Source: an uncultured Candidatus Saccharibacteria bacterium
Lineage (GTDB): Bacteria > Patescibacteriota > Minisyncoccia > Phycocordibacterales > UBA9973
NCBI GenBank assembly: GCA_964423445.1
Contig: CAYREQ010000001.1
Location: 1,732-65,731, forward strand
Reading direction: 5' to 3'
Length of the DNA stretch: 64,000 nucleotides
Positions within the stretch are counted from its first letter, which is position 1; the number at the start of each line of letters is the position of its first letter. The notes beneath the pieces are model-generated. The model was not told the DNA's origin and searched no databases. It was given only the letters and a program-made list of their open reading frames with translations. The position numbers and the translations under genes were made by a program. Shown here piece after piece: positions 1 through 64,000 of the stretch.

Positions 1-307
1 CACCGTCTTCTGCTGACACTACCAAGATAGCTATATCAGCTACTTGAGCTCCACGTTCTCGCATTTTTGAAAAAGCTTCGTGGCCAGGAGTATCTAGGAA
101 AGTTATTTTTTTATCTATACCTTCTTCGTTTTTGTGTACGACTTCATAAGCAGAAATTCTCTGAGTTATACCTCCAGTCTCAGTGTCTACGACATTTGTC
201 TTTCTTATATAGTCGAGCAATGTAGATTTACCATGGTCAATATGACCCATGATTACTACTACTGGTGCGCGTTCTGTCGTATTTGTTTTTTGACTATTTT
301 TTTCCAT
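1..307 (-). CDS. infB: translation initiation factor IF-2, N-terminal part (gene runs off the window start)
   Basis: Minus-strand ATG at 305-307. Translation [39 protein letters not shown]...[10 protein letters not shown] carries the G1 (GHIDHGKS) and G3 (DTPGH) motifs of IF-2. Missing from the ORF track because the window edge truncates it. Confidence 0.85.
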
Positions 308-313
308 ATTAAT

Positions 314-778
314 TTAAACTTTCGCTTTTTCTAAAACCTCACGCTCCTCGTCGGTCAATCCATGGTCTGATTTATTATTTTTTATTGGCTTAGCAAAGAC
401 ACTCATCCTCTCACGTGAGTAAAGGCTCGAAAGGACTACACCATCACCATCTTCGTTTAACATACCAATAGCAAAACTCTGGTTTCCTCCTTGATCAGGA
501 AATGGATTGAAACGTATGGTATGAAGCCCGCGAACACTTTTTTTAAGTTTGGAATTTATTACTCCAAGTTCTTTTTCTGTGTCTTCTTTTGATTTTTTTA
601 AAAGTGCAATATCATTATGAAGCGAGATGATAGTATCTTCTAAATCTTTTGCTTTTTTCCCTACAAAAAATCTTTTTAAGCGTTTTTCAGTGGTAAAAAT
701 CCAAATAGTTATTAAAAGAATGATTATTCCACCTAAAACAAAAAAAACCAAGAAAACACTGTCGAGCTTTATATTCAT
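314..778 (-). CDS. small membrane-anchored protein, DUF4446-like (N-terminal TM helix, RFNPF..GGNQSF motif)
   Basis: 154-aa ORF with one N-terminal hydrophobic helix; lies immediately upstream of infB on the same strand. The family assignment is recalled from memory only. Confidence 0.4.
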   Translation of the reverse strand: MNIKLDSVFLVFFVLGGIIILLITIWIFTTEKRLKRFFVGKKAKDLEDTIISLHNDIALLKKSKEDTEKELGVINSKLKKSVRGLHTIRFNPFPDQGGNQSFAIGMLNEDGDGVVLSSLYSRERMSVFAKPIKNNKSDHGLTDEEREVLEKAKV

Positions 779-802
779 ATAATTTCAATATATACTATTT
801 TC

Positions 803-1930
803 ATGCCTAAATCAAATGACAGATTGAGAAAAAATAAGAGTTTTATATATATGGATTATGCGTCGAGCGCCCTTGTGAGCTCGCCAAATTCTTCGGCTAT
901 TCACGACCTTGGATTAAAAGAGAAGAAAAAGCTCGAGGCTGCTAGAAAAAAAATAGCTGATATTCTAAAAACTCAAGATAGTGAGATTATTTTTACTTCT
1001 GGTGCTACTGAGAGTAATAATCTATCAATTTTAGGAATTGGCAAGGGTCATATAGTGACTACAAATATAGAACATGCATCTGTGATAGAGACAGCAAAAC
1101 ATAGAGGTGGAGTTTCTTTTGTTCCTGTGGAGCCAGACGGCATAGTCGATCCTAAAAAAATTAAAAAAGCTTTAAATAAAAACACCGTACTAGTATCTGT
1201 AATGTATGCAAACAATGAAATAGGCACAATACAACCGATAAAAGAAATTGCAAAAGAGATAAGACATTACAATAAGACAAACAATACAAAAATATTTTTT
1301 CACACTGATGCTACACAAGCTATAAACTATTTACTAATTTCTATACCACAGCTCGGTGTCGATATGATGTCTTTCAATGCTGCAAAAATTTATGGACCCA
1401 AAGGAGTCGGAGTTTTATATGTAAAGAAAAATACACCAATCACAAAGATTATGTTTGGTGGTGATCAAGAGATGGGATTTCGACCAGGTACTGAAAACGT
1501 AATAGGAGCTACAGCATTAGCAAGTGCTTTAGAAAAAACAGAAAAAATTAAAGACAAAGAAGTGAAAAGACTAACAGTTCTACGTGATTATTTTATTAAA
1601 AAATTACAGAAAATTTCTACAGACATAATAATAAATGGTGATTTAAAAAATAGACTACCAAATAATATAAATATTACTGTTCCCAATATACCAAGTGATT
1701 TATTGGTGATAGAATTATCTACAAGAGGAATCTTGGCTTCTGCGAAGAGTGCTTGCAAGAGTGGAGACGGCAAAGCTTCACATGTAATATCTGCGATAGA
1801 TAAGAATATAAAAGAAACTGATGGTTCTATAAGATTTTCTATGGGCAGAGAGACCACGAAAGCTCAGATTGACTATACAATCAAGTCTCTAGCTCAAATT
1901 TTAAATAAATTAGGTAAGTGGTATAATTAA
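803..1930 (+). CDS. cysteine desulfurase (class V aminotransferase, IscS/NifS-like)
   Basis: IFTSGATESNN and HTDATQA motifs; PLP-lysine context SFNAAKIYGPKGVGVLYV; catalytic Cys context ASAKSACKSGDG. Confidence 0.8.
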   Translation: MPKSNDRLRKNKSFIYMDYASSALVSSPNSSAIHDLGLKEKKKLEAARKKIADILKTQDSEIIFTSGATESNNLSILGIGKGHIVTTNIEHASVIETAKHRGGVSFVPVEPDGIVDPKKIKKALNKNTVLVSVMYANNEIGTIQPIKEIAKEIRHYNKTNNTKIFFHTDATQAINYLLISIPQLGVDMMSFNAAKIYGPKGVGVLYVKKNTPITKIMFGGDQEMGFRPGTENVIGATALASALEKTEKIKDKEVKRLTVLRDYFIKKLQKISTDIIINGDLKNRLPNNINITVPNIPSDLLVIELSTRGILASAKSACKSGDGKASHVISAIDKNIKETDGSIRFSMGRETTKAQIDYTIKSLAQILNKLGKWYN

Positions 1931-1957
1931 ATTATTATAAAATAAATAAAAAATATT

Positions 1958-2290
1958 ATGTTTGAAGGTAAACAAGAAGGAGTAAGAGACACAGCGTTAG
2001 AAGAAGAGATAGTCAAGTCTACTCAAAAAGTACGAGCACGGGAAGAATTTGATTTAAAAAAACAAGCATATTTAGAAAAATTTAAAAATCATGGGGACCA
2101 TGATATCATCGATTATCTGTTGTCTCGTGAAATAGATGAAATTATAAAAGATAAAAAAGGTAAAATTCAGAATTGGGAATTAGGACAAATGCTAGATCAA
2201 AGATTGGTATATATGAATAGTGTTGACCCAGAGCTAGATCTGACAGAAGAGAGAACAAAAACCAAAGAAGCAATAAAAAATCTATCCTAA
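1958..2290 (+). CDS. hypothetical protein
   Basis: 110-aa charged ORF in the operon gap; no recognisable motif. Confidence 0.35.
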   Translation: MFEGKQEGVRDTALEEEIVKSTQKVRAREEFDLKKQAYLEKFKNHGDHDIIDYLLSREIDEIIKDKKGKIQNWELGQMLDQRLVYMNSVDPELDLTEERTKTKEAIKNLS

Positions 2291-2303
2291 CTATAACTAC
2301 TAT

Positions 2304-2720
2304 ATGGACTCAAACGAAATAGTAATAAAAAAGTTTCATCCACATCCTTTATATCATTTTGTTTTTTATTTTAGTGGAGTTCTTATTTTTATTTCTGGAT
2401 TTTTTATTACTTGGTATTTACTCGTAGTGGGAGTACTAATTTTTGTATTGGGAGAAGTAGCCAGAATTTCTGAGACCTTTTTTGTGCTTGAGAGTGGTAT
2501 AGCCAGAGAATACAAATTAATTGCTACTTCTAGAGATTTTACTGAATACAGTAAAATTCAAAATATAAAAGTGAGGCAAGGTTTTATCGAAAGAATTTTT
2601 GGAATAGGAAATATACACATAGATACTGCCGGTAGTGATAAATCCGAAGTAAATTTTCATGGCGTATCTGATCCTTATGCTGTTGAAAGTATTATCAGAG
2701 GCAAAATGAAAATTTTATAA
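2304..2720 (+). CDS. membrane protein with bacterial PH domain (YdbS/YdbT-like, DUF304)
   Basis: Two TM helices followed by a roughly 80-aa soluble domain; the architecture matches bPH_2 proteins. Recalled from memory. Confidence 0.4.
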   Translation: MDSNEIVIKKFHPHPLYHFVFYFSGVLIFISGFFITWYLLVVGVLIFVLGEVARISETFFVLESGIAREYKLIATSRDFTEYSKIQNIKVRQGFIERIFGIGNIHIDTAGSDKSEVNFHGVSDPYAVESIIRGKMKIL

Positions 2721-2722
2721 AT

Positions 2723-2908
2723 ATGATGACAGATTTTGAAAAAGCTAAACAAATACAAAAGATATATGATGAAGCCATCAAGAAATTGGACGCGCTTGAA
2801 GGAGAAAAGAAGCAAATTACTAAAAAATATATAGAAGAGCTTGAAGCTCAAAAGATTGAAGCGATTCGGGCATCAATCGAATTATTATTTGATAAAAAAG
2901 AAGAATAA
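2723..2908 (+). CDS. small coiled-coil hypothetical protein
   Basis: 61-aa ORF rich in K, E and Q, tightly spaced before the next gene. Confidence 0.3.
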   Translation: MMTDFEKAKQIQKIYDEAIKKLDALEGEKKQITKKYIEELEAQKIEAIRASIELLFDKKEE

Positions 2909-2913
2909 TTTTA

Positions 2914-4058
2914 TGGCAATGGAAAATGTAGTAAAAAAATTAGAAGAAGAAGGGGACACAGTGGCTCTTGAGAGAATAAAAGAAGAAGCAGAAGTCAGCA
3001 TGGATGGAGCTACAGTAGGTTTGGCTGAGCAAGCACTTGCAAGACTAAATGCAATTTCTAAAAAGGCTGAAGCTGTGGGTATAGTACCCGCAGAAAAAAT
3101 CGCACAAGTAGAATCATTGGGAGGTTCTGGTGATGAAATTACAAGTAGAACACAAGAAATTGATAGTAAAATTGCAGAAGTAAGAGCTGACGCAGAAAGA
3201 AAAGTAAATGAAGTTATAAAAGGTGAAGATGGAACAGAAGTGCCAAAAATAGAAGCTACTCCAATTGACCCTATAGAAAAAAAGAAAGAAATAGTAGAAC
3301 TTGAAGCAGAATTAAATGCCCTACTTCAAGAAATTGAAAAATCTGGAAATGAACTTGATAAGTTTCGAGAAAATAAAAATCACAATGTACCAACAGGAAA
3401 TCAAATGATGGCTAATCTTTCTTCGTTGTGGGAAAAACGTGACGCCATAAGATCTCGCCTAGAGAAACTAACATTTGATCCTCAAAAAGCTGAAGAAGAA
3501 AAAAAACAAGCAGTGGATGCTCTAAAAGAAGAACTAAAGAAAATACCTGATATTCGTCCATATGATCGAGAGGCTGAAAAAAAAGTAGTTGCAAAATATT
3601 ATGAGAAAGGAGATAGTTTTGGATTCTCAGACCAAGAAAAAGAAGTGTTAAATAAATATTTAACAGACACCGAAGGAGTACTAAAGGCTGAGGCAAAATG
3701 GTTTGCACCTAATGCAGGTACACCAATAACAAGAGCAAAGGAACTTGGGAATCCTGAAAATATAATAGGTCAGGCAGAACAAAAATTACAAGAGGTGATT
3801 AAGCGTCTTATAGATAACGATGATAAAAAAAATCTTCGCACGCAAGTAATAACTTTTTTAATTGATAGCCCAGAAAATAGATTTTCACCCGAAACTCAAA
3901 GACTTTTAGTACAAGCATATGAGAAACTTGATGAAGGTCCGATGGTTGCAACTGTTCACTATGGTACAGGAGAACAAATGGATTTTCGGTCTATGTATGA
4001 AACAAAAGTAGCTGCTCTAAAAAAACACTTAGAAGTAGAAAATACTCCAGTCAGTTAA
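2914..4058 (+). CDS. hypothetical coiled-coil protein
   Basis: The track ORF 2841-4058 is long; the internal ATG at 2914 (MAMENVVKKLEEEG) avoids overlap with the upstream ORF. The long acidic coiled-coil composition is the only evidence. Confidence 0.45.
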
Positions 4059-4087
4059 AATTTCATCTTTTTGATTTATAGTCTCTT

Positions 4088-4639
4088 TTGAGCTATAATT
4101 GGCCTATGGACATAAAGGAATTAAATAAATCACAGCTTATATTACTTGCGGTGCTTTTGAGCTTCGTGACTTCTATAGCTACGGGTATAACCACTGTGAC
4201 TTTAATGCAACAAGCTCCAGGTTCAGTCACTGTGCCTTTAACTCAGATAGTCAGAGAGACAGTAGAAAAAGTAGTACCAGCTAGTGTAACCAATACAGTG
4301 AGTACTCCTGCACTATCTAATGATCAAAAGAAATTACTCGAAGATTTAAAAGCCATCAAGCCACTCACTATGACTTTAGTCCTCAAAGGAGAGACAGCTG
4401 ATAAGGATAAAGTTTTAGGTAGCGGATTATTTCTTGGAGAAAATAAAGTCGTCATAGCCTCTCTAATACCAGCACCAAAAGAAGGAGAAGTATATATTAT
4501 AAAATCTGTATTGGGTGAACAAAAAGTATCAAAAGTAATTGAACAAAAAGATTTTACTATCATTGAATTAGCAAAAACCGAAACTCCTCCTCCTGCTCCA
4601 GTAGTCCCACCAGCGGGGGAAACACCAGTAACACAATAA
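4088..4639 (+). CDS. membrane-anchored hypothetical protein with Pro-rich C-terminus
   Basis: N-terminal TM (LILLAVLLSFVTSIATGI) and C-terminal PPPAPVVPPAGETP tail. The start could be the ATG at 4106. Confidence 0.4.
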   Translation: MSYNWPMDIKELNKSQLILLAVLLSFVTSIATGITTVTLMQQAPGSVTVPLTQIVRETVEKVVPASVTNTVSTPALSNDQKKLLEDLKAIKPLTMTLVLKGETADKDKVLGSGLFLGENKVVIASLIPAPKEGEVYIIKSVLGEQKVSKVIEQKDFTIIELAKTETPPPAPVVPPAGETPVTQ

Positions 4640-4651
4640 TAAATTTTAAAT

Positions 4652-7375
4652 ATGCCACCATTAAATAAATTCACAACTAAAGCCAAAGACGCGATAAAAA
4701 AAGCTCATGAGCTTGCTATTGAACGTGGAGTAAATCACGTTTCTTCTCTGCACTTACTCGCAGCATTACTACTCGCAGAAGAATCCATAGTAAATTCTAT
4801 TTTAGACAAGCTCGAAATAGACACAATGCTTCTTACTGATTCTGTCTTGGAGTTAATAGAATTACCAGAATCTCACAGCACTATTTCACCTGCATACCAA
4901 ATCTACCTAAACCCAGATTTGGCACAAGTGATAGAGCAGTCAGCCAAGCTCGCTGAATACATGAAAGATGATTTTGTATCTACAGAGCACTTATTTATTG
5001 CAATTCTTGAAGTCACGAGTGAAGCTCGTGAGACACTATCACGATTTAGAATTCACAAAGATTCAGTTGTAAAAGTATTAGAAGAACTTCGTAGACAAAA
5101 TATTACTGACGTGGGTGAGCCAAGAAAATTTAAACTTCTTGTAAAATATACTCGCAATTTAACCAAGCTTGCCAAGGAAGATAAATTAGACCCAGTGATA
5201 GGTCGCGATAGTGAAATACTTCGTATCATGCAGATACTCTCAAGAAGGACAAAAAATAATCCAATTTTAATCGGGGAAGCAGGTACAGGAAAGACAGCAG
5301 TAGTAGAAGGTCTAGCTGAAAGAATTGTAAAAGGAAATGTCCCAGAGTCACTCAAAGACAAAGAGCTCGTGTCTCTAGACCTAGGGCTTCTTGTAGCTGG
5401 TACAAAATATCGTGGAGAATTTGAAGAAAGACTCAAAGGTATAATGAAAGAGATAGAACGCTCAGATGGAAAAGTAATTCTTTTTATTGACGAGATTCAT
5501 ACTATAGTCGGAGCGGGAGGAGCAGAGGGAACTATGGATGCTTCAAATATGTTGAAGCCAGTACTTTCTCGTGGAGAACTTCGAGCTATTGGAGCTACGA
5601 CTTTGCGAGAATATCAAAAACATATTGAAAAAGATCCAGCTTTGGCTCGTCGTTTTCAACCCGTATATATTGATGAACCATCTCTAGATGATGCAATTAC
5701 AATACTTCGTGGTCTAAAAGAAAGATACGAGCTTTTTCACGGTGTTCGTATTACAGACGACGCTATTATTGCTGCAGTAAATCTATCTGCTAGATATATC
5801 ACAAATAGATTTTTACCAGACAAAGCTGTGGACTTGATAGATGAAGCTTCAAGTTCTCTAAAGATAATGCTTGAAAACAAACCTTCTGTCCTAGAAGACG
5901 CACATAGAAAGATAATGAAGCTAGAGATAGAAAAAGAAGCTCTTAAAAAAGAGGTAGCGGTGAGAGGTGCTGACAAGAGTAAACAAAATAAAGAGACTAG
6001 AGAGAAAAATATTGAAATTAAAAATAGATTAAAAGAAGTAGATAAAGAGATAGCCAATCTAAACGAAAAGACAAAAGAAATAGAATTAAAATGGAATAAT
6101 GAAAAAACAATAGTAGCTGAGATTCGCACAATTAAACAAGAATTAGATACTATTCGGTTAGAAGCAGAAGAAGCAGAGATGCGCTCTGATCTTTCTCGGG
6201 TAGCTGAAATACGCTACGGTAAAATTCCAGAACTTAAGAAAGACTTAGACACAAAGCTCGCACGATTAAAGAAGTTACAAAAATCTCGCAGAATTTTGAA
6301 AGAAGAAATCACTGCTGAAGATATAGCAGAAGTCGTAGCTCGCTGGACTGGTATACCACTCACTAAGATGCTAGAAGAAGAAAGAGAGAAGCTTGAGAAA
6401 ATGGAAGAAGAATTAAAGAAGAGAGTAGTAGGCCAAGATGGAGCTATAAGAAAAGTCGCAGATGTCATAAGGCGCTCTCGTGCTGGTATAGGAGACCCAA
6501 ATAGGCCAATCGGCTCATTTATATTCTTGGGTCCGACTGGTGTAGGAAAGACAGAGCTCACAAAAGCTTTGGGGCAATTTATGTTCAATGATGACAAAGC
6601 TATAATTCGAGTGGATATGTCTGAGTACATGGAGAGGCATTCAATATCAAAACTCATTGGTTCACCACCAGGGTATGTAGGTTACGATGAAGCAGGACAA
6701 CTCACAGAGTCAGTAAGGCATAGACCTTATGCAGTGATACTTTTTGATGAGATTGAAAAAGCTCATCCTGAAGTTTTCAATATGCTACTCCAAGTATTGG
6801 ATGAAGGTAGATTAACTGATGGGAAAGGTAGAATAGTAAATTTCAAAAATACTATTATAATACTAACTTCAAATATCGGTTCACAATTCGTAGAAAAGAT
6901 GGAATCAGTTGGTTTTTCAAATAATACTGACAAGCAAAACTACTCAAACATGAAAGATAAAATCACAGACACCTTGAAAGAACATTTTCGTCCTGAGTTC
7001 TTAAATAGGTTAGATGAGACCATAGTCTTTGATATTTTGTCTGAATCTGCAATAAAAGAAATTGTAAAACTTCGAGTAAGAGTAGTACAAGACCGCTTAC
7101 TAGCCAAAGGTATAAGTTTTGAAATAGCAGATGAAGCCTTCTCTTATCTTGCAAAAGAAGGATATGATCCACACTATGGTGCAAGACCTCTAAATCGTCT
7201 AATTCAAAATAAAATTTTAAATCCCGTGGCTTCATACATTATTTCTAACAAAGTTAAAAAAGGAGATAAGATTGTAGCAAGTATAAAGAATGGGGAACTC
7301 ATAATAGAAAACAAAAAAGGACAAGGAGGCAAAATCAAAAGTCCAATACAAATAAGACCAAGCTCAAAGGTCTAA
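4652..7375 (+). CDS. clpB: ATP-dependent chaperone ClpB (AAA+ class I Clp ATPase)
   Basis: 907 aa with two Walker A boxes ([29 protein letters not shown]), a long coiled-coil middle domain between them, and a Clp N-domain. Confidence 0.9.
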
Positions 7376-7396
7376 AAGGAAGTAGATAGCTTATAA

Positions 7397-7432
7397 AACC
7401 CGCCCGTACAATATGGTGCATTCGGGCGGGGA
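7397..7432 (+). terminator. GC hairpin cccgcccg-N16-cgggcggg after clpB
   Basis: 8-bp GC stem seen directly in the sequence; the T-run is displaced, so this is a weaker intrinsic terminator. Confidence 0.4.
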
Positions 7433-7479
7433 TGCAAAAAAGTTTTTTTTGTGTTATTTTATGCTAGTATATTTCCTAT

Positions 7480-7565
7480 GCGTCGGTGGTAGAGTGGTCA
7501 ATTACAACAGACTGTAAATCTGTCGCCTCCGGGCTACGAAGGTTCGAATCCTTCCCGACGCACCA
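7480..7565 (+). tRNA. tRNA-Tyr (anticodon GTA), long variable arm, CCA encoded
   Basis: Acceptor GCGTCGG/CCGACGC; anticodon stem ACAGA/TCTGT with loop CTGTAAA; long variable arm; T-arm GAAGG-TTCGAAT-CCTTC. Confidence 0.85.
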
Positions 7566-7568
7566 AAC

Positions 7569-7865
7569 ATGACTAAACAAATTACTTGTATAATTTCTGG
7601 CAGAGTACAAGGTGTACTTTTTCGTGACTTTACTTGTAGAAATGCAAAGAAATTTTCTTTGATGGGTACTGTTGAAAATTTACCGGATGGGAGTGTGAAA
7701 GTTATAGCACAAGGAGAAGAAGAAATTCTAAATAAGTTTTTAGAAAAATTAAAAATAGGTCCAATTTTATCTAAGGTAGAAGATATAAAAATAGAATGGT
7801 CCGACAATATAGGTATATTTAAAGATTTCAAAATTGTTTACCATGGTTTCTTAGATCACTTTTAA
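7569..7865 (+). CDS. acyP: acylphosphatase
   Basis: VQGVLFRDFT and GTVENLPDGSVKV match the two acylphosphatase signatures. Confidence 0.7.
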   Translation: MTKQITCIISGRVQGVLFRDFTCRNAKKFSLMGTVENLPDGSVKVIAQGEEEILNKFLEKLKIGPILSKVEDIKIEWSDNIGIFKDFKIVYHGFLDHF

Positions 7866-7868
7866 AAA

Positions 7869-8579
7869 ATGGAAGAAAAAAATATAGATAAAAAAAATAT
7901 ACCCAAATGCATAGGTATCATAATGGATGGGAATAGGAGGTGGGCCAAAGAGCAAGGTGTCCCTGCTTTTGAAGGGCATAGGAAAGGTTATGAAAAGATG
8001 AGAAATACAGGAAGATGGGCAAAAGAAATTGGAATTGAATATATGATTTTTTATTGTTTCTCAGTTGAGAATTGGAAACGCAGAGAAGAAGAAGTAAATT
8101 ACCTTATGGATTTATTTAAGTTTGCATTTACAGATGGAGCTGAATCATTGTTTAGAAATGAAATAAGAATAAAAGTTGTCGGAGACATTTCTCGTTTTTC
8201 TTCTGATATTCAAGAAATGATAAAAAAAATAGAATACGATACAAAGCATTTCAAGACGACTATGGTCTTGGCTATGTCTTATGGCGGAAGAGGTGAGATA
8301 TTAAATGCTGTAAAAAAAATATCTGAGACTAAGACGAAAGAAGAAATAGAAAAAATGGACGAGGAAGATTTTTCTAAGTATTTATATACAGCCGATATTC
8401 CTGACCCAGATATAATAATAAGAACAAGCGGGGAGATGCGACTTTCAGGTTTTTTGCCATGGCAGAGCGTGTATAGTGAGTTTTTCTTCTTGAAAACTTA
8501 CTGGCCAGCATTTAGCAAAGAGGACTTTTTGGGGGTGTTAGACGAGTATAATTTACGTAGCCGTAGGCATGGGAAATAA
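7869..8579 (+). CDS. uppS: isoprenyl transferase (undecaprenyl-diphosphate synthase)
   Basis: IIMDGNRRWA, FSVENWKR and IIRTSGEMRLSGFLPWQS motifs. Confidence 0.9.
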   Translation: MEEKNIDKKNIPKCIGIIMDGNRRWAKEQGVPAFEGHRKGYEKMRNTGRWAKEIGIEYMIFYCFSVENWKRREEEVNYLMDLFKFAFTDGAESLFRNEIRIKVVGDISRFSSDIQEMIKKIEYDTKHFKTTMVLAMSYGGRGEILNAVKKISETKTKEEIEKMDEEDFSKYLYTADIPDPDIIIRTSGEMRLSGFLPWQSVYSEFFFLKTYWPAFSKEDFLGVLDEYNLRSRRHGK

Positions 8580-8705
8580 TTTATGTTATAATAAAGGGGA
8601 ATTTGACCAAGGACTTGTCATTTTCTATAAAGTATGTTATTATTAAAAGATGCAAAATAGAGCCAAAAGGCTTTTTTGTTTTATAAGGGTTTAAAAAAAT
8701 AAATT

Positions 8706-10526
8706 ATGGAAATAAGAAATATAGCGATAATAGCTCACGTGGACCACGGCAAGACGACTCTTACTGATTATTTGATGAAGCAAAATGGTGGAAATGCTGA
8801 GGGTGTATCCATGGATTCGAACGACCTAGAAAAAGAGCGTGGTATTACTATATATTCTAAAAATACTTCAATCTACTACAAAGATACAAAGATAAACATA
8901 GTAGACACTCCTGGCCACGCGGATTTCGGCTCTGAGGTAGAGCGTGTTTTACGAGCTATTGATTCTGTGCTTTTACTCGTGGATGCCGTAGAAGGACCAA
9001 TGCCACAAACAAGATTCGTATTAAAGAAATCTCTCGAGTTAGGACTAAGGCCTATAGTAGTAATAAATAAAATAGACAAACCAGCTGCCGATGCTCACAG
9101 AGTGCATGATGAAATTTTAGAATTATTTTTTGAATTGGGCGCTACTGAAGAACAAGCAGATTTTGAAACTATATATGCTATCGGAAGAGAGGGAAAAGCA
9201 TTTAAAAAATTAGGTGATGATTCAAAAGATTTGTCACCACTTTTAGATTTGATTTTAGAAAAAGTAAAACCTGCTTCCAAAGATCAAGACGGTAAAATGT
9301 CTGCTCAAGTTTTCAACCTTGGTTATGACAATTTCTTGGGAAGAATGGCTGTATGCAGAATATACTCTGGAAAAATAGTTTCTGGTAGCTCAGTCCTAGT
9401 AAAAGGGTTTTCTCATGACGAACAAGAAATAAATGAAACACGAAAAGGAAAGATTACAAAACTTTTTTCTTTTGAAGGTATTGCTAGAAAAGATGTAGAG
9501 TACGCGACTTCTGGAGATATAGTGATGATATCTGGTATACCGGATATTTATATCGGAGAGACAATTTGTGAAGATGATTCAGTAGAGCCACTGCCTCACA
9601 TTGCGATAGATGAACCGACACTGTCTCTAAATTTCTTGGTGAACGATTCTCCATTTGCAGGTACTGAAGGAAAATTTGTGACTTCTCGTCAAATAAAAGA
9701 AAGACTTGAAAAAGAACTTGAAATAAACGTGGGATTGAAAGTAGATTTTTCTCCAGACCAAGGTGATAAATCTGGACCTTCATTTTTCAAAGTATATGGA
9801 CGTGGAGAACTTCACATTGCAATTCTTTTAGAAAATATGCGCAGAGAAGGTTTTGAAATGCAGGTGTCTCAGCCAGAAGTTATCATCAAAGAAAAGAATG
9901 GAGTAAAGACAGAGCCATACGAAGAATTGGTGATAGATGTTCCCATGGAATCAAGTGGAAGTGTGATTGAAAAGATTGGAAAAAGACGTGGAATCATGAA
10001 AGACATGGTTGAGAAAAATGGTATTGCGAGAATTATTTTTGATATACCTACTCGCGGATTGCTTGGCTATCGCGGAGAGTTTATTATCGATACAAAAGGA
10101 GAGGGAATAATGAGCTCACGAGTTACAGGCTTTAAAGAACATGCTGGTGAAATCAAAAAGCGTTCATATGGTTCAATGACTTCTATGATTGGAGGTAAAG
10201 CTGTGGCGTTTGCCTTGGCAAACTTGCAAGAACGTGGTATATTATACATAGAACATGGTAGTGAAGTTTACGAAGGAATGGTTATCGGTAACGTTCTAAA
10301 AGGAGAAGACATGGCTGTAAATCCTACTAAAGGAAAACAGCTTACAAATATGCGAGCTTCTGGTACTGATGAAGCGATAACTTTAAATCCTCCATTTATC
10401 TTAAGTATTGAGAGAGGATTAGAAGTCATGAACAACGATGAATATCTGGAAGTCACTCCAAAATCTGTAAGACTAAGAAAGAAATATTTAACAGAGTTAG
10501 ATAGAGTAAAGAAAAATAGATCATAA
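8706..10526 (+). CDS. typA: translational GTPase TypA/BipA
   Basis: [17 protein letters not shown] and DTPGHADF motifs; 606-aa length. Confidence 0.9.
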
Positions 10527-10565
10527 AAGTAAAAGTAAGAATTAATTTAGAAAAAAAATAAATTT

Positions 10566-11594
10566 ATGTCAACAATATCTTTTAAACCAAAAAAAATTAC
10601 TAAAAAAATAATTTCACATCTTACTGACCGGTCTTTTGATGTTATTATGAATCGTTTTGGTTTGACACCTGACGGTGAGAGACACACACTAGAGGAGATT
10701 GGTAAAAAATATAAAATTACTAGAGAGCGTGTTCGCCAGATAGAAGACGTAGCTCTTTCTGCTATTAAAAAGTCAGATGCTTACAAATTAGAACAAGCAG
10801 CTTTTGAAGAATTGAAACAGCTTATCAAAAACCTTGGTTCAATAATTCCAGAGCATGAGCTTTTGCCATACATATCAAAAGATAAGACGACACAAAATCA
10901 TATTCACTTTTTCCTTACTCTAAGTGATTCTTTTAAAAAGCATCGTGAAGATGAACATTTTCATACTCGTTTTAGTGTAGATGATGAGATGGGTGAAAAA
11001 GTACACGCTACATTAAAAAAGCTTTATACAAGCCTAAAAGATGAAGACCTTATACCTGAGACTGAAATGATTAAAATGTTTTTTGATCATATGAAAGATG
11101 TATCTGAGCAATACCGAGATGACGAAATAGCTAAAAGATGGCTATCTATGTCAAAGAAAATTGCCAAGAATCCATTTGGAGAATGGGGAAAAGCTTCAAG
11201 TCCAAATGTACGTACTCGTGGTGTAAAAGATTATGCTTTCTTGGTCATGAGACGTCATGGTTCACCAATGCATTTCAAAGAGGTAGCAAATTCTATTTCA
11301 AAGACTTTTAATAAAAAAGTTCACTATGCTACTTGTCACAATGAATTAATCAAAGATTCTCGCTTTGTACTAGTAGGTAGAGGAATGTATGCTTTATCTG
11401 AGTGGGGTTACAAGGCTGGTACTGCTCGTGAGGTTATCCGAGATATACTAAAAAGAGAAGGCCCAATGACAAAAGATGATGTTATTGAAAAAGTAAATAA
11501 GGAGAGATACTTCAAGAAAAACACAATTTTAGTAAATCTAGTAAATCCAAAATACTTTAAAGTTGATAAGAACGGATTATACTCTATCGCTTAA
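10566..11594 (+). CDS. hypothetical protein with N-terminal sigma-70 region-4-like HTH only
   Basis: LTDRSFDVIMNRFGL...LEEIGKKYKITRERVRQIEDVAL resembles sigma region 4.1/4.2. No region 2 is present, so this is not a true sigma factor. Confidence 0.45.
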   Translation: MSTISFKPKKITKKIISHLTDRSFDVIMNRFGLTPDGERHTLEEIGKKYKITRERVRQIEDVALSAIKKSDAYKLEQAAFEELKQLIKNLGSIIPEHELLPYISKDKTTQNHIHFFLTLSDSFKKHREDEHFHTRFSVDDEMGEKVHATLKKLYTSLKDEDLIPETEMIKMFFDHMKDVSEQYRDDEIAKRWLSMSKKIAKNPFGEWGKASSPNVRTRGVKDYAFLVMRRHGSPMHFKEVANSISKTFNKKVHYATCHNELIKDSRFVLVGRGMYALSEWGYKAGTAREVIRDILKREGPMTKDDVIEKVNKERYFKKNTILVNLVNPKYFKVDKNGLYSIA

Positions 11595-11670
11595 ATTAAT
11601 AAAATATCAAAACTAAAAAATACAGCCTAAAAAGCTGTATTTTTTAGTTTTTTTATATTAAACTATTAAC

Positions 11671-13071
11671 ATGGATGCATTTTTAGAAGGTGTTGAGGAG
11701 GGAGTAATAGAATACTGGCCTTGGCTTCTTGCTACAGTAGCTCTCTTTTTCCTTTGGTATTACGATATGCTGTATGGTTTAGTAAAAGGCATTCTTCCAC
11801 TGATAGGAACTTTTTTTCTCGGATGGGTAGCATATAAAATGTGGATTCACTACATAAGACAGGATTTCATTTCCGGTATTGATTTTGTTTTACTTGAAAT
11901 TATTCCTCCTCGTGAAGTATTACGTTCACCAAAAGCCATGGAGCTTTTTATCACAAATGCTCTTTATCACTGGAGTTACAAAGGAGGTAAAGAAGAGTAT
12001 TGGCAAGGAGCTGTCTGGTTCTGGTTTTCTTTGGAGATAGCATCCATAGATGGACAAGTACATTTTTATATTCGTACGCCTACCCGTATTAGAGGATTGA
12101 TTGAGACACAAATGTACGCTCAATATCCTCAATCACAAATAAGAGAAGTTCCAGACTATACTTTGGCAGTCGACAAGATAAGTCCTGAGAGTGCATGGAT
12201 GGGCTGGGGTTGTGAATTTGGTTTATTAAAACCAGAGGCTTATCCACTAAAAACTTATGTAGACTTCGGTCTAGATAAAGATCCAAAAGAAGAATATAAA
12301 GTAGATCCTATTTCTCCAATAGTAGAGCTTTTTGGTTCTATAAAAAAAGGTGAACAAATGTGGTTGCAGATTGTCATCACTCCAGTAAAGAAAATGTATC
12401 ATACAAAAGGTACTTGGTTTGGTACGCATGATTGGGTCACGGAATCTAGAAATGAATTATTTAATTTGCTCAAAGATTATACCAGTGTTAAACAACGTCC
12501 AGGTGATCCAGGCAACTCTCGAGTGGAAGTTCGTGTACCTGCATACTTAGACAGAGCCACAAAGGCTATGAGTGCTAAGACTTCAAAAATTGGTTTTGAG
12601 ACAGGCATCAGAGTGATGTATGTAGCTAAAAAAGAAGCTTGGGATATGAGTAGCCGGAGAAACATCCGTCTTATCTTCCGTCAGTATGATGCACCAGACG
12701 TAAATGGATTAGTGCGTATGAATTCCACACAGGCAGATGCATACAGTGGACTCTTTGGACTTTCACAAGAAAAAGTGATGCTATTAGCAGATAGAATGCT
12801 TCATGAATATCGTGAAAGGGGATTCTTTCATCTTCCTATGAGGCATCATTTATTTAACAAGCATGCACTTAGTTGGCCATTTGAAAGTATTATTGCTGGT
12901 TCAGTCTTAATCCAACCTTTCTTTTTGCCATATTTCCACCCACAAACTTTCGTTTTAAATACAGAAGAAATAGCCACTCTTTGGCATTTCCCTGGTCAGA
13001 TATTAAAAGTTCCTACACTCGAACGTATCGAGTCTACAGACGCTTCTCCTCCTACAAATTTACCAACTTAA
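11671..13071 (+). CDS. hypothetical membrane protein (two N-terminal TM helices plus a large soluble domain)
   Basis: 466-aa ORF with good coding character; no recognisable motif. Confidence 0.45.
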   Translation: MDAFLEGVEEGVIEYWPWLLATVALFFLWYYDMLYGLVKGILPLIGTFFLGWVAYKMWIHYIRQDFISGIDFVLLEIIPPREVLRSPKAMELFITNALYHWSYKGGKEEYWQGAVWFWFSLEIASIDGQVHFYIRTPTRIRGLIETQMYAQYPQSQIREVPDYTLAVDKISPESAWMGWGCEFGLLKPEAYPLKTYVDFGLDKDPKEEYKVDPISPIVELFGSIKKGEQMWLQIVITPVKKMYHTKGTWFGTHDWVTESRNELFNLLKDYTSVKQRPGDPGNSRVEVRVPAYLDRATKAMSAKTSKIGFETGIRVMYVAKKEAWDMSSRRNIRLIFRQYDAPDVNGLVRMNSTQADAYSGLFGLSQEKVMLLADRMLHEYRERGFFHLPMRHHLFNKHALSWPFESIIAGSVLIQPFFLPYFHPQTFVLNTEEIATLWHFPGQILKVPTLERIESTDASPPTNLPT

Positions 13072-13072
13072 T

Positions 13073-14005
13073 ATGATAGAAAATATACAAGATATTCCTT
13101 TAAAGGATGAAAAATATTCTTTTTTAAAGTCTAGGAAATTCAAGCTTCTTACCACTTCTTTTTCGGTGTTAGTTTTTTTTATTTTAATATATGTTTTTCT
13201 TTTTAGTGCACCATCAAATTTTATACCTGGCACTATATTGCAAGTAGAACCAGGCATGAGCCTGCATAGTATTTCATTAAAATTAAAAAATGAAAATATT
13301 ATACGCTCGAGGTCTATGTTTGAAATTTTTGCTATAGCTTTTGGTGGTGAAAAACGTATAAAATTTTCAGATTATTTATTTCAAGAAAAAATTCCTGTAT
13401 ACAAAGTGGCTCTTTTAATAGTAAAAGGGGAACGTTATATGGCACCAGTAGTGGTCACTATACCGGAAGGTCTGAATATAAATGAAATTGCAGATGTATA
13501 TAGTAAGAAATTAAAATATTTTAATGAAAATAACTTTTTATTAAAAGCCAAGGAAGGCTATCTTTTTCCTGACACTTACTATTTCTTGAGTACAGACACA
13601 GAGGTAAAGGCCATTGAATCTATGAGTAAAAATTATGAGAAAAAAATCTCACCTATTCGCCCAGACATTGTTTCTTCAGGAAAGACTGAAAATGAAATAA
13701 TTACTATGGCGTCAATTTTAGAAAAAGAAGCAAGTGGTGACGCTGATAGGGAGCTCATATCTGGAATTTTATGGAAGAGACTCAGTATAGGAATGGCTCT
13801 ACAAGTAGATGCTGAACCAAATACATACAAGACAAAAGGATTACCTAAAAATCCAATCGGCAACCCTGGATTGGAGGCTATAAATGCAGCATTAAACCCA
13901 AAAAAATCAGCATATTTATATTATCTACATGATAAAGATGGCATCACTCACTATGCCAAGACTTTTTCTGAACATAAAAAAAATATAGCTAAATTTTTAA
14001 AATAA
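13073..14005 (+). CDS. mltG: endolytic murein transglycosylase MltG (YceG family)
   Basis: N-terminal TM helix; conserved KGLPKNPIGNPGLEAINAALNP and LYYLHDKDGITHYAKTFSEH blocks. Confidence 0.75.
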   Translation: MIENIQDIPLKDEKYSFLKSRKFKLLTTSFSVLVFFILIYVFLFSAPSNFIPGTILQVEPGMSLHSISLKLKNENIIRSRSMFEIFAIAFGGEKRIKFSDYLFQEKIPVYKVALLIVKGERYMAPVVVTIPEGLNINEIADVYSKKLKYFNENNFLLKAKEGYLFPDTYYFLSTDTEVKAIESMSKNYEKKISPIRPDIVSSGKTENEIITMASILEKEASGDADRELISGILWKRLSIGMALQVDAEPNTYKTKGLPKNPIGNPGLEAINAALNPKKSAYLYYLHDKDGITHYAKTFSEHKKNIAKFLK

Positions 14006-14020
14006 GGTTAGATTAATTCT

Positions 14021-15190
14021 ATGAAGCAAAACAAGCAAACAGTATTTGTGGGACTTTCAGGTGGGGTGGACAGCGCTGTGTCTGCCACTTTGCTAAAAAA
14101 TAGTGGTTATGAGGTAGTGGGAGTTTTCATAAAGACTTGGCACCCAGACTTTATAGAATGCAATGAAGAAGATGAAAAGAGAGACGCTATGCGTGTAGCC
14201 GCGTATTTAGATATACCATTTTTGACCCTAGACCTAGAAGATGTATATAAAAAAGAAGTCGCAGACTATATGATAAGAGAGTATGAAGCTGGTAGAACTC
14301 CAAATCCAGATGTCATGTGCAATAAGGAAGTAAAGTTTGGAGCGTTCTTAAAAAAAGCACTTTCTATGGGGGCTGATTTTGTGGCGACAGGGCATTATGC
14401 ACAGCGGGTACAGAAAAATTCTTCCGCTTTACCCGCAAGTGGGCTCCGACACGGACAGAATTTTTCTGTACCCGCTGTGCTGGGGAAAGGCGTAGACCCA
14501 AGCAAAGACCAAAGTTATTTTCTTTGGACTTTAAATCAAAAACAATTATCTAAAATTTTATTTCCTATTGGGCATCTAAAGAAGACAGAAGTTAGAAAAT
14601 TGGCGAAAAAATTTAAATTACCTGTAGCAGAAAAACATGATAGTCAAGGTATTTGTTTTTTGGGTGCGATTGATTTAAAAGAATTTTTAAAGCATTACAT
14701 AAAATCAAAGAAGGGCAAAGTTCTAAATACGGAAGGGGAAGTGATAGGTCATCATGATGGAGCTGTATTTCATACGCTCGGAGAAAGACATGGTTTTGTA
14801 ATTACTAAAAAGAGTCCAAATGATGGAGCTTATTATGTGGTAGCTAAAGATATAAAGAAAAATATTTTGGTTGTGTCGCAGAAAAATGAGAAAGATACTT
14901 TTTCTCAGTCGCTCGGTCCCTCACTGCGTTCAGCCACTCCTTCTAAAAAGCACATTTCTCATTTTTCTGTAGATTTGGAAAATCCAAATTGGATTTCAGA
15001 AATTCCACAAGAAAATAAAAACTACACAGCGCAAGTTCGTTATCATGGAGAATTTTTACATTGTAAAATTAAAATCAAAACAAAAGACAGTGCAGAGATA
15101 ATTTTTGAAAAACCAGTTTTGGTAGCGAGCGGTCAATCTATAGTAGTCTATGATGATGACATTTGCCTAGGTGGTGGAGTAGTTGTATAA
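14021..15190 (+). CDS. mnmA: tRNA-specific 2-thiouridylase MnmA, carrying an in-frame insertion of a repeat element
   Basis: PP-loop VFVGLSGGVDSAVSA; TGHYA and KDQSYFLW motifs; the repeat at 14399-14480 lies between these two motifs. Confidence 0.9.
   Translation: MKQNKQTVFVGLSGGVDSAVSATLLKNSGYEVVGVFIKTWHPDFIECNEEDEKRDAMRVAAYLDIPFLTLDLEDVYKKEVADYMIREYEAGRTPNPDVMCNKEVKFGAFLKKALSMGADFVATGHYAQRVQKNSSALPASGLRHGQNFSVPAVLGKGVDPSKDQSYFLWTLNQKQLSKILFPIGHLKKTEVRKLAKKFKLPVAEKHDSQGICFLGAIDLKEFLKHYIKSKKGKVLNTEGEVIGHHDGAVFHTLGERHGFVITKKSPNDGAYYVVAKDIKKNILVVSQKNEKDTFSQSLGPSLRSATPSKKHISHFSVDLENPNWISEIPQENKNYTAQVRYHGEFLHCKIKIKTKDSAEIIFEKPVLVASGQSIVVYDDDICLGGGVVV
14399..14480 (+). repeat. copy A of a GC-rich core element inside a perfect 24-bp inverted repeat, in-frame within mnmA
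   Basis: gcacagcgggtacagaaaaattct [tccgctttacccgcaagtgggctccgacacggac] agaatttttctgtacccgctgtgc; the core is related to the copies at 40724-40759 and 42300-42335. Confidence 0.8.
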
Positions 15191-15674
15191 TTGGCCTATG
15201 TCTCAATTTTTTATACAAAACGGTGATGTTATTTTAAGATTAGTAGTAGCTGCAGGCTTGGGCCTATTTATAGGTCTAGAGAGAGCTATTGTTCACAAAG
15301 AAGCTGGCATGAAGACTCATGCCTTGGTATCTATTGGTGCAGCTTTGTTTATAATAATTTCTGAAATGATAGCAATAAAACACGGCACTTTTGGCGGATT
15401 TGATCCTACTAGAATGGCTTCACAAATTATCGTAGGTATCGGTTTCTTGGGAGCTGGTTCTATAATTTTACAAGGAAATAGATTGATGGGTCTCACTACA
15501 GCAGGAGGATTATGGGTCACAGCTGGGGTAGGTATGGCTTCTGGTTTTGGATTCTTCAGCCTAGCTTTTATAGTCACTGGTATTATATTTATAGTGCTTA
15601 CCGCCGTAAATATAGTAGAAAAACCTATCAGAAAAATGGCTGGGGAGAAAATAGACGATAAATTCCAGAGCTAA
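15183..15674 (+). CDS. MgtC/SapB family membrane protein
   Basis: LERAIVHKEAGMKTHALVSIGAALF...GIGFLGAGSII...GLTTAGGLWVTAGVGMASG motifs. The start may be the ATG at 15198. Confidence 0.65.
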   Translation: MYNWPMSQFFIQNGDVILRLVVAAGLGLFIGLERAIVHKEAGMKTHALVSIGAALFIIISEMIAIKHGTFGGFDPTRMASQIIVGIGFLGAGSIILQGNRLMGLTTAGGLWVTAGVGMASGFGFFSLAFIVTGIIFIVLTAVNIVEKPIRKMAGEKIDDKFQS

Positions 15675-15681
15675 TAAAAAA

Positions 15682-17433
15682 ATGGATTCAAATGAGATTA
15701 GGTCAAGATTTTTAAAATTTTTTGAAAAGAGGGAACATAAAATAATTCCTTCAGCTTCACTAGTCCCTGAAAACGATCCATCAGTTTTATTTAATACTGC
15801 CGGCATGCAACCATTGGTGCCGTATCTCTTGGGACAACCTCACCCTATGGGTAAGAGAATTGTCGATATACAAAAATGTGTACGCACTGGAGACCTTGAC
15901 GACATAGGTGATAAACGCCACTTTTCTTTTTTTGAAATGATGGGCAACTGGTCTCTCGGAGATTATTTCAAAGAAGACGCTATCAAATGGAGCTATGAAT
16001 TTCTAACTTCAAAAGAAGAAGGATTAGGCTTAGATATAAATCGACTTTATTTTACAATATTTAAAGGAGATGAAAATGCTCCTTTTGATGAAGAATCAAA
16101 AAAGATTTGGATGAGTTTGGGTATTCCTGAACATAGAATTTATGCACTAGGAGCTGAAGACAATTGGTGGAGTCCAGGAGACAATGGCCCATGTGGTCCA
16201 TGTAGTGAAATGTTTTACGATATGTCTGGTGATGTCGGAGATTTGCCACATGAAGATTTTTTGAAAGCTATAAATGATGAGAGAGTTATAGAAATTTGGA
16301 ACGATGTTTTCATGGAATATGAAAAGAAAGACGGTAAAGTAATAGGTAAATTAAAACAAAAAAATGTAGACACAGGCGCAGGCCTAGAGCGCATTACGGC
16401 AGTAATGCAAGGTAAACAAACAGCATACGATACTGATTTACTTCAAGGTGCGTTAGACATAGTCAAAGAATCCTCTTTGAAATTTGATGAAAAGTCTACT
16501 AGGGTCATTGTGGACCATGTGAGGACAGCCACTTTTTTAATTTCTGATAGTGTTATACCAGCAAATAAAAATCAAGGCTATGTCTTGAGAAGATTAATTA
16601 GAAGGGCAGTATTTAAAATGCGTAATTTAGAATCACATAAAGTTTTAAGTACTAATCTAATTAAATTTTTTGTCGATAAATATTCACCAACTTATCCAAA
16701 TTTAAGAGATTTAGATATTAAATCTATATTTCAAAAAGAAGAAGAAAGATTCTTGAATACTTTAAATGAAGGGGCGAAAGAATTTGAGAAAGGTACTGAC
16801 CCATTTGTCTTGGCCACAACTTATGGTTTTCCGATAGAGCTTACCGAAGAATTGGCAAAAGAAAAAGGACAGACTATAGATAAAGAAGATTTCAAAAAAA
16901 AGATGGCAGAGCACCAAAAGCTTTCTCAGACTTCTTCAGCAGGGATGTTTAAAGGAGGTCTCGCAAATCATAATGAAAAAACTATTCGTCTTCACACAGC
17001 TCACCACTTATTATTAGCTGCACTTCAACAAGTCGTAGATAAAAATATAAAACAAAGAGGTAGTAATATCACGGAAGAACGTTTGCGTATAGATTTTCTA
17101 TGCGACCACAAGCTGACCGACGAAGAAAAACAAAAAGTGGAAGATTTAGTAAATGAAAAAATAAAAGAAGGGCTTGTTGTCACTCGTCATGAAATGGCAA
17201 AAACTGAAGCAGAAAAACTCGGTGCAGAGATGGAGTTTGGTGTCAAATACGCTGACACAGTCTCAGTGTATTCAATAGGTAAAACCTCTGAGATAAATAA
17301 TGACACATTTAGTCTAGAATTTTGTGGTGGTCCACATGTAAAAAACACAAACGAACTCTCAATTTTTAAAATTCAAAAAGAAGAATCTGTGGCACAGGGG
17401 ATTAGACGCATAAAAGCTGTTCTTGTTTCTTAA
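15682..17433 (+). CDS. alaS: alanine--tRNA ligase, short form (catalytic plus editing domain, no C-Ala domain)
   Basis: FNTAGMQP, WNDVFMEY and GAGLERI class-II core motifs; editing-domain HTAHHLL and CGGPHV; only 583 aa. Confidence 0.85.
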   Translation: MDSNEIRSRFLKFFEKREHKIIPSASLVPENDPSVLFNTAGMQPLVPYLLGQPHPMGKRIVDIQKCVRTGDLDDIGDKRHFSFFEMMGNWSLGDYFKEDAIKWSYEFLTSKEEGLGLDINRLYFTIFKGDENAPFDEESKKIWMSLGIPEHRIYALGAEDNWWSPGDNGPCGPCSEMFYDMSGDVGDLPHEDFLKAINDERVIEIWNDVFMEYEKKDGKVIGKLKQKNVDTGAGLERITAVMQGKQTAYDTDLLQGALDIVKESSLKFDEKSTRVIVDHVRTATFLISDSVIPANKNQGYVLRRLIRRAVFKMRNLESHKVLSTNLIKFFVDKYSPTYPNLRDLDIKSIFQKEEERFLNTLNEGAKEFEKGTDPFVLATTYGFPIELTEELAKEKGQTIDKEDFKKKMAEHQKLSQTSSAGMFKGGLANHNEKTIRLHTAHHLLLAALQQVVDKNIKQRGSNITEERLRIDFLCDHKLTDEEKQKVEDLVNEKIKEGLVVTRHEMAKTEAEKLGAEMEFGVKYADTVSVYSIGKTSEINNDTFSLEFCGGPHVKNTNELSIFKIQKEESVAQGIRRIKAVLVS

Positions 17434-17452
17434 GTAGTGATATAATTTCACT

Positions 17453-18697
17453 ATGAATATCTTGGGTATTTTTTCTAAAGTAAAAAAGAAAGATGAGCTA
17501 GTATTAGTTTTTGATATTGGTTCTTCGTCTGTAAAAGCAGCACTTTTTTATATACGAGAATCTGGTGTACCAAAGATTATTACTTCTATCCGTGAACCGA
17601 TAATACTCGAAGATAAGGTAGACCCAGATAGATTTTTACTTTTGACAATTCAAGCACTAGAGACTGTAACTAATAAAATTTACACCAAAGGCCTAGGTGC
17701 TCCATCAAGGATTTTCTGTATATTTTCTTCACCGTGGCATATTTCTCAGACTAGAGTTATCAGCTATAAACAAGACACACCTTTTGTATTTACTTCAAAA
17801 TTGTCCGAAGAGTTGATACAAAAAGATATAGCCGTCCTCAAAGAAAATTATTTAAAAAAGTATTCAGATGCTGATCACGCTCTCCGTTTGATTGAATTAA
17901 AAAATATTAAAATAGTTTTAAATGGTTATGAGACTATAAAACCACTCGGTAAAAAAGCCAAAGAAGTCGAGATGACTATCTTTGTATCAATGAGTGAAGA
18001 AAAAGTATGTAAAAAAATAGAAGAAACCATAGCCAAACATTTTACTTCTAGCGCTATTAGTAGTGAAATAAAATTCTCTCCATTTACATTGGCAGCCTTC
18101 ACTATAATTCGTGATTTATTTGTAGATCAAAATAATTTCCTTTTGATAAATATCGGGGGAGAAATCACGGACATTTCAATGATAAAAAATGATATTTTAC
18201 GAGAGTCCACTTCTTTCCCACTCGGCATAAACTTTATGATACGTGAGGTCGCCTCTACTATGAAATGCTCTCTCGCCGAAGCCAAGTCCCTCATTTCTCT
18301 CTTCAAGGATGGGCACGCCGCACCAAATACATTAAATACATTAGAGCCAGCTATAGCCAAGCTAAAGATAGAATGGCTAAAGAAATTCCAAGAATCCCTA
18401 GCAAATTTGTCCAATGATATTTCCATACCAGCCTTTGTGTACACAACTGTAGACAAAGACTTGGCAGAATTTTTTGCTGAAATAATAAAGACTGAGCAAT
18501 TCAACCAATACACTCTCACAGAATCAAAATTCCAAATTGTATTTTTAAATATTGAAAATTTACATGGTATAGCAGAATTTGGGGAAGACTCCATGTTTAA
18601 TGCTTTCCTCACTATTGATGGAGCTTATATAAACCGCTTTTTAGCAAAAGTTCCCGAGCGTAACTTTGAAAAATTCTTACTACAAGATAAAATATAA
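17453..18697 (+). CDS. actin-like ATPase of the FtsA/PilM/MreB superfamily (not the divisome ftsA, which is at 62233)
   Basis: N-terminal VLVFDIGSSSVKAAL phosphate-1-like motif and a later GGEITDISMIKN block. Confidence 0.45.
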   Translation: MNILGIFSKVKKKDELVLVFDIGSSSVKAALFYIRESGVPKIITSIREPIILEDKVDPDRFLLLTIQALETVTNKIYTKGLGAPSRIFCIFSSPWHISQTRVISYKQDTPFVFTSKLSEELIQKDIAVLKENYLKKYSDADHALRLIELKNIKIVLNGYETIKPLGKKAKEVEMTIFVSMSEEKVCKKIEETIAKHFTSSAISSEIKFSPFTLAAFTIIRDLFVDQNNFLLINIGGEITDISMIKNDILRESTSFPLGINFMIREVASTMKCSLAEAKSLISLFKDGHAAPNTLNTLEPAIAKLKIEWLKKFQESLANLSNDISIPAFVYTTVDKDLAEFFAEIIKTEQFNQYTLTESKFQIVFLNIENLHGIAEFGEDSMFNAFLTIDGAYINRFLAKVPERNFEKFLLQDKI

Positions 18698-18699
18698 TT

Positions 18700-20037
18700 A
18701 TGCCTAAAAATTTATTTCAAGACATGGTAAAGGTAAAAAATTCTTCTCCTAAAACTCTCCAAAAAGAGATGGTGAGACCCACTACCGTAAGACAATCTCC
18801 GAGAATGGAAGAAGTAAAAAAATACCCTAGTGTAAAAAAAATTCCTAGGCAAGAATTTTCTCAAAGAGAAATTCCTGAGTACAGAGAATTTAAAGAAAAT
18901 AAAAATACAAAATCTCGCCACGGGCTTTGGTTGGTAGCTTTTATTTCAATAATATTTTTTATCTTTGCTTTGTCTTTTCTTTTTGCTAGGGCTACAGTAA
19001 CAGTAAATCCAAAGGTAAATGATTTTGCCCTAGATAAAAATTGGTCTGCTATAAAAGATATAAATTCAAATGGTCTATCTTTTGATTTAGTCATCATCTC
19101 TGGTGAGGAAGTCAAAAAAGTTTCTGGTGGAGAAGAAAAAGAAGTATCTTTAAATTCCAAAGGTAAAGTTTTTATTTACAATACATTTAGTGCTTTACCT
19201 CAAAAACTTGCAAATAATACAAAGCTCGAAGGTTCAAATGGTAAATTTTACAAGACCAGTAGTGAAGTCACAGTTCCAGGCATGAATATAGATGGCACTG
19301 CTGGGAAAATAGAAGTGGGTATCTTAGGCATGGAAGCAGGGCAAGAGTACAACAGTGAACCCCTTGATTTTACTTTATCTGGGTTTAAGGGAACTCCAAA
19401 ATATTCAAAGTTTTATGGCAGGAGCAACGGAGCAATAACTGGTGGATTTAAGGGGAAAACACTAGTCATAGCTGAAGAAGAGCAACAAAAGGTATTCAAT
19501 GAGCTAAAAGTAGCCTTGAAAGACAAGCTTTTACAAAAAGCTATTGACCAAATTCCAAATGGCTTTATCCTATTTAAAGATGCAGCTTTCTTAAATATAG
19601 ACGAAGAAGGTGTCGAATTTACCTCAGAAGACGGTAATACTCCAGTAAAAGTAAAAGGCACACTTTATGGTTTTTTGTTTAGTGAAAAAGAGTTGACTAC
19701 AAAAATTGCCAAAGACAGTATAGCCAATTATGACGATAGCGAAGTATATATACCAAATATCAAAGACTTAGTTTTTACTATGATTGATAAAGACATATCA
19801 TTTAGTGATGTCCAAAATATAAATTTCAATTTGTCTGGTAATGCCAAGGTCGTCTGGAAGTTTGATGACGCTAGTTTTGCTGGTTCGCTTTTAGGTAAAT
19901 CAAAAAATGATTTCAATCAAATATTATCAGAATATCCTCACGTGGATTCTGCCGAGCTAGAGCTCAGTCCATTTTGGGTCAGATCAATACCAAGTAAATT
20001 AAAAGACATAAAGGTAATAGTAAATTATCCAAAATAA
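18700..20037 (+). CDS. hypothetical bitopic membrane protein (about 85-aa basic cytoplasmic N-terminus, one TM, large extracytoplasmic domain)
   Basis: TM segment HGLWLVAFISIIFFIFALSFLFA; begins 3 nt after the actin-like ORF, so likely co-transcribed. Confidence 0.4.
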   Translation: MPKNLFQDMVKVKNSSPKTLQKEMVRPTTVRQSPRMEEVKKYPSVKKIPRQEFSQREIPEYREFKENKNTKSRHGLWLVAFISIIFFIFALSFLFARATVTVNPKVNDFALDKNWSAIKDINSNGLSFDLVIISGEEVKKVSGGEEKEVSLNSKGKVFIYNTFSALPQKLANNTKLEGSNGKFYKTSSEVTVPGMNIDGTAGKIEVGILGMEAGQEYNSEPLDFTLSGFKGTPKYSKFYGRSNGAITGGFKGKTLVIAEEEQQKVFNELKVALKDKLLQKAIDQIPNGFILFKDAAFLNIDEEGVEFTSEDGNTPVKVKGTLYGFLFSEKELTTKIAKDSIANYDDSEVYIPNIKDLVFTMIDKDISFSDVQNINFNLSGNAKVVWKFDDASFAGSLLGKSKNDFNQILSEYPHVDSAELELSPFWVRSIPSKLKDIKVIVNYPK

Positions 20038-20101
20038 ATCAATATTATATATACAAAACACATTGACCAATGGTCATAATTCTGTTAGTATAAAAATACA
20101 A

Positions 20102-20332
20102 ATGAGTCAAATTAAAAACGAAAAACCTTTGACGACAAAAGGCACTGTAACAGAAGCATTACCATCTACTTTGTTTCGAGTAAACATCAAAGAGAACGAA
20201 ATAGATAAAGAAATTTTGGCATATCTATCTGGGAAAATGCGAATGCACAGAATCAAGGTTTTAGTCGGTGATTCTGTCGAAGTTGTCCTCGATTCTTATG
20301 GTGGAAAAGGGAGGATTGTAAAAAGGTTGTAA
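20102..20332 (+). CDS. infA: translation initiation factor IF-1
   Basis: KGTVTEALPSTLFRV...GKMRMHRIKVLVGDSVEVVLDSYGGKGRIVKRL. The ATG at 20102 gives the canonical length of about 76 aa, whereas the track ORF starts at 20063. Confidence 0.85.
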   Translation: MSQIKNEKPLTTKGTVTEALPSTLFRVNIKENEIDKEILAYLSGKMRMHRIKVLVGDSVEVVLDSYGGKGRIVKRL

Positions 20333-20435
20333 TTTTTTTAATAATAGTGTATTATACTAAGTACGGTTCTTAAGTTTTAATAGTATTTAGAAATAAGGGT
20401 TTTTTCCCTTTTTTTGTCTAATTTTCTGTGTATTT

Positions 20436-20546
20436 ATGAAAATCAAATCAGCAGTAAAAAAAATTTGTCATAATTGTAAAATGGTTAAAAGAGCCAGGCA
20501 TTTAAGAATTATCTGCTCAAATCCTAAGCATAAACAAAAACAATAA
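20436..20546 (+). CDS. rpmJ: 50S ribosomal protein L36
   Basis: My own translation gives [36 protein letters not shown] (36 aa, with the CxxC...C...H zinc ribbon). Too short for the ORF track; canonical position between infA and rpsM. Confidence 0.85.
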
Positions 20547-20551
20547 TTAAT

Positions 20552-20932
20552 ATGAGAATCCTTGGAATAACAATACCAGACGAAAAAAGATTAGAATTTG
20601 GCTTGACTGTACTATACGGTATAGGTCTTTCTACTTCTAGAAAAATTTTAGCTCAAGTAAATATTGATGCTGGACGTCACGCTAAAGATTTAAACGATGA
20701 CGAAGAAAATAAAATCCGTGCTGTCATAGAAAGTATGACAATAGAAGGAAACTTGAAAAGAGAAATTTCAGCAAACATAAAAAGATTAAAAGACGTGAAG
20801 AGTTACAGAGGTACTCGCCACATGAAGAGATTGCCAGTCAGAGGTCAACGTACAAAAACAAATTCAAGAACTGTCAGAGGTAACGTACGTAGAACAATGG
20901 CATCAGGTAAGAGAAAAGAAAGTAAGACATAA
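20552..20932 (+). CDS. rpsM: 30S ribosomal protein S13
   Basis: MRILGITIPDEKRLEFGLTVLYGIG... with an RK-rich C-terminus. Confidence 0.9.
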   Translation: MRILGITIPDEKRLEFGLTVLYGIGLSTSRKILAQVNIDAGRHAKDLNDDEENKIRAVIESMTIEGNLKREISANIKRLKDVKSYRGTRHMKRLPVRGQRTKTNSRTVRGNVRRTMASGKRKESKT

Positions 20933-20935
20933 TTT

Positions 20936-21361
20936 ATGGTAAAAACAACAGATAAAAAAGAAATAAACGAAGAGGTAAAGGAAGAAAAAGTTATCTCAAA
21001 ATCTAGCAAGAAAAAATTGTCTGCTGGAGTTTTACACATTGAGGCGACTTTCAACAATACCAAAGTACTTTTTTCAGATAAAGGAGGCAATACATTATTT
21101 TGGTCAAGTGCAGGATCTCTTGGTTTTCGTGGTGCAAAAAAAGGTACACCTTTCGTAGCTTCAAAGATAGGAGATTTAATCGGAGGAAAGGCAGCACAAA
21201 TCGGAGTCAAAGAAGCAGATGTAGTAGTCTTAGGAGTTGGATCTGGTCGCGAATCAGCAATCAGAGCATTTATGGCACACGGTATTCAAATCACTTCTAT
21301 AGTAGATGCGACACCTGTACCACATAATGGTCCAAAAGCTAAGAAGCCAAGAAGAGTATAG
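20936..21361 (+). CDS. rpsK: 30S ribosomal protein S11
   Basis: GVLHIEATFNNTKVLFSDKGGNTLFWSSAGSLGFRGAKKGTPFVA. Confidence 0.9.
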   Translation: MVKTTDKKEINEEVKEEKVISKSSKKKLSAGVLHIEATFNNTKVLFSDKGGNTLFWSSAGSLGFRGAKKGTPFVASKIGDLIGGKAAQIGVKEADVVVLGVGSGRESAIRAFMAHGIQITSIVDATPVPHNGPKAKKPRRV

Positions 21362-21384
21362 TTAAAAAATAATTTAAAAAAGTT

Positions 21385-21987
21385 ATGATATCAAAACCAA
21401 AATTTAAAATTTGCAGAAGATTAGGACCAGGAGTATATGACAAATGTCAGACTGCTAAATTTTCTACGGCTGCCCAAAAAGGTGGTTTTGGAGGCAAACG
21501 CCCAAAGGCTATGTCTGAATACGGTACACAATTTATAGAAAAGCAAAAAGTTAGATTTTCTTATGGAGTTACAGAACGCCAACTTTCAAATTACATCAAA
21601 AAAGCATCAGCAGTAAAAGGTGTCGGTACAGTAGATAAATTTTACGAAGGACTAGAGTCTCGCTTGGACAATGTCATCTACCGAATGGGTCTTGCTCCAA
21701 GTAGACGAGCAGCTCGCCAAATGGTTTCTCACGGTCACTTTATAGTAAATAGTCACAAAGTTACTATACCTTCATATGAAATAAAACAAGGAGATGTCAT
21801 AAAAGTTCGTGAAGGATCAAAGAGTAAGAAAATTTTTGGAAATTTAGCAGACAAACTTAAAGATTATATTGCACCGAGCTGGGTATCATTTGATTTAGGA
21901 AAAATGGAAGGAAGTGTATCAGGTAAGCCAAAGAACGGAGATACTTTCCTAAACCTTAACGCAGTCTTGGAATTCTATAGTCGTTAA
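21385..21987 (+). CDS. rpsD: 30S ribosomal protein S4
   Basis: Canonical position and length (200 aa); KFKICRRLG start, Zn-ribbon-less form. Confidence 0.9.
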   Translation: MISKPKFKICRRLGPGVYDKCQTAKFSTAAQKGGFGGKRPKAMSEYGTQFIEKQKVRFSYGVTERQLSNYIKKASAVKGVGTVDKFYEGLESRLDNVIYRMGLAPSRRAARQMVSHGHFIVNSHKVTIPSYEIKQGDVIKVREGSKSKKIFGNLADKLKDYIAPSWVSFDLGKMEGSVSGKPKNGDTFLNLNAVLEFYSR

Positions 21988-22047
21988 TTTATTATTTTTA
22001 TTTGCTCTTCGTAGAGCAATCATTATTAAAGCTTAACTTTTTAAATT

Positions 22048-23025
22048 ATGCCTGAATATAAAATAATCATACCTTCTAAGCCACGAGTTGTTTTAGAAGA
22101 AGAAAATAAGGGAGTATTTGAAATCGATGGTCTATATCCTGGATATGGTCATACTCTTGGTAATAGCCTACGAAGAATTATACTTTCATCTCTACCAGGG
22201 GCTAGTATCACTTCAGTAAAAATAGACGGAGTTACTCACGAATTCCAAACAATGGAAGGCATAAAGGAAGATGTTATAGTAATGATTTTAAATCTAAAAA
22301 AGACTCGTTTTAAAATGATCACTGATGAGCCACAGACAGTGACTCTTTCTGTAAAAAGTCCAAAGACAGTCACTGCAGGTGACATAAAGACTACTGGACA
22401 AGTAGAAGTCTTAAATCCTGAACAACACATTGCCGAAGTTACAGGCAAGATAAATTTGAATATTGAAATGCGAGTAGAAAAAGGACTCGGTTTTATACCA
22501 AAAGAAATTTTCCATAAAGAAAAAGTAGACGTAGGTACTATTGCTGTAGATGCTATCTTTACTCCTATTCGTCGTGTAGCTTATGAAGTTGAAAACATGC
22601 GTGTAGGTGACAAGACAAACTTTAATCGTCTTAGAATTTCTATAGAGACAAATGGTACTCTTTCTCCACGCGAAGCTTTGACTCAATCTATAGAAATCAT
22701 GATAAAGCAATTAAAAGCTATCGTTGATTTCAAAGAAGTAGAAGAAGAAGTAAAAATAGAAAAGAAATCATCAAAAAATGAAGACAAAGACGAAGATAAA
22801 GATGAAAAAGATACAGATGTAGCTGATGTATTAAAGACTCGTACTGACAGCCTAGATCTTTCTACTCGAACACTAAATGCTCTTACAAATGCGAACATCC
22901 GAACACTTGGAGGATTGGCTCGCAAAAAGAGAGAAGATCTTCTTGAAGTAGAAGGCATTGGTGAAAAGGGAATTACAGAAATTAAAAAGGTTCTTAGTAA
23001 GTTTGGTTTAAATTTGAAAGAATAA
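22048..23025 (+). CDS. rpoA: DNA-directed RNA polymerase subunit alpha
   Basis: 325 aa; N-terminal domain GYGHTLGNSLRRILLSSLPG; C-terminal domain LSTRTLNALTNANIRTLGGL. Confidence 0.9.
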   Translation: MPEYKIIIPSKPRVVLEEENKGVFEIDGLYPGYGHTLGNSLRRIILSSLPGASITSVKIDGVTHEFQTMEGIKEDVIVMILNLKKTRFKMITDEPQTVTLSVKSPKTVTAGDIKTTGQVEVLNPEQHIAEVTGKINLNIEMRVEKGLGFIPKEIFHKEKVDVGTIAVDAIFTPIRRVAYEVENMRVGDKTNFNRLRISIETNGTLSPREALTQSIEIMIKQLKAIVDFKEVEEEVKIEKKSSKNEDKDEDKDEKDTDVADVLKTRTDSLDLSTRTLNALTNANIRTLGGLARKKREDLLEVEGIGEKGITEIKKVLSKFGLNLKE

Positions 23026-23026
23026 T

Positions 23027-23383
23027 ATGAGACATCACAACGCAAACAGAAAATTCGGCCGAAGTAAGACACAAAGGAGAGCACTCTTAAACTCTTTGGC
23101 ATTCAACTTGATTACACGTGGAAAGATAAAGACTACTTTGGCTAAAGCTAAAGAATTGCGTCCTTTTGCAGAAAAGTTGGTAACTCGTGCAAAAGTAGGT
23201 ACTCCAGCAGGACGCCGACTTATAATTTCAAAATTGGGAGGAAGTCACACTCGTGAAGTAAAGAAACTTTATGAAGTTATCGCTCCAAAATACGCAGATA
23301 AAAAAGGTGGATATACACGAGTTTTGAAATTGGGAGTACGAAAGTCAGACGGTGCACCTATGGCTATTATTGAATTTGTATAA
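23027..23383 (+). CDS. rplQ: 50S ribosomal protein L17
   Basis: MRHHNANRKFGRSKTQRRALLNSLA... Confidence 0.9.
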   Translation: MRHHNANRKFGRSKTQRRALLNSLAFNLITRGKIKTTLAKAKELRPFAEKLVTRAKVGTPAGRRLIISKLGGSHTREVKKLYEVIAPKYADKKGGYTRVLKLGVRKSDGAPMAIIEFV

Positions 23384-23391
23384 TTAAAAAT

Positions 23392-23778
23392 ATGAAAAAA
23401 GAAACAAAAAATAAAAAAATACAGAATACAAAAGAAATCAAAACCATAGATGCGAGTGGTAGAACTTTAGGCCGAGTAGCTTCAGAAGTAGCTATCAATC
23501 TATTAGGTAAGACAAAAGCGACTTTTGAGAGAAATGCTTATACAGGTTTTCCTGTAAAAGTTTTAAACGCAGGACAAATTCGAATCACACCAAAAAAATT
23601 GGAAAGTATTTATCACACTAGATACTCTGGTTATCCAGGAGGTCAACGTGTTTTAAAAGGTACAGAGACAAAAGATAAAAAAGGAATGCGAGAGCTTGTA
23701 AAGCTTGCTGTATATCACATGCTACCAGGAAACAAGCTACGCCGAACAATGATGAAAAATTTAACAATTGAGGAATAA
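23392..23778 (+). CDS. rplM: 50S ribosomal protein L13
   Basis: IDASGRTLGRVASEVAINLLGK. Confidence 0.9.
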   Translation: MKKETKNKKIQNTKEIKTIDASGRTLGRVASEVAINLLGKTKATFERNAYTGFPVKVLNAGQIRITPKKLESIYHTRYSGYPGGQRVLKGTETKDKKGMRELVKLAVYHMLPGNKLRRTMMKNLTIEE

Positions 23779-23783
23779 AATAT

Positions 23784-24206
23784 ATGGCAACAGAGAATAA
23801 AGAAAAATACATAGAGGCTATAGGACGAAGAAAAACTTCTACTGCTCGCGTACGAATCACACCATCAGCAAAAGCTCATTTTGTTGTAAACGATTTAGAT
23901 TCAAAAGATTATTTTAAAACAGACGAACAACGCCGTCTTATCTTGGATCCTATGACAAAAGATTTAGTTGAAGGACAAGACAAGACTATAAAATGGAGTG
24001 TAGAAGCTCATGTTTCAGGTGGAGGAATTCACTCTCAAGCTGAAGCTATTCGCCATGGACTTTCAAGAGCATTGGTAAAATCAGATGAAAGTCTACACAG
24101 TGGACTAAAATCTCTTGGTTTCCTAAAACGTGATCCTAGAGCAAAAGAACGCCGTAAATTCGGACTCAAGAAAGCTCGTAAAGCACCAAAGTGGTCAAAA
24201 CGTTAA
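23784..24206 (+). CDS. rpsI: 30S ribosomal protein S9
   Basis: GRRKTSTARVRI...ERRKFGLKKARKAPKWSKR. Confidence 0.9.
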   Translation: MATENKEKYIEAIGRRKTSTARVRITPSAKAHFVVNDLDSKDYFKTDEQRRLILDPMTKDLVEGQDKTIKWSVEAHVSGGGIHSQAEAIRHGLSRALVKSDESLHSGLKSLGFLKRDPRAKERRKFGLKKARKAPKWSKR

Positions 24207-24228
24207 AACATTTTCTAAAAAGAAAGTC

Positions 24229-24268
24229 AAAAAGGATATTTATTATAGTAATAAATATCCTTTTTGTT
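24229..24268. terminator. perfect 17-bp AT-rich palindrome aaaaggatatttatta-tag-taataaatatccttttt after rpsI
   Basis: Hairpin seen in the sequence, flanked by A/T runs on both sides (bidirectional). Confidence 0.6.
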
Positions 24269-24452
24269 TATTTGTTCTTTTAAAAAATATTGAAATCAAG
24301 AGTTTTAAGATTGAATTGCACTGGTAATTATGTAGGTCGATTATTAATTTTTAATTGAAAACTCCGCTATTTTATAGTAAAAAATATAGGGGTGCTTATA
24401 TAAAAAAAGCATGTTATACTTTATAGACATAAAATCAAATTAAAAAGTACTT

Positions 24453-24827
24453 ATGGAACAAAAGATAATCTTAGAATGGTCAAAATTGCTTCAGTTAACT
24501 GCAAGTGAGGTAGCAAAAATAGAAGAAAAAGCTGGTGTTTTTCGTATATCTAAAAAAAATAGTGATGGAAAATACTATATTGTTTTTGTTGGGAGTGGAG
24601 ATAATTTAAAATCCGAACTACAAGGTATAGAGTCAGGTCAAAAAGGAAATGAGTTACTAACCTTAATACTGGCCCAGGAAGGACCATTTGCTTTTAAGTA
24701 TGCTGTGGTTGAAGAAGCAAAAATTAGAAAGGCAATAGAAAAGCAAATGTATAATCATTATGCACCTATAGCTAATCAAGGAAGTGAGCCAGAAAGTAAT
24801 CTAGATATTAAAGCTAATTTGAGTTAA
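24453..24827 (+). CDS. hypothetical protein, 4 nt upstream of the proteasome-like gene
   Basis: 124-aa ORF with a VFVGSGDNLKSEL block; no recognisable family. Confidence 0.4.
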   Translation: MEQKIILEWSKLLQLTASEVAKIEEKAGVFRISKKNSDGKYYIVFVGSGDNLKSELQGIESGQKGNELLTLILAQEGPFAFKYAVVEEAKIRKAIEKQMYNHYAPIANQGSEPESNLDIKANLS

Positions 24828-24830
24828 AAA

Positions 24831-25496
24831 ATGACACTAGTTATAGGCTTAAAAGCAAAAGATGGGATAGTGATTGCCTCAGACAGTCGGGCTAGTTCTG
24901 ATATAACTAGTAATGATAAAGTACAAAAAATATTTCAACTAGGAGAACATAGTGCGATTGGTATAGCAGGTGATGGAGGTTTGGCAATGTATTTTTTAGA
25001 CCAAATTAAACCCGGCCTTAATCATGGTACAGGCATTGTAGATTTAGCTGAACAAATAAGGAAAAAAGGTAAAGAATTATTTAATGATTATTTTCAACAT
25101 CTTCAACCAAGCGAGCGTCCTTCTCTGCAGTTATTATTAATTGGCTACACTACTGACGCAAAGGCAGAAATGTATACTCTGCGAAGTACAGATAATTTTG
25201 TGCCGCGAAAAGGTGTGACTGGTTTTGAATCTATAGGTATTCCATATTTTGCTGATTATTTACTGAATCGTCTGTATGAACCTGATATAAAAACTGAGGC
25301 AGGAGTAGAACTTTGTGTTCTATGTATTGAAGAGACAAATTCTCAGCATAGAGGGGTTGGAGAGGCCAACAGAGTGGCTACTTTTTCAAATGTGGCTCCA
25401 TTTGTAGAATTACCCGAATCAAAAATAAAAGAGTTGAGAGAGAAAGCTCAGAAATTCCAAATTGGACAAAAAAGCAAGTTTTACCCAGAAGAATAG
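24831..25496 (+). CDS. Ntn-hydrolase of the proteasome beta-subunit / HslV superfamily (Thr directly after the initiator Met)
   Basis: MTLVIGLKAKDGIVIASDSRAS...KVQKIF places Thr1, Asp17 and Lys32/33 as in 20S beta subunits and HslV; a later SAIGIAGDGG block also fits. Confidence 0.6.
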   Translation: MTLVIGLKAKDGIVIASDSRASSDITSNDKVQKIFQLGEHSAIGIAGDGGLAMYFLDQIKPGLNHGTGIVDLAEQIRKKGKELFNDYFQHLQPSERPSLQLLLIGYTTDAKAEMYTLRSTDNFVPRKGVTGFESIGIPYFADYLLNRLYEPDIKTEAGVELCVLCIEETNSQHRGVGEANRVATFSNVAPFVELPESKIKELREKAQKFQIGQKSKFYPEE

Positions 25497-25587
25497 ATAA
25501 GACTCATCTTTAAGATTTCAATATGATTGCTTTAGTTAATATCCTTCAAAATATTCGGAATACCTCTAAGGGAGTAAAAACGTTAAC

Positions 25588-25618
25588 AAAAAATCCCTCT
25601 TTCAAGAGGGATTTTTTT
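25588..25618 (+). terminator. intrinsic terminator aaaaaatccctctt-tcaa-gagggattttttt
   Basis: Perfect stem followed by a T-run, seen in the sequence. Confidence 0.65.
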
Positions 25619-25634
25619 ATGCTAATATTCAAGC

Positions 25635-26225
25635 ATGAATGATGAAGAAATAAAACCTGAACCCGAAGAAGTAGAGGATGACGTCGTCGAATTTGAGTTC
25701 AATGATGACGGTGAAGAGGATTTGAAAAAGACTCTAAAAAAGCTTCGCTTGGATTTAAAAGTAGCAAAAAAAGAAAAAGAAGAATATCTGACAGGTTGGC
25801 AAAAAGAGCGAGCTGATTTTGCTAATTATAAAAAGAGCGAAGATGACAGAAAGGGAAATTATAGCGAGAGCTTAAGAGAGCATATACTTACTCGATTTTT
25901 GACGGTAGCTGATAGCTTTAATATGGCTTTTTCAAATCGTGAAGCTTGGGAAAAAGTAGATCCAAATTGGCGTACAGGTGTGGAGTATATCTACTCTCAA
26001 CTAAACAGTGTTTTTGAGGAATATGGAGTAAAAGAGATAGGAAAAGAGGGAGAAAATTTTGATCCAAATATACATGAATCTATAGAGACAGTGGAGACAG
26101 ATAAAAAAGAAAATAACCACAAGATAGCTAAAGTAATTCAAAAAGGTTACAAGATAGGTGATAGAGTCATGCGCCCAGCTCGGGTAAATGTATTCGAGTT
26201 TAAAGATGGAGAAAACACAAAATAA
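25635..26225 (+). CDS. grpE: nucleotide exchange factor GrpE
   Basis: RERADFANYKKSEDDRK coiled-coil region and the C-terminal KGYKIGDRVMRPARVNV beta-domain. Confidence 0.85.
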   Translation: MNDEEIKPEPEEVEDDVVEFEFNDDGEEDLKKTLKKLRLDLKVAKKEKEEYLTGWQKERADFANYKKSEDDRKGNYSESLREHILTRFLTVADSFNMAFSNREAWEKVDPNWRTGVEYIYSQLNSVFEEYGVKEIGKEGENFDPNIHESIETVETDKKENNHKIAKVIQKGYKIGDRVMRPARVNVFEFKDGENTK

Positions 26226-27909
26226 AATCTGCCAGAGCTGTAAGAAAGATTTCGTTGTAGAGCCGGAAGATTTTTCATTTTATGAAAAGATAAAAGTGCC
26301 ACCCCCGACTCTGTGTCCGGAATGCAGACAGCGTCGTCGCTATGCTTGGAGAAATGAACGTACTTTATATCGCCGACCTTGTGATTTATGCGGAAAGAGT
26401 ACGGTGACTATTTATTCTCCAAATAAACCACATAAAGTTTATTGTAATACTTGCTGGTGGAGTGATGGGTGGGATCCTTCTTCTTATGGCGTAGATTTTG
26501 ATTTCAATCGTCCGTTTTTTGAACAATTTCACGAGCTACAGCTTCGCGTGCCTCGTATGGCTTTGCTAAACAAGAATAGTACAAATTCCGAATATACAAA
26601 TCACTCCGCGAATAATAAAAATGCATATCTGTCTTTTGCTATTTTTGATAGCGAAAATATTTCTTACAGTACTTGGATTATGAAAAATTCTTACGACTGC
26701 ATGGACTGTAGTTTCATAAATGAAAAAGGTGAAAGACTATATGAGTGTATAGACTCCAGAACTTCATATCAATGCCAGTACGGCATGTTTCTCAAAGATT
26801 GTTCTAGTTGTTTTTATTGTTATGATGCCCGTGGCTCCAACGATTGTTTTATGTCTACAAATTTGCGAAACAAGAGTTATGTATTTAGAAATACTCAGCT
26901 TACCCGCGAGCAATATTTAGAAAAAATAAAGGCTATTGATTTTTCTTCATTTAAAATTAGGGCTGAGTTGGAAAAAGAATTTAAAGAATTAATAGAAAAA
27001 CAAGCAGTTCACCGCTATGTTGTTAGCGAGAGAAATGTGAATTCAATTGGATCATTGATATATGATTGTAAGAATATTTTTAATGCTTTTGAGCTCGAGA
27101 GGAGTGAAAATGGAAAAAATATTTATGGTGGACTCGAGCTTAAAGATTGTATGGATATTTATCATGCTGGATTTAACACCACCGAGCTTTGTTATGAATT
27201 ACACGGATGTACTAGGCTTTCAAACTGCCAATTTTGCCACCTTTGCTATGACAATATGAATGTGATGTACAGTGATACTTGCCAGAATAGTCAAAATCTT
27301 TTTGGTTGTGTTTCTATAAAAAAAGGTGAGTACATGATTTTTAATAAAAAATACTCGAAAGAAGATTATGAAGCCTTGAAAGAAAAAATTATAGAACAAA
27401 TGAAGACTACAGGGGAATATGGAGAATTTTTTCCACCAAGTATGGCACCAGTTTATTACAACGAAACACAAGGCAATCTTTATATGCCTTTAACAAAGGA
27501 AGAGGTCTTGGCTCGTGGCTGGAATTGGGAAGAAAATATTCCAGGAACTTTTGGCAAAGAGACAATAAAGAGCGAGGATATTCCAGATAAAATAGGTGAT
27601 GTGCCAGATGATTATTTAAAAGAAATTTTTGCCTGCATTGAGTGTTCAAAGAACTATAATCTTACTCAAAATGAGCTTTTGTTTTATAGAAAAGAAACTA
27701 TTCCATTACCCAGAAAATGTCCAAATTGTAGATATAAGAGAAGGTTTGATATGCGCCCAGCGAGAGCTCTATGGCACAGACAGTGTATGTGTGATAAAAA
27801 ACATACAAACCATGAAGGTAGGTGTGAAGTAGAATTTGAGACATGTTATGCTCCAGAACGATCTGAAAAAGTTTATTGCGAAAAGTGTTATCAGCAAGAA
27901 GTTTACTAG
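26206..27909 (+). CDS. large Cys-rich protein with N- and C-terminal zinc-ribbon modules and internal Cys repeats
   Basis: N-terminal CQSCKKDF...FYEKIKVPPPTLCPECRQRRR mirrors C-terminal CIECSKNY...FYRKETIPLPRKCPNCRYKRR; more than 40 Cys in total. The ATG at 26206 overlaps the grpE stop. Confidence 0.5.
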   Translation: MEKTQNKICQSCKKDFVVEPEDFSFYEKIKVPPPTLCPECRQRRRYAWRNERTLYRRPCDLCGKSTVTIYSPNKPHKVYCNTCWWSDGWDPSSYGVDFDFNRPFFEQFHELQLRVPRMALLNKNSTNSEYTNHSANNKNAYLSFAIFDSENISYSTWIMKNSYDCMDCSFINEKGERLYECIDSRTSYQCQYGMFLKDCSSCFYCYDARGSNDCFMSTNLRNKSYVFRNTQLTREQYLEKIKAIDFSSFKIRAELEKEFKELIEKQAVHRYVVSERNVNSIGSLIYDCKNIFNAFELERSENGKNIYGGLELKDCMDIYHAGFNTTELCYELHGCTRLSNCQFCHLCYDNMNVMYSDTCQNSQNLFGCVSIKKGEYMIFNKKYSKEDYEALKEKIIEQMKTTGEYGEFFPPSMAPVYYNETQGNLYMPLTKEEVLARGWNWEENIPGTFGKETIKSEDIPDKIGDVPDDYLKEIFACIECSKNYNLTQNELLFYRKETIPLPRKCPNCRYKRRFDMRPARALWHRQCMCDKKHTNHEGRCEVEFETCYAPERSEKVYCEKCYQQEVY

Positions 27910-27948
27910 ATCGCAGTATTTACGCCATGGCGTAAATACTGCGGGTTG

Positions 27949-28479
27949 CTATTTGCCGAAAGATTCAAATAAGAATTTTTTTGTTTCTTCGTCTATCATT
28001 TGAGTGACTATTATCATCATCTCTGTAGTGAGACCCAAATCTTTTTTTATATTCATAAATAGGTGTTCGTAAGGGTAGGGGGAAATCCATGCAGAATTTT
28101 TTAGGCACACAAACCCAGCTTTTTTTAGTAAGTAGCGCAAGCTCTCTCGCTCACTTTTTCGACTCTCTGGTAGGTCTAGTAAAATTATTCTCCAAAACCC
28201 ATCCCAAGTTGTATTTACTAGCATTGTTTCACTCTCCAAAGTCAGGCTATGTATCTTCTTTTTGCCCTCTTTTGTGAGTCTTACAAAGCTCTGGTGTGTA
28301 GAGTCGTGAAGCTCTACAAAACCTCCGTTTACGAGGTTTTTGAGGCTTCTAGCCATGGCGTAGGAGGCTTTTGGGTCTTTACTGTCTTTTAATATTTCGA
28401 TAGGTAAAGCTGGCTTTTCTCCTAATATTTTAAGGATTTTTTTGGAATATTGGCCGTCTTTTTGGTTTTTGCTTGACAT
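27949..28479 (-). CDS. winged-helix transcriptional regulator (PaaX-like?), divergent from dnaK
   Basis: N-terminal wHTH ending ...FVRLTKEGKKKI; the C-terminal block WRIILLDLPESRKSERESLRYLLKKAGFVCLKNSAW has a Cas2/PaaX_C-like pattern. The family call is from memory only. Confidence 0.4.
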   Translation of the reverse strand: MSSKNQKDGQYSKKILKILGEKPALPIEILKDSKDPKASYAMARSLKNLVNGGFVELHDSTHQSFVRLTKEGKKKIHSLTLESETMLVNTTWDGFWRIILLDLPESRKSERESLRYLLKKAGFVCLKNSAWISPYPYEHLFMNIKKDLGLTTEMMIIVTQMIDEETKKFLFESFGK

Positions 28480-28509
28480 AGATATATCGTATCATATATA
28501 CTAATTTAT

Positions 28510-28539
28510 ACAAGTATTTTGTGGTCACGAAATACTTGT
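28510..28539. promoter_or_regulatory. inverted repeat ACAAGTATTT-N10-AAATACTTGT in the divergent regulator/dnaK intergenic region
   Basis: 10-bp perfect arms seen in the sequence; not the CIRCE consensus. Confidence 0.45.
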
Positions 28540-28579
28540 CAAATTATACAAAACATTAATAATTTAACAAAATAAAAAT

Positions 28580-30490
28580 ATGTCAAAAATAATAGGTATA
28601 GACTTAGGTACAACAAACTCAGCATTTGCAGTAATTGAAGGTGGTGCTCCAAAAATTATAGAAAATATTGAAGGTGCACGTACTACACCTAGTATTGTTT
28701 CCATTGCAAAAAATGGTGACAGACTAGTGGGACTTTTAGCAAAGCGCCAAGCTGTGACAAATCCAGAAAATACTGTCTATGGTATCAAGCGTTTTATGGG
28801 TCACAATTTTGATGATCCAGAAGTTCAGAAAGATTTAAAAAATGCTTCTTTCAAAATTCAAAAATCTTCAAATGGTGGAGTAGAAGTGATGATTGGTGAC
28901 AAGTGGATGCGTCCAGAAGAAATCTCTGCGATGATTTTGGGAAAAATGAAAGCAGACGCTGAAGCAAAGCTCGGAGAAAAAGTCACTGAAGCTGTGATTA
29001 CTGTGCCAGCATACTTCAATGATGCACAGAGAAAAGCTACAAAAGATGCAGGTCAAGTCGCAGGGCTAGATGTAAAGAGAATTATAAACGAGCCGACAGC
29101 AGCAGCTCTCGCATACGGATTTAATAAAAAGAAAAATGAAAAGATAGTAGTGTATGACTTTGGAGGAGGAACTTTTGACGTGTCTGTCCTAGAAATCGGT
29201 GATGATGTCATCGAAGTAAAATCTACAGATGGAGACAGTCACCTCGGAGGTCGTGATATAGATCACAAGATTATCGCTTGGATTGCTGAAGAATATAAAA
29301 AGACTTCAGGCGTAGATGTGCGCAATGACAAGCTCGCACTTCAGCGATTGGATGAAGCAGCAGAAAAAGCAAAGATAGAACTCTCTACTTCCATAGAGAC
29401 AGAAATAAATATTCCATTTATCACTTCTACTGCCGAAGGCCCACAGCACTTACTATTAAAGATGACTCGCGCTCAGCTCGAAGCTTTGGCAGATGAATAT
29501 ATCGCTCGCTCTATTGAAATCACAAAGCGTGCTATGACTGCATCTGGATTCAAGATGGAAGACATGAATGAAATCATAATGGTCGGAGGTCAGACTAGAA
29601 TGCCAAAGATTGTGGAAGAAGTGAAAAAAGTTTTTGGTAAGACTCCAAACCTTTCTATAAACCCTGATGAAGTCGTAGCTCTTGGTGCTGCTGTGCAGGC
29701 TGGAGTACTTCAAGGAGACGTGCGTGATGTTCTACTTCTCGACGTTATTCCACTATCTCTAGGTATTGAGACTCTTGGAGGAGTAGCTACAAAACTAATC
29801 GACAGAAATACTACAATCCCAGCAAATAAATCTCAGACATTTTCTACAGCTGCTGACAATCAAACATCTGTGGAAATACACATTGTCCAAGGTGAAAGAC
29901 CAATGGCAAGTGACAACAAATCTCTCGGCCGATTTATCCTAGACGGAGTGCCACCAGCACCACGAGGTATGCCACAAATCGAAGTATCTTTTGATGTGGA
30001 TGCAAACGGAATATTGAATGTGACTGCAAAAGATAAGGCTAGTGGTAAGACTCAATCTATAAAGATAGAAGCAAGCTCTGGATTGAAAGATGAAGATATA
30101 AAGAAGATGCAACAAGATGCTGAGCTTCATGCTGAAGAAGATAAAAAGAAAAAAGAAGTAGTAGACATGAAGAATACAGCTGAGATGATAATCTATACTG
30201 CAGAAAAAGCTATCAAAGATGCCGGAGATAAAATACCAGCTGAATTAAAGACTGAAGTGGAATCAAAAATTACAGCACTTCGCGGAGTAAAAGACGGCAC
30301 AGATGGTGAAGCTATAAAGAAGGCGACAGAAGAGCTTTCATCTGAGATGTCTAAAATAGGTGAGGCGATGCAAAAAGCTGGAGCTACTCCTGAGACAGGC
30401 ACCACAGCTGAACCACAGCCAGAAGAAGTAAAAGCAAAAGATGCTGAGGTAAGAGATGTTCCACCAGAGGGTGAAGCACCTAAAGCGTAA
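28580..30490 (+). CDS. dnaK: molecular chaperone DnaK (Hsp70)
   Basis: [18 protein letters not shown] and [17 protein letters not shown] motifs; 636 aa. Confidence 0.95.
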
Positions 30491-30494
30491 TTTA

Positions 30495-30530
30495 AAAAAG
30501 CCCCGCGGACTACCGCGGGGCTTTTTGTTT
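30495..30530 (+). terminator. strong intrinsic terminator agccccgcgg-acta-ccgcggggct plus a T-run after dnaK
   Basis: 10-bp GC stem followed by TTTTTGTTTT. Confidence 0.75.
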
Positions 30531-30570
30531 TCTGTATTTTTCTTTGTTTTTATTGTAAAATATATACTAT

Positions 30571-32550
30571 ATGGAAATCCCAGAAGTACCCTTTAATAGA
30601 GAACTTACTTATCTTGGAATCACTACTTACCGAGATAAAAATCAGCTTTTTGGTATCAAGCGCAAAGATAGGCGTCAGCATGTATACCTACTCGGAAAGT
30701 CTGGTACAGGTAAATCTGTCTTGATGTTCAACATGATAATTCAAAACATCCAAAACGGGGATGGAGTTTGCCTTGTAGACCCGCACGGAGAAAACGTAGA
30801 AGCTGTCCTCTCTGCTATTCCTCCACATAGAATCAAAGATGTGATTTATTTCAACCCTGCTGATGCCGAGCACCATATTGGTTTCAATGTGCTCGAGCTA
30901 GTAGACCCACAGTATAAACATCTCGTGGCTTCAGGCCTCATGGGTATTTTCACAAAAATTTGGGCAAACGCATGGAGTGCTCGAATGGAATATATTTTGA
31001 ATAATACTATCTTGGCATTATTAGATACTCCAGGCTCTACAATGCTCGGTATTCCTCGTATGCTCGTAGACAAAGATTATCGTCAAAAAATAATCGCGAA
31101 TTTGAAAGATCCTGTCATCAAAGCTTTTTGGGTGCACGAATATGAAGCATGGCAAGATAAATTCCGAAATGAAGCTATCGCTCCGATTCAAAATAAAGTC
31201 GGACAATTTTTATCTACTTCTATAATCCGAAACGTAGTAGGTCAGCAAAAAAGTACGATAAATATTTTTGACATGATGAACGAAGGAAAGATTTTTCTTG
31301 TAAACGTATCAAAGGGAAGAATCGGTGAAGACAACTCAGCCCTACTTGGAGGTATGATAATTACAAAAATTCAGCTGGCAGCCATGGAGCGTGTGCGTAT
31401 ACCCGAAGATGAGAGAAAGGACTTTTATTTATATGTGGACGAATTCCAAAACTTCGTGACAGATGCTTTTGCTAGTATTTTGTCTGAGGCTAGAAAATAT
31501 CGGTTAAACCTGACAGTGGCACACCAGTACACAGCCCAGCTAGTGTCTGATAAGAGTACGGCTGTGCGCGACGCAGTCTTTGGAAACGTAGGTACTATGA
31601 TAGTGTTTAGAGTCGGCTCTGATGATGCTGAATTCTTGGAAAAAGAATTTGAACCAGAATTTACTCCGAGTGATATTGTAAATCTTCCAAACTACAAAAT
31701 ATATTTAAAATTGATGATAGATGGTATCACATCTCGTCCTTTTTCAGCAAAAACATTGCCACCTATGGTAAAGTCTGGAAATAAAGAAATAGAAGATGCT
31801 GTTATAAATTCTTCTCGTGAGCTTTACTGTAGGTCCAAAGAAGACGTGGAGAGGGAAATAAATGAATGGAGTGGTATGTCTTTAGGTAGTGATACAGATG
31901 GACTAGGTATGGCTACAGGCATAGCAGGGAAATTTCCAGTGATATGCTCTATTTGTAAACAAGAGAGGACTGTTCCTTTCAAACCTGAGCCAGGCAGACC
32001 TGTGTATTGTAAAGATTGTATAGCTAAAATAAAATCTGGCGAGCTGAAACCAATCAAGGGCTCTATAAAACAAATCAACCAAGACCAAGATAAATTTTTC
32101 AAACCTTTGGCCGATCTCGGCATAGAGTTTACTGTAAAAGCCCCAACAGGTACAAAAGAAACTAGGGCAAATGAAGACAGATACCCAGAGAGACAAGACA
32201 ATCACACAGAAAATAAAATAATTCCTAAAAAGAAACCAGCACCTAATCTAGGATTAAAAGAAGCATTGAAAAAAGTTTTTTCTATACCAAAAGCTCCTGC
32301 GCCTACTCCCGCTCCAGTAGTACAAAGACCAGAGCCAGAGCCTGTATCATTGGATGTTTTAAAAAATAAAATAAAAGACATAGTTCCACAAAAAGACAAA
32401 TCTGCAAGTACAGAAGATAAAGATAAATTAAAAAATTTAATAGCCGGAGTCACACCATCAGCTGAAAAACAGGGAACTGAGCCACCACTAACAGCTGGAA
32501 ACATAAAAGAAGTACCCGAAGACGTACTGAGAAAAATTCTAGAGGAATAA
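30571..32550 (+). CDS. P-loop ATPase of the FtsK/HerA/VirB4/VirD4 (type-IV coupling-protein-like) superfamily, with a C-terminal zinc ribbon and Pro-rich tail
   Basis: Walker A LLGKSGTGKS, then CLVDPHGE; Walker B YLYVDEFQNF; TVAHQY..QL; C-terminal CSICK...CKDC; no TM helices. Confidence 0.6.
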   Translation: MEIPEVPFNRELTYLGITTYRDKNQLFGIKRKDRRQHVYLLGKSGTGKSVLMFNMIIQNIQNGDGVCLVDPHGENVEAVLSAIPPHRIKDVIYFNPADAEHHIGFNVLELVDPQYKHLVASGLMGIFTKIWANAWSARMEYILNNTILALLDTPGSTMLGIPRMLVDKDYRQKIIANLKDPVIKAFWVHEYEAWQDKFRNEAIAPIQNKVGQFLSTSIIRNVVGQQKSTINIFDMMNEGKIFLVNVSKGRIGEDNSALLGGMIITKIQLAAMERVRIPEDERKDFYLYVDEFQNFVTDAFASILSEARKYRLNLTVAHQYTAQLVSDKSTAVRDAVFGNVGTMIVFRVGSDDAEFLEKEFEPEFTPSDIVNLPNYKIYLKLMIDGITSRPFSAKTLPPMVKSGNKEIEDAVINSSRELYCRSKEDVEREINEWSGMSLGSDTDGLGMATGIAGKFPVICSICKQERTVPFKPEPGRPVYCKDCIAKIKSGELKPIKGSIKQINQDQDKFFKPLADLGIEFTVKAPTGTKETRANEDRYPERQDNHTENKIIPKKKPAPNLGLKEALKKVFSIPKAPAPTPAPVVQRPEPEPVSLDVLKNKIKDIVPQKDKSASTEDKDKLKNLIAGVTPSAEKQGTEPPLTAGNIKEVPEDVLRKILEE

Positions 32551-32554
32551 AATT

Positions 32555-34012
32555 ATGCCAAAACCAAATCGAGTACAAATAATCAAATATGGTCCACCGC
32601 CACCAGAGCTTCCAGTCTTTGGTAAAGTAAAACCCGAAGAGGTTTCTTTTATTGGGCGTACAAATTATGTGGCTTCTCTCGAGGAGAAAAAATTCGTTTT
32701 TGGTATAAAGCGCATAGATAGGAGAAGACACCTATATATCATAGGAAAGTCTGGAGTAGGAAAGACAAAATTGATGGAGCTTTTTTTACGCCAAGATATT
32801 TCTTATAATCATGGACTTTGCCTGATTGACCCACACGGAGATGTGATAGATGCGATGCTCGATTATATTCCAAGAGAGCGTATAGAAGATGTGTGCATGA
32901 TAGACCCGACAGATGTAGACTTTCCAGCATCTTTCAATCCGCTTGCAAACGTAGATCCGCTTTTTAAATTTCAGCTCACCCAAGGCCTAATCGAGGTATT
33001 TCAAAAGCAATTCGGTGCAAATTGGACACCTAGACTAGAGCACGTATTTCGTTTTACTTGTCTGGCGCTCTTGGATTACCCACATGCGACAATGCGCGGA
33101 ATGATTTCAATGCTGACTGACAGAAATTACAGACAAAAAGTAGTGGAATATATTACTGATGACATGGTAAAGAGATTCTTTGCTATAGAATTCGCTGATT
33201 GGTCTGAAAAATTTGATACAGATGCTATTATCCCACTCGTAAACAAGCTCGGGCAATTCCTCTCTGACCCACTACTCCGAAATATATTTGGACAAAAGCA
33301 AAACAAAATAGATATTTCAAAATTGATGAATGAAGGAAAAATCATTTTGATAAACCTTTCAAAGGGTCGCCTCGGAGAAGAGAATTCTAGTTTCCTAGGC
33401 TCTATGTTTTTGACAAAAATCAAACAAGCCGGAATGGAGCGGGCGAGTATACCCGAAAAAGATCGTGTAGATTTTTATCTTTATGTAGACGAGTTCCAAA
33501 ACGTCGTCACAAATACTTTTGAAAATATCTTATCCGAGGCGCGTAAATATGGACTAAACCTCACCATTGCTCACCAATATGTAGGACAGCTAATTCCAAA
33601 AGTTCAGCAAGCGGTCCTCGGAAATACTGGAGCACTCATATGCTTCCGTGTGGGTGGTGAAGATGCAGTAAAATTAAAACCAGAGTTTGCCCCAATATTC
33701 GATGTGAAAGATATGATAAATTTGGCTGTCGGAGAAATTTATATCAAGATGACAATAGATGGAGAATCTTACGACCCATTTTCTGCTGAGACTTTAAAAA
33801 TTCTTCCACCGACACATCCTTCATATAGAGAAGAAATAATAGCAGCATCTAGAAGAAAATATTCTATATCAAAGGATGATGCAGCAAAATTGATAGCCGA
33901 AGAAGAAGCTACTATCATCCGAAGTGCTGAAGAAAAGAAAATAATTGAAGGAAAAACAAAAGACAATGTGAATAGTTCTCAGTCTTCACAAGAAGCTGAA
34001 CCTATGATATAG
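32555..34012 (+). CDS. paralogous P-loop ATPase of the same FtsK/HerA/VirD4-like family (tandem duplicate, shorter)
   Basis: IIGKSGVGKT, CLIDPHGD, YLYVDEFQNV and TIAHQYVGQL are collinear with the upstream gene (roughly 40-45% identity by eye). Confidence 0.6.
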   Translation: MPKPNRVQIIKYGPPPPELPVFGKVKPEEVSFIGRTNYVASLEEKKFVFGIKRIDRRRHLYIIGKSGVGKTKLMELFLRQDISYNHGLCLIDPHGDVIDAMLDYIPRERIEDVCMIDPTDVDFPASFNPLANVDPLFKFQLTQGLIEVFQKQFGANWTPRLEHVFRFTCLALLDYPHATMRGMISMLTDRNYRQKVVEYITDDMVKRFFAIEFADWSEKFDTDAIIPLVNKLGQFLSDPLLRNIFGQKQNKIDISKLMNEGKIILINLSKGRLGEENSSFLGSMFLTKIKQAGMERASIPEKDRVDFYLYVDEFQNVVTNTFENILSEARKYGLNLTIAHQYVGQLIPKVQQAVLGNTGALICFRVGGEDAVKLKPEFAPIFDVKDMINLAVGEIYIKMTIDGESYDPFSAETLKILPPTHPSYREEIIAASRRKYSISKDDAAKLIAEEEATIIRSAEEKKIIEGKTKDNVNSSQSSQEAEPMI

Positions 34013-34028
34013 TTGTTAAAATAACGTT

Positions 34029-35120
34029 ATGAATAAAGACTATTATGAAATTTTAGGTGTTAATAAGAGTGCCTCCAAAGAAGAAATCAAGAAGGCTTTT
34101 TACAAGTTGGCGCACAAATACCACCCTGATAAAAAAGAGGGAAATGAGGCTAAATTTAAGCAGGTAAACGAAGCTTATCAGGTATTATCTGATGACAGTA
34201 AGCGTTCAAAGTATGACCAATTTGGAGCAGGGTATGAAAATATGGGAGGAAATCCTTATGGAGGTCAGCAAGGTGGCTTTGGCGGTTTTGATTTTTCTGG
34301 TTTCCAAAATGGTTTCGGGGGAGGCGGAGCTGAATTTGATTTTGGAAACTTAAATGATATCTTTAGTGATTTCTTTGGAGGTGGAAGACCACAACAGAGA
34401 CGAGGCCGTGATATATCTACTGAAATACAAATATCATTTGCTGATTCAATTTTTGGTACAAATAGAAAAATTTTAATCACAAAGACATCTAGCTGTCTCA
34501 CATGTAAAGGTTCTGGTGCAAAATCTGGTACAAAGATGGAGACATGCAAGACATGCAATGGTCAAGGAAAAATTCATGAAGCTAAGCGTTCATTTTTAGG
34601 TACTATCTCAAGTACAAAGCTTTGTGATAATTGTCATGGTGCTGGAGAAGTTCCAAAAGAAAAATGTGATACATGTAAAGGCCACGGTGTACTTCGCCGA
34701 GAAGAAGAAGTCTCAATAGCAATTCCAGCTGGTATCAGAAATGGAGAGATGATTCGCATGACAGGTATGGGTGAGGCAGTATCAAAAGGTACCACAGGAG
34801 ACTTGTATATAAAGATAAATGTAATACCACACGCTATATTTGCTCGTGAAGGTCATGACTTGGTAATGAGTTTGAATTTAAAACTTTCCGATGCATTGCT
34901 CGGTATGAAATATCCGATAGAGACATTGGATGGAAAAATAGAAGTGACTATACCAGAAGGTGTATCCATAAATGAAATTCTTCGCGTGCGAGGCAAGGGT
35001 GTACCTATGGGTAAAAACAAGAGAGGAGACTTGCTCATAAAGCTAAACATAAAAATGCCTACAAAAATTTCTCGCAAATCTCGAGAGTTAATAGAAGAAC
35101 TCAAAAAAGACGGCATATAA
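34029..35120 (+). CDS. dnaJ: molecular chaperone DnaJ
   Basis: J-domain with HPD (KYHPDKK); a G/F-rich region; four CxxCxGxG zinc-finger repeats. Confidence 0.9.
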
Positions 35121-35132
35121 ACCCACAGAAAA

Positions 35133-35720
35133 ATGCTACCAGAATACATAATTTTTTTCGCAATTTTCCTAAATTTAATAGGACAAGTTTTTTATATAAA
35201 AAGTATTTTAAAAGGTGAAGCCAGACCAAATTTAGTCACTTGGTTTATATGGATGCTGGCACCATTTATCGGTGTATTTTTTCAATTAAAAGCCGGAGCA
35301 GGCTTATCTATTTTACCTATATTTATGGCTGGTTTTGGACCTCTTATAATTATTATTGCAGCTCTTTTGAAAAGGAATAATTTTTGGAAGACAACTCCTT
35401 TTGATATTTATTGTGGCTTGTTAGCCATTATTACTTTGTTTTGTTATGTACTTACTCAAAACTTAGGATTATCAATAATCTTTGCGATACTTACTGATGT
35501 GCTCGCTTCTATTCCTACTATTGTAAAGTCATGGAAATTTCCCGAGACAGAATCTAGCTCTGCGTATATAGGTGCTGTCGTTTCAAATATCATTGGTTTA
35601 CTGATTATTAAAAATTGGTCTTTTTCTATATATTCTTTTGGAGTTTGGCTCGTAGTATTAAATCTTGGATTAACAATTATAATACATCGCAAAAAAATTA
35701 TACTTTGGTATACTAAATAA
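35133..35720 (+). CDS. hypothetical polytopic membrane protein
   Basis: 195 aa with roughly 6 predicted TM helices. Confidence 0.4.
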   Translation: MLPEYIIFFAIFLNLIGQVFYIKSILKGEARPNLVTWFIWMLAPFIGVFFQLKAGAGLSILPIFMAGFGPLIIIIAALLKRNNFWKTTPFDIYCGLLAIITLFCYVLTQNLGLSIIFAILTDVLASIPTIVKSWKFPETESSSAYIGAVVSNIIGLLIIKNWSFSIYSFGVWLVVLNLGLTIIIHRKKIILWYTK

Positions 35721-35721
35721 T

Positions 35722-36588
35722 ATGAACGAAGAAATACCAAACAATTTTTTAGGGATAGACGAAGTGGCACAAGGTGATGCCGATGTTTTTATATTACCTA
35801 TTCCACTCGAAGCCACAGTGAGCTATGGCAAAGGCACAGGCAGGGGTCCAGAGGCAATCATAAAAGCTTCACAGCAAGTAGAGCTATACGACCACGAGCT
35901 TGGCTATGAAGTGCAGGAAAAGGTAAAAATAAAGACTTTACCATTTGTAAAACTTCCAGAGGGATTAAACTCTAGCAATGCGGACACAGCTCAGCCTATA
36001 ATTACTAGTGCCGTCGCACCATTTACAGATAAATTTGTATTGAGCTTGGGTGGGGAGCACGCTATTACTCCGGCTCTCGTCAGTGAGTATAAAAAGAAAT
36101 ATCCAGATTTATCTATTTTGTATTTTGATGCACACACAGATATGCGAGAAGAGTGGGGTGATACAAAATGGTCTCATGCTTGTGCCGCACGACGTTGCCA
36201 AGATAACCATGGTATAAAAAATATCGTCTGGGTGGGGACACGAAATACTTCGCTAGGTGAACAGCAATATATAAATAAAGAGCAAGTAAACTATGGTAAT
36301 ACCTATGATCTAAAAAAGATTTTGAGCCAGCTCGGACCAAATGTATACATTTCTTTTGATGTAGATGTATTTGATGTCTCTACCATGCCGGCTACAGGAA
36401 CACCAGAACCAGGAGGAATTTCTTGGTATCAAGCTATGGAAATATTTGAAGCAGTCACTCGAGAAAAAAATGTAGTCGGTGCAGATATTGCTGAATGTGC
36501 CCCTATACCTACGCCTGGATTTCATGGTTATGATTTTCTAGTAGCCAAACTAGCTTTTAAACTAATCGGGTATAAATTTAGAAAATAA
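35722..36588 (+). CDS. arginase-family ureohydrolase (agmatinase-like)
   Basis: Mn-ligand motifs LSLGGEHAIT, FDAHTDMRE and SFDVDVFD. Confidence 0.75.
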   Translation: MNEEIPNNFLGIDEVAQGDADVFILPIPLEATVSYGKGTGRGPEAIIKASQQVELYDHELGYEVQEKVKIKTLPFVKLPEGLNSSNADTAQPIITSAVAPFTDKFVLSLGGEHAITPALVSEYKKKYPDLSILYFDAHTDMREEWGDTKWSHACAARRCQDNHGIKNIVWVGTRNTSLGEQQYINKEQVNYGNTYDLKKILSQLGPNVYISFDVDVFDVSTMPATGTPEPGGISWYQAMEIFEAVTREKNVVGADIAECAPIPTPGFHGYDFLVAKLAFKLIGYKFRK

Positions 36589-36681
36589 TACCAATTTGAC
36601 CGATATACTAAAAGTGTGTTAGAAAGTATATAGAAATGTAATTTCTAAAATCCAAATAATAAGTAAGGAGATAGAAAAACT

Positions 36682-37152
36682 ATGCAAAAACCAAGCATAG
36701 GTCGTGTCGATTTCGAAGTCGATCGGTCGAGGAAAATCGTGTTTCCACCTAGCGTTCGTGGAGATGTATTTAAGCCAGAAGACGAGCTTCTGCGTCCTGC
36801 GCAGTACACCTTGGACCATTTGGGTCTTTGGTATGCTGAAGGTCAACAAGGAAAATATCTAAATGGCTGGGAAGTTTTTGCTTCGGTTTCCCAAAAACCG
36901 ACAGAATCCTTTCTCAGCTGGAATGATGGTTTCCAGTTTACAAAATCACCGAGCCTTTTTATCGAGAGGTTCGGCCGCGAAAAGCAGTACGTGCTCTGGG
37001 GCAGTACTGTATTCAACAACGACAAAGGGTTTGTTCCTTTGGTTTACGCTCTTCAGAAAATAGATAAAGTTTTCTTTTTATGGGAAGACCTCAAGAGCGT
37101 CTTTTTCGGGAAAGATCGGCCCGCACTTCGTTTCACCACTCCTGGCACTTGA
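36682..37152 (+). CDS. hypothetical protein, compositionally GC-rich relative to its neighbours
   Basis: AAGGAG ribosome-binding site 8 nt upstream; 156-aa ORF with a terminator at 37188; no recognisable motif. Confidence 0.45.
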   Translation: MQKPSIGRVDFEVDRSRKIVFPPSVRGDVFKPEDELLRPAQYTLDHLGLWYAEGQQGKYLNGWEVFASVSQKPTESFLSWNDGFQFTKSPSLFIERFGREKQYVLWGSTVFNNDKGFVPLVYALQKIDKVFFLWEDLKSVFFGKDRPALRFTTPGT

Positions 37153-37187
37153 TGTATAAATGTTTTTGGAAAGTATCACATAACTTT

Positions 37188-37216
37188 CCCCTCGGAAATA
37201 TTCCGAGGTTTTTTAT
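37188..37216 (+). terminator. cctcggaa-ata-ttccgagg plus a T-run
   Basis: Seen in the sequence; lies between the convergent 36682 ORF and cysS. Confidence 0.6.
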
Positions 37217-38590
37217 TTATATTTTGTAAACCCTCTGTCCGTCGCTAGTATCTTTTACTTCAAAACCGAGATTGTTTATTTCTTTTCTTAATTCGTCAGA
37301 TTTTGTATAGTCTGTATTTTTTCTAGCTGCCTCTCTTTCTTTTACAAGTTCTAAAATATTTTCTGGTATTGTTTCTTCTTTCAAATTTTCAAACCCAAGG
37401 CCGAGTACTTTATCAAAATCAAGCACAGTAGCTTTTTTATCAGCATTAGATATTTTCTCATCTTTCAACAAATCCCAAAGCACTGTGAGGGCTCGTGGTG
37501 TATCTAAGTCATCGTCTATAAAATTTTTGAATTTCTGCTGATATTCTTTGTTTATTTCCCCAGATTCCTCTCCCAGCATTAAATACATATTATAAAGGCG
37601 TTTTAGGGCAGTCTCAGCACCTTCTAGGGCATCCCAGTTGAAGTTTACCTTGGTTCGATAGCTTGCCATTAAAAGTAAAAAACGATAGGTGAGGGGATTT
37701 ATATTTTTTTCTATTAGACTTCCCAGTTTTAAAAAGTTCCCAGCTGATTTTGCCATTTTTGCACCAGCTACATCTACATGCTCACTATGTATCCAGAATT
37801 TTACAAAAGGTTTTTTGCCTGTAGCAGATTCTGATTGAGCAATTTCATTTGTATGGTGTGTGGGAATAAGATCAATTCCTCCAGTATGAATATCAAATTG
37901 TTCAGCCAAAAACTTCATACCAATAGCCGAACATTCTATATGCCATCCAGGAAAACCTTTACCCCATTTTGAGTCGTAGCCAATTTTTGAATTGAATTTC
38001 CAAAGTGCAAAATCTTCAGGATTTTTTTTCTCTGGGTTTTCAGCAATTCGTGCATGATCTTCATCGCGGGCTATTTTACCCCCAGTCAGTATCCCGTAAT
38101 CAGCCATTTTCGCTGTATCAAAATAAAGTCCATCGCTGGTTTTGTATGCGTATCCTTTTTCTTCCAATTTCTCTACGAGCTCTGCATCTTCTGTTACATA
38201 GTCACTCGCAAAATAAATATTCTTTGGAACTTCAATATTTAGCCTAGTTAAATCATCCTTGAATTTTTCTGTGTAAAATTCTGCGAGCTCACGCATATTT
38301 TTAAGTGTAAGCTCTTTTCCTTCACGCACTAGTGCAGCAGTCATTTTGTCTTCACCAGTATCTGCATCACTAGACATAATACCTATGTCTGTAATATTCA
38401 TTACTCTTTTTACTCGGTATCCAGAATATTCTAAAGTTTTTTGTAATACATCAGCAAATACATATGCACGCAGGTTTCCTATGTGGGCATAGTTGTTTAC
38501 CGTAGGTCCGCAACTATAAAAAGTCACCTCATCTTTATTGATAGGTATAAATTCTTCTTTTTTTCTACCGAGAGTGTTGTAAAGTTTCAT
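37217..38590 (-). CDS. cysS: cysteine--tRNA ligase
   Basis: HIGH-type motif CGPTVNNYAHIGNLRAY and KMSKS-type KMAKSAGN; a Zn-binding Cys is present. Confidence 0.9.
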   Translation of the reverse strand: MKLYNTLGRKKEEFIPINKDEVTFYSCGPTVNNYAHIGNLRAYVFADVLQKTLEYSGYRVKRVMNITDIGIMSSDADTGEDKMTAALVREGKELTLKNMRELAEFYTEKFKDDLTRLNIEVPKNIYFASDYVTEDAELVEKLEEKGYAYKTSDGLYFDTAKMADYGILTGGKIARDEDHARIAENPEKKNPEDFALWKFNSKIGYDSKWGKGFPGWHIECSAIGMKFLAEQFDIHTGGIDLIPTHHTNEIAQSESATGKKPFVKFWIHSEHVDVAGAKMAKSAGNFLKLGSLIEKNINPLTYRFLLLMASYRTKVNFNWDALEGAETALKRLYNMYLMLGEESGEINKEYQQKFKNFIDDDLDTPRALTVLWDLLKDEKISNADKKATVLDFDKVLGLGFENLKEETIPENILELVKEREAARKNTDYTKSDELRKEINNLGFEVKDTSDGQRVYKI

Positions 38591-38603
38591 TTCTAAAAAG
38601 TAC

Positions 38604-39629
38604 TTATGAGACTATGTTTTGATTAAATTCATTTCTGTATATTGAAATGAGGGAGTAGAGCAGACTGATTACCAGTGGCCCTACTAGTACACCTACAGGA
38701 CCCAAGAAAGAAATACCACCCAATACAGAAAACAAAATCAAGATAGATGGGATGTTCATTTTTCTTCCGACTACGAGTGGTCCGAGCAGATTGTCTATGA
38801 GCCCTACGATGACCACAGACCAAACCAAAAGGCCGACAGCTCCTGTCGTGTTTCCAGTAGCGAAAAGAAAAATGATAGCAGGTATAGATACGAGTGAAGT
38901 ACCAAATGTCGGAATAAAAGACATCACAGCAGCGACTACTCCCCAGAGTGCTCCATTTGGAACATTGAAAATCCAAAAACCAAAACCAAGCAATATACCT
39001 TGTGCGAGAGCTATAAGTAGTGAACCTTTGACTACTCCATTTACTGCCAAAGTTAGTCTAGAGATTATTCTCTCGTCATCTTCTTTTACGAGTGGACTAA
39101 GCGAGATGATAGATTCTCGCCATCTTGCTCCATCTTTTAGTAAATAAAAAATAATTAAGAGCATTAATATAAATGAAAAGAATGCAGAAATTGTGCTACT
39201 AAAAATAGTAGTGATATGGCTAGATAAATACGATACAAACTCTGTAGCTTTTTGGTTTATGTCAAAAACTACACCGTCTGGCAAGACATTGTTTACTTTG
39301 TAGTTTATTTTTTCCAAAATTGGGGAAGTATTCAAATCACTACTCAAGACTTTTTGGTAAACACTCTGGCTTTGTTTGAAAACCAAAGCACCGATACCAA
39401 GTAAGGGGCCACACACTAAAATAGTAAATAGAACTACTGTGATTAATGCAGATAAAGTCTCAGGAATTCCTTTTTTTGAGAGCCATTCATATATAGGATA
39501 TAGAACTATTGAAAAGGATATTCCGAGTACGATTATTATCCAAAAAGGTTGGAAAATTAGGAAAGTAAAAATAAACGTTCCGAGCAATAGCCCAAAGAAG
39601 AAGAACCTTTCTATTATTTTTGTTTGCAT
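38604..39629 (-). CDS. AI-2E family (PerM/UPF0118) transporter
   Basis: 8-TM architecture with AI-2E-like conserved blocks. The track ORF runs to 39809 and would overlap rplU, so the ATG at 39629 (MQTKIIERFFFF) is preferred. Confidence 0.55.
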   Translation of the reverse strand: MQTKIIERFFFFGLLLGTFIFTFLIFQPFWIIIVLGISFSIVLYPIYEWLSKKGIPETLSALITVVLFTILVCGPLLGIGALVFKQSQSVYQKVLSSDLNTSPILEKINYKVNNVLPDGVVFDINQKATEFVSYLSSHITTIFSSTISAFFSFILMLLIIFYLLKDGARWRESIISLSPLVKEDDERIISRLTLAVNGVVKGSLLIALAQGILLGFGFWIFNVPNGALWGVVAAVMSFIPTFGTSLVSIPAIIFLFATGNTTGAVGLLVWSVVIVGLIDNLLGPLVVGRKMNIPSILILFSVLGGISFLGPVGVLVGPLVISLLYSLISIYRNEFNQNIVS

Positions 39630-39663
39630 AGCATCATTGTAGCAAAAACCCTGCCTGAGACCA

Positions 39664-39710
39664 AGCCCAAATGGCCTCGGGGTTGCTTTTTTACGAAATA
39701 TCCTATAATA
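39664..39710 (+). promoter_or_regulatory. putative sigma-70 promoter for rplU (TATAAT at 39702-39707 preceded by TTGCTT)
   Basis: Sequence motif only; the -10 element lies 14 nt before the rplU ATG, so the 5'UTR would be very short. Confidence 0.3.
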
Positions 39711-39720
39711 TATAGACCAT

Positions 39721-40056
39721 ATGAAAACAGAGGAATTTGCAGTAATAAAGACAGGCGGAAAGCAATACAAGGTCTCAAAAGGGGCCGTTATTTCTATTGA
39801 AAAGATCAAAAATGCTAAGGCTGATTACAAGAAAGGGGACAAGCTTACTTTTGATAAAGTATTGCTTGTAGATAGTGGCAAAGACGTGACTATCGGTACA
39901 CCTTATATAGATGGAGCAAAAGTAGAGGCTGAAATCTTAGAGGTTGGCCGTGCTCGAAAAATTCTTGTTGTAAAATATAAACAAAAATCTCGATACCTAC
40001 GAAGGAACGGGCACAGACAGCCTTTCTTTAAGATTAAAGTTACTTCTATAAACTAA
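39721..40056 (+). CDS. rplU: 50S ribosomal protein L21
   Basis: MKTEEFAVIKTGGKQYKVSKGAVISIEKI... Confidence 0.9.
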   Translation: MKTEEFAVIKTGGKQYKVSKGAVISIEKIKNAKADYKKGDKLTFDKVLLVDSGKDVTIGTPYIDGAKVEAEILEVGRARKILVVKYKQKSRYLRRNGHRQPFFKIKVTSIN

Positions 40057-40057
40057 T

Positions 40058-40087
40058 AAAAAAACCACTCGAGAGAGTGGTTTTTTT
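40058..40087. terminator. bidirectional terminator aaaaaaccactc-gaga-gagtggttttttt between rplU and recR
   Basis: Hairpin with A-runs and T-runs on opposite sides. Confidence 0.65.
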
Positions 40088-40700
40088 ATTGCCTATTTTT
40101 TAGGGCATTTTTTAGAGTGTCGTTGTCAGAGTATTCTAGCTCGGTGCCGGTGGAAAGACCTTTGCCTAATGATGATATTTTTATGTTTTGTTTTTCTGCA
40201 ATATCTTTTATTTGTTCGCGGACATATTGGTCAGTATAGTCACCTTGAGGGGACAATGAAAAAGCTATGATTATTTCTTGTAACCCACCAGAGGCAGACG
40301 AGATTTTCTTTTTTAATTCTTCAATACGTACTCGGCTTTTGGTATTTTTTTCTACTATCGGCACCAATCCACCCAAGATAAAATATTTTCCATTATAAAC
40401 TCCACTTTTTTCTACGCTCTCTAGGTCCGAATCTTTTTCTACTATCATGAGAGTACTCGCATCTATGTTTGGATTACTACAAATCTCACAGATAGTACTT
40501 TTTGTTTTTGTATTTAAAAAGAATTTATAACATTCCTTACATTGAGATACTTCTCTTTTCAGCTCCAAGACGAGCTTGCTCAAGCTTTCTGCATAGTTTG
40601 GATTTTTAAACATCAGGAAATAAACAAAACGCCTTGCTTGACGCTCCCCAATACCTGGAAAATCTTTAAATACTTCAGTTAATTTGTCTATTATGTCCAT
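40086..40700 (-). CDS. recR: recombination protein RecR
   Basis: C4 zinc finger CKECYKF...CEIC and a Toprim domain; 204 aa. Confidence 0.9.
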   Translation of the reverse strand: MDIIDKLTEVFKDFPGIGERQARRFVYFLMFKNPNYAESLSKLVLELKREVSQCKECYKFFLNTKTKSTICEICSNPNIDASTLMIVEKDSDLESVEKSGVYNGKYFILGGLVPIVEKNTKSRVRIEELKKKISSASGGLQEIIIAFSLSPQGDYTDQYVREQIKDIAEKQNIKISSLGKGLSTGTELEYSDNDTLKNALKNRQ

Positions 40701-40706
40701 AACTTT

Positions 40707-40776
40707 ATAAGTATAGCAAAAATTCGCCGCTTTACCCTAAAGGGCTCCGACACGGACTCATTTTTGCTATACTTAT
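40707..40776 (+). repeat. copy B of the GC-rich core element: 36-nt core inside a perfect 17-bp inverted repeat, between the recR start and the dnaB stop
   Basis: ataagtatagcaaaaat [tcgccgctttaccctaaagggctccgacacggactc] atttttgctatacttat. Confidence 0.85.
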
Positions 40777-40780
40777 CTTA

Positions 40781-42205
40781 CTAGAATTCATCTAAATCAC
40801 CACTAATTTTTGATGGTGAAAATTCACTTAGGTTGCTCTTTTCAAGGTTTAGGAAAGTAGTAGTCTTTTCATCAAAGTACAATTCTACTTTTCCTGTCGG
40901 ACCATTTCGGTGTTTTTCTACTAGGATTTCAGCGATATTTGTCTTATCCATGGCATCTTTTCCTTTGTCTTCACGGTGGATAAACATTACTACATCGGCA
41001 TCCTGCTCGATTGATCCAGAGTCACGGAGGTCAGACAGTCTTGGTCGTCCACCACGAGATTCTACTGCACGAGAGAGCTGTGACAGTGCAAGCACTGGAA
41101 CATTTAGCTCTTTTGCTAGGCCCTTTAGTGAGCGAGATATCTCAGTGACTTGGTTTACCATAGAGTCATAATTTTTACTTGTAGTCATCAGCTGGAGGTA
41201 ATCTACCACGATTAGGTCCACACCTTTTTCTGCTTTGATTCGGCGTGCTAGAGATTTCATTCGAACGATAGAATTTCCAGCTTGGTCGTCAATAAATATT
41301 TTTGCTTTAGCGAGCTTGTCCAGTGAATCACGAAGTTGAGAAAATTCTCTGTCTGATGAAAGATTTCCTGTACGTAGGTTCCATGCGTTTACTCTAGATT
41401 GTGCTGAGAGCATTCGGTCTACGAGTTGTTGTGAAGACATTTCGAGAGAGAATATAAGTACAGACTTGTCGTGGTTTACAGCAGCTAGTCGTGACATGTC
41501 TAGGGCGAGGGTAGTCTTTCCCATACTTGGTCGAGCAGCGAGAATAATCAAATCAGAATCTTGAAAACCAGACAGCATAGAATCCAAATCTTTAAAACCA
41601 GTAGGTAGACCGCGAAGCATACCTTTGTTTTCGTGAAGTTTTTCCAAGCGTTCATAGGCTTCACCGAGTTCATCCTTTAGGTTTACAAATTTTTGATTTT
41701 TTGGACTTGAGACTACACTAAAAATTCTTTTTTCTGCCAAATCTAAAATATCATTCATGTGGTCGTCGCCCTCTTCAAAAGCAAGCTCGGACACATAGTC
41801 TGCTGCTTCAATTAGACTTCGAAGGACATATTTTTTTTGCACGATATCGGCATAGTGTTTTACGTTTGTAGAAGATGGCACAGTGTTTACTATCTCAGCT
41901 AGGTATTGATTTCCACCTATATTGTTTAGCAACTTTTGCTCACTCAATTTTGTAGAGAGCGAGAGCATATCTATAGGCTCGTTCTTTGAAGACAGATCAA
42001 GCATAGCCTTAAAAATAATTTTATGTTTTTCAGCATAAAAAGAATCAGGAGTAATCATGTCTTCTACCTCGTGCATAGCGTCTTTGCGTAGCATTATAGA
42101 TCCGAGTACTGCTTGCTCTGAAGGCATACTCTGTGGTGGTAGTCTCAAATTATTTTGTCTTGGTTTTTGTACGTCGTTTCTTCTATTGTTTTCTCCTTTT
42201 ACCAT
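40781..42205 (-). CDS. dnaB: replicative DNA helicase DnaB
   Basis: Walker A ARPSMGKTTLAL; DYLQLM; the RecA-like C-terminal domain plus the N-terminal helicase domain. Confidence 0.9.
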   Translation of the reverse strand: MVKGENNRRNDVQKPRQNNLRLPPQSMPSEQAVLGSIMLRKDAMHEVEDMITPDSFYAEKHKIIFKAMLDLSSKNEPIDMLSLSTKLSEQKLLNNIGGNQYLAEIVNTVPSSTNVKHYADIVQKKYVLRSLIEAADYVSELAFEEGDDHMNDILDLAEKRIFSVVSSPKNQKFVNLKDELGEAYERLEKLHENKGMLRGLPTGFKDLDSMLSGFQDSDLIILAARPSMGKTTLALDMSRLAAVNHDKSVLIFSLEMSSQQLVDRMLSAQSRVNAWNLRTGNLSSDREFSQLRDSLDKLAKAKIFIDDQAGNSIVRMKSLARRIKAEKGVDLIVVDYLQLMTTSKNYDSMVNQVTEISRSLKGLAKELNVPVLALSQLSRAVESRGGRPRLSDLRDSGSIEQDADVVMFIHREDKGKDAMDKTNIAEILVEKHRNGPTGKVELYFDEKTTTFLNLEKSNLSEFSPSKISGDLDEF

Positions 42206-42281
42206 GAAAGCATTTTAACATAGTCAGGAAATTGTGAAAGCTTAAAAGTGCGTAAGACTGTTATTAAAATGTGGAAAGTTT

Positions 42282-42353
42282 AGCAGGTAAAGTAAAAATT
42301 CGCCGCTTTACCCTAAAGGGCTCCGACACGAACTCATTTTTACTTTACCTGCT
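42282..42353 (+). repeat. copy C of the GC-rich core element: core differs from copy B by 1 nt, inside a perfect 18-bp inverted repeat, between the dnaB start and the trpS start
   Basis: agcaggtaaagtaaaaat [tcgccgctttaccctaaagggctccgacacgaactc] atttttactttacctgct. Confidence 0.85.
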
Positions 42354-42373
42354 CTACATGATAAGATATTATC

Positions 42374-43324
42374 ATGTCTAAAAAGGTATTATTGTCAGGA
42401 GTAAAGCCTACAGGTCGCCCACATCTGGGCAACTATTTTGGTGCCATGAAGCAATTCGTGGATTTATCATCAGATTACGACAGTTATGTATTTATTGCTG
42501 ATTATCACGCACTCAATTTTATACAAAACAAGGAAGAGATGAGAGAAAACATAATCGGGGTTTTGCTCGATTATTTAGCTGTAGGTCTCGATCCAAAAAA
42601 AGTTTGCATATTCAAACAAAGTGATATTTCTGAACACACAGAGCTGGCTTGGATTTTTGATACTATCACTACTATGCCATATCTCATGCGTGCACATGCT
42701 TTCAAAGATGCAGAAGCTAAAAATAAAGAAATCGTAGTAGGTACTTTCAATTATCCGATGCTGATGGCTGCAGATATCTTACTCTACAGTCCAGACATAG
42801 TTCCAGTAGGTCAAGATCAGCAACAACACGTAGAAATCACTAGAGACGTAGCTCAAAAGTTCAATAATACTTTTGGAGAAGTTTTTAAATTACCAGAACA
42901 TAAAATAATGAAAGAAGTAGCCGTAGTTCCTGGTACAGACGGACAAAAGATGAGTAAAAGCTATAACAATACTATTCCACTCTTTGCTGAATATGAAGAA
43001 ATAAAAAAAGCTGTGATGGGCATAGTCACAGACTCAAGCGGAGATATTCCAAAAAATGTTTTTGCCATACATAAACTCATCCGACCAGAGGCTGAACTCG
43101 CTCCAATATATGAAGAAAAAAAGGGTAGCTACAAAGAACTAAAAGAGCTACTAATAGAAGACTTGGAAAAATTTATAGCTCCAATGCGAGAAAAGAGAAA
43201 AGAATTTGAAAAAGATATTCCGAGCGCACTAGCAATACTAAAAGCCGGTGGAGAAAAAGCTAAAGCTGTAGCTAATGCAAAAATGCAAGAAGTTCGCGAA
43301 AAAATTGGAGTTAGTGTATATTAA
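42374..43324 (+). CDS. trpS: tryptophan--tRNA ligase
   Basis: HIGH-type motif TGRPHLGNY and KMSKS. Confidence 0.9.
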   Translation: MSKKVLLSGVKPTGRPHLGNYFGAMKQFVDLSSDYDSYVFIADYHALNFIQNKEEMRENIIGVLLDYLAVGLDPKKVCIFKQSDISEHTELAWIFDTITTMPYLMRAHAFKDAEAKNKEIVVGTFNYPMLMAADILLYSPDIVPVGQDQQQHVEITRDVAQKFNNTFGEVFKLPEHKIMKEVAVVPGTDGQKMSKSYNNTIPLFAEYEEIKKAVMGIVTDSSGDIPKNVFAIHKLIRPEAELAPIYEEKKGSYKELKELLIEDLEKFIAPMREKRKEFEKDIPSALAILKAGGEKAKAVANAKMQEVREKIGVSVY

Positions 43325-43434
43325 ATAAAATGAATAATAAATTTTTACAAATAAATAACTGGCAGTATTTCTTTAGCCCTTCTAATAGAAAGCTGCTTTT
43401 TGTGCTGTAAAAATATCTAAAAAACTTACAACCT

Positions 43435-43476
43435 AAAAAACAGCTTTCTAACCGAAAGCTGTTTTTGTTTTTTTTG
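43435..43476 (+). terminator. intrinsic terminator cagctttc-taac-cgaaagctg plus a T-run downstream of trpS
   Basis: Seen in the sequence; a weaker related hairpin (tctaatagaaagctgc plus Ts) lies about 45 nt upstream. Confidence 0.6.
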
Positions 43477-43504
43477 CAAATAAATAGAAAAAGGAGGTGA
43501 TTCT

Positions 43505-43543
43505 ATGAACACAGCTTGGGACATAGATGATGAATGGTTTTAG
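43505..43543 (+). CDS. candidate 12-codon leader peptide MNTAWDIDDEWF
   Basis: Strong Shine-Dalgarno GGAGGTG 7 nt upstream; ORF lies between two terminators and before aspS; contains 3 Asp, 1 Asn and 2 Trp codons. Confidence 0.35.
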   Translation: MNTAWDIDDEWF

Positions 43544-43610
43544 GGCTACGTATCGAGGGATTTGGCCCACTCTCGCGCGTTCGGCGTTTACCGGATAATA
43601 TCAAAATCAA

Positions 43611-43652
43611 TTGGCGAATGTCCCACATGAGACGTTCGCCAATATTTTTTTT
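43611..43652 (+). terminator. terminator/attenuator hairpin ttggcgaa-N16-ttcgccaa plus T8, 20 nt upstream of the aspS ATG
   Basis: Seen in the sequence; the hairpin loop contains ATGTCCCA, which is complementary to the leader codons TGGGACAT. Confidence 0.55.
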
Positions 43653-43673
43653 CTGTGATAAAATGCATTTTAT

Positions 43674-45008
43674 ATGAAGGACAGAATATATTTAAAGGAT
43701 TTAAAGGATTATGTGGGGAAAGAGGTAATCGTGGCTGGATGGGTAGATGTACGACGCGATCAGGGTAAAATGGTCTTTTTTGACATACGAGATATGACCG
43801 GCAAGGTACAATGCGTGACATTGCCTAGTCACACTGAAGCCATAGAAGCTGCCAAAGAAATTCGACCTGAATGGGCTTTGAAAGTAAATGGAATAGTAAA
43901 CAAGCGCCCAGAGAAAAATGTGAAAGCTGGGGTAATCAATGGTGATGTGGAACTCGAAGTCACAGCTATAGATGTGGTAGTAAAAGCTGAAGAACTACCT
44001 TTTGACCTAGGAGCAGAATTAAATTTAGATACATACCTCGATCATTTACCACTCATGCTTCACTCTGAACGCACTCGAGATATTTTCACAATGCAATCTA
44101 GCATCCTAGATGCCTACCGTTCATCTCTACGACGCCAAGGTTTTACCGAGTTCATGTCTCCAGCTATCGTGGGTGGAGATGCTGAAGGTGGAGCTGCTGC
44201 TTTCAAACTAGAATATTTTAAAGACAAGTCTGCATTTTTGGCGACTAGTCCACAATTTTACAAACAAATTATGGTGGGTGGTTTTGAGCGTTCATGCACC
44301 ATAGCCAAAGTTTTCCGTGCTGAAAAAAGTGCTACGACTAGACACCTTTCCGAAATCACTCAAATGGATTTTGAAATGGGATTTATTGAAAACGAACTTG
44401 AACCGATGAAAGTTTTAGAAAATGCTGTTCGCGACACAGTGAAAGTTGTAGGAGAAAAGCACGCAGATATTTTTGCTCGTTTTAAAACTACAATTCCAGA
44501 AGTTCCTGCGGAAATACCTATCTTTACACTCGCTGAAGCTCAAGCCCTAGTATCAAAAGAATATAATCGTGTCATAGAAGATACAGATGATATGTCTCCA
44601 GAAGACGAGAGACAGATTTGTGAATATGCAAAGAAAAATCTTCACTCTGACTTTGTTTTCATTACTCGATTCCCGACAGCAAAAAGAGCATTTTATACTT
44701 ACGAAGAGCCGAGCGAAGCACCTTTTTCTCGAGGATTTGATTTACTTTTCCGAGGGTTAGAGATAAATAGTGGAGCACAACGCATTCACAATTATGACGA
44801 TCTCGTGGCTCGTATAAAAGAGCGAGGAATGGATCCAGAAAAATTCTCTTATTACTTACAAGCATTTAAATATGGTATGCCACCACATGGTGGATCTTCT
44901 ACTGGGTTAGAGCGTTTTACTGCTCGTATGCTAGAGCTCTCAAATGTCAAAGAGGCTACAGCATTTCCTCGTGACATGGGCCGTATAGATAAAAGACTAG
45001 CGGAATAA
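43674..45008 (+). CDS. aspS: aspartate--tRNA ligase, archaeal/eukaryal-type short form (possibly non-discriminating)
   Basis: Class II motifs FRAEKSATTRHLSE and GMPPHGGSSTGLER; SPQFYKQ is Asp-type; 444 aa. Confidence 0.8.
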   Translation: MKDRIYLKDLKDYVGKEVIVAGWVDVRRDQGKMVFFDIRDMTGKVQCVTLPSHTEAIEAAKEIRPEWALKVNGIVNKRPEKNVKAGVINGDVELEVTAIDVVVKAEELPFDLGAELNLDTYLDHLPLMLHSERTRDIFTMQSSILDAYRSSLRRQGFTEFMSPAIVGGDAEGGAAAFKLEYFKDKSAFLATSPQFYKQIMVGGFERSCTIAKVFRAEKSATTRHLSEITQMDFEMGFIENELEPMKVLENAVRDTVKVVGEKHADIFARFKTTIPEVPAEIPIFTLAEAQALVSKEYNRVIEDTDDMSPEDERQICEYAKKNLHSDFVFITRFPTAKRAFYTYEEPSEAPFSRGFDLLFRGLEINSGAQRIHNYDDLVARIKERGMDPEKFSYYLQAFKYGMPPHGGSSTGLERFTARMLELSNVKEATAFPRDMGRIDKRLAE

Positions 45009-45011
45009 TTT

Positions 45012-45341
45012 GTGATGGAAAATATTATTTCAGGCAAAGTCGTCCCAGGTGACAAATATGGTAGAAAGCTAGGCTTTCCGACAGCAAACTTGGATACAAA
45101 GTTAGATAATTTTGTCACTGGTGTATATGGTGGCGAGGGGACAATAGGTAAAAAGACTTACAGAGCGGCCATTGTCATAAATGACAATGGCCGGATAGAA
45201 GCACACCTCCTCGGGTACAGAGGAAATGCTTATGGAAAAATTTTGGATTTAAATTTAAAAAAAATTATACGAAATTATATAAAGTTTGATACTGAGGCAG
45301 AGCTAATAGCTCAAATTAGGAAAGATATAAAAAAATGTTAA
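45012..45341 (+). CDS. stand-alone riboflavin kinase domain
   Basis: GKVVPGDKYGRKLGFPTANL is the riboflavin-kinase signature; only 109 aa, with no FAD-synthetase domain. Confidence 0.65.
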   Translation: MMENIISGKVVPGDKYGRKLGFPTANLDTKLDNFVTGVYGGEGTIGKKTYRAAIVINDNGRIEAHLLGYRGNAYGKILDLNLKKIIRNYIKFDTEAELIAQIRKDIKKC

Positions 45342-45352
45342 ACTAATAATCT

Positions 45353-46273
45353 ATGAAAGATTCACAAAGTTATCTAACTGGTCCAATATTTATAATCATC
45401 GCTGCATTGCTCTGGGCTTTTGATGGACTCATTCGTCAATATTTATATACATTACCACCAATCACTATTATATTTTTTGAGCACCTCATCGGCCTTGTTC
45501 TATTGTCTCCGTTTGTATTTAAATATGTATTAAATACAAAACTTACAAAAAAGGAATGGTGGCTCATTATTTTGATTTCAATTTTGAGTGGACTCTTTGG
45601 TACATTGTGGTTTACCACTGCTCTCGGTAAGGTCCATTTTATTTCTATCTCTGTAGTATTTTTGATTCAAAAACTTCAACCAATATTTGCTATCACTACA
45701 GCTAGAATTTTTTTGAAAGAGCGCCTGGACAAGAGATATGTCAAATGGGCTATCTTGGCTGTCGTATCCGCATACTTTGTGACTTTTCCAAATGGTATCG
45801 TAAATCTACAGACAGGCGAGGGTACAATTATCGCAGCACTATATGCCCTAGGAGCAGCTTTTGCTTGGGGTTCATCCACTACATTTTCAAAGATGTTGCT
45901 CGGCAAGATGGATTTCAAAGTCAGTACTTTTTATAGATTTTTATTTACTTTAATATTTGCAATACCAGCCCTATTTTTACTAGGAGGTTATTCTTCAGCT
46001 ACCGGCTTTATAGTGCCTAGTATCACTCAATTTGAACTCCTAGCATTGATAGCACTATCTACAGGCATGGTGGCACTTCTCATATACTACAAAGGCCTAG
46101 CCAAGACACCGGTGCATATCTCTACAATCTTAGAACTCACTTTTCCATTTATCGCCATTTTCTTGGACATGGTTGTAAATGGCACGAGCCTCTCTGTATC
46201 ACAATGGATAGCAGCACTCGTATTAGTATTTAGTATTTATCAAATTTCTAGCTTAAGAGAAAAAGCTTTTTGA
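45353..46273 (+). CDS. EamA/DMT-family transporter
   Basis: 10 predicted TM helices forming two EamA-like repeats. Confidence 0.6.
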   Translation: MKDSQSYLTGPIFIIIAALLWAFDGLIRQYLYTLPPITIIFFEHLIGLVLLSPFVFKYVLNTKLTKKEWWLIILISILSGLFGTLWFTTALGKVHFISISVVFLIQKLQPIFAITTARIFLKERLDKRYVKWAILAVVSAYFVTFPNGIVNLQTGEGTIIAALYALGAAFAWGSSTTFSKMLLGKMDFKVSTFYRFLFTLIFAIPALFLLGGYSSATGFIVPSITQFELLALIALSTGMVALLIYYKGLAKTPVHISTILELTFPFIAIFLDMVVNGTSLSVSQWIAALVLVFSIYQISSLREKAF

Positions 46274-47097
46274 TTTAAAATAGAGTTTGTGACAAAAACA
46301 CGACTCGCTCCACTCTTTAGAATTTTTTCTGAGATTTTTTCTCCAGCAAAGACTCCATGAGTAGCACCTACTATTACTTTTTTTGCGCCGAGAGATTTTA
46401 GATGTTTTATCGCATGCACTATTGTGCCACCTGTGGCTATGATGTCATCTAATATACAGACATTTTTACCTTTTACATCAGCCTTACCTTCTATCTTAGC
46501 TACCTTGGCATGAATACCATTTTTTATACCGTTGTCTTTGGCTAGCCCTCTTGTCTTTTGGAGTGAGTGACCTGTGTGACCCTTAGCATTTTCTATAAAA
46601 TAAGAAGAACCTTCATCTGGGGAAATTACACAAAATTCTTGTTTACCAAAATATTTTTTTGCATAAGATAATAGCTGTCTACCTGCAGAATGATTTTCTA
46701 TTTTTAGACCATTTCGCACAAAGTTTCCAGTCTTTGGCAGAAAATGACAATCAAAAGTGATTAATTTTTTTACCCCATAATTTTTTAAAAGACCACACAA
46801 GATATCCGCACTGACTGCTTCACCTTTTTTACTTTCTCTGTCTTGGCGAGCATATGGAAAATAGGGAATAAAGAGCTCTATATTTTTTACTTCTTTTTTC
46901 AATCTAGCTAGTATTAATAAAAGTTCAAAAGTTCTCTTTTCTGGCTCGGGGTATAGCCGGTGGTAGATAGTCACATTTTTACCTTTGAGAGAATCTATCT
47001 TTTCTATAAATACGTATGACTCTGTGTCTGGGAATTGCTTTATGGTGATATTTACTTTTCCAAAGTCAGAGGCGTAGGGAGTGATTAATTTTTGCAT
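46240..47097 (-). CDS. prs: ribose-phosphate diphosphokinase (PRPP synthetase)
   Basis: PRPP-binding loop VCILDDIIATGGTIVHA and the N-terminal Prs domain. Confidence 0.85.
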   Translation of the reverse strand: MQKLITPYASDFGKVNITIKQFPDTESYVFIEKIDSLKGKNVTIYHRLYPEPEKRTFELLLILARLKKEVKNIELFIPYFPYARQDRESKKGEAVSADILCGLLKNYGVKKLITFDCHFLPKTGNFVRNGLKIENHSAGRQLLSYAKKYFGKQEFCVISPDEGSSYFIENAKGHTGHSLQKTRGLAKDNGIKNGIHAKVAKIEGKADVKGKNVCILDDIIATGGTIVHAIKHLKSLGAKKVIVGATHGVFAGEKISEKILKSGASRVFVTNSILNQKAFSLKLEI

Positions 47098-47135
47098 ATG
47101 GTCATTGTATAAAATAATGTTAGAATATACAAACT

Positions 47136-47486
47136 ATGGACGAAGCCAAAGATACCAAAAGCCTTATAAAAAAGAAATGTGTACCTTGCGAGAAAAAGGG
47201 AATAAAGCCTATGGAGCGAGAGGAGGCACAGGATTATGTAGACGAATCATATCACTGGATTTTGAGTGATGATGTAAAAAAGATTTCCAAAGAATATAAA
47301 TTTACTGATTTTATCGGTGCGATAAATTTTGTAGACAGAGTAGCTGACATAGCTGAAGAAGAAGGGCATCATCCAGATATACATATAAACTACAACAAAG
47401 TACTCCTCGAGCTCACCACTCATGCGATAGATGGATTGTCAGTAAATGACTTCATCCTAGCTGCAAAAATAGACGAAGGCAGATAA
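47136..47486 (+). CDS. pterin-4a-carbinolamine dehydratase (PCD/DCoH)
   Basis: EGHHPDIHINYNKVLLELTTH signature. Confidence 0.8.
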   Translation: MDEAKDTKSLIKKKCVPCEKKGIKPMEREEAQDYVDESYHWILSDDVKKISKEYKFTDFIGAINFVDRVADIAEEEGHHPDIHINYNKVLLELTTHAIDGLSVNDFILAAKIDEGR

Positions 47487-47535
47487 AAAAAGGTGAATCA
47501 CTTTTGTGTTCACCTTTTAAAATATATTCATCTAA

Positions 47536-48642
47536 CTATACCTTTATTTTTTTTCTTAGCATGTTCAAGGATTGCCCAGCTGCACATCCACCACACTTTG
47601 CACATCCAGATTTTATTTCTGACATGCGAAGATTTAATCCTGTTCGCAACATTTCTTTTTGTAGAAAGTCTTGTACGCGAGCAAAAATAAAAGGGTCAGT
47701 CTGGTATCGCATATAAGCTGGTGGTCTGATTGGTATCGGGTCTGGTATCACATCCATAGCGATCATTTTCTCTATGGCTTTGTTTGTATAATATTCGTCT
47801 TCTAATCCGACGATGATATTACTTATAACATTACCTACTCCGAATATAGACACAGCGTAGGGAAGTACATACCAATAGACTTCATTTATGAGTTCTATTT
47901 TTCCTGGTATATGGGAGCGTTGCGCTTGGGGACTATAGCAGTCCAGAGGAACCATCCATGTATCTACTCCAGCATTTTTTATTTTATCTATAATTAAAGC
48001 TGAAGCTGGCTGTGATTCAAGAGCAAGAGGAAGTAAAGGGAAAACCTTTTTAATTTTTGCCAATGATTCGCAGACATTTTCAAATACAGGAAGTGTCATA
48101 AGTGGAGTCGTAAAAGTAAGTACATAATTTTTACGATATCCAGTTATTATTTCAAGTGCCTCGATTATTTCTTCAGTTGTTCTGTTTAAATTTTCCATAC
48201 CTCCTGTCATTTGACAAAAGCTACAGGCGTTTCCAGCATCAAATAAAGAGCATCTAGTACCCCCGATTATTCCAACTAGATTATTTCCGGTATGTTTCTG
48301 TAGTATTTCAGATACATATCGTCCACTCGTGAGTTTTTTCATTGCCCACTCTTCTGCTTGAAATGTTTTCACGGTAGCTATTGTTTTACCGTTAAAATCA
48401 ATTTCATAACTATCTAGCCCTTCTCCTTTTATCAAGCAAAGAGGGGAAGATTGATTGATGCGGATATTTACATTTCGAGAAAGACTTGTGAGCTCACTTA
48501 CATCCTTTACACTTGCATGTAAGCCATATCCTAGCCCTCCTCGTTTTTGCTGGTGTGGATTTTGTGCGTTTAATATTACATAAAGCAACACAGGATCAAC
48601 TCGGACTCCTACACATACTAAGTACGGGAATAGATTATTCAT
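47536..48642 (-). CDS. putative Fe-S enzyme, radical-SAM-like with non-canonical Cys spacing (Cx8Cx2C) and a C-terminal CxxCxxC motif
   Basis: GIIGGTRCSLFDAGNACSFCQMTGG and C-terminal SGCAKCGGCAAG; TIM-barrel-like length. The family is unresolved. Confidence 0.35.
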   Translation of the reverse strand: MNNLFPYLVCVGVRVDPVLLYVILNAQNPHQQKRGGLGYGLHASVKDVSELTSLSRNVNIRINQSSPLCLIKGEGLDSYEIDFNGKTIATVKTFQAEEWAMKKLTSGRYVSEILQKHTGNNLVGIIGGTRCSLFDAGNACSFCQMTGGMENLNRTTEEIIEALEIITGYRKNYVLTFTTPLMTLPVFENVCESLAKIKKVFPLLPLALESQPASALIIDKIKNAGVDTWMVPLDCYSPQAQRSHIPGKIELINEVYWYVLPYAVSIFGVGNVISNIIVGLEDEYYTNKAIEKMIAMDVIPDPIPIRPPAYMRYQTDPFIFARVQDFLQKEMLRTGLNLRMSEIKSGCAKCGGCAAGQSLNMLRKKIKV

Positions 48643-48755
48643 AACTTTCTCCTATTTTAAAGAACAAATATTGTCGTTTTGTTTTGGGTAGACAAAGAAA
48701 AACCCCTTCCTAGAAACTTAGGAAGGGGATGTTTTCAAAAATTAATTTATGTAAA

Positions 48756-49151
48756 TTACGAGCTCAAAGACAACCCTTTCCTAAGTTTGGATGGGTTGTG
48801 GTGGTTTGATATACGAGACAATACGAGCCGATATCCGCCGAGTGAACCTTTTAACCATTTTGCTATGCGGGCAATAGTCGCAGACGAGAGACCAGTGTTT
48901 TCACTGATGGTATTGTATTGTATGTCTTTTGAGAGCAGGGAAGCTGCTTCGAGCCTGTTTGCAAATTCTTTTATTTCTAGTTCAGTCATGACATCTCGCA
49001 AGAAAGATTGCATCTCTTCTTTATTTTTCAAAGACAAAAAAGCTTGCACCAATTGTTGGTTTTTCTTTGTATTCCAATCTATCTTTGTGCCGATACCTTG
49101 GATCAGTTTTACTGTATCTATATTTGTATTTTTATTCATTCCTTTACTCAT
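48756..49151 (-). CDS. TrpR-like / YerC-YecD family DNA-binding protein
   Basis: FLRDVMTELEIKEFANRLEAASLL...ISENTGLSSATIARIAKWLK matches the Trp_repressor-fold HTH. The overlapping plus-strand ORF 48679-49164 is rejected. Confidence 0.65.
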   Translation of the reverse strand: MSKGMNKNTNIDTVKLIQGIGTKIDWNTKKNQQLVQAFLSLKNKEEMQSFLRDVMTELEIKEFANRLEAASLLSKDIQYNTISENTGLSSATIARIAKWLKGSLGGYRLVLSRISNHHNPSKLRKGLSLSS

Positions 49152-49196
49152 GACGTCACTTTAGCAGACTAAAGTACTTTAGTCAACTAAAGTGAC
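49151..49196. promoter_or_regulatory. composite palindromic operator TGACGTCACTTTAG-CA-GACTAAAGTACTTTAGTC-AA-CTAAAGTGAC, directly upstream of the YerC-like gene
   Basis: Four ACTTTAG/CTAAAGT half-sites in mirror symmetry, seen in the sequence; lies between the regulator and the divergent small ORF. Confidence 0.55.
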
Positions 49197-49358
49197 GGGT
49201 AGGGGTGTGGAAAACTTTAGCTGAGTAAAGTAGAGATATGGAGTAGAGGGGTAGGAGCGTGGAGGCATGCTTGACTTTTTGCTTTTTGTATGATATTTTA
49301 TTTTTGGATATATGCTCGTGGTATTTCCAAATTTAATTAACTTGGAGACAAAAAAACA

Positions 49359-49496
49359 ATGAAAAGACCAATCTTGTTTGGTTTACTTTTAGATGAAGAT
49401 GGCAACATTTTGACGACCGCGGCCACGACGACGGCAGGCGATCCGAATTTTAACATCAGCAACGATTTCGGCGGCGGCGTCGGCACCGGTGCGTAA
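49359..49496 (+). CDS. candidate small peptide (45 aa), with an atypically GC-rich 3' half
   Basis: GGAGA ribosome-binding site; translation MKRPILFGLLLDEDGNILTTAATTTAGDPNFNISNDFGGGVGTGA; could equally be part of a structured RNA. Confidence 0.35.
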   Translation: MKRPILFGLLLDEDGNILTTAATTTAGDPNFNISNDFGGGVGTGA

Positions 49497-49614
49497 CTAT
49501 CGCCGATCTCCGGCGAAACAAGGGAGGGGAGGAAAGCCTCCCCCGACAATCAAAAGCCATTGAGGCAATTCAACGAATTAGCTTTAATGGCTTTTTCTAT
49601 TTGTGTATAAAAAT

Positions 49615-49651
49615 AAAACCCTCGGAATTTTCTTTGAAAATTCCGAGGGTT
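49615..49651. terminator. perfect 13-bp hairpin ccctcggaatttt-ctttg-aaaattccgaggg, bidirectional
   Basis: One of five consecutive hairpins between 49501 and 49683. Confidence 0.6.
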
Positions 49652-49673
49652 GATTTGTAAGTAGCTATGATGG

Positions 49674-49892
49674 CTACTTTTTACTTGGAGCTTCTACGAG
49701 GGTAGTACGCTTTATCTTTACACAAGGATGGTACCAAGAACCATCAGGCCTTTTATAAATGACGTCATTACCCTTTGTCGCCCTGCATCCGCAAGGCAAC
49801 GTAGGAATACGTGATGAGACCGTCATCTCATCTCGCGTCTTGGTTCTACGTGCAAACCAAGCTTCGAAAGACAATTTTTCATTCATAGTCAT
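49674..49892 (-). CDS. small Cys-containing hypothetical protein (72 aa, CGC...HPC)
   Basis: Strong AAGGAG ribosome-binding site; this ORF is moderately GC-rich. Confidence 0.5.
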   Translation of the reverse strand: MTMNEKLSFEAWFARRTKTRDEMTVSSRIPTLPCGCRATKGNDVIYKRPDGSWYHPCVKIKRTTLVEAPSKK

Positions 49893-50130
49893 ATCTCCTT
49901 AAAGAACAAAATACCAGCCTTTTTAAAAGACTGGTATTTGAGTTGTGTTTATTGAATAGTTTATATTTACAGCACAAAAATCAGCCTTCTAATTTTGTTT
50001 CGAAAGCTAAATACATAACTGTTTAAATTTTTCGCTGTTTTTACCATATATTTACATTAACAAAATGTATAAGTATTTGCAATTTGTTACACTTTCTTTT
50101 AAAAACTAGCAGTAAAAATTCCTTAATAAT

Positions 50131-50916
50131 TTATACAAGTAGAGAGTTTATGTGGTCTATAAGATTTTGGTATTCTTTTTTATAAGCAGGAACAAGTATT
50201 TTTTCTGGAGTAGGCCTGAAAGTTAAGCCTTTTTCAAAAGGGTTTATATCTTCCCCGTCACTATCTGCCCAAAAAAGCTTAATTATGTTTTTCATCATTA
50301 TCTTTGCCGAGTCTTCATTTAAGGGTCTATTTATACAATATCGAAAAGAACCCAAAACAATATCCATTGCAGAACTTAAATTAGATGCGTTATCACATGT
50401 TGAGGAAAATAATTTTATTTTAGTTAATTCTACGTTCCTATCTTTTACTACTAGTCCAGTTGTAAATTTTTCAGAAAGGAATTTATATTCTCCAATATCA
50501 GATAATCTGTCCACGAATACCATGCCAGTAGAATTTTTTTGTGTTAGGTAGTGATTAAATTTACCAACAATATGATCAGCTCCCCACTTTACTGTTTTAT
50601 TTATTCCCTGGCTACTAGCTATCTTATGTAAAACAACATACGCTAAAAATTTACACTCATTTTCTATGCATAAATTAATAATTTTACTTTTTATTTTTGC
50701 AAAGTCAGTAGTACTGATATTTTTTGGTCTAGTATTTGAGTCAAATTTTAAACTATCAGTTGAATTAAAATTGTATTCTTTTCTAATTTTTTTTATTTCA
50801 TCATCAATAATATCTATTTTTTCTAGGGGTATGATCAAACCACCATATGCAAAAAACTTTATTCCAAGATTTTCTTGTTCAGTTAGGTTTGTTTCATCAG
50901 TAAAAAGTAAATACAT
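50131..50916 (-). CDS. hypothetical protein, DUF3800-like (N-terminal LLFTDETNL acidic motif)
   Basis: 261 aa; AT-rich gene after a 238-bp AT-rich spacer. The family assignment is tentative, from memory. Confidence 0.35.
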   Translation of the reverse strand: MYLLFTDETNLTEQENLGIKFFAYGGLIIPLEKIDIIDDEIKKIRKEYNFNSTDSLKFDSNTRPKNISTTDFAKIKSKIINLCIENECKFLAYVVLHKIASSQGINKTVKWGADHIVGKFNHYLTQKNSTGMVFVDRLSDIGEYKFLSEKFTTGLVVKDRNVELTKIKLFSSTCDNASNLSSAMDIVLGSFRYCINRPLNEDSAKIMMKNIIKLFWADSDGEDINPFEKGLTFRPTPEKILVPAYKKEYQNLIDHINSLLV

Positions 50917-50919
50917 ATT

Positions 50920-53400
50920 CTATTTCAAAAACTCTTCTATATTCTTCCCATCTCGTTTTAACCAAGCTATGTTGCCTTCGAGGCGTTCTACTAGCTGATC
51001 TATAGCTCTCTTGGCTCCTGGGGCATCAGCCGTCTTGAAGAATTTTACTATAGATTTTAAGTGACGCTCTTCTGCACTACCACCTATGGCTTTTACGGCT
51101 CGGCCGAGAGTGAGGCCTCCTTCGCCATAACGGGTGACGAGAGTTTTCCAATTCTTTTGCAAGAAATTCCACCAGATATCTCGGCCGAGCGGGTTTGATC
51201 CGACAGAGGACAGGATGCCTACGGTATCTTGGATACGCACATGCTCGGACATAGCAAACTCGCAAGCACTTTGTAAAAGCTTTGGGTCAGTAAAATCGCC
51301 GAGTGCTCCGCCGAGGCGATTTTTTTCTTCGTGCAAAGTCTCTGCTTTATATCTTTTTACAAATTCTTCGAAATCTTTTTTATTACCAGATGAAGCTACT
51401 ACTCCATACACAGCTCCGCGGATATCTGGATTTGTTTTTCCACTTTTAAATTTCTTTCGTGCCTCATCTATTACTTTTTTGTCACCAGCTCGGCCGAGGC
51501 GAGAAATTGCGAGAGAACGCAAAAGGGAATCAGTATGTGAATCATCGGGTTTTTTATTCCAGCCGAGGCGCTTTAAGGTAGGAGAGAATAAATTAATCAC
51601 AAATTTATTCAAGTTTTTATTGTGAGGGAGGAGCTGTTCTATTCTGGCTAGACCCATAGCTATTTCTAGCCACACAGTATAATTGTCTTCATTTTTATAG
51701 TTTGGTAAAAATTCTAGGGCATCTGTGGTGGGGATGACTCCAGCTTCTGATAAAGCAAACAAATCACGTATCACTCCGAGTCTGTCGCGGGCAGAAAGTT
51801 TTTTGTTTTGTATTGGCACATAGAGACCCTCCAACAACTCTTTGGAGTATGCGGTGCGATAAAATCCAGCCTCACCAAAATTTACTTTATTATTTTTGTA
51901 ATTTATAGGCATTTCCCATTTTGTTTTATCACTAATTTTTTTTGCAGAAATTGGGCTCGCAAAGAATCTCTTTTGAGAAAATATTACTTTCTCATGTTTC
52001 AATTCAGCTTTGACGACAGGGTAGCCGGGCTTACTCGTCCAATTGTTCATCATCTTGGCGACAGGTTTGCCAGACACTTTTTCAAATGCTTGCCATAGAT
52101 GGATGGTCTCGGTGTTTTTATAGCTGTGTTTTTTTAGATAGTATCGCAAACCATCTCGGAAATCTGTTTCGCCTAAATAATCTGCAAGCATTCGGATGAC
52201 AGATGCTCCTTTTGAATATGATACTTCATCAAAAATTTCTCCGATTTCGCTCGGGTGGTGTACTTCTACTTCTATAGGGTGTGTAGTAGCCAAAGCATCC
52301 AAACGCAGTGCCACACCGAGGTCATTTGTAGAAAACTGAGTCCATATGTCCCATTTTGGGAAAAGCTTGTCCACAGCTAGGTATTCTATATATGAAGCAA
52401 AGCCTTCATTTAGCCAGAGATGAGTCCACCACTCCATAGTCACTAAATTTCCAAACCATTGATGAGCTAGCTCGTGAGCGACTACGAGTGCCACCCACTG
52501 CTTGTTTGAGATAGAAGAATGTTCTTCGTCTACCAATAGAGCAGACTCTCTGTAAGTAATAGCGCCCCAGTTTTCCATAGCTCCTGAAGCAAAGTCTGGA
52601 ATAGCTATCATGTCTAAGACAGGAAGGGGATATTTTATATCAAAATATTTTTCGTAAAATTCTAGAGTCTTCACTGCACAATCTAGGGCAAACTTTGCCT
52701 GATGTTTTTTATTTGGTGTGGTGTATATTCGTACCCGGACACCATTTTTTGCCTTCTTTTCAATATATTCAAAATCTCCAATGATAAAAGCTAGGAGATA
52801 AGTAGACATTTTAGGTGTAGGAGAAAATTTTAAAATATCATAACCAGCTTCATGCTCTATCATAGACACTGGCAAGGTATTTGATATGGCAGTCTTGCCT
52901 TTGGGCACTATGAGTGAGATGTGAAAGACTGCTTTGTGGGCTGGCTCATCAAAACAAGGGAAAGCTCGGCGTGCATCAGTGGCTTCAAATTGGGTGGTAG
53001 CCATAAAAGCTTCTTTGTCTTTTATCATGTAGCTACTCCTATAAAATCCTCGCATCTTGTCGTTTAGAATTCCCTTGAATACGAGAGACAATTTTATTTT
53101 TCCAGTCGGAATTATCTTTGGGAATAAAAAAGTGGCTGTCTCGGATTTTTCATCATAAGAAATTTTTGCAAATATTTTTTCTTTACCAATCAAAACATCT
53201 GCTGTGTCTATCTCTATTTCTTTTGAATGCAGAGTGATAGATTTTGTATTAGATAGAATTGATAAATAAATTGTCTCGACTCCACTGAAAGTAAAATTTT
53301 CTAGGTCTGGCTTTAGCCCTATCTCGTATTCTAGGGGTATTATATTTTTTGAGAGGCGGACATTTGACGATGATTTTTTAGGCTTATTTTTATTTTGCAT
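50920..53400 (-). CDS. pepN: aminopeptidase N (M1 family zinc metallopeptidase)
   Basis: GAMEN and HELAHQWFGNLVT...WLNEGFASY motifs; 826 aa. Confidence 0.9.
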   Translation of the reverse strand: MQNKNKPKKSSSNVRLSKNIIPLEYEIGLKPDLENFTFSGVETIYLSILSNTKSITLHSKEIEIDTADVLIGKEKIFAKISYDEKSETATFLFPKIIPTGKIKLSLVFKGILNDKMRGFYRSSYMIKDKEAFMATTQFEATDARRAFPCFDEPAHKAVFHISLIVPKGKTAISNTLPVSMIEHEAGYDILKFSPTPKMSTYLLAFIIGDFEYIEKKAKNGVRVRIYTTPNKKHQAKFALDCAVKTLEFYEKYFDIKYPLPVLDMIAIPDFASGAMENWGAITYRESALLVDEEHSSISNKQWVALVVAHELAHQWFGNLVTMEWWTHLWLNEGFASYIEYLAVDKLFPKWDIWTQFSTNDLGVALRLDALATTHPIEVEVHHPSEIGEIFDEVSYSKGASVIRMLADYLGETDFRDGLRYYLKKHSYKNTETIHLWQAFEKVSGKPVAKMMNNWTSKPGYPVVKAELKHEKVIFSQKRFFASPISAKKISDKTKWEMPINYKNNKVNFGEAGFYRTAYSKELLEGLYVPIQNKKLSARDRLGVIRDLFALSEAGVIPTTDALEFLPNYKNEDNYTVWLEIAMGLARIEQLLPHNKNLNKFVINLFSPTLKRLGWNKKPDDSHTDSLLRSLAISRLGRAGDKKVIDEARKKFKSGKTNPDIRGAVYGVVASSGNKKDFEEFVKRYKAETLHEEKNRLGGALGDFTDPKLLQSACEFAMSEHVRIQDTVGILSSVGSNPLGRDIWWNFLQKNWKTLVTRYGEGGLTLGRAVKAIGGSAEERHLKSIVKFFKTADAPGAKRAIDQLVERLEGNIAWLKRDGKNIEEFLK

Positions 53401-53422
53401 AAAGAAATGTTATCATATAACG

Positions 53423-54193
53423 ATGGAAACCCAAAATGAGCCAGATATTTATGCTATAAAAACGCCCATTTTTGAAGGCCCGCTTGGGATCCTTTTGGAT
53501 TTAGTAGAAAAACGCAAGCTCTTTATAAACGATGTGTCACTCGCTTCTGTGACTGAAGATTTCCTAGCATATATGAACAAACTGGGCGGACTAGGGCCGG
53601 CTCAAATCACGAGCTTTGTATTAGTGGCTTCTATTTTAATTTTAATTAAATCAAAATCTCTTTTACCAAATTTGAGTCTGACCGATGAAGAGCAAGGTGA
53701 TATAAAAGATTTGGAAGAGAGACTCCGACTCTATAAAATTTTTATTAGTCTGGGAGGAAATATAAAAAGTAATTTTGGAAAACACGTCATCTTTGCTCCG
53801 CTCGAGAGAAAAAATAATACTTTGGTTTTTTTGCCAGATAAACAAATCTCCAAAGATAGCATGATGGGTTTTGCTCGTGGAGTCTTGGGTGGGATGCCGA
53901 AAAAGGTATTTATGCCCGAAGTAGAAGTACGAAAAGTCATCAGTATTGAAGAAGTGATAGATAATCTGACAGAGAGAATACAGACTGCGATGCAAGTTAG
54001 CTTTTCAGAATTTGCTGGCAAAAAACAGGGAGTAGTACATACTCGTGCAGAAAAGGTGACCGTGATAGTGAGCTTTTTGGCTATGCTTGAATTGGTCCGA
54101 AATGGCATACTGGATGCAGTCCAAAATAGTCATGCCGAAGATATAATTATCAGTAAACAAGAAAATGAATTAAATACAACAAACAATGAATAA
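53423..54193 (+). CDS. scpA: segregation and condensation protein A (kleisin)
   Basis: N-terminal LLDLVEKRKLFINDVSLASVTEDFLAYM. Confidence 0.8.
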   Translation: METQNEPDIYAIKTPIFEGPLGILLDLVEKRKLFINDVSLASVTEDFLAYMNKLGGLGPAQITSFVLVASILILIKSKSLLPNLSLTDEEQGDIKDLEERLRLYKIFISLGGNIKSNFGKHVIFAPLERKNNTLVFLPDKQISKDSMMGFARGVLGGMPKKVFMPEVEVRKVISIEEVIDNLTERIQTAMQVSFSEFAGKKQGVVHTRAEKVTVIVSFLAMLELVRNGILDAVQNSHAEDIIISKQENELNTTNNE

Positions 54194-54749
54194 TCTAGAA
54201 TCAAAAATTGAAGCAGTGTTATTTTGGAAAGGTGAGCCAGTGTCACGAAAAAAGCTCGCTGATATTTTGAAAGTTACACCAGAAGAAATAAATGAAGCTA
54301 TAGAAAAATTGAAACAAAATTTATCAGGCAGAGGCATAGTCTTGCAAGAGAAAGAAAATGAAGTCACCCTCGGCACTACACCAGAATTGTCTACATTGTT
54401 TGAAGACTTGCAAAAAGAAGAATTGAACAGAGACCTTTCAAAAGCATCACTAGAGACTTTGTCTATAATCCTTTATAAAAATGGAGCAAATAGAGCAGAG
54501 ATAGACTATATCAGGGGAGTGAATTCCAGCTTTACCTTGCGAGCACTTTCTGTGCGTGGGCTCGTAGAAAAAGTATTAGACACAAAAGATAATAGACGCT
54601 ATATGTACAAGCCGAGCTTTGAATTGCTCTCTTATATGGGTGTAAAGTCTGTAGAAGAATTGCCAGATTATGCTGAAGTAAATAATTCTATAAACGGAGC
54701 TGCAAAAGAGATGGAAGATTTATCAAAAGAAGAAGAAAATAAAATTTAA
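54186..54749 (+). CDS. scpB: segregation and condensation protein B
   Basis: IEAVLFWKGEPVSRKKLADIL with tandem winged helices; overlaps the scpA stop. Confidence 0.8.
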   Translation: MNNLESKIEAVLFWKGEPVSRKKLADILKVTPEEINEAIEKLKQNLSGRGIVLQEKENEVTLGTTPELSTLFEDLQKEELNRDLSKASLETLSIILYKNGANRAEIDYIRGVNSSFTLRALSVRGLVEKVLDTKDNRRYMYKPSFELLSYMGVKSVEELPDYAEVNNSINGAAKEMEDLSKEEENKI

Positions 54750-54769
54750 AATTTTGTTATACTTTTATT

Positions 54770-55825
54770 ATGTACTTAGATTTAATTAAAATTTCCTTAC
54801 CGACAATACTAGCCTTCTTTTTAGGATTATTTTTTACTCCTATTGCCACACACTTTTTCTTTAAATATAAAATGTGGAAGAGGTATGCCAGAAATGAGTC
54901 TGTAAATAATCCAGAATTTTCAAAAGTTCACAGTGATAAAGCCGAATTGAATACTCCACGAGTGGGTGGAATAATCGTATGGTTTTCAGTCATTTTGGCT
55001 ACATTGGTTTTTTATTTTATTTCTCTAATTATCCCATCTATAAGTACAGAGAAAATAAATTTCTTAAGCCGAAATCAAACCCTGATACCTTTTATCACAC
55101 TTATTTTTGGATCATTGCTCGGACTATGGGATGACCTGATACAAATATATGGACATAGTAAAATAGCTCGTGATGATAAATCTTGGCGTAAATGGAAGGC
55201 TTTTCTCATAGGACTTTCTTCTCTATTTGTCGGACTTTGGTTTTTCTATAAACTCGGTATGACTAGCATACATATACCATTTGGTGGAGACTTATATTTA
55301 GGAATTTTAATCATTCCATTTTTTATGCTCGTAGCTTTGTCTACTTTTTCTGGAGGAGTGATAGATGGTCTAGATGGCCTCTCTGGTGGGGTTTTTGCCT
55401 CTATTTTCGCCTCCTACGCAGTGATAGCATATACAAACAATCAGATAGACATAGCGGCTTTTTGCGGGGTCGTGACGGGCTCAATATTGGCTTTTTTGTG
55501 GTTTAATATACCACCTGCTAGATTCTATATGGGTGAGACAGGCATCATGGGACTGACCCTGATGCTGGCTACAATTGCATTTTTGACTGATTCAGTGCTC
55601 CTATTACCTGTGATTGCATTGCCACTCGTCATCACCTCTATGTCAGTCATATTGCAGTTTTTTTCAAAGAAGTTTAGAGGAGGTAAAAAAATATTTAAGC
55701 TTGCACCTATACACCACCATTTTGAAGCTATCGGCTGGCCATCTTACAAGGTGACTATGCGTTTCTGGGTTTTGTCCGCTGTGTTTTCTATAATCGGTAT
55801 TATTCTATTTGTAGTAAGTAAATAA
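54770..55825 (+). CDS. mraY: phospho-N-acetylmuramoyl-pentapeptide transferase
   Basis: GLWDDL, GVIDGLDGLSGG and HHHFE motifs; 10 TM helices. Confidence 0.9.
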   Translation: MYLDLIKISLPTILAFFLGLFFTPIATHFFFKYKMWKRYARNESVNNPEFSKVHSDKAELNTPRVGGIIVWFSVILATLVFYFISLIIPSISTEKINFLSRNQTLIPFITLIFGSLLGLWDDLIQIYGHSKIARDDKSWRKWKAFLIGLSSLFVGLWFFYKLGMTSIHIPFGGDLYLGILIIPFFMLVALSTFSGGVIDGLDGLSGGVFASIFASYAVIAYTNNQIDIAAFCGVVTGSILAFLWFNIPPARFYMGETGIMGLTLMLATIAFLTDSVLLLPVIALPLVITSMSVILQFFSKKFRGGKKIFKLAPIHHHFEAIGWPSYKVTMRFWVLSAVFSIIGIILFVVSK

Positions 55826-55830
55826 AATAA

Positions 55831-57123
55831 ATGAAAGAATTATTTAAAAAGATAATAACTTATATTTTGCGAGTAGAATCTGAACTCGTATTGTATAAAT
55901 ACAAACCAAAAATTATTGCTATCACTGGCTCTGTGGGGAAGACTTCTACCAAGGATGCTATCTATGCTGTCATCTCAAAATTTTCTGATGTAAGAAGGAG
56001 TGAGAAGAGCTACAACAGTGAGATAGGATTACCACTGACTATTTTGGATTGTCCAAATGGCTGGAGTAGTCCAATAATTTGGACAAAAAATATTTTTAAA
56101 GGTTTGTGGCTCATCATTGCTCCACACAAATATCCGAGCTGGCTGGTGCTCGAAGTCGGCGTAGGAAAAGCTGGAGACATGAGAGCTACCGCATCTTGGC
56201 TAAAGACTGATGTGGTCATCGTGACTGCTATCGGAGAGACTCCATCACACATTGAATTTTTTAATTCACGAAAACATTTGATAGAAGAAAAAAGTGAGCT
56301 TATAAAAACTTTGAAAAAAGATGGAATTTTAATTTTAAATGCTGATGATGAAGATGTGCTAGCCATGAAAAGTAAGACCAAGCAACTCATAGTGACTTAT
56401 GGTTTTAAAGAAGGAGCAGACATCGTAGGCTCTGGAGACAGTATTTTATATAGTGACGACGGAGTACCCGAAGGAATAATCTTTAGAGTAGACGAACAAG
56501 GTAATAGTATGCCGGTGGAGATAGAAGGAGTCTTTGGACGAAATCATGTATATGCATCACTGGCATCTTTGGCAGTGGCTTCAGCTTTGAAATTGAACAC
56601 TCTCACAGCGATAGATGCATTAAAGAATTACGACGTGCCAGCTGGGCGTATGAGATTATTAAAGGGTATAAATGACTCTATCATCATAGATGATACTTAT
56701 AATTCTTCACCACTAGCTTGTGAATCTGCGCTAAAAACTATAAAAGAAATAAAGATGAAAGGACGCCGAATAGCTGTACTCGGTGACATGCTCGAGCTCG
56801 GTAAACACACAGTGGAAGCTCATAAAAATATCGGCAAAATTGCAAAAGATATCGTGGAGATATTGATAGTAGTAGGACCTAGAGCAAAGAGCATAGAAGA
56901 AGGTGCTTTGGAGGAGGGCATGAAACAAGAAAATATTTTTGAATTTTTAAACTCAAATGAAGCAGGAGAATTTGTGAAAAGTTTTGTAAAGACAGGTGAC
57001 ATAGTCTTGGTAAAAGGTTCACAGGGTGTGCGTATGGAAAAAGTTACTGAAGCCATGCTACTCGATAAGAAAAATAAAGAAAAATTACTCGTCCGCCAAG
57101 ACAGTGAGTGGAAGAAAAAATAA
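55831..57123 (+). CDS. murF: UDP-N-acetylmuramoyl-tripeptide--D-alanyl-D-alanine ligase
   Basis: ITGSVGKTSTKD P-loop and the Mur ligase C-terminal domain. Confidence 0.85.
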   Translation: MKELFKKIITYILRVESELVLYKYKPKIIAITGSVGKTSTKDAIYAVISKFSDVRRSEKSYNSEIGLPLTILDCPNGWSSPIIWTKNIFKGLWLIIAPHKYPSWLVLEVGVGKAGDMRATASWLKTDVVIVTAIGETPSHIEFFNSRKHLIEEKSELIKTLKKDGILILNADDEDVLAMKSKTKQLIVTYGFKEGADIVGSGDSILYSDDGVPEGIIFRVDEQGNSMPVEIEGVFGRNHVYASLASLAVASALKLNTLTAIDALKNYDVPAGRMRLLKGINDSIIIDDTYNSSPLACESALKTIKEIKMKGRRIAVLGDMLELGKHTVEAHKNIGKIAKDIVEILIVVGPRAKSIEEGALEEGMKQENIFEFLNSNEAGEFVKSFVKTGDIVLVKGSQGVRMEKVTEAMLLDKKNKEKLLVRQDSEWKKK

Positions 57124-57145
57124 TAAAAATCTAATTTATTATTTT

Positions 57146-57174
57146 TTGACTAAAATCATAAAATGTGATATAAA
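57146..57174 (+). promoter_or_regulatory. near-consensus sigma-70 promoter TTGACT-N17-TATAAA
   Basis: Seen in the sequence; 20 nt upstream of the GGAGG site and ATG of the 57195 ORF. Confidence 0.6.
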
Positions 57175-57194
57175 TTTTTTGGAGGTTTTTCTTT

Positions 57195-57410
57195 ATGGCA
57201 AACACGGGAGAAGATGGCTCAATCTCTGAGCCTTTGGATTCAACTTTGGAACTCTCACCAACGGGTGACGAGTCGGCACTGGACATTGATTCAGGCGTTT
57301 TCAAAAAGTTTGATGGCAACCCGGCAAAACCGGACCTGCCATCAGTAGAACAGCGGGCTGCTTTTCATGCTCGTGGAGGCTGGCGACCATCAGGTGGCCG
57401 TAAAAAATAG
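57195..57410 (+). CDS. small hypothetical protein (acidic N-terminus, basic C-terminus), GC-rich
   Basis: Strong GGAGG ribosome-binding site; 71 aa; first gene of a compositionally distinct three-gene operon. Confidence 0.45.
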   Translation: MANTGEDGSISEPLDSTLELSPTGDESALDIDSGVFKKFDGNPAKPDLPSVEQRAAFHARGGWRPSGGRKK

Positions 57411-57421
57411 GAGGAGATGTA

Positions 57422-57778
57422 ATGCCGGAACCTGTCTTGTCGGCTTACCTACGAAAGGCTGGGAATATTGCAATTCTTGACCTTTCTGGGAAGATAACCA
57501 TGGGAGAAGGAGCTGTACGTCTCCGCGTCGAAGTCCGGAGACTTTTAAACGAGGGCTGGAATAAAATCTTGCTTAATTTTGAGCAAGTAAAGTCTGTCGA
57601 CCTTTCTGGTGTTGGCGAAATAAAACTTTGCATTAACTGTGCCGAAAAAGAAGGCGGTGAAATGAAAGGTGAATTTGCTGTAAACATCAAAGATGTCGGA
57701 GAGCTTACTAGGCTCGTTTCGACGATTGACTGTTTCCGGTCCGAGGCGGAAGCTTTATGCTCTTTTAGTGTAAAATAG
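57422..57778 (+). CDS. STAS-domain protein (anti-sigma-factor antagonist, SpoIIAA-like)
   Basis: ILDLSGKITMGEGAVRLRVEVRRLL...ILLNFEQVKSVDLSGVGEI; AGGAGGAG ribosome-binding site. Confidence 0.7.
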   Translation: MPEPVLSAYLRKAGNIAILDLSGKITMGEGAVRLRVEVRRLLNEGWNKILLNFEQVKSVDLSGVGEIKLCINCAEKEGGEMKGEFAVNIKDVGELTRLVSTIDCFRSEAEALCSFSVK

Positions 57779-57787
57779 GGGAAAAAA

Positions 57788-57991
57788 ATGACAAAACGTG
57801 ATAAGCAGTTGCGCAAGCAACGCAGGGCGTATAAAAAACGCTTGAAGGAAAGGATGAAAAATGGCGAAGGCAAAGGCCCGAGCCAGACGCCTTCGCCTTA
57901 CGGCTATAGTCGTAAGGAAGGTCGAGGGCAATCCTCCGCAGGCGATGACTACCGTGGTAGCTGGCGTGCCGGTAGATACGGAGTGTTCTAA
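57788..57991 (+). CDS. small highly basic hypothetical protein (67 aa, RK-rich)
   Basis: Ribosome-binding site GGGGAAAAAA; GC-rich; followed by a strong terminator. Confidence 0.45.
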   Translation: MTKRDKQLRKQRRAYKKRLKERMKNGEGKGPSQTPSPYGYSRKEGRGQSSAGDDYRGSWRAGRYGVF

Positions 57992-58018
57992 ACACAAAAA
58001 TCGAGCTTAAGCTCACAG

Positions 58019-58060
58019 GAATAGCCAGGTGTCTAGGAGGACACCTGGCTATATTAATTT
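58019..58060 (+). terminator. 12-bp hairpin atagccaggtgtc-ctaggagg-acacctggctat plus an AT-run
   Basis: Seen in the sequence. Confidence 0.6.
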
Positions 58061-58112
58061 TTGCCATTTTTTGAAAAATAATATAATATATAGAAGTCCA
58101 TTTATTACATAT

Positions 58113-58170
58113 GGCCCTATCGTCTAACCAAGTTAAATACAGTGGACGTGGTCTTTTTTGAAAATGCAAA
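58113..58170 (+). pseudogene. tRNA-Glu 5' fragment / degenerate partial duplicate
   Basis: ggccctatcgtctaac (58113-58128) is identical to the first 16 nt of tRNA-Glu at 58216; GACGTGG is also shared; there is no T-arm. Confidence 0.4.
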
Positions 58171-58215
58171 GGGTATATAAATGAGACAAAGTGTTTAATT
58201 GTAAGTAAATAGTTT

Positions 58216-58287
58216 GGCCCTATCGTCTAACGGTTAGGACGTGGCCTTTTCAAGGCTAAAATCAGAGTTCGATTCTCTGTAGGGTCA
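58216..58287 (+). tRNA. tRNA-Glu (anticodon TTC), no encoded CCA
   Basis: Acceptor GGCCCTA/TAGGGTC (one G-U pair); D-arm CGTCTAACGGTTAGGACG; anticodon loop TTTTCAA; T-loop TTCGATT. Confidence 0.8.
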
Positions 58288-58335
58288 CAAATACTAAAAA
58301 AGAGTCCACTACTGGGCTCTTTTTTAGTATTTGTG
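58288..58335 (+). terminator. long hairpin caaatactaaaaaagag-tccactactgg-gctcttttttagtatttg after tRNA-Glu
   Basis: Seen in the sequence. Confidence 0.55.
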
Positions 58336-58485
58336 AAGACGGAGGCATAATTCGTGAGTACACGAATAGCCGAGTCCGGGTCTGGAAAATTTTCTTTTGA
58401 CGAAAAGAAAATTATTGTGGACCACGTAAAAAAAGAACCGCCTGAGAACGCGGTTCTCAGGCGGGGTTTTGTGACTGATTTATGT

Positions 58486-59196
58486 TTAGTCGAAATTATA
58501 TCTCTTCTTTGTTCGAAAAAGGTACTTATTGTCTACATTACCTGGGTAAGTATAGACTTGATTTAAATTACCATTAAGATACCCAAGATGATAATTTTCA
58601 TATTTACCTACGGCAAACATGACTGGGTTACCGATTTTTATCGGCACCATGGCAATGTCAAGTGATTCGTTGATTTTCTCTAGATCAAATTTTGGATCAG
58701 CGAGAATTTCTAGAATATCTCCAGACAAACAAGGCTCGAGCTCGTATTTTGGAGCAGCAGCCAAGAGCTCTCTTTGGGTCCAGTTTCCCGGGTATAACCC
58801 GAGCTCTCTCGGCGAGACGGCAGCAAAATATACTTCTTCTTTGCGGTCATTGAACTTGATTTGTTCTTCGAGTTCGAGCAGGTCGAGCGGTACATGCTCA
58901 CTATAAGATATCTCAAAACCTCTTTTGAGAATTTTGTCCACCAAAATCTTTAAAGGCTTTTTAGTTCCAATGTTTGCCTTCGTCCAAATGTTTTTTTCCC
59001 ATCGAGATGGAATTATCCAAGATTGTTGTTTGCGGAGAAATTTATTAAATTCATCCAGCCACATCCTTCCGTTTTCACCGGAGAGATTTACGTTGAGTTG
59101 GTTTAACGGTCCCTGAGCTTCAGAGAGCGTCACTTGAGTGTTTTTCATATTTTTTAAACAGTCAATATATTCTTTTGAAGAACCATACCTGTACAT
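58486..59196 (-). CDS. hypothetical protein
   Basis: 236-aa ORF with no recognisable motif and a weak ribosome-binding site; the start is uncertain. Confidence 0.35.
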   Translation of the reverse strand: MYRYGSSKEYIDCLKNMKNTQVTLSEAQGPLNQLNVNLSGENGRMWLDEFNKFLRKQQSWIIPSRWEKNIWTKANIGTKKPLKILVDKILKRGFEISYSEHVPLDLLELEEQIKFNDRKEEVYFAAVSPRELGLYPGNWTQRELLAAAPKYELEPCLSGDILEILADPKFDLEKINESLDIAMVPIKIGNPVMFAVGKYENYHLGYLNGNLNQVYTYPGNVDNKYLFRTKKRYNFD

Positions 59197-59250
59197 ACGT
59201 AACTGTTTGTACTTTGTAGTCCAAATAAAAATTACTATAGTTTAAGGTTT

Positions 59251-59532
59251 TTGTACAGTACAAATAAATTAAGGTATAATTTTTTCATGACTCAAATTTC
59301 AAGTGGCACAGTGCATGAAATTCCAGAAGATTTTAAAAAATCTATAAATTTAGACAAAAAAGTGTTTTTATTATGGCAAGACATTACACCACTAGCACGC
59401 AATGAGTGGATTTGCTGGGTTATCTCTCCTAAAAAAATAGAGACTAGAAAAATTCGAATTGAAAAAGCTATATCAAAAATGAGAGGAGGAATGCGTAGGC
59501 CATGCTGCTGGGCTGGATGCACGCATAGGTAA
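59251..59532 (+). CDS. YdeI/OmpD-associated (OmdA-like) family small protein
   Basis: LWQDITPLARNEWICWVISPKKIETRKIRIEKAI matches the C-terminal conserved block of that family as recalled; the start may be the ATG at 59287. Confidence 0.4.
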   Translation: MYSTNKLRYNFFMTQISSGTVHEIPEDFKKSINLDKKVFLLWQDITPLARNEWICWVISPKKIETRKIRIEKAISKMRGGMRRPCCWAGCTHR

Positions 59533-59538
59533 TTATAT

Positions 59539-60477
59539 TTACTTTGCGTGGATAGCGAGATATATATCTTCTAGGGCTCGGACGGCGTCGCCAGCGGCTA
59601 TATTGTTTTGATGATAGAGGACATCAGTGCAATCTCCAGCAGCCCAGACTCCCTCTACTTCAGTTTTTTGATTGAGTGGATTTATTTTTACACGGCCAAT
59701 AGCATCTAGTGGCACCAAGTCTTTAGCAAAACTCGTATTTGGTATTTGACCGACTTCTACGAACACACCCGAGACTTTTAATTCATGTTGTTCGCCAGTC
59801 ACAGAGTCTTTGTATAATAGACCTTCTACAAATTTTTCTCCTTGGATTTCTAAAATTTCTACATTTTTAATCGCTTTCATTTTTGGGTTTTTCAAAACTT
59901 TTTCTACTGTGATTTCATCTGCTCGAAAATCTCCACGAGAAAGTAAGGTCACAGATTTACAGTAGGCGAGTAGCTGAGAAGCAGATTCAAATCCAGCATT
60001 TCCTCCACCGACTACGACTACATCCATATCACTGAATAAAGGTCCATCACAAGAGGCACAATAGGTGAGTCCTTTGTGTTCCAAGGTATCAGCATTTTTA
60101 GCTTCCAATTTTCGGCGTCCACTACCGCTAGCTATCAAAACAGTCTTACTTGAAAATTCTTTTCCAGATTCTGTTTTTACTTTGAAATTGCTATCGCCAT
60201 TTGCATCTTTTTCAAGACCAGATACTTTTTCTCCTTCTTTTACTTCTAAGGTTTGTCCTTCCCCTGTATTTGCCAAGACATGGTTTTTAAAACTTTGCGC
60301 TAAATCATTTCCGGATATGGAGTTAGTACCTATCCAATTATAAATTTGCTCAGAGACGATAGATTGTCCACCCCACTCATGAATTAGCATAAGCGTGTTC
60401 AATCTCTTGCGTGCAGCATATACAGCGGCAGCTGTACCTGCAGGACCTCCTCCAATAATTATCAAATCGTATGTCAT
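59539..60477 (-). CDS. trxB: thioredoxin-disulfide reductase
   Basis: FAD motif DLIIIGGGPAGTAAAVYAAR; redox-active CASCDG; NADPH motif VVVVGGGNAGFE. Confidence 0.9.
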   Translation of the reverse strand: MTYDLIIIGGGPAGTAAAVYAARKRLNTLMLIHEWGGQSIVSEQIYNWIGTNSISGNDLAQSFKNHVLANTGEGQTLEVKEGEKVSGLEKDANGDSNFKVKTESGKEFSSKTVLIASGSGRRKLEAKNADTLEHKGLTYCASCDGPLFSDMDVVVVGGGNAGFESASQLLAYCKSVTLLSRGDFRADEITVEKVLKNPKMKAIKNVEILEIQGEKFVEGLLYKDSVTGEQHELKVSGVFVEVGQIPNTSFAKDLVPLDAIGRVKINPLNQKTEVEGVWAAGDCTDVLYHQNNIAAGDAVRALEDIYLAIHAK

Positions 60478-60598
60478 ATCTATATATTATACACTATTAG
60501 TCAAATTTTTAAATTATATTGACAAAATTGCGTTTTAAATGTATAAACTAGAAGTAGTTGGTTCTTTATTTTTCAATCCACAAGAAGGAGAAAGTGTA

Positions 60599-60886
60599 AT
60601 GGATATGGATATTACAAAAAGACAGGCTTTGCAACAGCGGTTCTTGAATCGCATGATCAAGGGCGCCGGCGGAAAGGAAAAATTTGATTCGGTATTATTT
60701 CTTTTCGATGCGTATCCGAGCTACGCCGAAGAGGTCGGTAAGAGGATTTTCGAAGAAGTCGAAGCGTTGGAAAATTCAGCCATCGCGGAGGATGAGCAGG
60801 ACGAATTTTCTCGCCAGATGAACGATGTCGCGAGAGCTAAGGGGCTCAACCTCGATGACCCCAGGAACAGTATGATGTTTCCTTAG
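60599..60886 (+). CDS. hypothetical acidic protein, GC-rich relative to its neighbours
   Basis: Ribosome-binding site AAGGAGAAAG before the ATG at 60599; strong terminator immediately downstream. Confidence 0.4.
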   Translation: MDMDITKRQALQQRFLNRMIKGAGGKEKFDSVLFLFDAYPSYAEEVGKRIFEEVEALENSAIAEDEQDEFSRQMNDVARAKGLNLDDPRNSMMFP

Positions 60887-60896
60887 TTTTAATATC

Positions 60897-60940
60897 AAAA
60901 GGGCGGTTCGTGCATTGCACGAACCGCCCTAAGTTTTTTT
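60897..60940. terminator. bidirectional terminator gggcggttcgtgc-attg-cacgaaccgccc plus a T-run, between the 60599 ORF and ftsZ
   Basis: Perfect 13-bp GC-rich stem. Confidence 0.75.
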
Positions 60941-60956
60941 ATATTTAATTTACTAA

Positions 60957-62162
60957 TTATTTCTTTCGGCGTAAAAATGCAGGGACAGCACTCCAATCAT
61001 CAGCATCATCGTCTATTATTATATCTTCTACTACATTTGTAGGCTTTCGGATAAAGTCATTTGTTGGCTTTGGAGTATTTTGTATTGTATTAGTGATTTC
61101 TTTTTTTGCTTGAGCTACGTTTTCTTCTTTTAATACAGTTTGATTTGAAGTTAGTCCGATACTACCAAAAAGACTTTTCTTTGGAGCGTCAGTAGGGAAT
61201 GATGTAGCTATCACAGTGACTTTTAATTCTCCCTTTTTCAACTTTTCATCACGAATAGTACCAAAGATAACTTTTGCATCTTTGTCTATTGATTCTGTGA
61301 TTATTTTTGCAGCTTCTTGGATTTCTTGGATTGTTAGGTCGTCTCCACCAGATACAGCAAAGAGTACTCCTCGTGCTCCATGTATAGATACTTCAAGGAG
61401 AGGGGAATTTATAGCTCCAAGAGCCGCCTTTTCAGCACGCTTGTCTCCTGATGCAGTACCGATACCCATAAGTGCACTACCAGCATCTTGCATCACAGCT
61501 TTGATATCTGCAAAGTCTACGTTTATGATACCTGGAGTAGTGATAAGGTTTGAGATACCTTCCACAGCTTGGCGAAGTACATCGTCGGCACTAGCGAAAG
61601 CATCTTTGAAATTTGTATTTTTGTCAGCTAATTGTAAAAGCTTGTCATTTGGTATTACGATTATCGCATCTACTTCTTTTGAAAGATTTTCTAGTCCAGC
61701 TTCAGCTATTTTCATGCGGTGATTACCTTCAAAGAAGAAAGGTTTTGTAGTGACAGCCACAGTCAGTATGCCTTGTTCTTTAGCTGCACGAGCTACGATA
61801 GGAGCAGCACCAGTACCTGTACCTCCTCCCATTCCACAAGCGATAAATATCATGTCTGCGCCCTTGATGACATCTTGGATTTCAGATTTTGTTTCTTCAG
61901 CTGCTTTTTTACCGACTTCTGGGTCCATTCCAGCACCTAAGCCCTTTGTGAGGTTCTTTCCAATGTGGATCTTTTTTTCTGCTTTTGAGTGATGTAAATC
62001 CTGAGTATCAGTATTCATACAAATAAATGAAATACCTTGTACTTTTGAATTTATCATGTGGTTTACAGCGTTTTTACCGGAACCACCTATTCCTACTACC
62101 ATTATACGAGCAAAGCTCTCTATTTCTTGGTTTACTTTTGGCATATTTTTTCTTACCCTCAA
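60957..62162 (-). CDS. ftsZ: cell division protein FtsZ
   Basis: GGGTGTGAAP tubulin signature and N-terminal VVGIGGSGKNAVNHM. Confidence 0.9.
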   Translation of the reverse strand: MRVRKNMPKVNQEIESFARIMVVGIGGSGKNAVNHMINSKVQGISFICMNTDTQDLHHSKAEKKIHIGKNLTKGLGAGMDPEVGKKAAEETKSEIQDVIKGADMIFIACGMGGGTGTGAAPIVARAAKEQGILTVAVTTKPFFFEGNHRMKIAEAGLENLSKEVDAIIVIPNDKLLQLADKNTNFKDAFASADDVLRQAVEGISNLITTPGIINVDFADIKAVMQDAGSALMGIGTASGDKRAEKAALGAINSPLLEVSIHGARGVLFAVSGGDDLTIQEIQEAAKIITESIDKDAKVIFGTIRDEKLKKGELKVTVIATSFPTDAPKKSLFGSIGLTSNQTVLKEENVAQAKKEITNTIQNTPKPTNDFIRKPTNVVEDIIIDDDADDWSAVPAFLRRKK

Positions 62163-62232
62163 AGAGGCTTAAATTATTAACATTTTGTCTTGTATAAAAA
62201 CATACTACCACTAGGGTAAAAAAAAGCAACGC

Positions 62233-63396
62233 TTAGGGCATGAGCTGTTTCATGCTGGATTTCAAGAGACTTTTTAGGTTATTTAATAGACCACTAAAAG
62301 AATTTGAAGAGTATCCTGTGCCATCTCTACTAGATATCAAAAGTCCAATCACAGTGAACCAAGAAGGATCACGAAGTTTGGTTTTTATGTTTCCAAAAAT
62401 TTCTGTATTACCAATACTGCATGGAAGCTTGAGTGTAGATTTTGCTAATTCTTCTAGTTTGGAAATATTTGCACCACCACCGACAAAAATAATACCAGCA
62501 GGTAATAATTCGGATCTTTTTAATTTTTTCAAATTATTTTCTATAGATTCAAAAATATCACAGAGTCTAGCTTCGATAATTTCATCTGTTTTCTTTTTTG
62601 AAAATTCTTCGGTGTCATGTCCTTGCTTTAAAGACTCTGCTTTTTCAAGTGGAATTTTAAAACCGAGAGCTAGGTCATTTGTAATGTCACAAGAACCGAT
62701 AGAAAAAGTTTGTACTGATATCAAATTTCCATTATCAAAGACAGATAGGGATGTAGTCTCAGCGCCTATATTTACCAAGGCCACACCGACAATCTTTTGT
62801 CTTTCAGTCAATATTATATTTGATAAGGCTATGGGTGAAGCGATGACATCTATGGTCTCTATACCAGCCCTAGCAAGGACATTTATCAAATCCTCCAAAT
62901 GCTGTACAGAGTATGTGACAAACAGAGCTTTGACTTCGAGCTTTGTACCTCGCATGCCGTCTATGCGCCCCATAACTTCTTTTCCATCTAGCTTGAAAGA
63001 TACAGGGTAGACCTGAATTACTTTTTTATTATTTAAATTTAAATTATCTTCGGCGTCTTGGAGAGCTCTATTTATATCTAGATTTGTGACCTCGCCATTT
63101 GCTTTTGAGATGATTGCTTCGCCGGTATTGTTTTCACTTTTTAAACTGACACCACTGACAGAAAGGAAAGCTCTCTTTATTTTTATTCCAGAAGTTTTTT
63201 CTGCTTGAGCTACAGCATTTTGTAGAGATTTTATGACAGAAGTAGAGTCTACGATGTAGCCATGTCGAAGACCAGCGCTCGGAGATTCTCCAACGCCAAT
63301 AATTTTAGGATTTTTTTCTCCTCCTATGAATTCTCCCACTACGACTCGCGTCGTCTGAGAGCCGATGTCTATTCCCACTGAAATACTTCTTATCAT
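62233..63396 (-). CDS. ftsA: cell division protein FtsA
   Basis: SVGIDIGSQTTRVVVGEF with actin-fold motifs. The track ORF begins at a GTG (63426), so the ATG at 63396 is preferred; either start overlaps the ybeY 3' end. Confidence 0.85.
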   Translation of the reverse strand: MIRSISVGIDIGSQTTRVVVGEFIGGEKNPKIIGVGESPSAGLRHGYIVDSTSVIKSLQNAVAQAEKTSGIKIKRAFLSVSGVSLKSENNTGEAIISKANGEVTNLDINRALQDAEDNLNLNNKKVIQVYPVSFKLDGKEVMGRIDGMRGTKLEVKALFVTYSVQHLEDLINVLARAGIETIDVIASPIALSNIILTERQKIVGVALVNIGAETTSLSVFDNGNLISVQTFSIGSCDITNDLALGFKIPLEKAESLKQGHDTEEFSKKKTDEIIEARLCDIFESIENNLKKLKRSELLPAGIIFVGGGANISKLEELAKSTLKLPCSIGNTEIFGNIKTKLRDPSWFTVIGLLISSRDGTGYSSNSFSGLLNNLKSLLKSSMKQLMP

Positions 63397-63769
63397 ATTT
63401 TTTTTCTCTTCTCTCCATTGTATCACTATGGTCCATACCTTTCAAATGAAGCATTCCGTGTATAACTAAGAATCCCAAGAATTCAGGAAATGTTTTGTCA
63501 AAATCTTTGGCCTCACGCTTTACCACAGCGGGGCAGAGCACGAGCTCGCCCTCATTTTTATGTAAACGGAAAGATAAAACATTTGTAGATTTGTTTTTAC
63601 CACGATAGAGATTGTTTAATCTCTTGGAAGTGTTTTCATCTACATAAGCCACAGATAAAATGTATTTTTTTCCTAGAATATCATTTTTTATTTTCACAAA
63701 AGGCAAGCTTGGTAGCTTGCCTTTTGTTTTATTTATTATTGAAAAGTTTTCTTCAATCATTTTGCGCAA
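63305..63769 (-). CDS. ybeY: endoribonuclease YbeY
   Basis: HGMLHLKGMDH matches the H3xH5xH zinc motif. Confidence 0.8.
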   Translation of the reverse strand: MRKMIEENFSIINKTKGKLPSLPFVKIKNDILGKKYILSVAYVDENTSKRLNNLYRGKNKSTNVLSFRLHKNEGELVLCPAVVKREAKDFDKTFPEFLGFLVIHGMLHLKGMDHSDTMERREKKYDKKYFSGNRHRLSDDASRSGRIHRRRKKS

Positions 63770-63997
63770 TTATTTCATCTTGCCTAGTTTTTTGAGCTTC
63801 TCGATTTCTTTTCTTCGGCTCATTCTCTTTAGGGCACTTCTCTTTAATTTGAGTTTTGATTCTTGTCTCAAATTGTAACGATTCTTTTTTACGTTACGAA
63901 CTATGCCTGATTCTTGCATTTTACGAGTAAAACGGCGCAAAATACTTGCGTTGTTTTCGTTTGGGTTTTTTTCTACTTTTATTACTGCTTTTGCCAT
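63770..63997 (-). CDS. rpsU: 30S ribosomal protein S21
   Basis: MAKAVIKVEKN...LRRFTRK...KRSALKRMSRRKE. Confidence 0.85.
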   Translation of the reverse strand: MAKAVIKVEKNPNENNASILRRFTRKMQESGIVRNVKKNRYNLRQESKLKLKRSALKRMSRRKEIEKLKKLGKMK

Positions 63998-64000
63998 GTA

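Follow-up and report, generated by a model that had tools for sequence, protein, structure and literature searches.

A STAS-domain gene with leucine in the phospho-acceptor position in a variable small-gene operon between murF and tRNA-Glu

In STAS-only proteins a conserved serine is the defining switch (PMC8256260). SypA, RbaV and BtrV, each a single STAS domain, act on something other than a classical anti-sigma factor (PMC8256260), and the mycobacterial anti-SigF antagonist RsfA loses its activity when two redox-responsive cysteines form a disulfide (PMC7693655). The STAS-like repressor CapS binds DNA and forms a pair with the kinase CapK upstream of immune operons (bioRxiv 10.64898/2026.02.02.703251).

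The protein of interest here is the product of the second of three small genes (gene 2). It resembles SpoIIAA and RsbV in fold, size and order of secondary-structure elements (Foldseek TM-scores of 0.69-0.77 to 1til_B, 1th8_B and 6m36_B), it has the invariant Asp and the GxG loop, and the sequences nearest to it carry the annotation of anti-sigma B antagonists. It differs from them in having a leucine, Leu61, at the site of the phospho-acceptor serine, in having no adjacent gene for a kinase/anti-sigma factor, phosphatase or sigma factor, and in scoring far below the curated equivalog cut-off; the company it keeps in its operon is two tiny charged proteins instead of rsbW-sigB or spoIIAB-sigF. 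Like SypA, RbaV and BtrV it is a single STAS domain, but these three keep the serine and have a cognate kinase or phosphatase (SypE, RbaW/RbaY and BtrW/BtrU respectively), neither of which is to be seen for gene 2 in the DNA analysed. RsfA, by its description, is controlled by the disulfide and not by serine phosphorylation, and gene 2 likewise is without the serine and has four cysteines, two of them family-unique; RsfA, however, has a known partner, UsfX/RsbW, and gene 2 has candidate partners only. With CapS the likeness is that of a small STAS-like protein heading a variable accessory operon, but CapS is defined by CapK and downstream defence genes, and the operon here has neither and gives no PADLOC match.

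The stretch of DNA that was analysed, the window, is 64 kb long, and within it the three-gene layout given by the first-pass annotation holds. Gene 1 (57195-57410; 71 aa), gene 2 (57422-57778; 118 aa, a single-domain STAS protein) and gene 3 (57788-57991; 67 aa) are ORFs on the forward strand, separated by gaps of 11 and 9 nt. Their Shine-Dalgarno sequences had all been called strong; this is true of gene 1 (GGAGG, 9 nt upstream of the start) and gene 2 (AGGAGG), and that of gene 3 is weaker (AGGGG). A sigma-70-type promoter-like site can be read on the same strand at 57147-57175, where TTGACT is followed by a 17-nt spacer ending in TGn, so giving an extended -10, and then by TATAAA. The near-consensus promoter that had been proposed is thus present, but a consensus scan passes over it, the last (sixth) -10 base being A and not T, and promoter-like matches in AT-rich DNA here show no enrichment (3 found versus 2.5 expected from shuffles). 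Its real support is not motif frequency but comparison with the corresponding locus of a sister species (L003). The -35, TG, -10 and Shine-Dalgarno elements are identical between the two, and all five differences in the 40 nt from the -35 to the Shine-Dalgarno sequence are in spacer positions, for which the chance is C(15,5)/C(40,5), by the authors' estimate about 0.005. Downstream there is an intrinsic-terminator-like hairpin (58021-58062, forward strand) with a perfect stem (58021-58033 / 58040-58052), a 6-nt loop and a T-rich tail, much as initially described except that the stem is 13 bp and not 12 bp. Terminator-like sites are enriched in the region, with 9 found versus 1.3 expected from shuffles. 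The sequence of the operon is identical across two independent read sets.

That the 118-aa protein is STAS/SpoIIAA-like, as was proposed at first reading, stands despite missed cut-offs, since the HMMER search, the AlphaFold2 (AF2) model and the Foldseek matches agree. The match to Pfam STAS (PF01740) is specific but sub-threshold, 20.2 bits against a gathering cut-off of 22.6 (E = 5e-4), that to NCBIfam SpoIIAA (TIGR02886; E = 1.7e-5) is also below its cut-off, at 24.8 against 114.75, and the anti-anti-sigma model TIGR00377 gives 18.8 against 53.45. A word-indexed homology search finds no protein but gene 2 itself. An exhaustive HMMER search yields 2499 matches at E <= 1e-3 and 197 at E <= 1e-10, with 35-53% identity for the best relatives, and 51 of 52 aligned sequences pass as Pfam STAS, so that membership is transitive. 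The AF2 model (pLDDT 92.4, pTM 0.86) has the beta-beta-alpha-beta-alpha-beta-alpha-alpha fold expected of a STAS domain, and its top 26 Foldseek matches in the PDB are all single-domain STAS antagonists, with E down to 5e-8 and SpoIIAA, RsbV, RsfB and TM1442 at the head. Judged by homology and modelled structure, gene 2 is a genuine STAS protein of the SpoIIAA/RsbV-like kind.

In its loop D60-L61-S62-G63, Leu61 is in the phospho-acceptor position after the invariant Asp60. The position aligns with the first S of the SpoIIAA DSSG motif, presumably Ser58 (own residue count). Comparison with the 149 best relatives shows that D60, G63 and G65 are kept in gene 2, and that 136 of the relatives (91%) have S or T at position 61. 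The four cysteines are C70, C73, C104 and C113; C73 and C113 are found in none of the 149, and the C70-x-x-C73 pair is unique within the family. By analogy with RsfA, these cysteines possibly put gene 2 under redox control. P0007 is the relative nearest to gene 2, with an identity of about 51% in BLASTP and 53% in the HMMER list, and the two are reciprocal best hits and neighbor-joining sisters. P0007 is likewise without the serine (DHSA) and is alone on a 71-kb contig on which there is no kinase. P0002, a more typical relative, adjoins a HATPase_c_2 kinase gene, which indicates that the subfamily is normally a partner-switch component. A further relative, P0085, has three tandem STAS genes; its context and that of P0066 are too short to inform. 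Those members of the gene 2 cluster for which an organism is named are all from Acidobacteriota and are annotated as anti-sigma B antagonists. From these named relatives and from composition, rather than from a rooted tree, it is most likely that the STAS gene reached this candidate-phyla-radiation lineage by horizontal transfer.

The statement of the first-pass annotation that no partner anti-sigma kinase or sigma factor is present accords with what the window holds. With its 20 unnamed ORFs scanned against Pfam and the rest read by eye as housekeeping genes, no RsbW/SpoIIAB-type kinase, PP2C/SpoIIE phosphatase or complete sigma factor was seen within the 64 kb, and the operon itself has no HATPase_c_2 anti-sigma kinase. 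The sole sigma-related match in the window is a protein with Sigma70_r4 and HARE-HTH domains at 10566-11594, 47 kb away. Taken with Leu61, this makes canonical partner switching unlikely, and the leucine favors the further suggestion that the STAS protein probably works in a different context. Partner genes could be encoded elsewhere in the genome, as the window is part of a contig of at least 196 kb. A kinase of the RsbW/SpoIIAB type beyond the window could then be what the STAS protein antagonizes, with phosphorylation on Ser62, one residue downstream of Leu61, as a possible alternative acceptor. The normal kinase linkage of the subfamily, as seen with P0002, and the Sigma70_r4-containing protein lend something to this proposal. 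It is nevertheless an unlikely one, as the acceptor position that is S or T in 91% of close relatives is Leu, the nearest relative is also without S or T there and has no adjacent kinase, the window has neither kinase nor PP2C, and scores with the SpoIIAA and anti-anti-sigma models are far below their cut-offs. A further point is that the literature library searched has no paper on Patescibacteria together with anti-sigma factor antagonists; it also has none on STAS together with the candidate phyla radiation.

The sister species is the one close relative found by MurF scans of genome and metagenome collections, its MurF being 93% identical. At its locus the same promoter and a gene-1 homologue are followed by a second gene-1 paralogue in place of the STAS and basic genes. 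Homology is lost after the end of gene 1 and does not resume until a 42-nt block after the terminator (58054-58095, forward strand; 100% identical to L003 5375-5416), at which the variable segment ends on its right. In relatives whose MurF is 44-75% identical, the interval from murF to tRNA-Glu has different genes or no gene at all, and the operon is missing from relatives whose MurF identity does not exceed 75%. In the collections searched the full locus is present in one species-level lineage only, and the trio was not found together anywhere else among about 5.8 billion protein clusters and genome, metagenome, viral, phage and plasmid collections. The STAS protein and both small proteins therefore do not co-occur elsewhere in what was searched, and the answer to whether the module is next to tRNA-Glu in relatives is that the sister species shares the promoter and gene 1 and that more distant ones have other genes or none. 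The opposite case, in which all three genes are conserved at the locus with ordinary composition, is not what was found either; the locus varies, and in neither species is its composition ordinary. With promoter and gene 1 common to a species that is without the STAS and basic genes, the description of the operon as a compact, self-contained acquired module is hard to sustain.

The gene 1 protein is acidic in its N-terminal half and ends in a basic tail of RGG type. It has no match in Pfam, NCBIfam, PHROG or PADLOC, and its family, for which no relatives were found in JGI metagenomes, is known only from the host species and the sister species, where the homologues are proteins of 76 and 61 aa. 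Its annotated frame is the best of six under the host codon model, with a typical value (0.203). Compared with the L003 homologue, dN/dS is about 0.38 and dN about 14 times that of murF, and over the first 32 codons dN/dS is about 0.9. The open frame, start codon and Shine-Dalgarno sequence are kept in the sister species, and the paralogue is retained there. A motif, EP(L/S)xxxLELxxxGxES, is common to gene 1 and both L003 proteins. Retention of this N-terminal motif (as EPLDxxLELxPxGxES) in three family members with differing C-terminal parts, together with the tandem duplication of gene 1 in the sister species, could bring to mind the conserved leader and variable core of a RiPP or bacteriocin-type peptide precursor, with the downstream genes as accessories. 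But a modification enzyme, protease and exporter are all absent nearby, the motif matches no Pfam or NCBIfam family and so no recognized leader, and the C-terminal RGG region is also common to two of the three members. STAS proteins are not known to have a role in RiPP or bacteriocin pathways, and it is hard to believe that gene 1 encodes such a precursor.

Gene 3 encodes a very basic protein (net charge about +14) with a disordered tail rich in G, R, S and Y. In an AF2 single-sequence model residues 3-24 form a helix (pLDDT above 90), and pLDDT is about 50 elsewhere. A word-indexed protein search returns the protein itself only, and profile comparison shows no relationship to the gene-1 family. 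Its codon use is the most atypical in the window. The annotated frame is the best of six, but with a score of 0.061 it ranks under the 5th percentile of real genes, and where DNA is GC-rich within an AT-rich genome long ORFs arise in several frames, so that gene 3, an ORFan of uncertain coding status, may not be a gene.

The GC content of the operon had been said to exceed that of its surroundings, and a sliding-window scan bears this out; the 915-nt interval ranks first for GC among 1262 sliding windows, at 46.4% against a mean of 36.4% (sd 2.8). When 65 genes are ranked by GC, by GC3 and by how atypical their synonymous codon use is, all three fall in the top five. Amino-acid content accounts for about half of the excess in GC, and codon choice, which departs from host codon usage with z = 3.0-5.7, for the remainder. 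Use of the rare codons GCC, GGC and CGC had been singled out. This is right for GGC, which is 43% of Gly codons in the operon genes versus 15%, but GCC is not enriched (12% versus 13%) and CGC barely so (18% versus 14%), and the clearest excesses are of ACG, CCG, TCG and CGG. The atypical GC content and codon use are features of the locus in both species. As a possible sign of foreign origin the dinucleotide signature was considered too, and it does not stand out (delta* rank 136 of 316). The GC-rich patch was also considered as an RNA gene, but Rfam at a permissive E-value gives no credible match inside the operon; its alternative-frame ORFs have no Pfam match.

The tRNA gene next door merits attention in relation to mobility. 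An intact tRNA-Glu (UUC) is at 58216-58288 on the forward strand (ARAGORN; Rfam 61.4 bits), preceded on the same strand at 58112-58157 by a degenerate copy of its 5' half that neither ARAGORN nor Rfam calls. Two direct repeats, D4 (17/17 nt) and D6 (13/14 nt), link the copy to the intact gene, and the similarity stops within the anticodon loop, where integrases are known to cross over. The breaks of the Logan contigs lie within the tRNA gene or beyond it (window positions 58243-58400); strain heterogeneity was considered as their cause, and there is no evidence for it. The pseudo-copy, the adjacency of operon and tRNA gene, the atypical GC content and the variability among relatives of the murF to tRNA-Glu interval, which is empty in L019, would all suit a mobile element or genomic islet that had integrated at tRNA-Glu and of which a remnant is left. 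Yet the half-copy lies downstream of the operon, as does the intact gene, and they do not bracket it, no direct repeats flank it, and no integrase, transposase or other mobility gene is present within several kb. The promoter and gene 1 are common to the sister species, relatives of gene 2 were not found in viral contigs, phage records or plasmid records, nor those of gene 3 in viral contigs, and neither gene has a PADLOC or PHROGs match. Of the usual marks of a genomic island the locus then has atypical composition and absence from relatives, but not an integrase or bracketing repeats, and its dinucleotide signature is ordinary. An origin by integration at tRNA-Glu is quite improbable, and the first description, of a small acquired accessory module, is right only in part.

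That the conserved serine is lost fits functional decay equally well. The locus could be a relic in which an acquired STAS gene is under relaxed selection and the flanking ORFs are spurious or new, with little or no function. The most conserved functional residue of gene 2 is gone, the locus is in a single species-level lineage, the coding score of gene 3, an ORFan, is borderline, and the rapid non-synonymous change in gene 1, above all in its first 32 codons, points the same way. The intact STAS ORF with a confident model (pLDDT 92), two strong Shine-Dalgarno sequences, conserved promoter elements and identity of sequence in the two independent read sets do not fit decay well, nor does the gene 1 of the sister species with its frame, start, Shine-Dalgarno sequence and paralogue kept and an overall dN/dS of 0.38. 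Decay has a minor but appreciable chance of being the right account.

The reading preferred, with moderate confidence, is of an operon of small genes that is lineage-specific, turns over fast and encodes a non-canonical STAS-only protein. Its site is the variable interval between murF and tRNA-Glu in the genome of a Nomurabacteria-like member of the Parcubacteria, and the three genes are framed by a single sigma-70-type promoter and a single hairpin terminator. The promoter and gene 1 would be older than the split from the sister species, and the segment after gene 1 would have been exchanged, leaving the STAS gene and a basic ORFan here and a second copy of gene 1 there. The STAS gene is of an RsbV-like subfamily whose named members are all from Acidobacteriota, and its entry was most likely horizontal. 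With the full STAS fold, Asp60 and the G63/G65 loop kept, the protein should still bind a protein partner, and with Leu61 in place of serine a serine-kinase/PP2C cycle would be unable to switch it off. It may thus be a phosphorylation-independent binder, controlled by the amount made or possibly, as in RsfA, by whether its four cysteines are oxidized or reduced. The small proteins of genes 1 and 3, opposite in charge, mostly disordered and presumably co-transcribed with it, are candidate partners or may be independent passengers. A more elaborate version would have a cassette-exchange site at which a fixed promoter and a gene 1 with conserved head drive swappable cargo, the cargo here being a kinase-free switch with a non-phosphorylatable, possibly thiol-sensing STAS protein toggling between the acidic gene-1 and basic gene-3 proteins, but that this is so is very unlikely.

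The locus is a lineage-specific curiosity and not a new kind of system, and it makes no long-standing question testable; it should be kept in mind, as a warning, that the trio does not recur as a module. A practical gain is the corrected model of gene 2, 118 aa versus the 92 aa on record at NCBI. The locus is also a clean two-species example of the turnover of small orphan genes behind a conserved promoter beside a tRNA gene. Bacteria of the candidate phyla radiation have very small genomes and few regulators, and a STAS protein without the serine, and with no kinase in view, suggests that the fold is reused there as a simple binding module.

The three ORFs downstream of mraY-murF follow each other closely on the plus strand: gene 1 (57195-57410, 71 aa), gene 2, which encodes the STAS protein (57422-57778, 118 aa), and gene 3 (57788-57991, 67 aa), with gaps of 11 nt between genes 1 and 2 and 9 nt between genes 2 and 3. 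A promoter-like TTGACT-N17-TATAAA with a TGn extension (57147-57175, plus strand) lies 5′ of them and a terminator-like hairpin followed by a T-rich tail (58021-58052, plus strand) lies 3′. The ORFs, the promoter string and the hairpin are thus present as the first-pass annotation described them, except that the perfect stem is 13 bp rather than 12 bp and that, of three Shine-Dalgarno sites it rated as strong, only those of genes 1 and 2 are so, that of gene 3 being weaker. A generic promoter scan, in which promoter-like hexamers occurred in window DNA at chance-level frequency, did not return the site because its -10 has a final A. Its conservation in L003, the corresponding locus of a sister species whose MurF is 93% identical, is nevertheless real support for a predicted promoter: between the -35 and the Shine-Dalgarno, a span of 40 nt, the two sequences have 5 differences and all 5 are in the spacer, for which our own estimate of the chance probability is ~0.005.

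The window, at 36.4% GC, is an AT-rich stretch of a candidate-phyla-radiation genome, and the operon interval, at 46.4%, is the highest of 1262 sliding windows (mean 36.4%, sd 2.8%), which bears out the elevated GC remarked on at first reading. When 65 genes are ranked by GC, by GC3 and by how unusual their synonymous codon use is, genes 1-3 all place in the first five, alongside two orphan ORFs, 36682-37152 (plus strand, 156 aa) and 60539-60886 (plus strand, 115 aa). These two deviate in composition in the same way as the operon (GC 0.45-0.46, GC3 0.45-0.50, codon use atypical with z = 4-5), and neither has a Pfam match. Recoding the operon proteins with host codon frequencies gives a predicted GC of 40-46%, and so about half of the GC excess comes from a protein composition rich in Gly, Arg, Pro, Ala, Asp and Glu. 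The rest is codon choice (z = 3.0-5.7), with GGC, ACG, CCG, TCG and CGG enriched; of the GCC, GGC and CGC codons originally singled out, GCC and CGC are without clear enrichment. The dinucleotide signature is ordinary. The sister-species homologues of gene 1 are equally GC-rich (GC3 0.41-0.53 vs 0.30-0.34 for murF and mraY), and therefore the anomaly, judged by composition, belongs to the locus in both species and is not that of one very recent arrival.

Alignment of the locus with L003 at the DNA level shows conservation through murF, promoter and gene 1; after gene 1 similarity is absent until a 42-nt block (58054-58095) that begins one base past the terminator stem. The variable segment in the window is ~640 nt, with the STAS gene, gene 3 and their own terminator, and in L003 it is ~335 nt, with a paralogue of gene 1 and a different terminator. 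As promoter and gene 1 are common to L003, where the paralogue occupies the place of the STAS gene and gene 3, the proposal of a self-contained acquired module does not hold, and by this alignment the three genes are not a module. Relatives at 69-75% MurF identity have unrelated genes downstream of murF. Public-genome MurF relatives are MAGs labelled Candidatus Nomurabacteria, Saccharibacteria, Kaiserbacteria and Yanofskybacteria, and the loci compared downstream of murF were L004, L005, L007, L008, L009, L019 and L021. Where MurF identity is 44-75%, the relatives have a tRNA-Glu (CUC) 0.3-2.1 kb beyond murF, in most cases minus-strand; the genes in between differ, with none in L019. The window instead has a tRNA-Glu (UUC) on the plus strand (58216-58288) and different downstream genes. 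Given an interval variable or empty among relatives and the switched tRNA-Glu, the stretch from murF to tRNA-Glu is a hotspot at which gene content changes and synteny is broken. Beside the tRNA-Glu of L004 (8921-9169) and L005 (8559-8819), from genomes of ~40% GC, are small GC-rich (0.50-0.56) ORFs that are membrane-protein-like and match no Rfam family.

The intact tRNA gene is preceded, at a distance of ~100 nt, by a degenerate duplicate of its 5′ half (58112-58157), with 17/17 and 13/14 nt matching, a 15-nt D-loop replacement, and similarity stopping in the anticodon loop. Recombination at the tRNA may have left this half-copy as a scar. That the locus is the remnant of an integrative element is nonetheless very unlikely: neither an integrase nor bracketing repeats were found there, searches of viral, phage and plasmid collections gave no relatives, and there were no defence-system or phage-family matches. 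The operon contains no RNA family. A T-rich, TTGAAA-containing stretch precedes each tRNA-Glu copy (58067-58092 and 58154-58179), and a 24-nt inverted repeat (96% complementary; 58285-58336) starts within the tRNA 3′ end. Before a convergent orphan gene of 236 aa (58486-59196) lies a GC-rich 12-bp hairpin (58438-58464) that has T-runs on either strand and looks like a bidirectional terminator. Two independent Logan assemblies end at window positions 58235 and 58242, the following contig starting from 58401. Elsewhere in the window, a 261-aa protein (50131-50916, minus strand) matches PDC-M04A, a candidate defence model of PADLOC (E = 1.2e-5), and has no Pfam match, and two tandem TrwB/TraG (VirD4)-like coupling-protein ATPases (30571-32550 and 32555-34012, plus strand) are encoded between dnaK and dnaJ, the first of them having a treble-clef zinc finger, as has a protein at 26188-27909.

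Outside L003 no homologue of gene 1 was found. In L003 a 76-aa orthologue occupies the equivalent position and is closely followed by a 61-aa paralogue; all three proteins share EP(L/S)xxxLELxxxGxES near the N-terminus, a motif not found elsewhere in the window or fetched loci. Gene 1 is very fast-evolving (dN = 0.58, dS ~1.5, dN/dS ~0.38 against its orthologue; murF has dN = 0.042, dS = 0.74), yet its frame, start and Shine-Dalgarno are kept, and with a codon-model score typical for real genes it is regarded as one. That it specifies a peptide precursor is highly improbable. Gene 3 had no homologue in protein searches or viral contigs and is unrelated to the gene-1 family; a single basic helix (residues 3-24) with a disordered tail is predicted for it. 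The annotated frame of this putative gene is the best of six, with a score of only 0.061, below the 5th percentile of real genes, and the several long ORFs overlapping it on the opposite strand are expected in GC-rich DNA. Functional decay of the locus, with which the gene 3 score would fit and the maintenance of gene 1 would not, is unlikely.

Gene 2 gives specific yet sub-threshold matches to Pfam STAS (20.2 bits, cut-off 22.6) and NCBIfam SpoIIAA (24.8, cut-off 114.75), and its PDB sequence matches, though weak, are nearly all STAS antagonists. A word-indexed search returned only the protein itself, as an NCBI product annotated as 92 aa, but an exhaustive HMMER scan gave 2499 relatives with E <= 1e-3, identity being 35-53% for the best of them, and 51/52 of the sequences aligned with it are bona fide Pfam STAS proteins. 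An AlphaFold2 model built with the HMMER-derived alignment (pLDDT 92.4) has SpoIIAA, RsbV, RsfB, TM1442 and other antagonists as top Foldseek matches; with relatives and model in agreement the STAS call, already made from the sequence, is sound. The public NCBI call starts at Met27. The 118-aa start is judged correct since beta strands 1-2 (residues 7-25) align with homologues and AGGAGG precedes the ATG; the model also favors it.

In canonical STAS-only proteins a partner kinase/anti-sigma factor phosphorylates a conserved-loop serine and a PP2C phosphatase removes the phosphate (PMC8256260). This serine comes immediately after the invariant Asp and is aligned to the leading S of the SpoIIAA DSSG motif (Ser58 by our own residue count). 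The position is Ser/Thr in 136/149 best relatives and Leu61 in the window protein (D60-L61-S62-G63), which keeps D60, G63 and G65; by sequence, gene 2 is a STAS-only protein with a non-canonical loop. Canonical partner switching, with distant partners and Ser62 as acceptor, is therefore an unlikely alternative. Neither an RsbW-type kinase nor a PP2C nor a complete sigma factor was found in the 64-kb window, as had been noted for kinase and sigma factor; the sole sigma-related domain seen is in a Sigma70_r4 plus HARE-HTH protein (10566-11594, plus strand, 342 aa), 47 kb away. The nearest relative, P0007, has ~51% identity by BLASTP and 53% according to the HMMER list. It is the reciprocal best hit and NJ sister and carries DHSA at the acceptor site; its gene, surrounded by housekeeping genes, stands alone on a metagenomic contig of 71 kb that has no kinase gene. 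P0002, a more typical relative, adjoins a HATPase_c_2 kinase gene. Organism-named cluster members are all Acidobacteriota (Pyrinomonadaceae, Blastocatellia). P0085, of the same NJ clade, is encoded by one of three STAS-only genes that stand in tandem on a short metagenomic contig (L027, 282-1580). The window protein has four cysteines, of which C70 is common among relatives, and C73, completing a CxxC, and C113 occur in 0/149. Mycobacterial RsfA is a precedent for an antagonist that a disulfide linking two of its cysteines can switch (PMC7693655).

There is specific evidence against each of the four alternatives. The observation of the operon is confirmed overall, and of its initial interpretation the STAS identity and lack of a kinase in the window stand and the acquired module does not. 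Best supported is a lineage-specific, variable small-gene operon whose middle gene is horizontally derived and encodes a non-canonical STAS-only protein. As it keeps the fold and loop scaffold, this protein probably still binds a protein partner. It is beyond control by phosphorylation at the canonical site, with control perhaps exerted through expression level or thiol redox, and the flanking charged proteins may be its partners or passengers.
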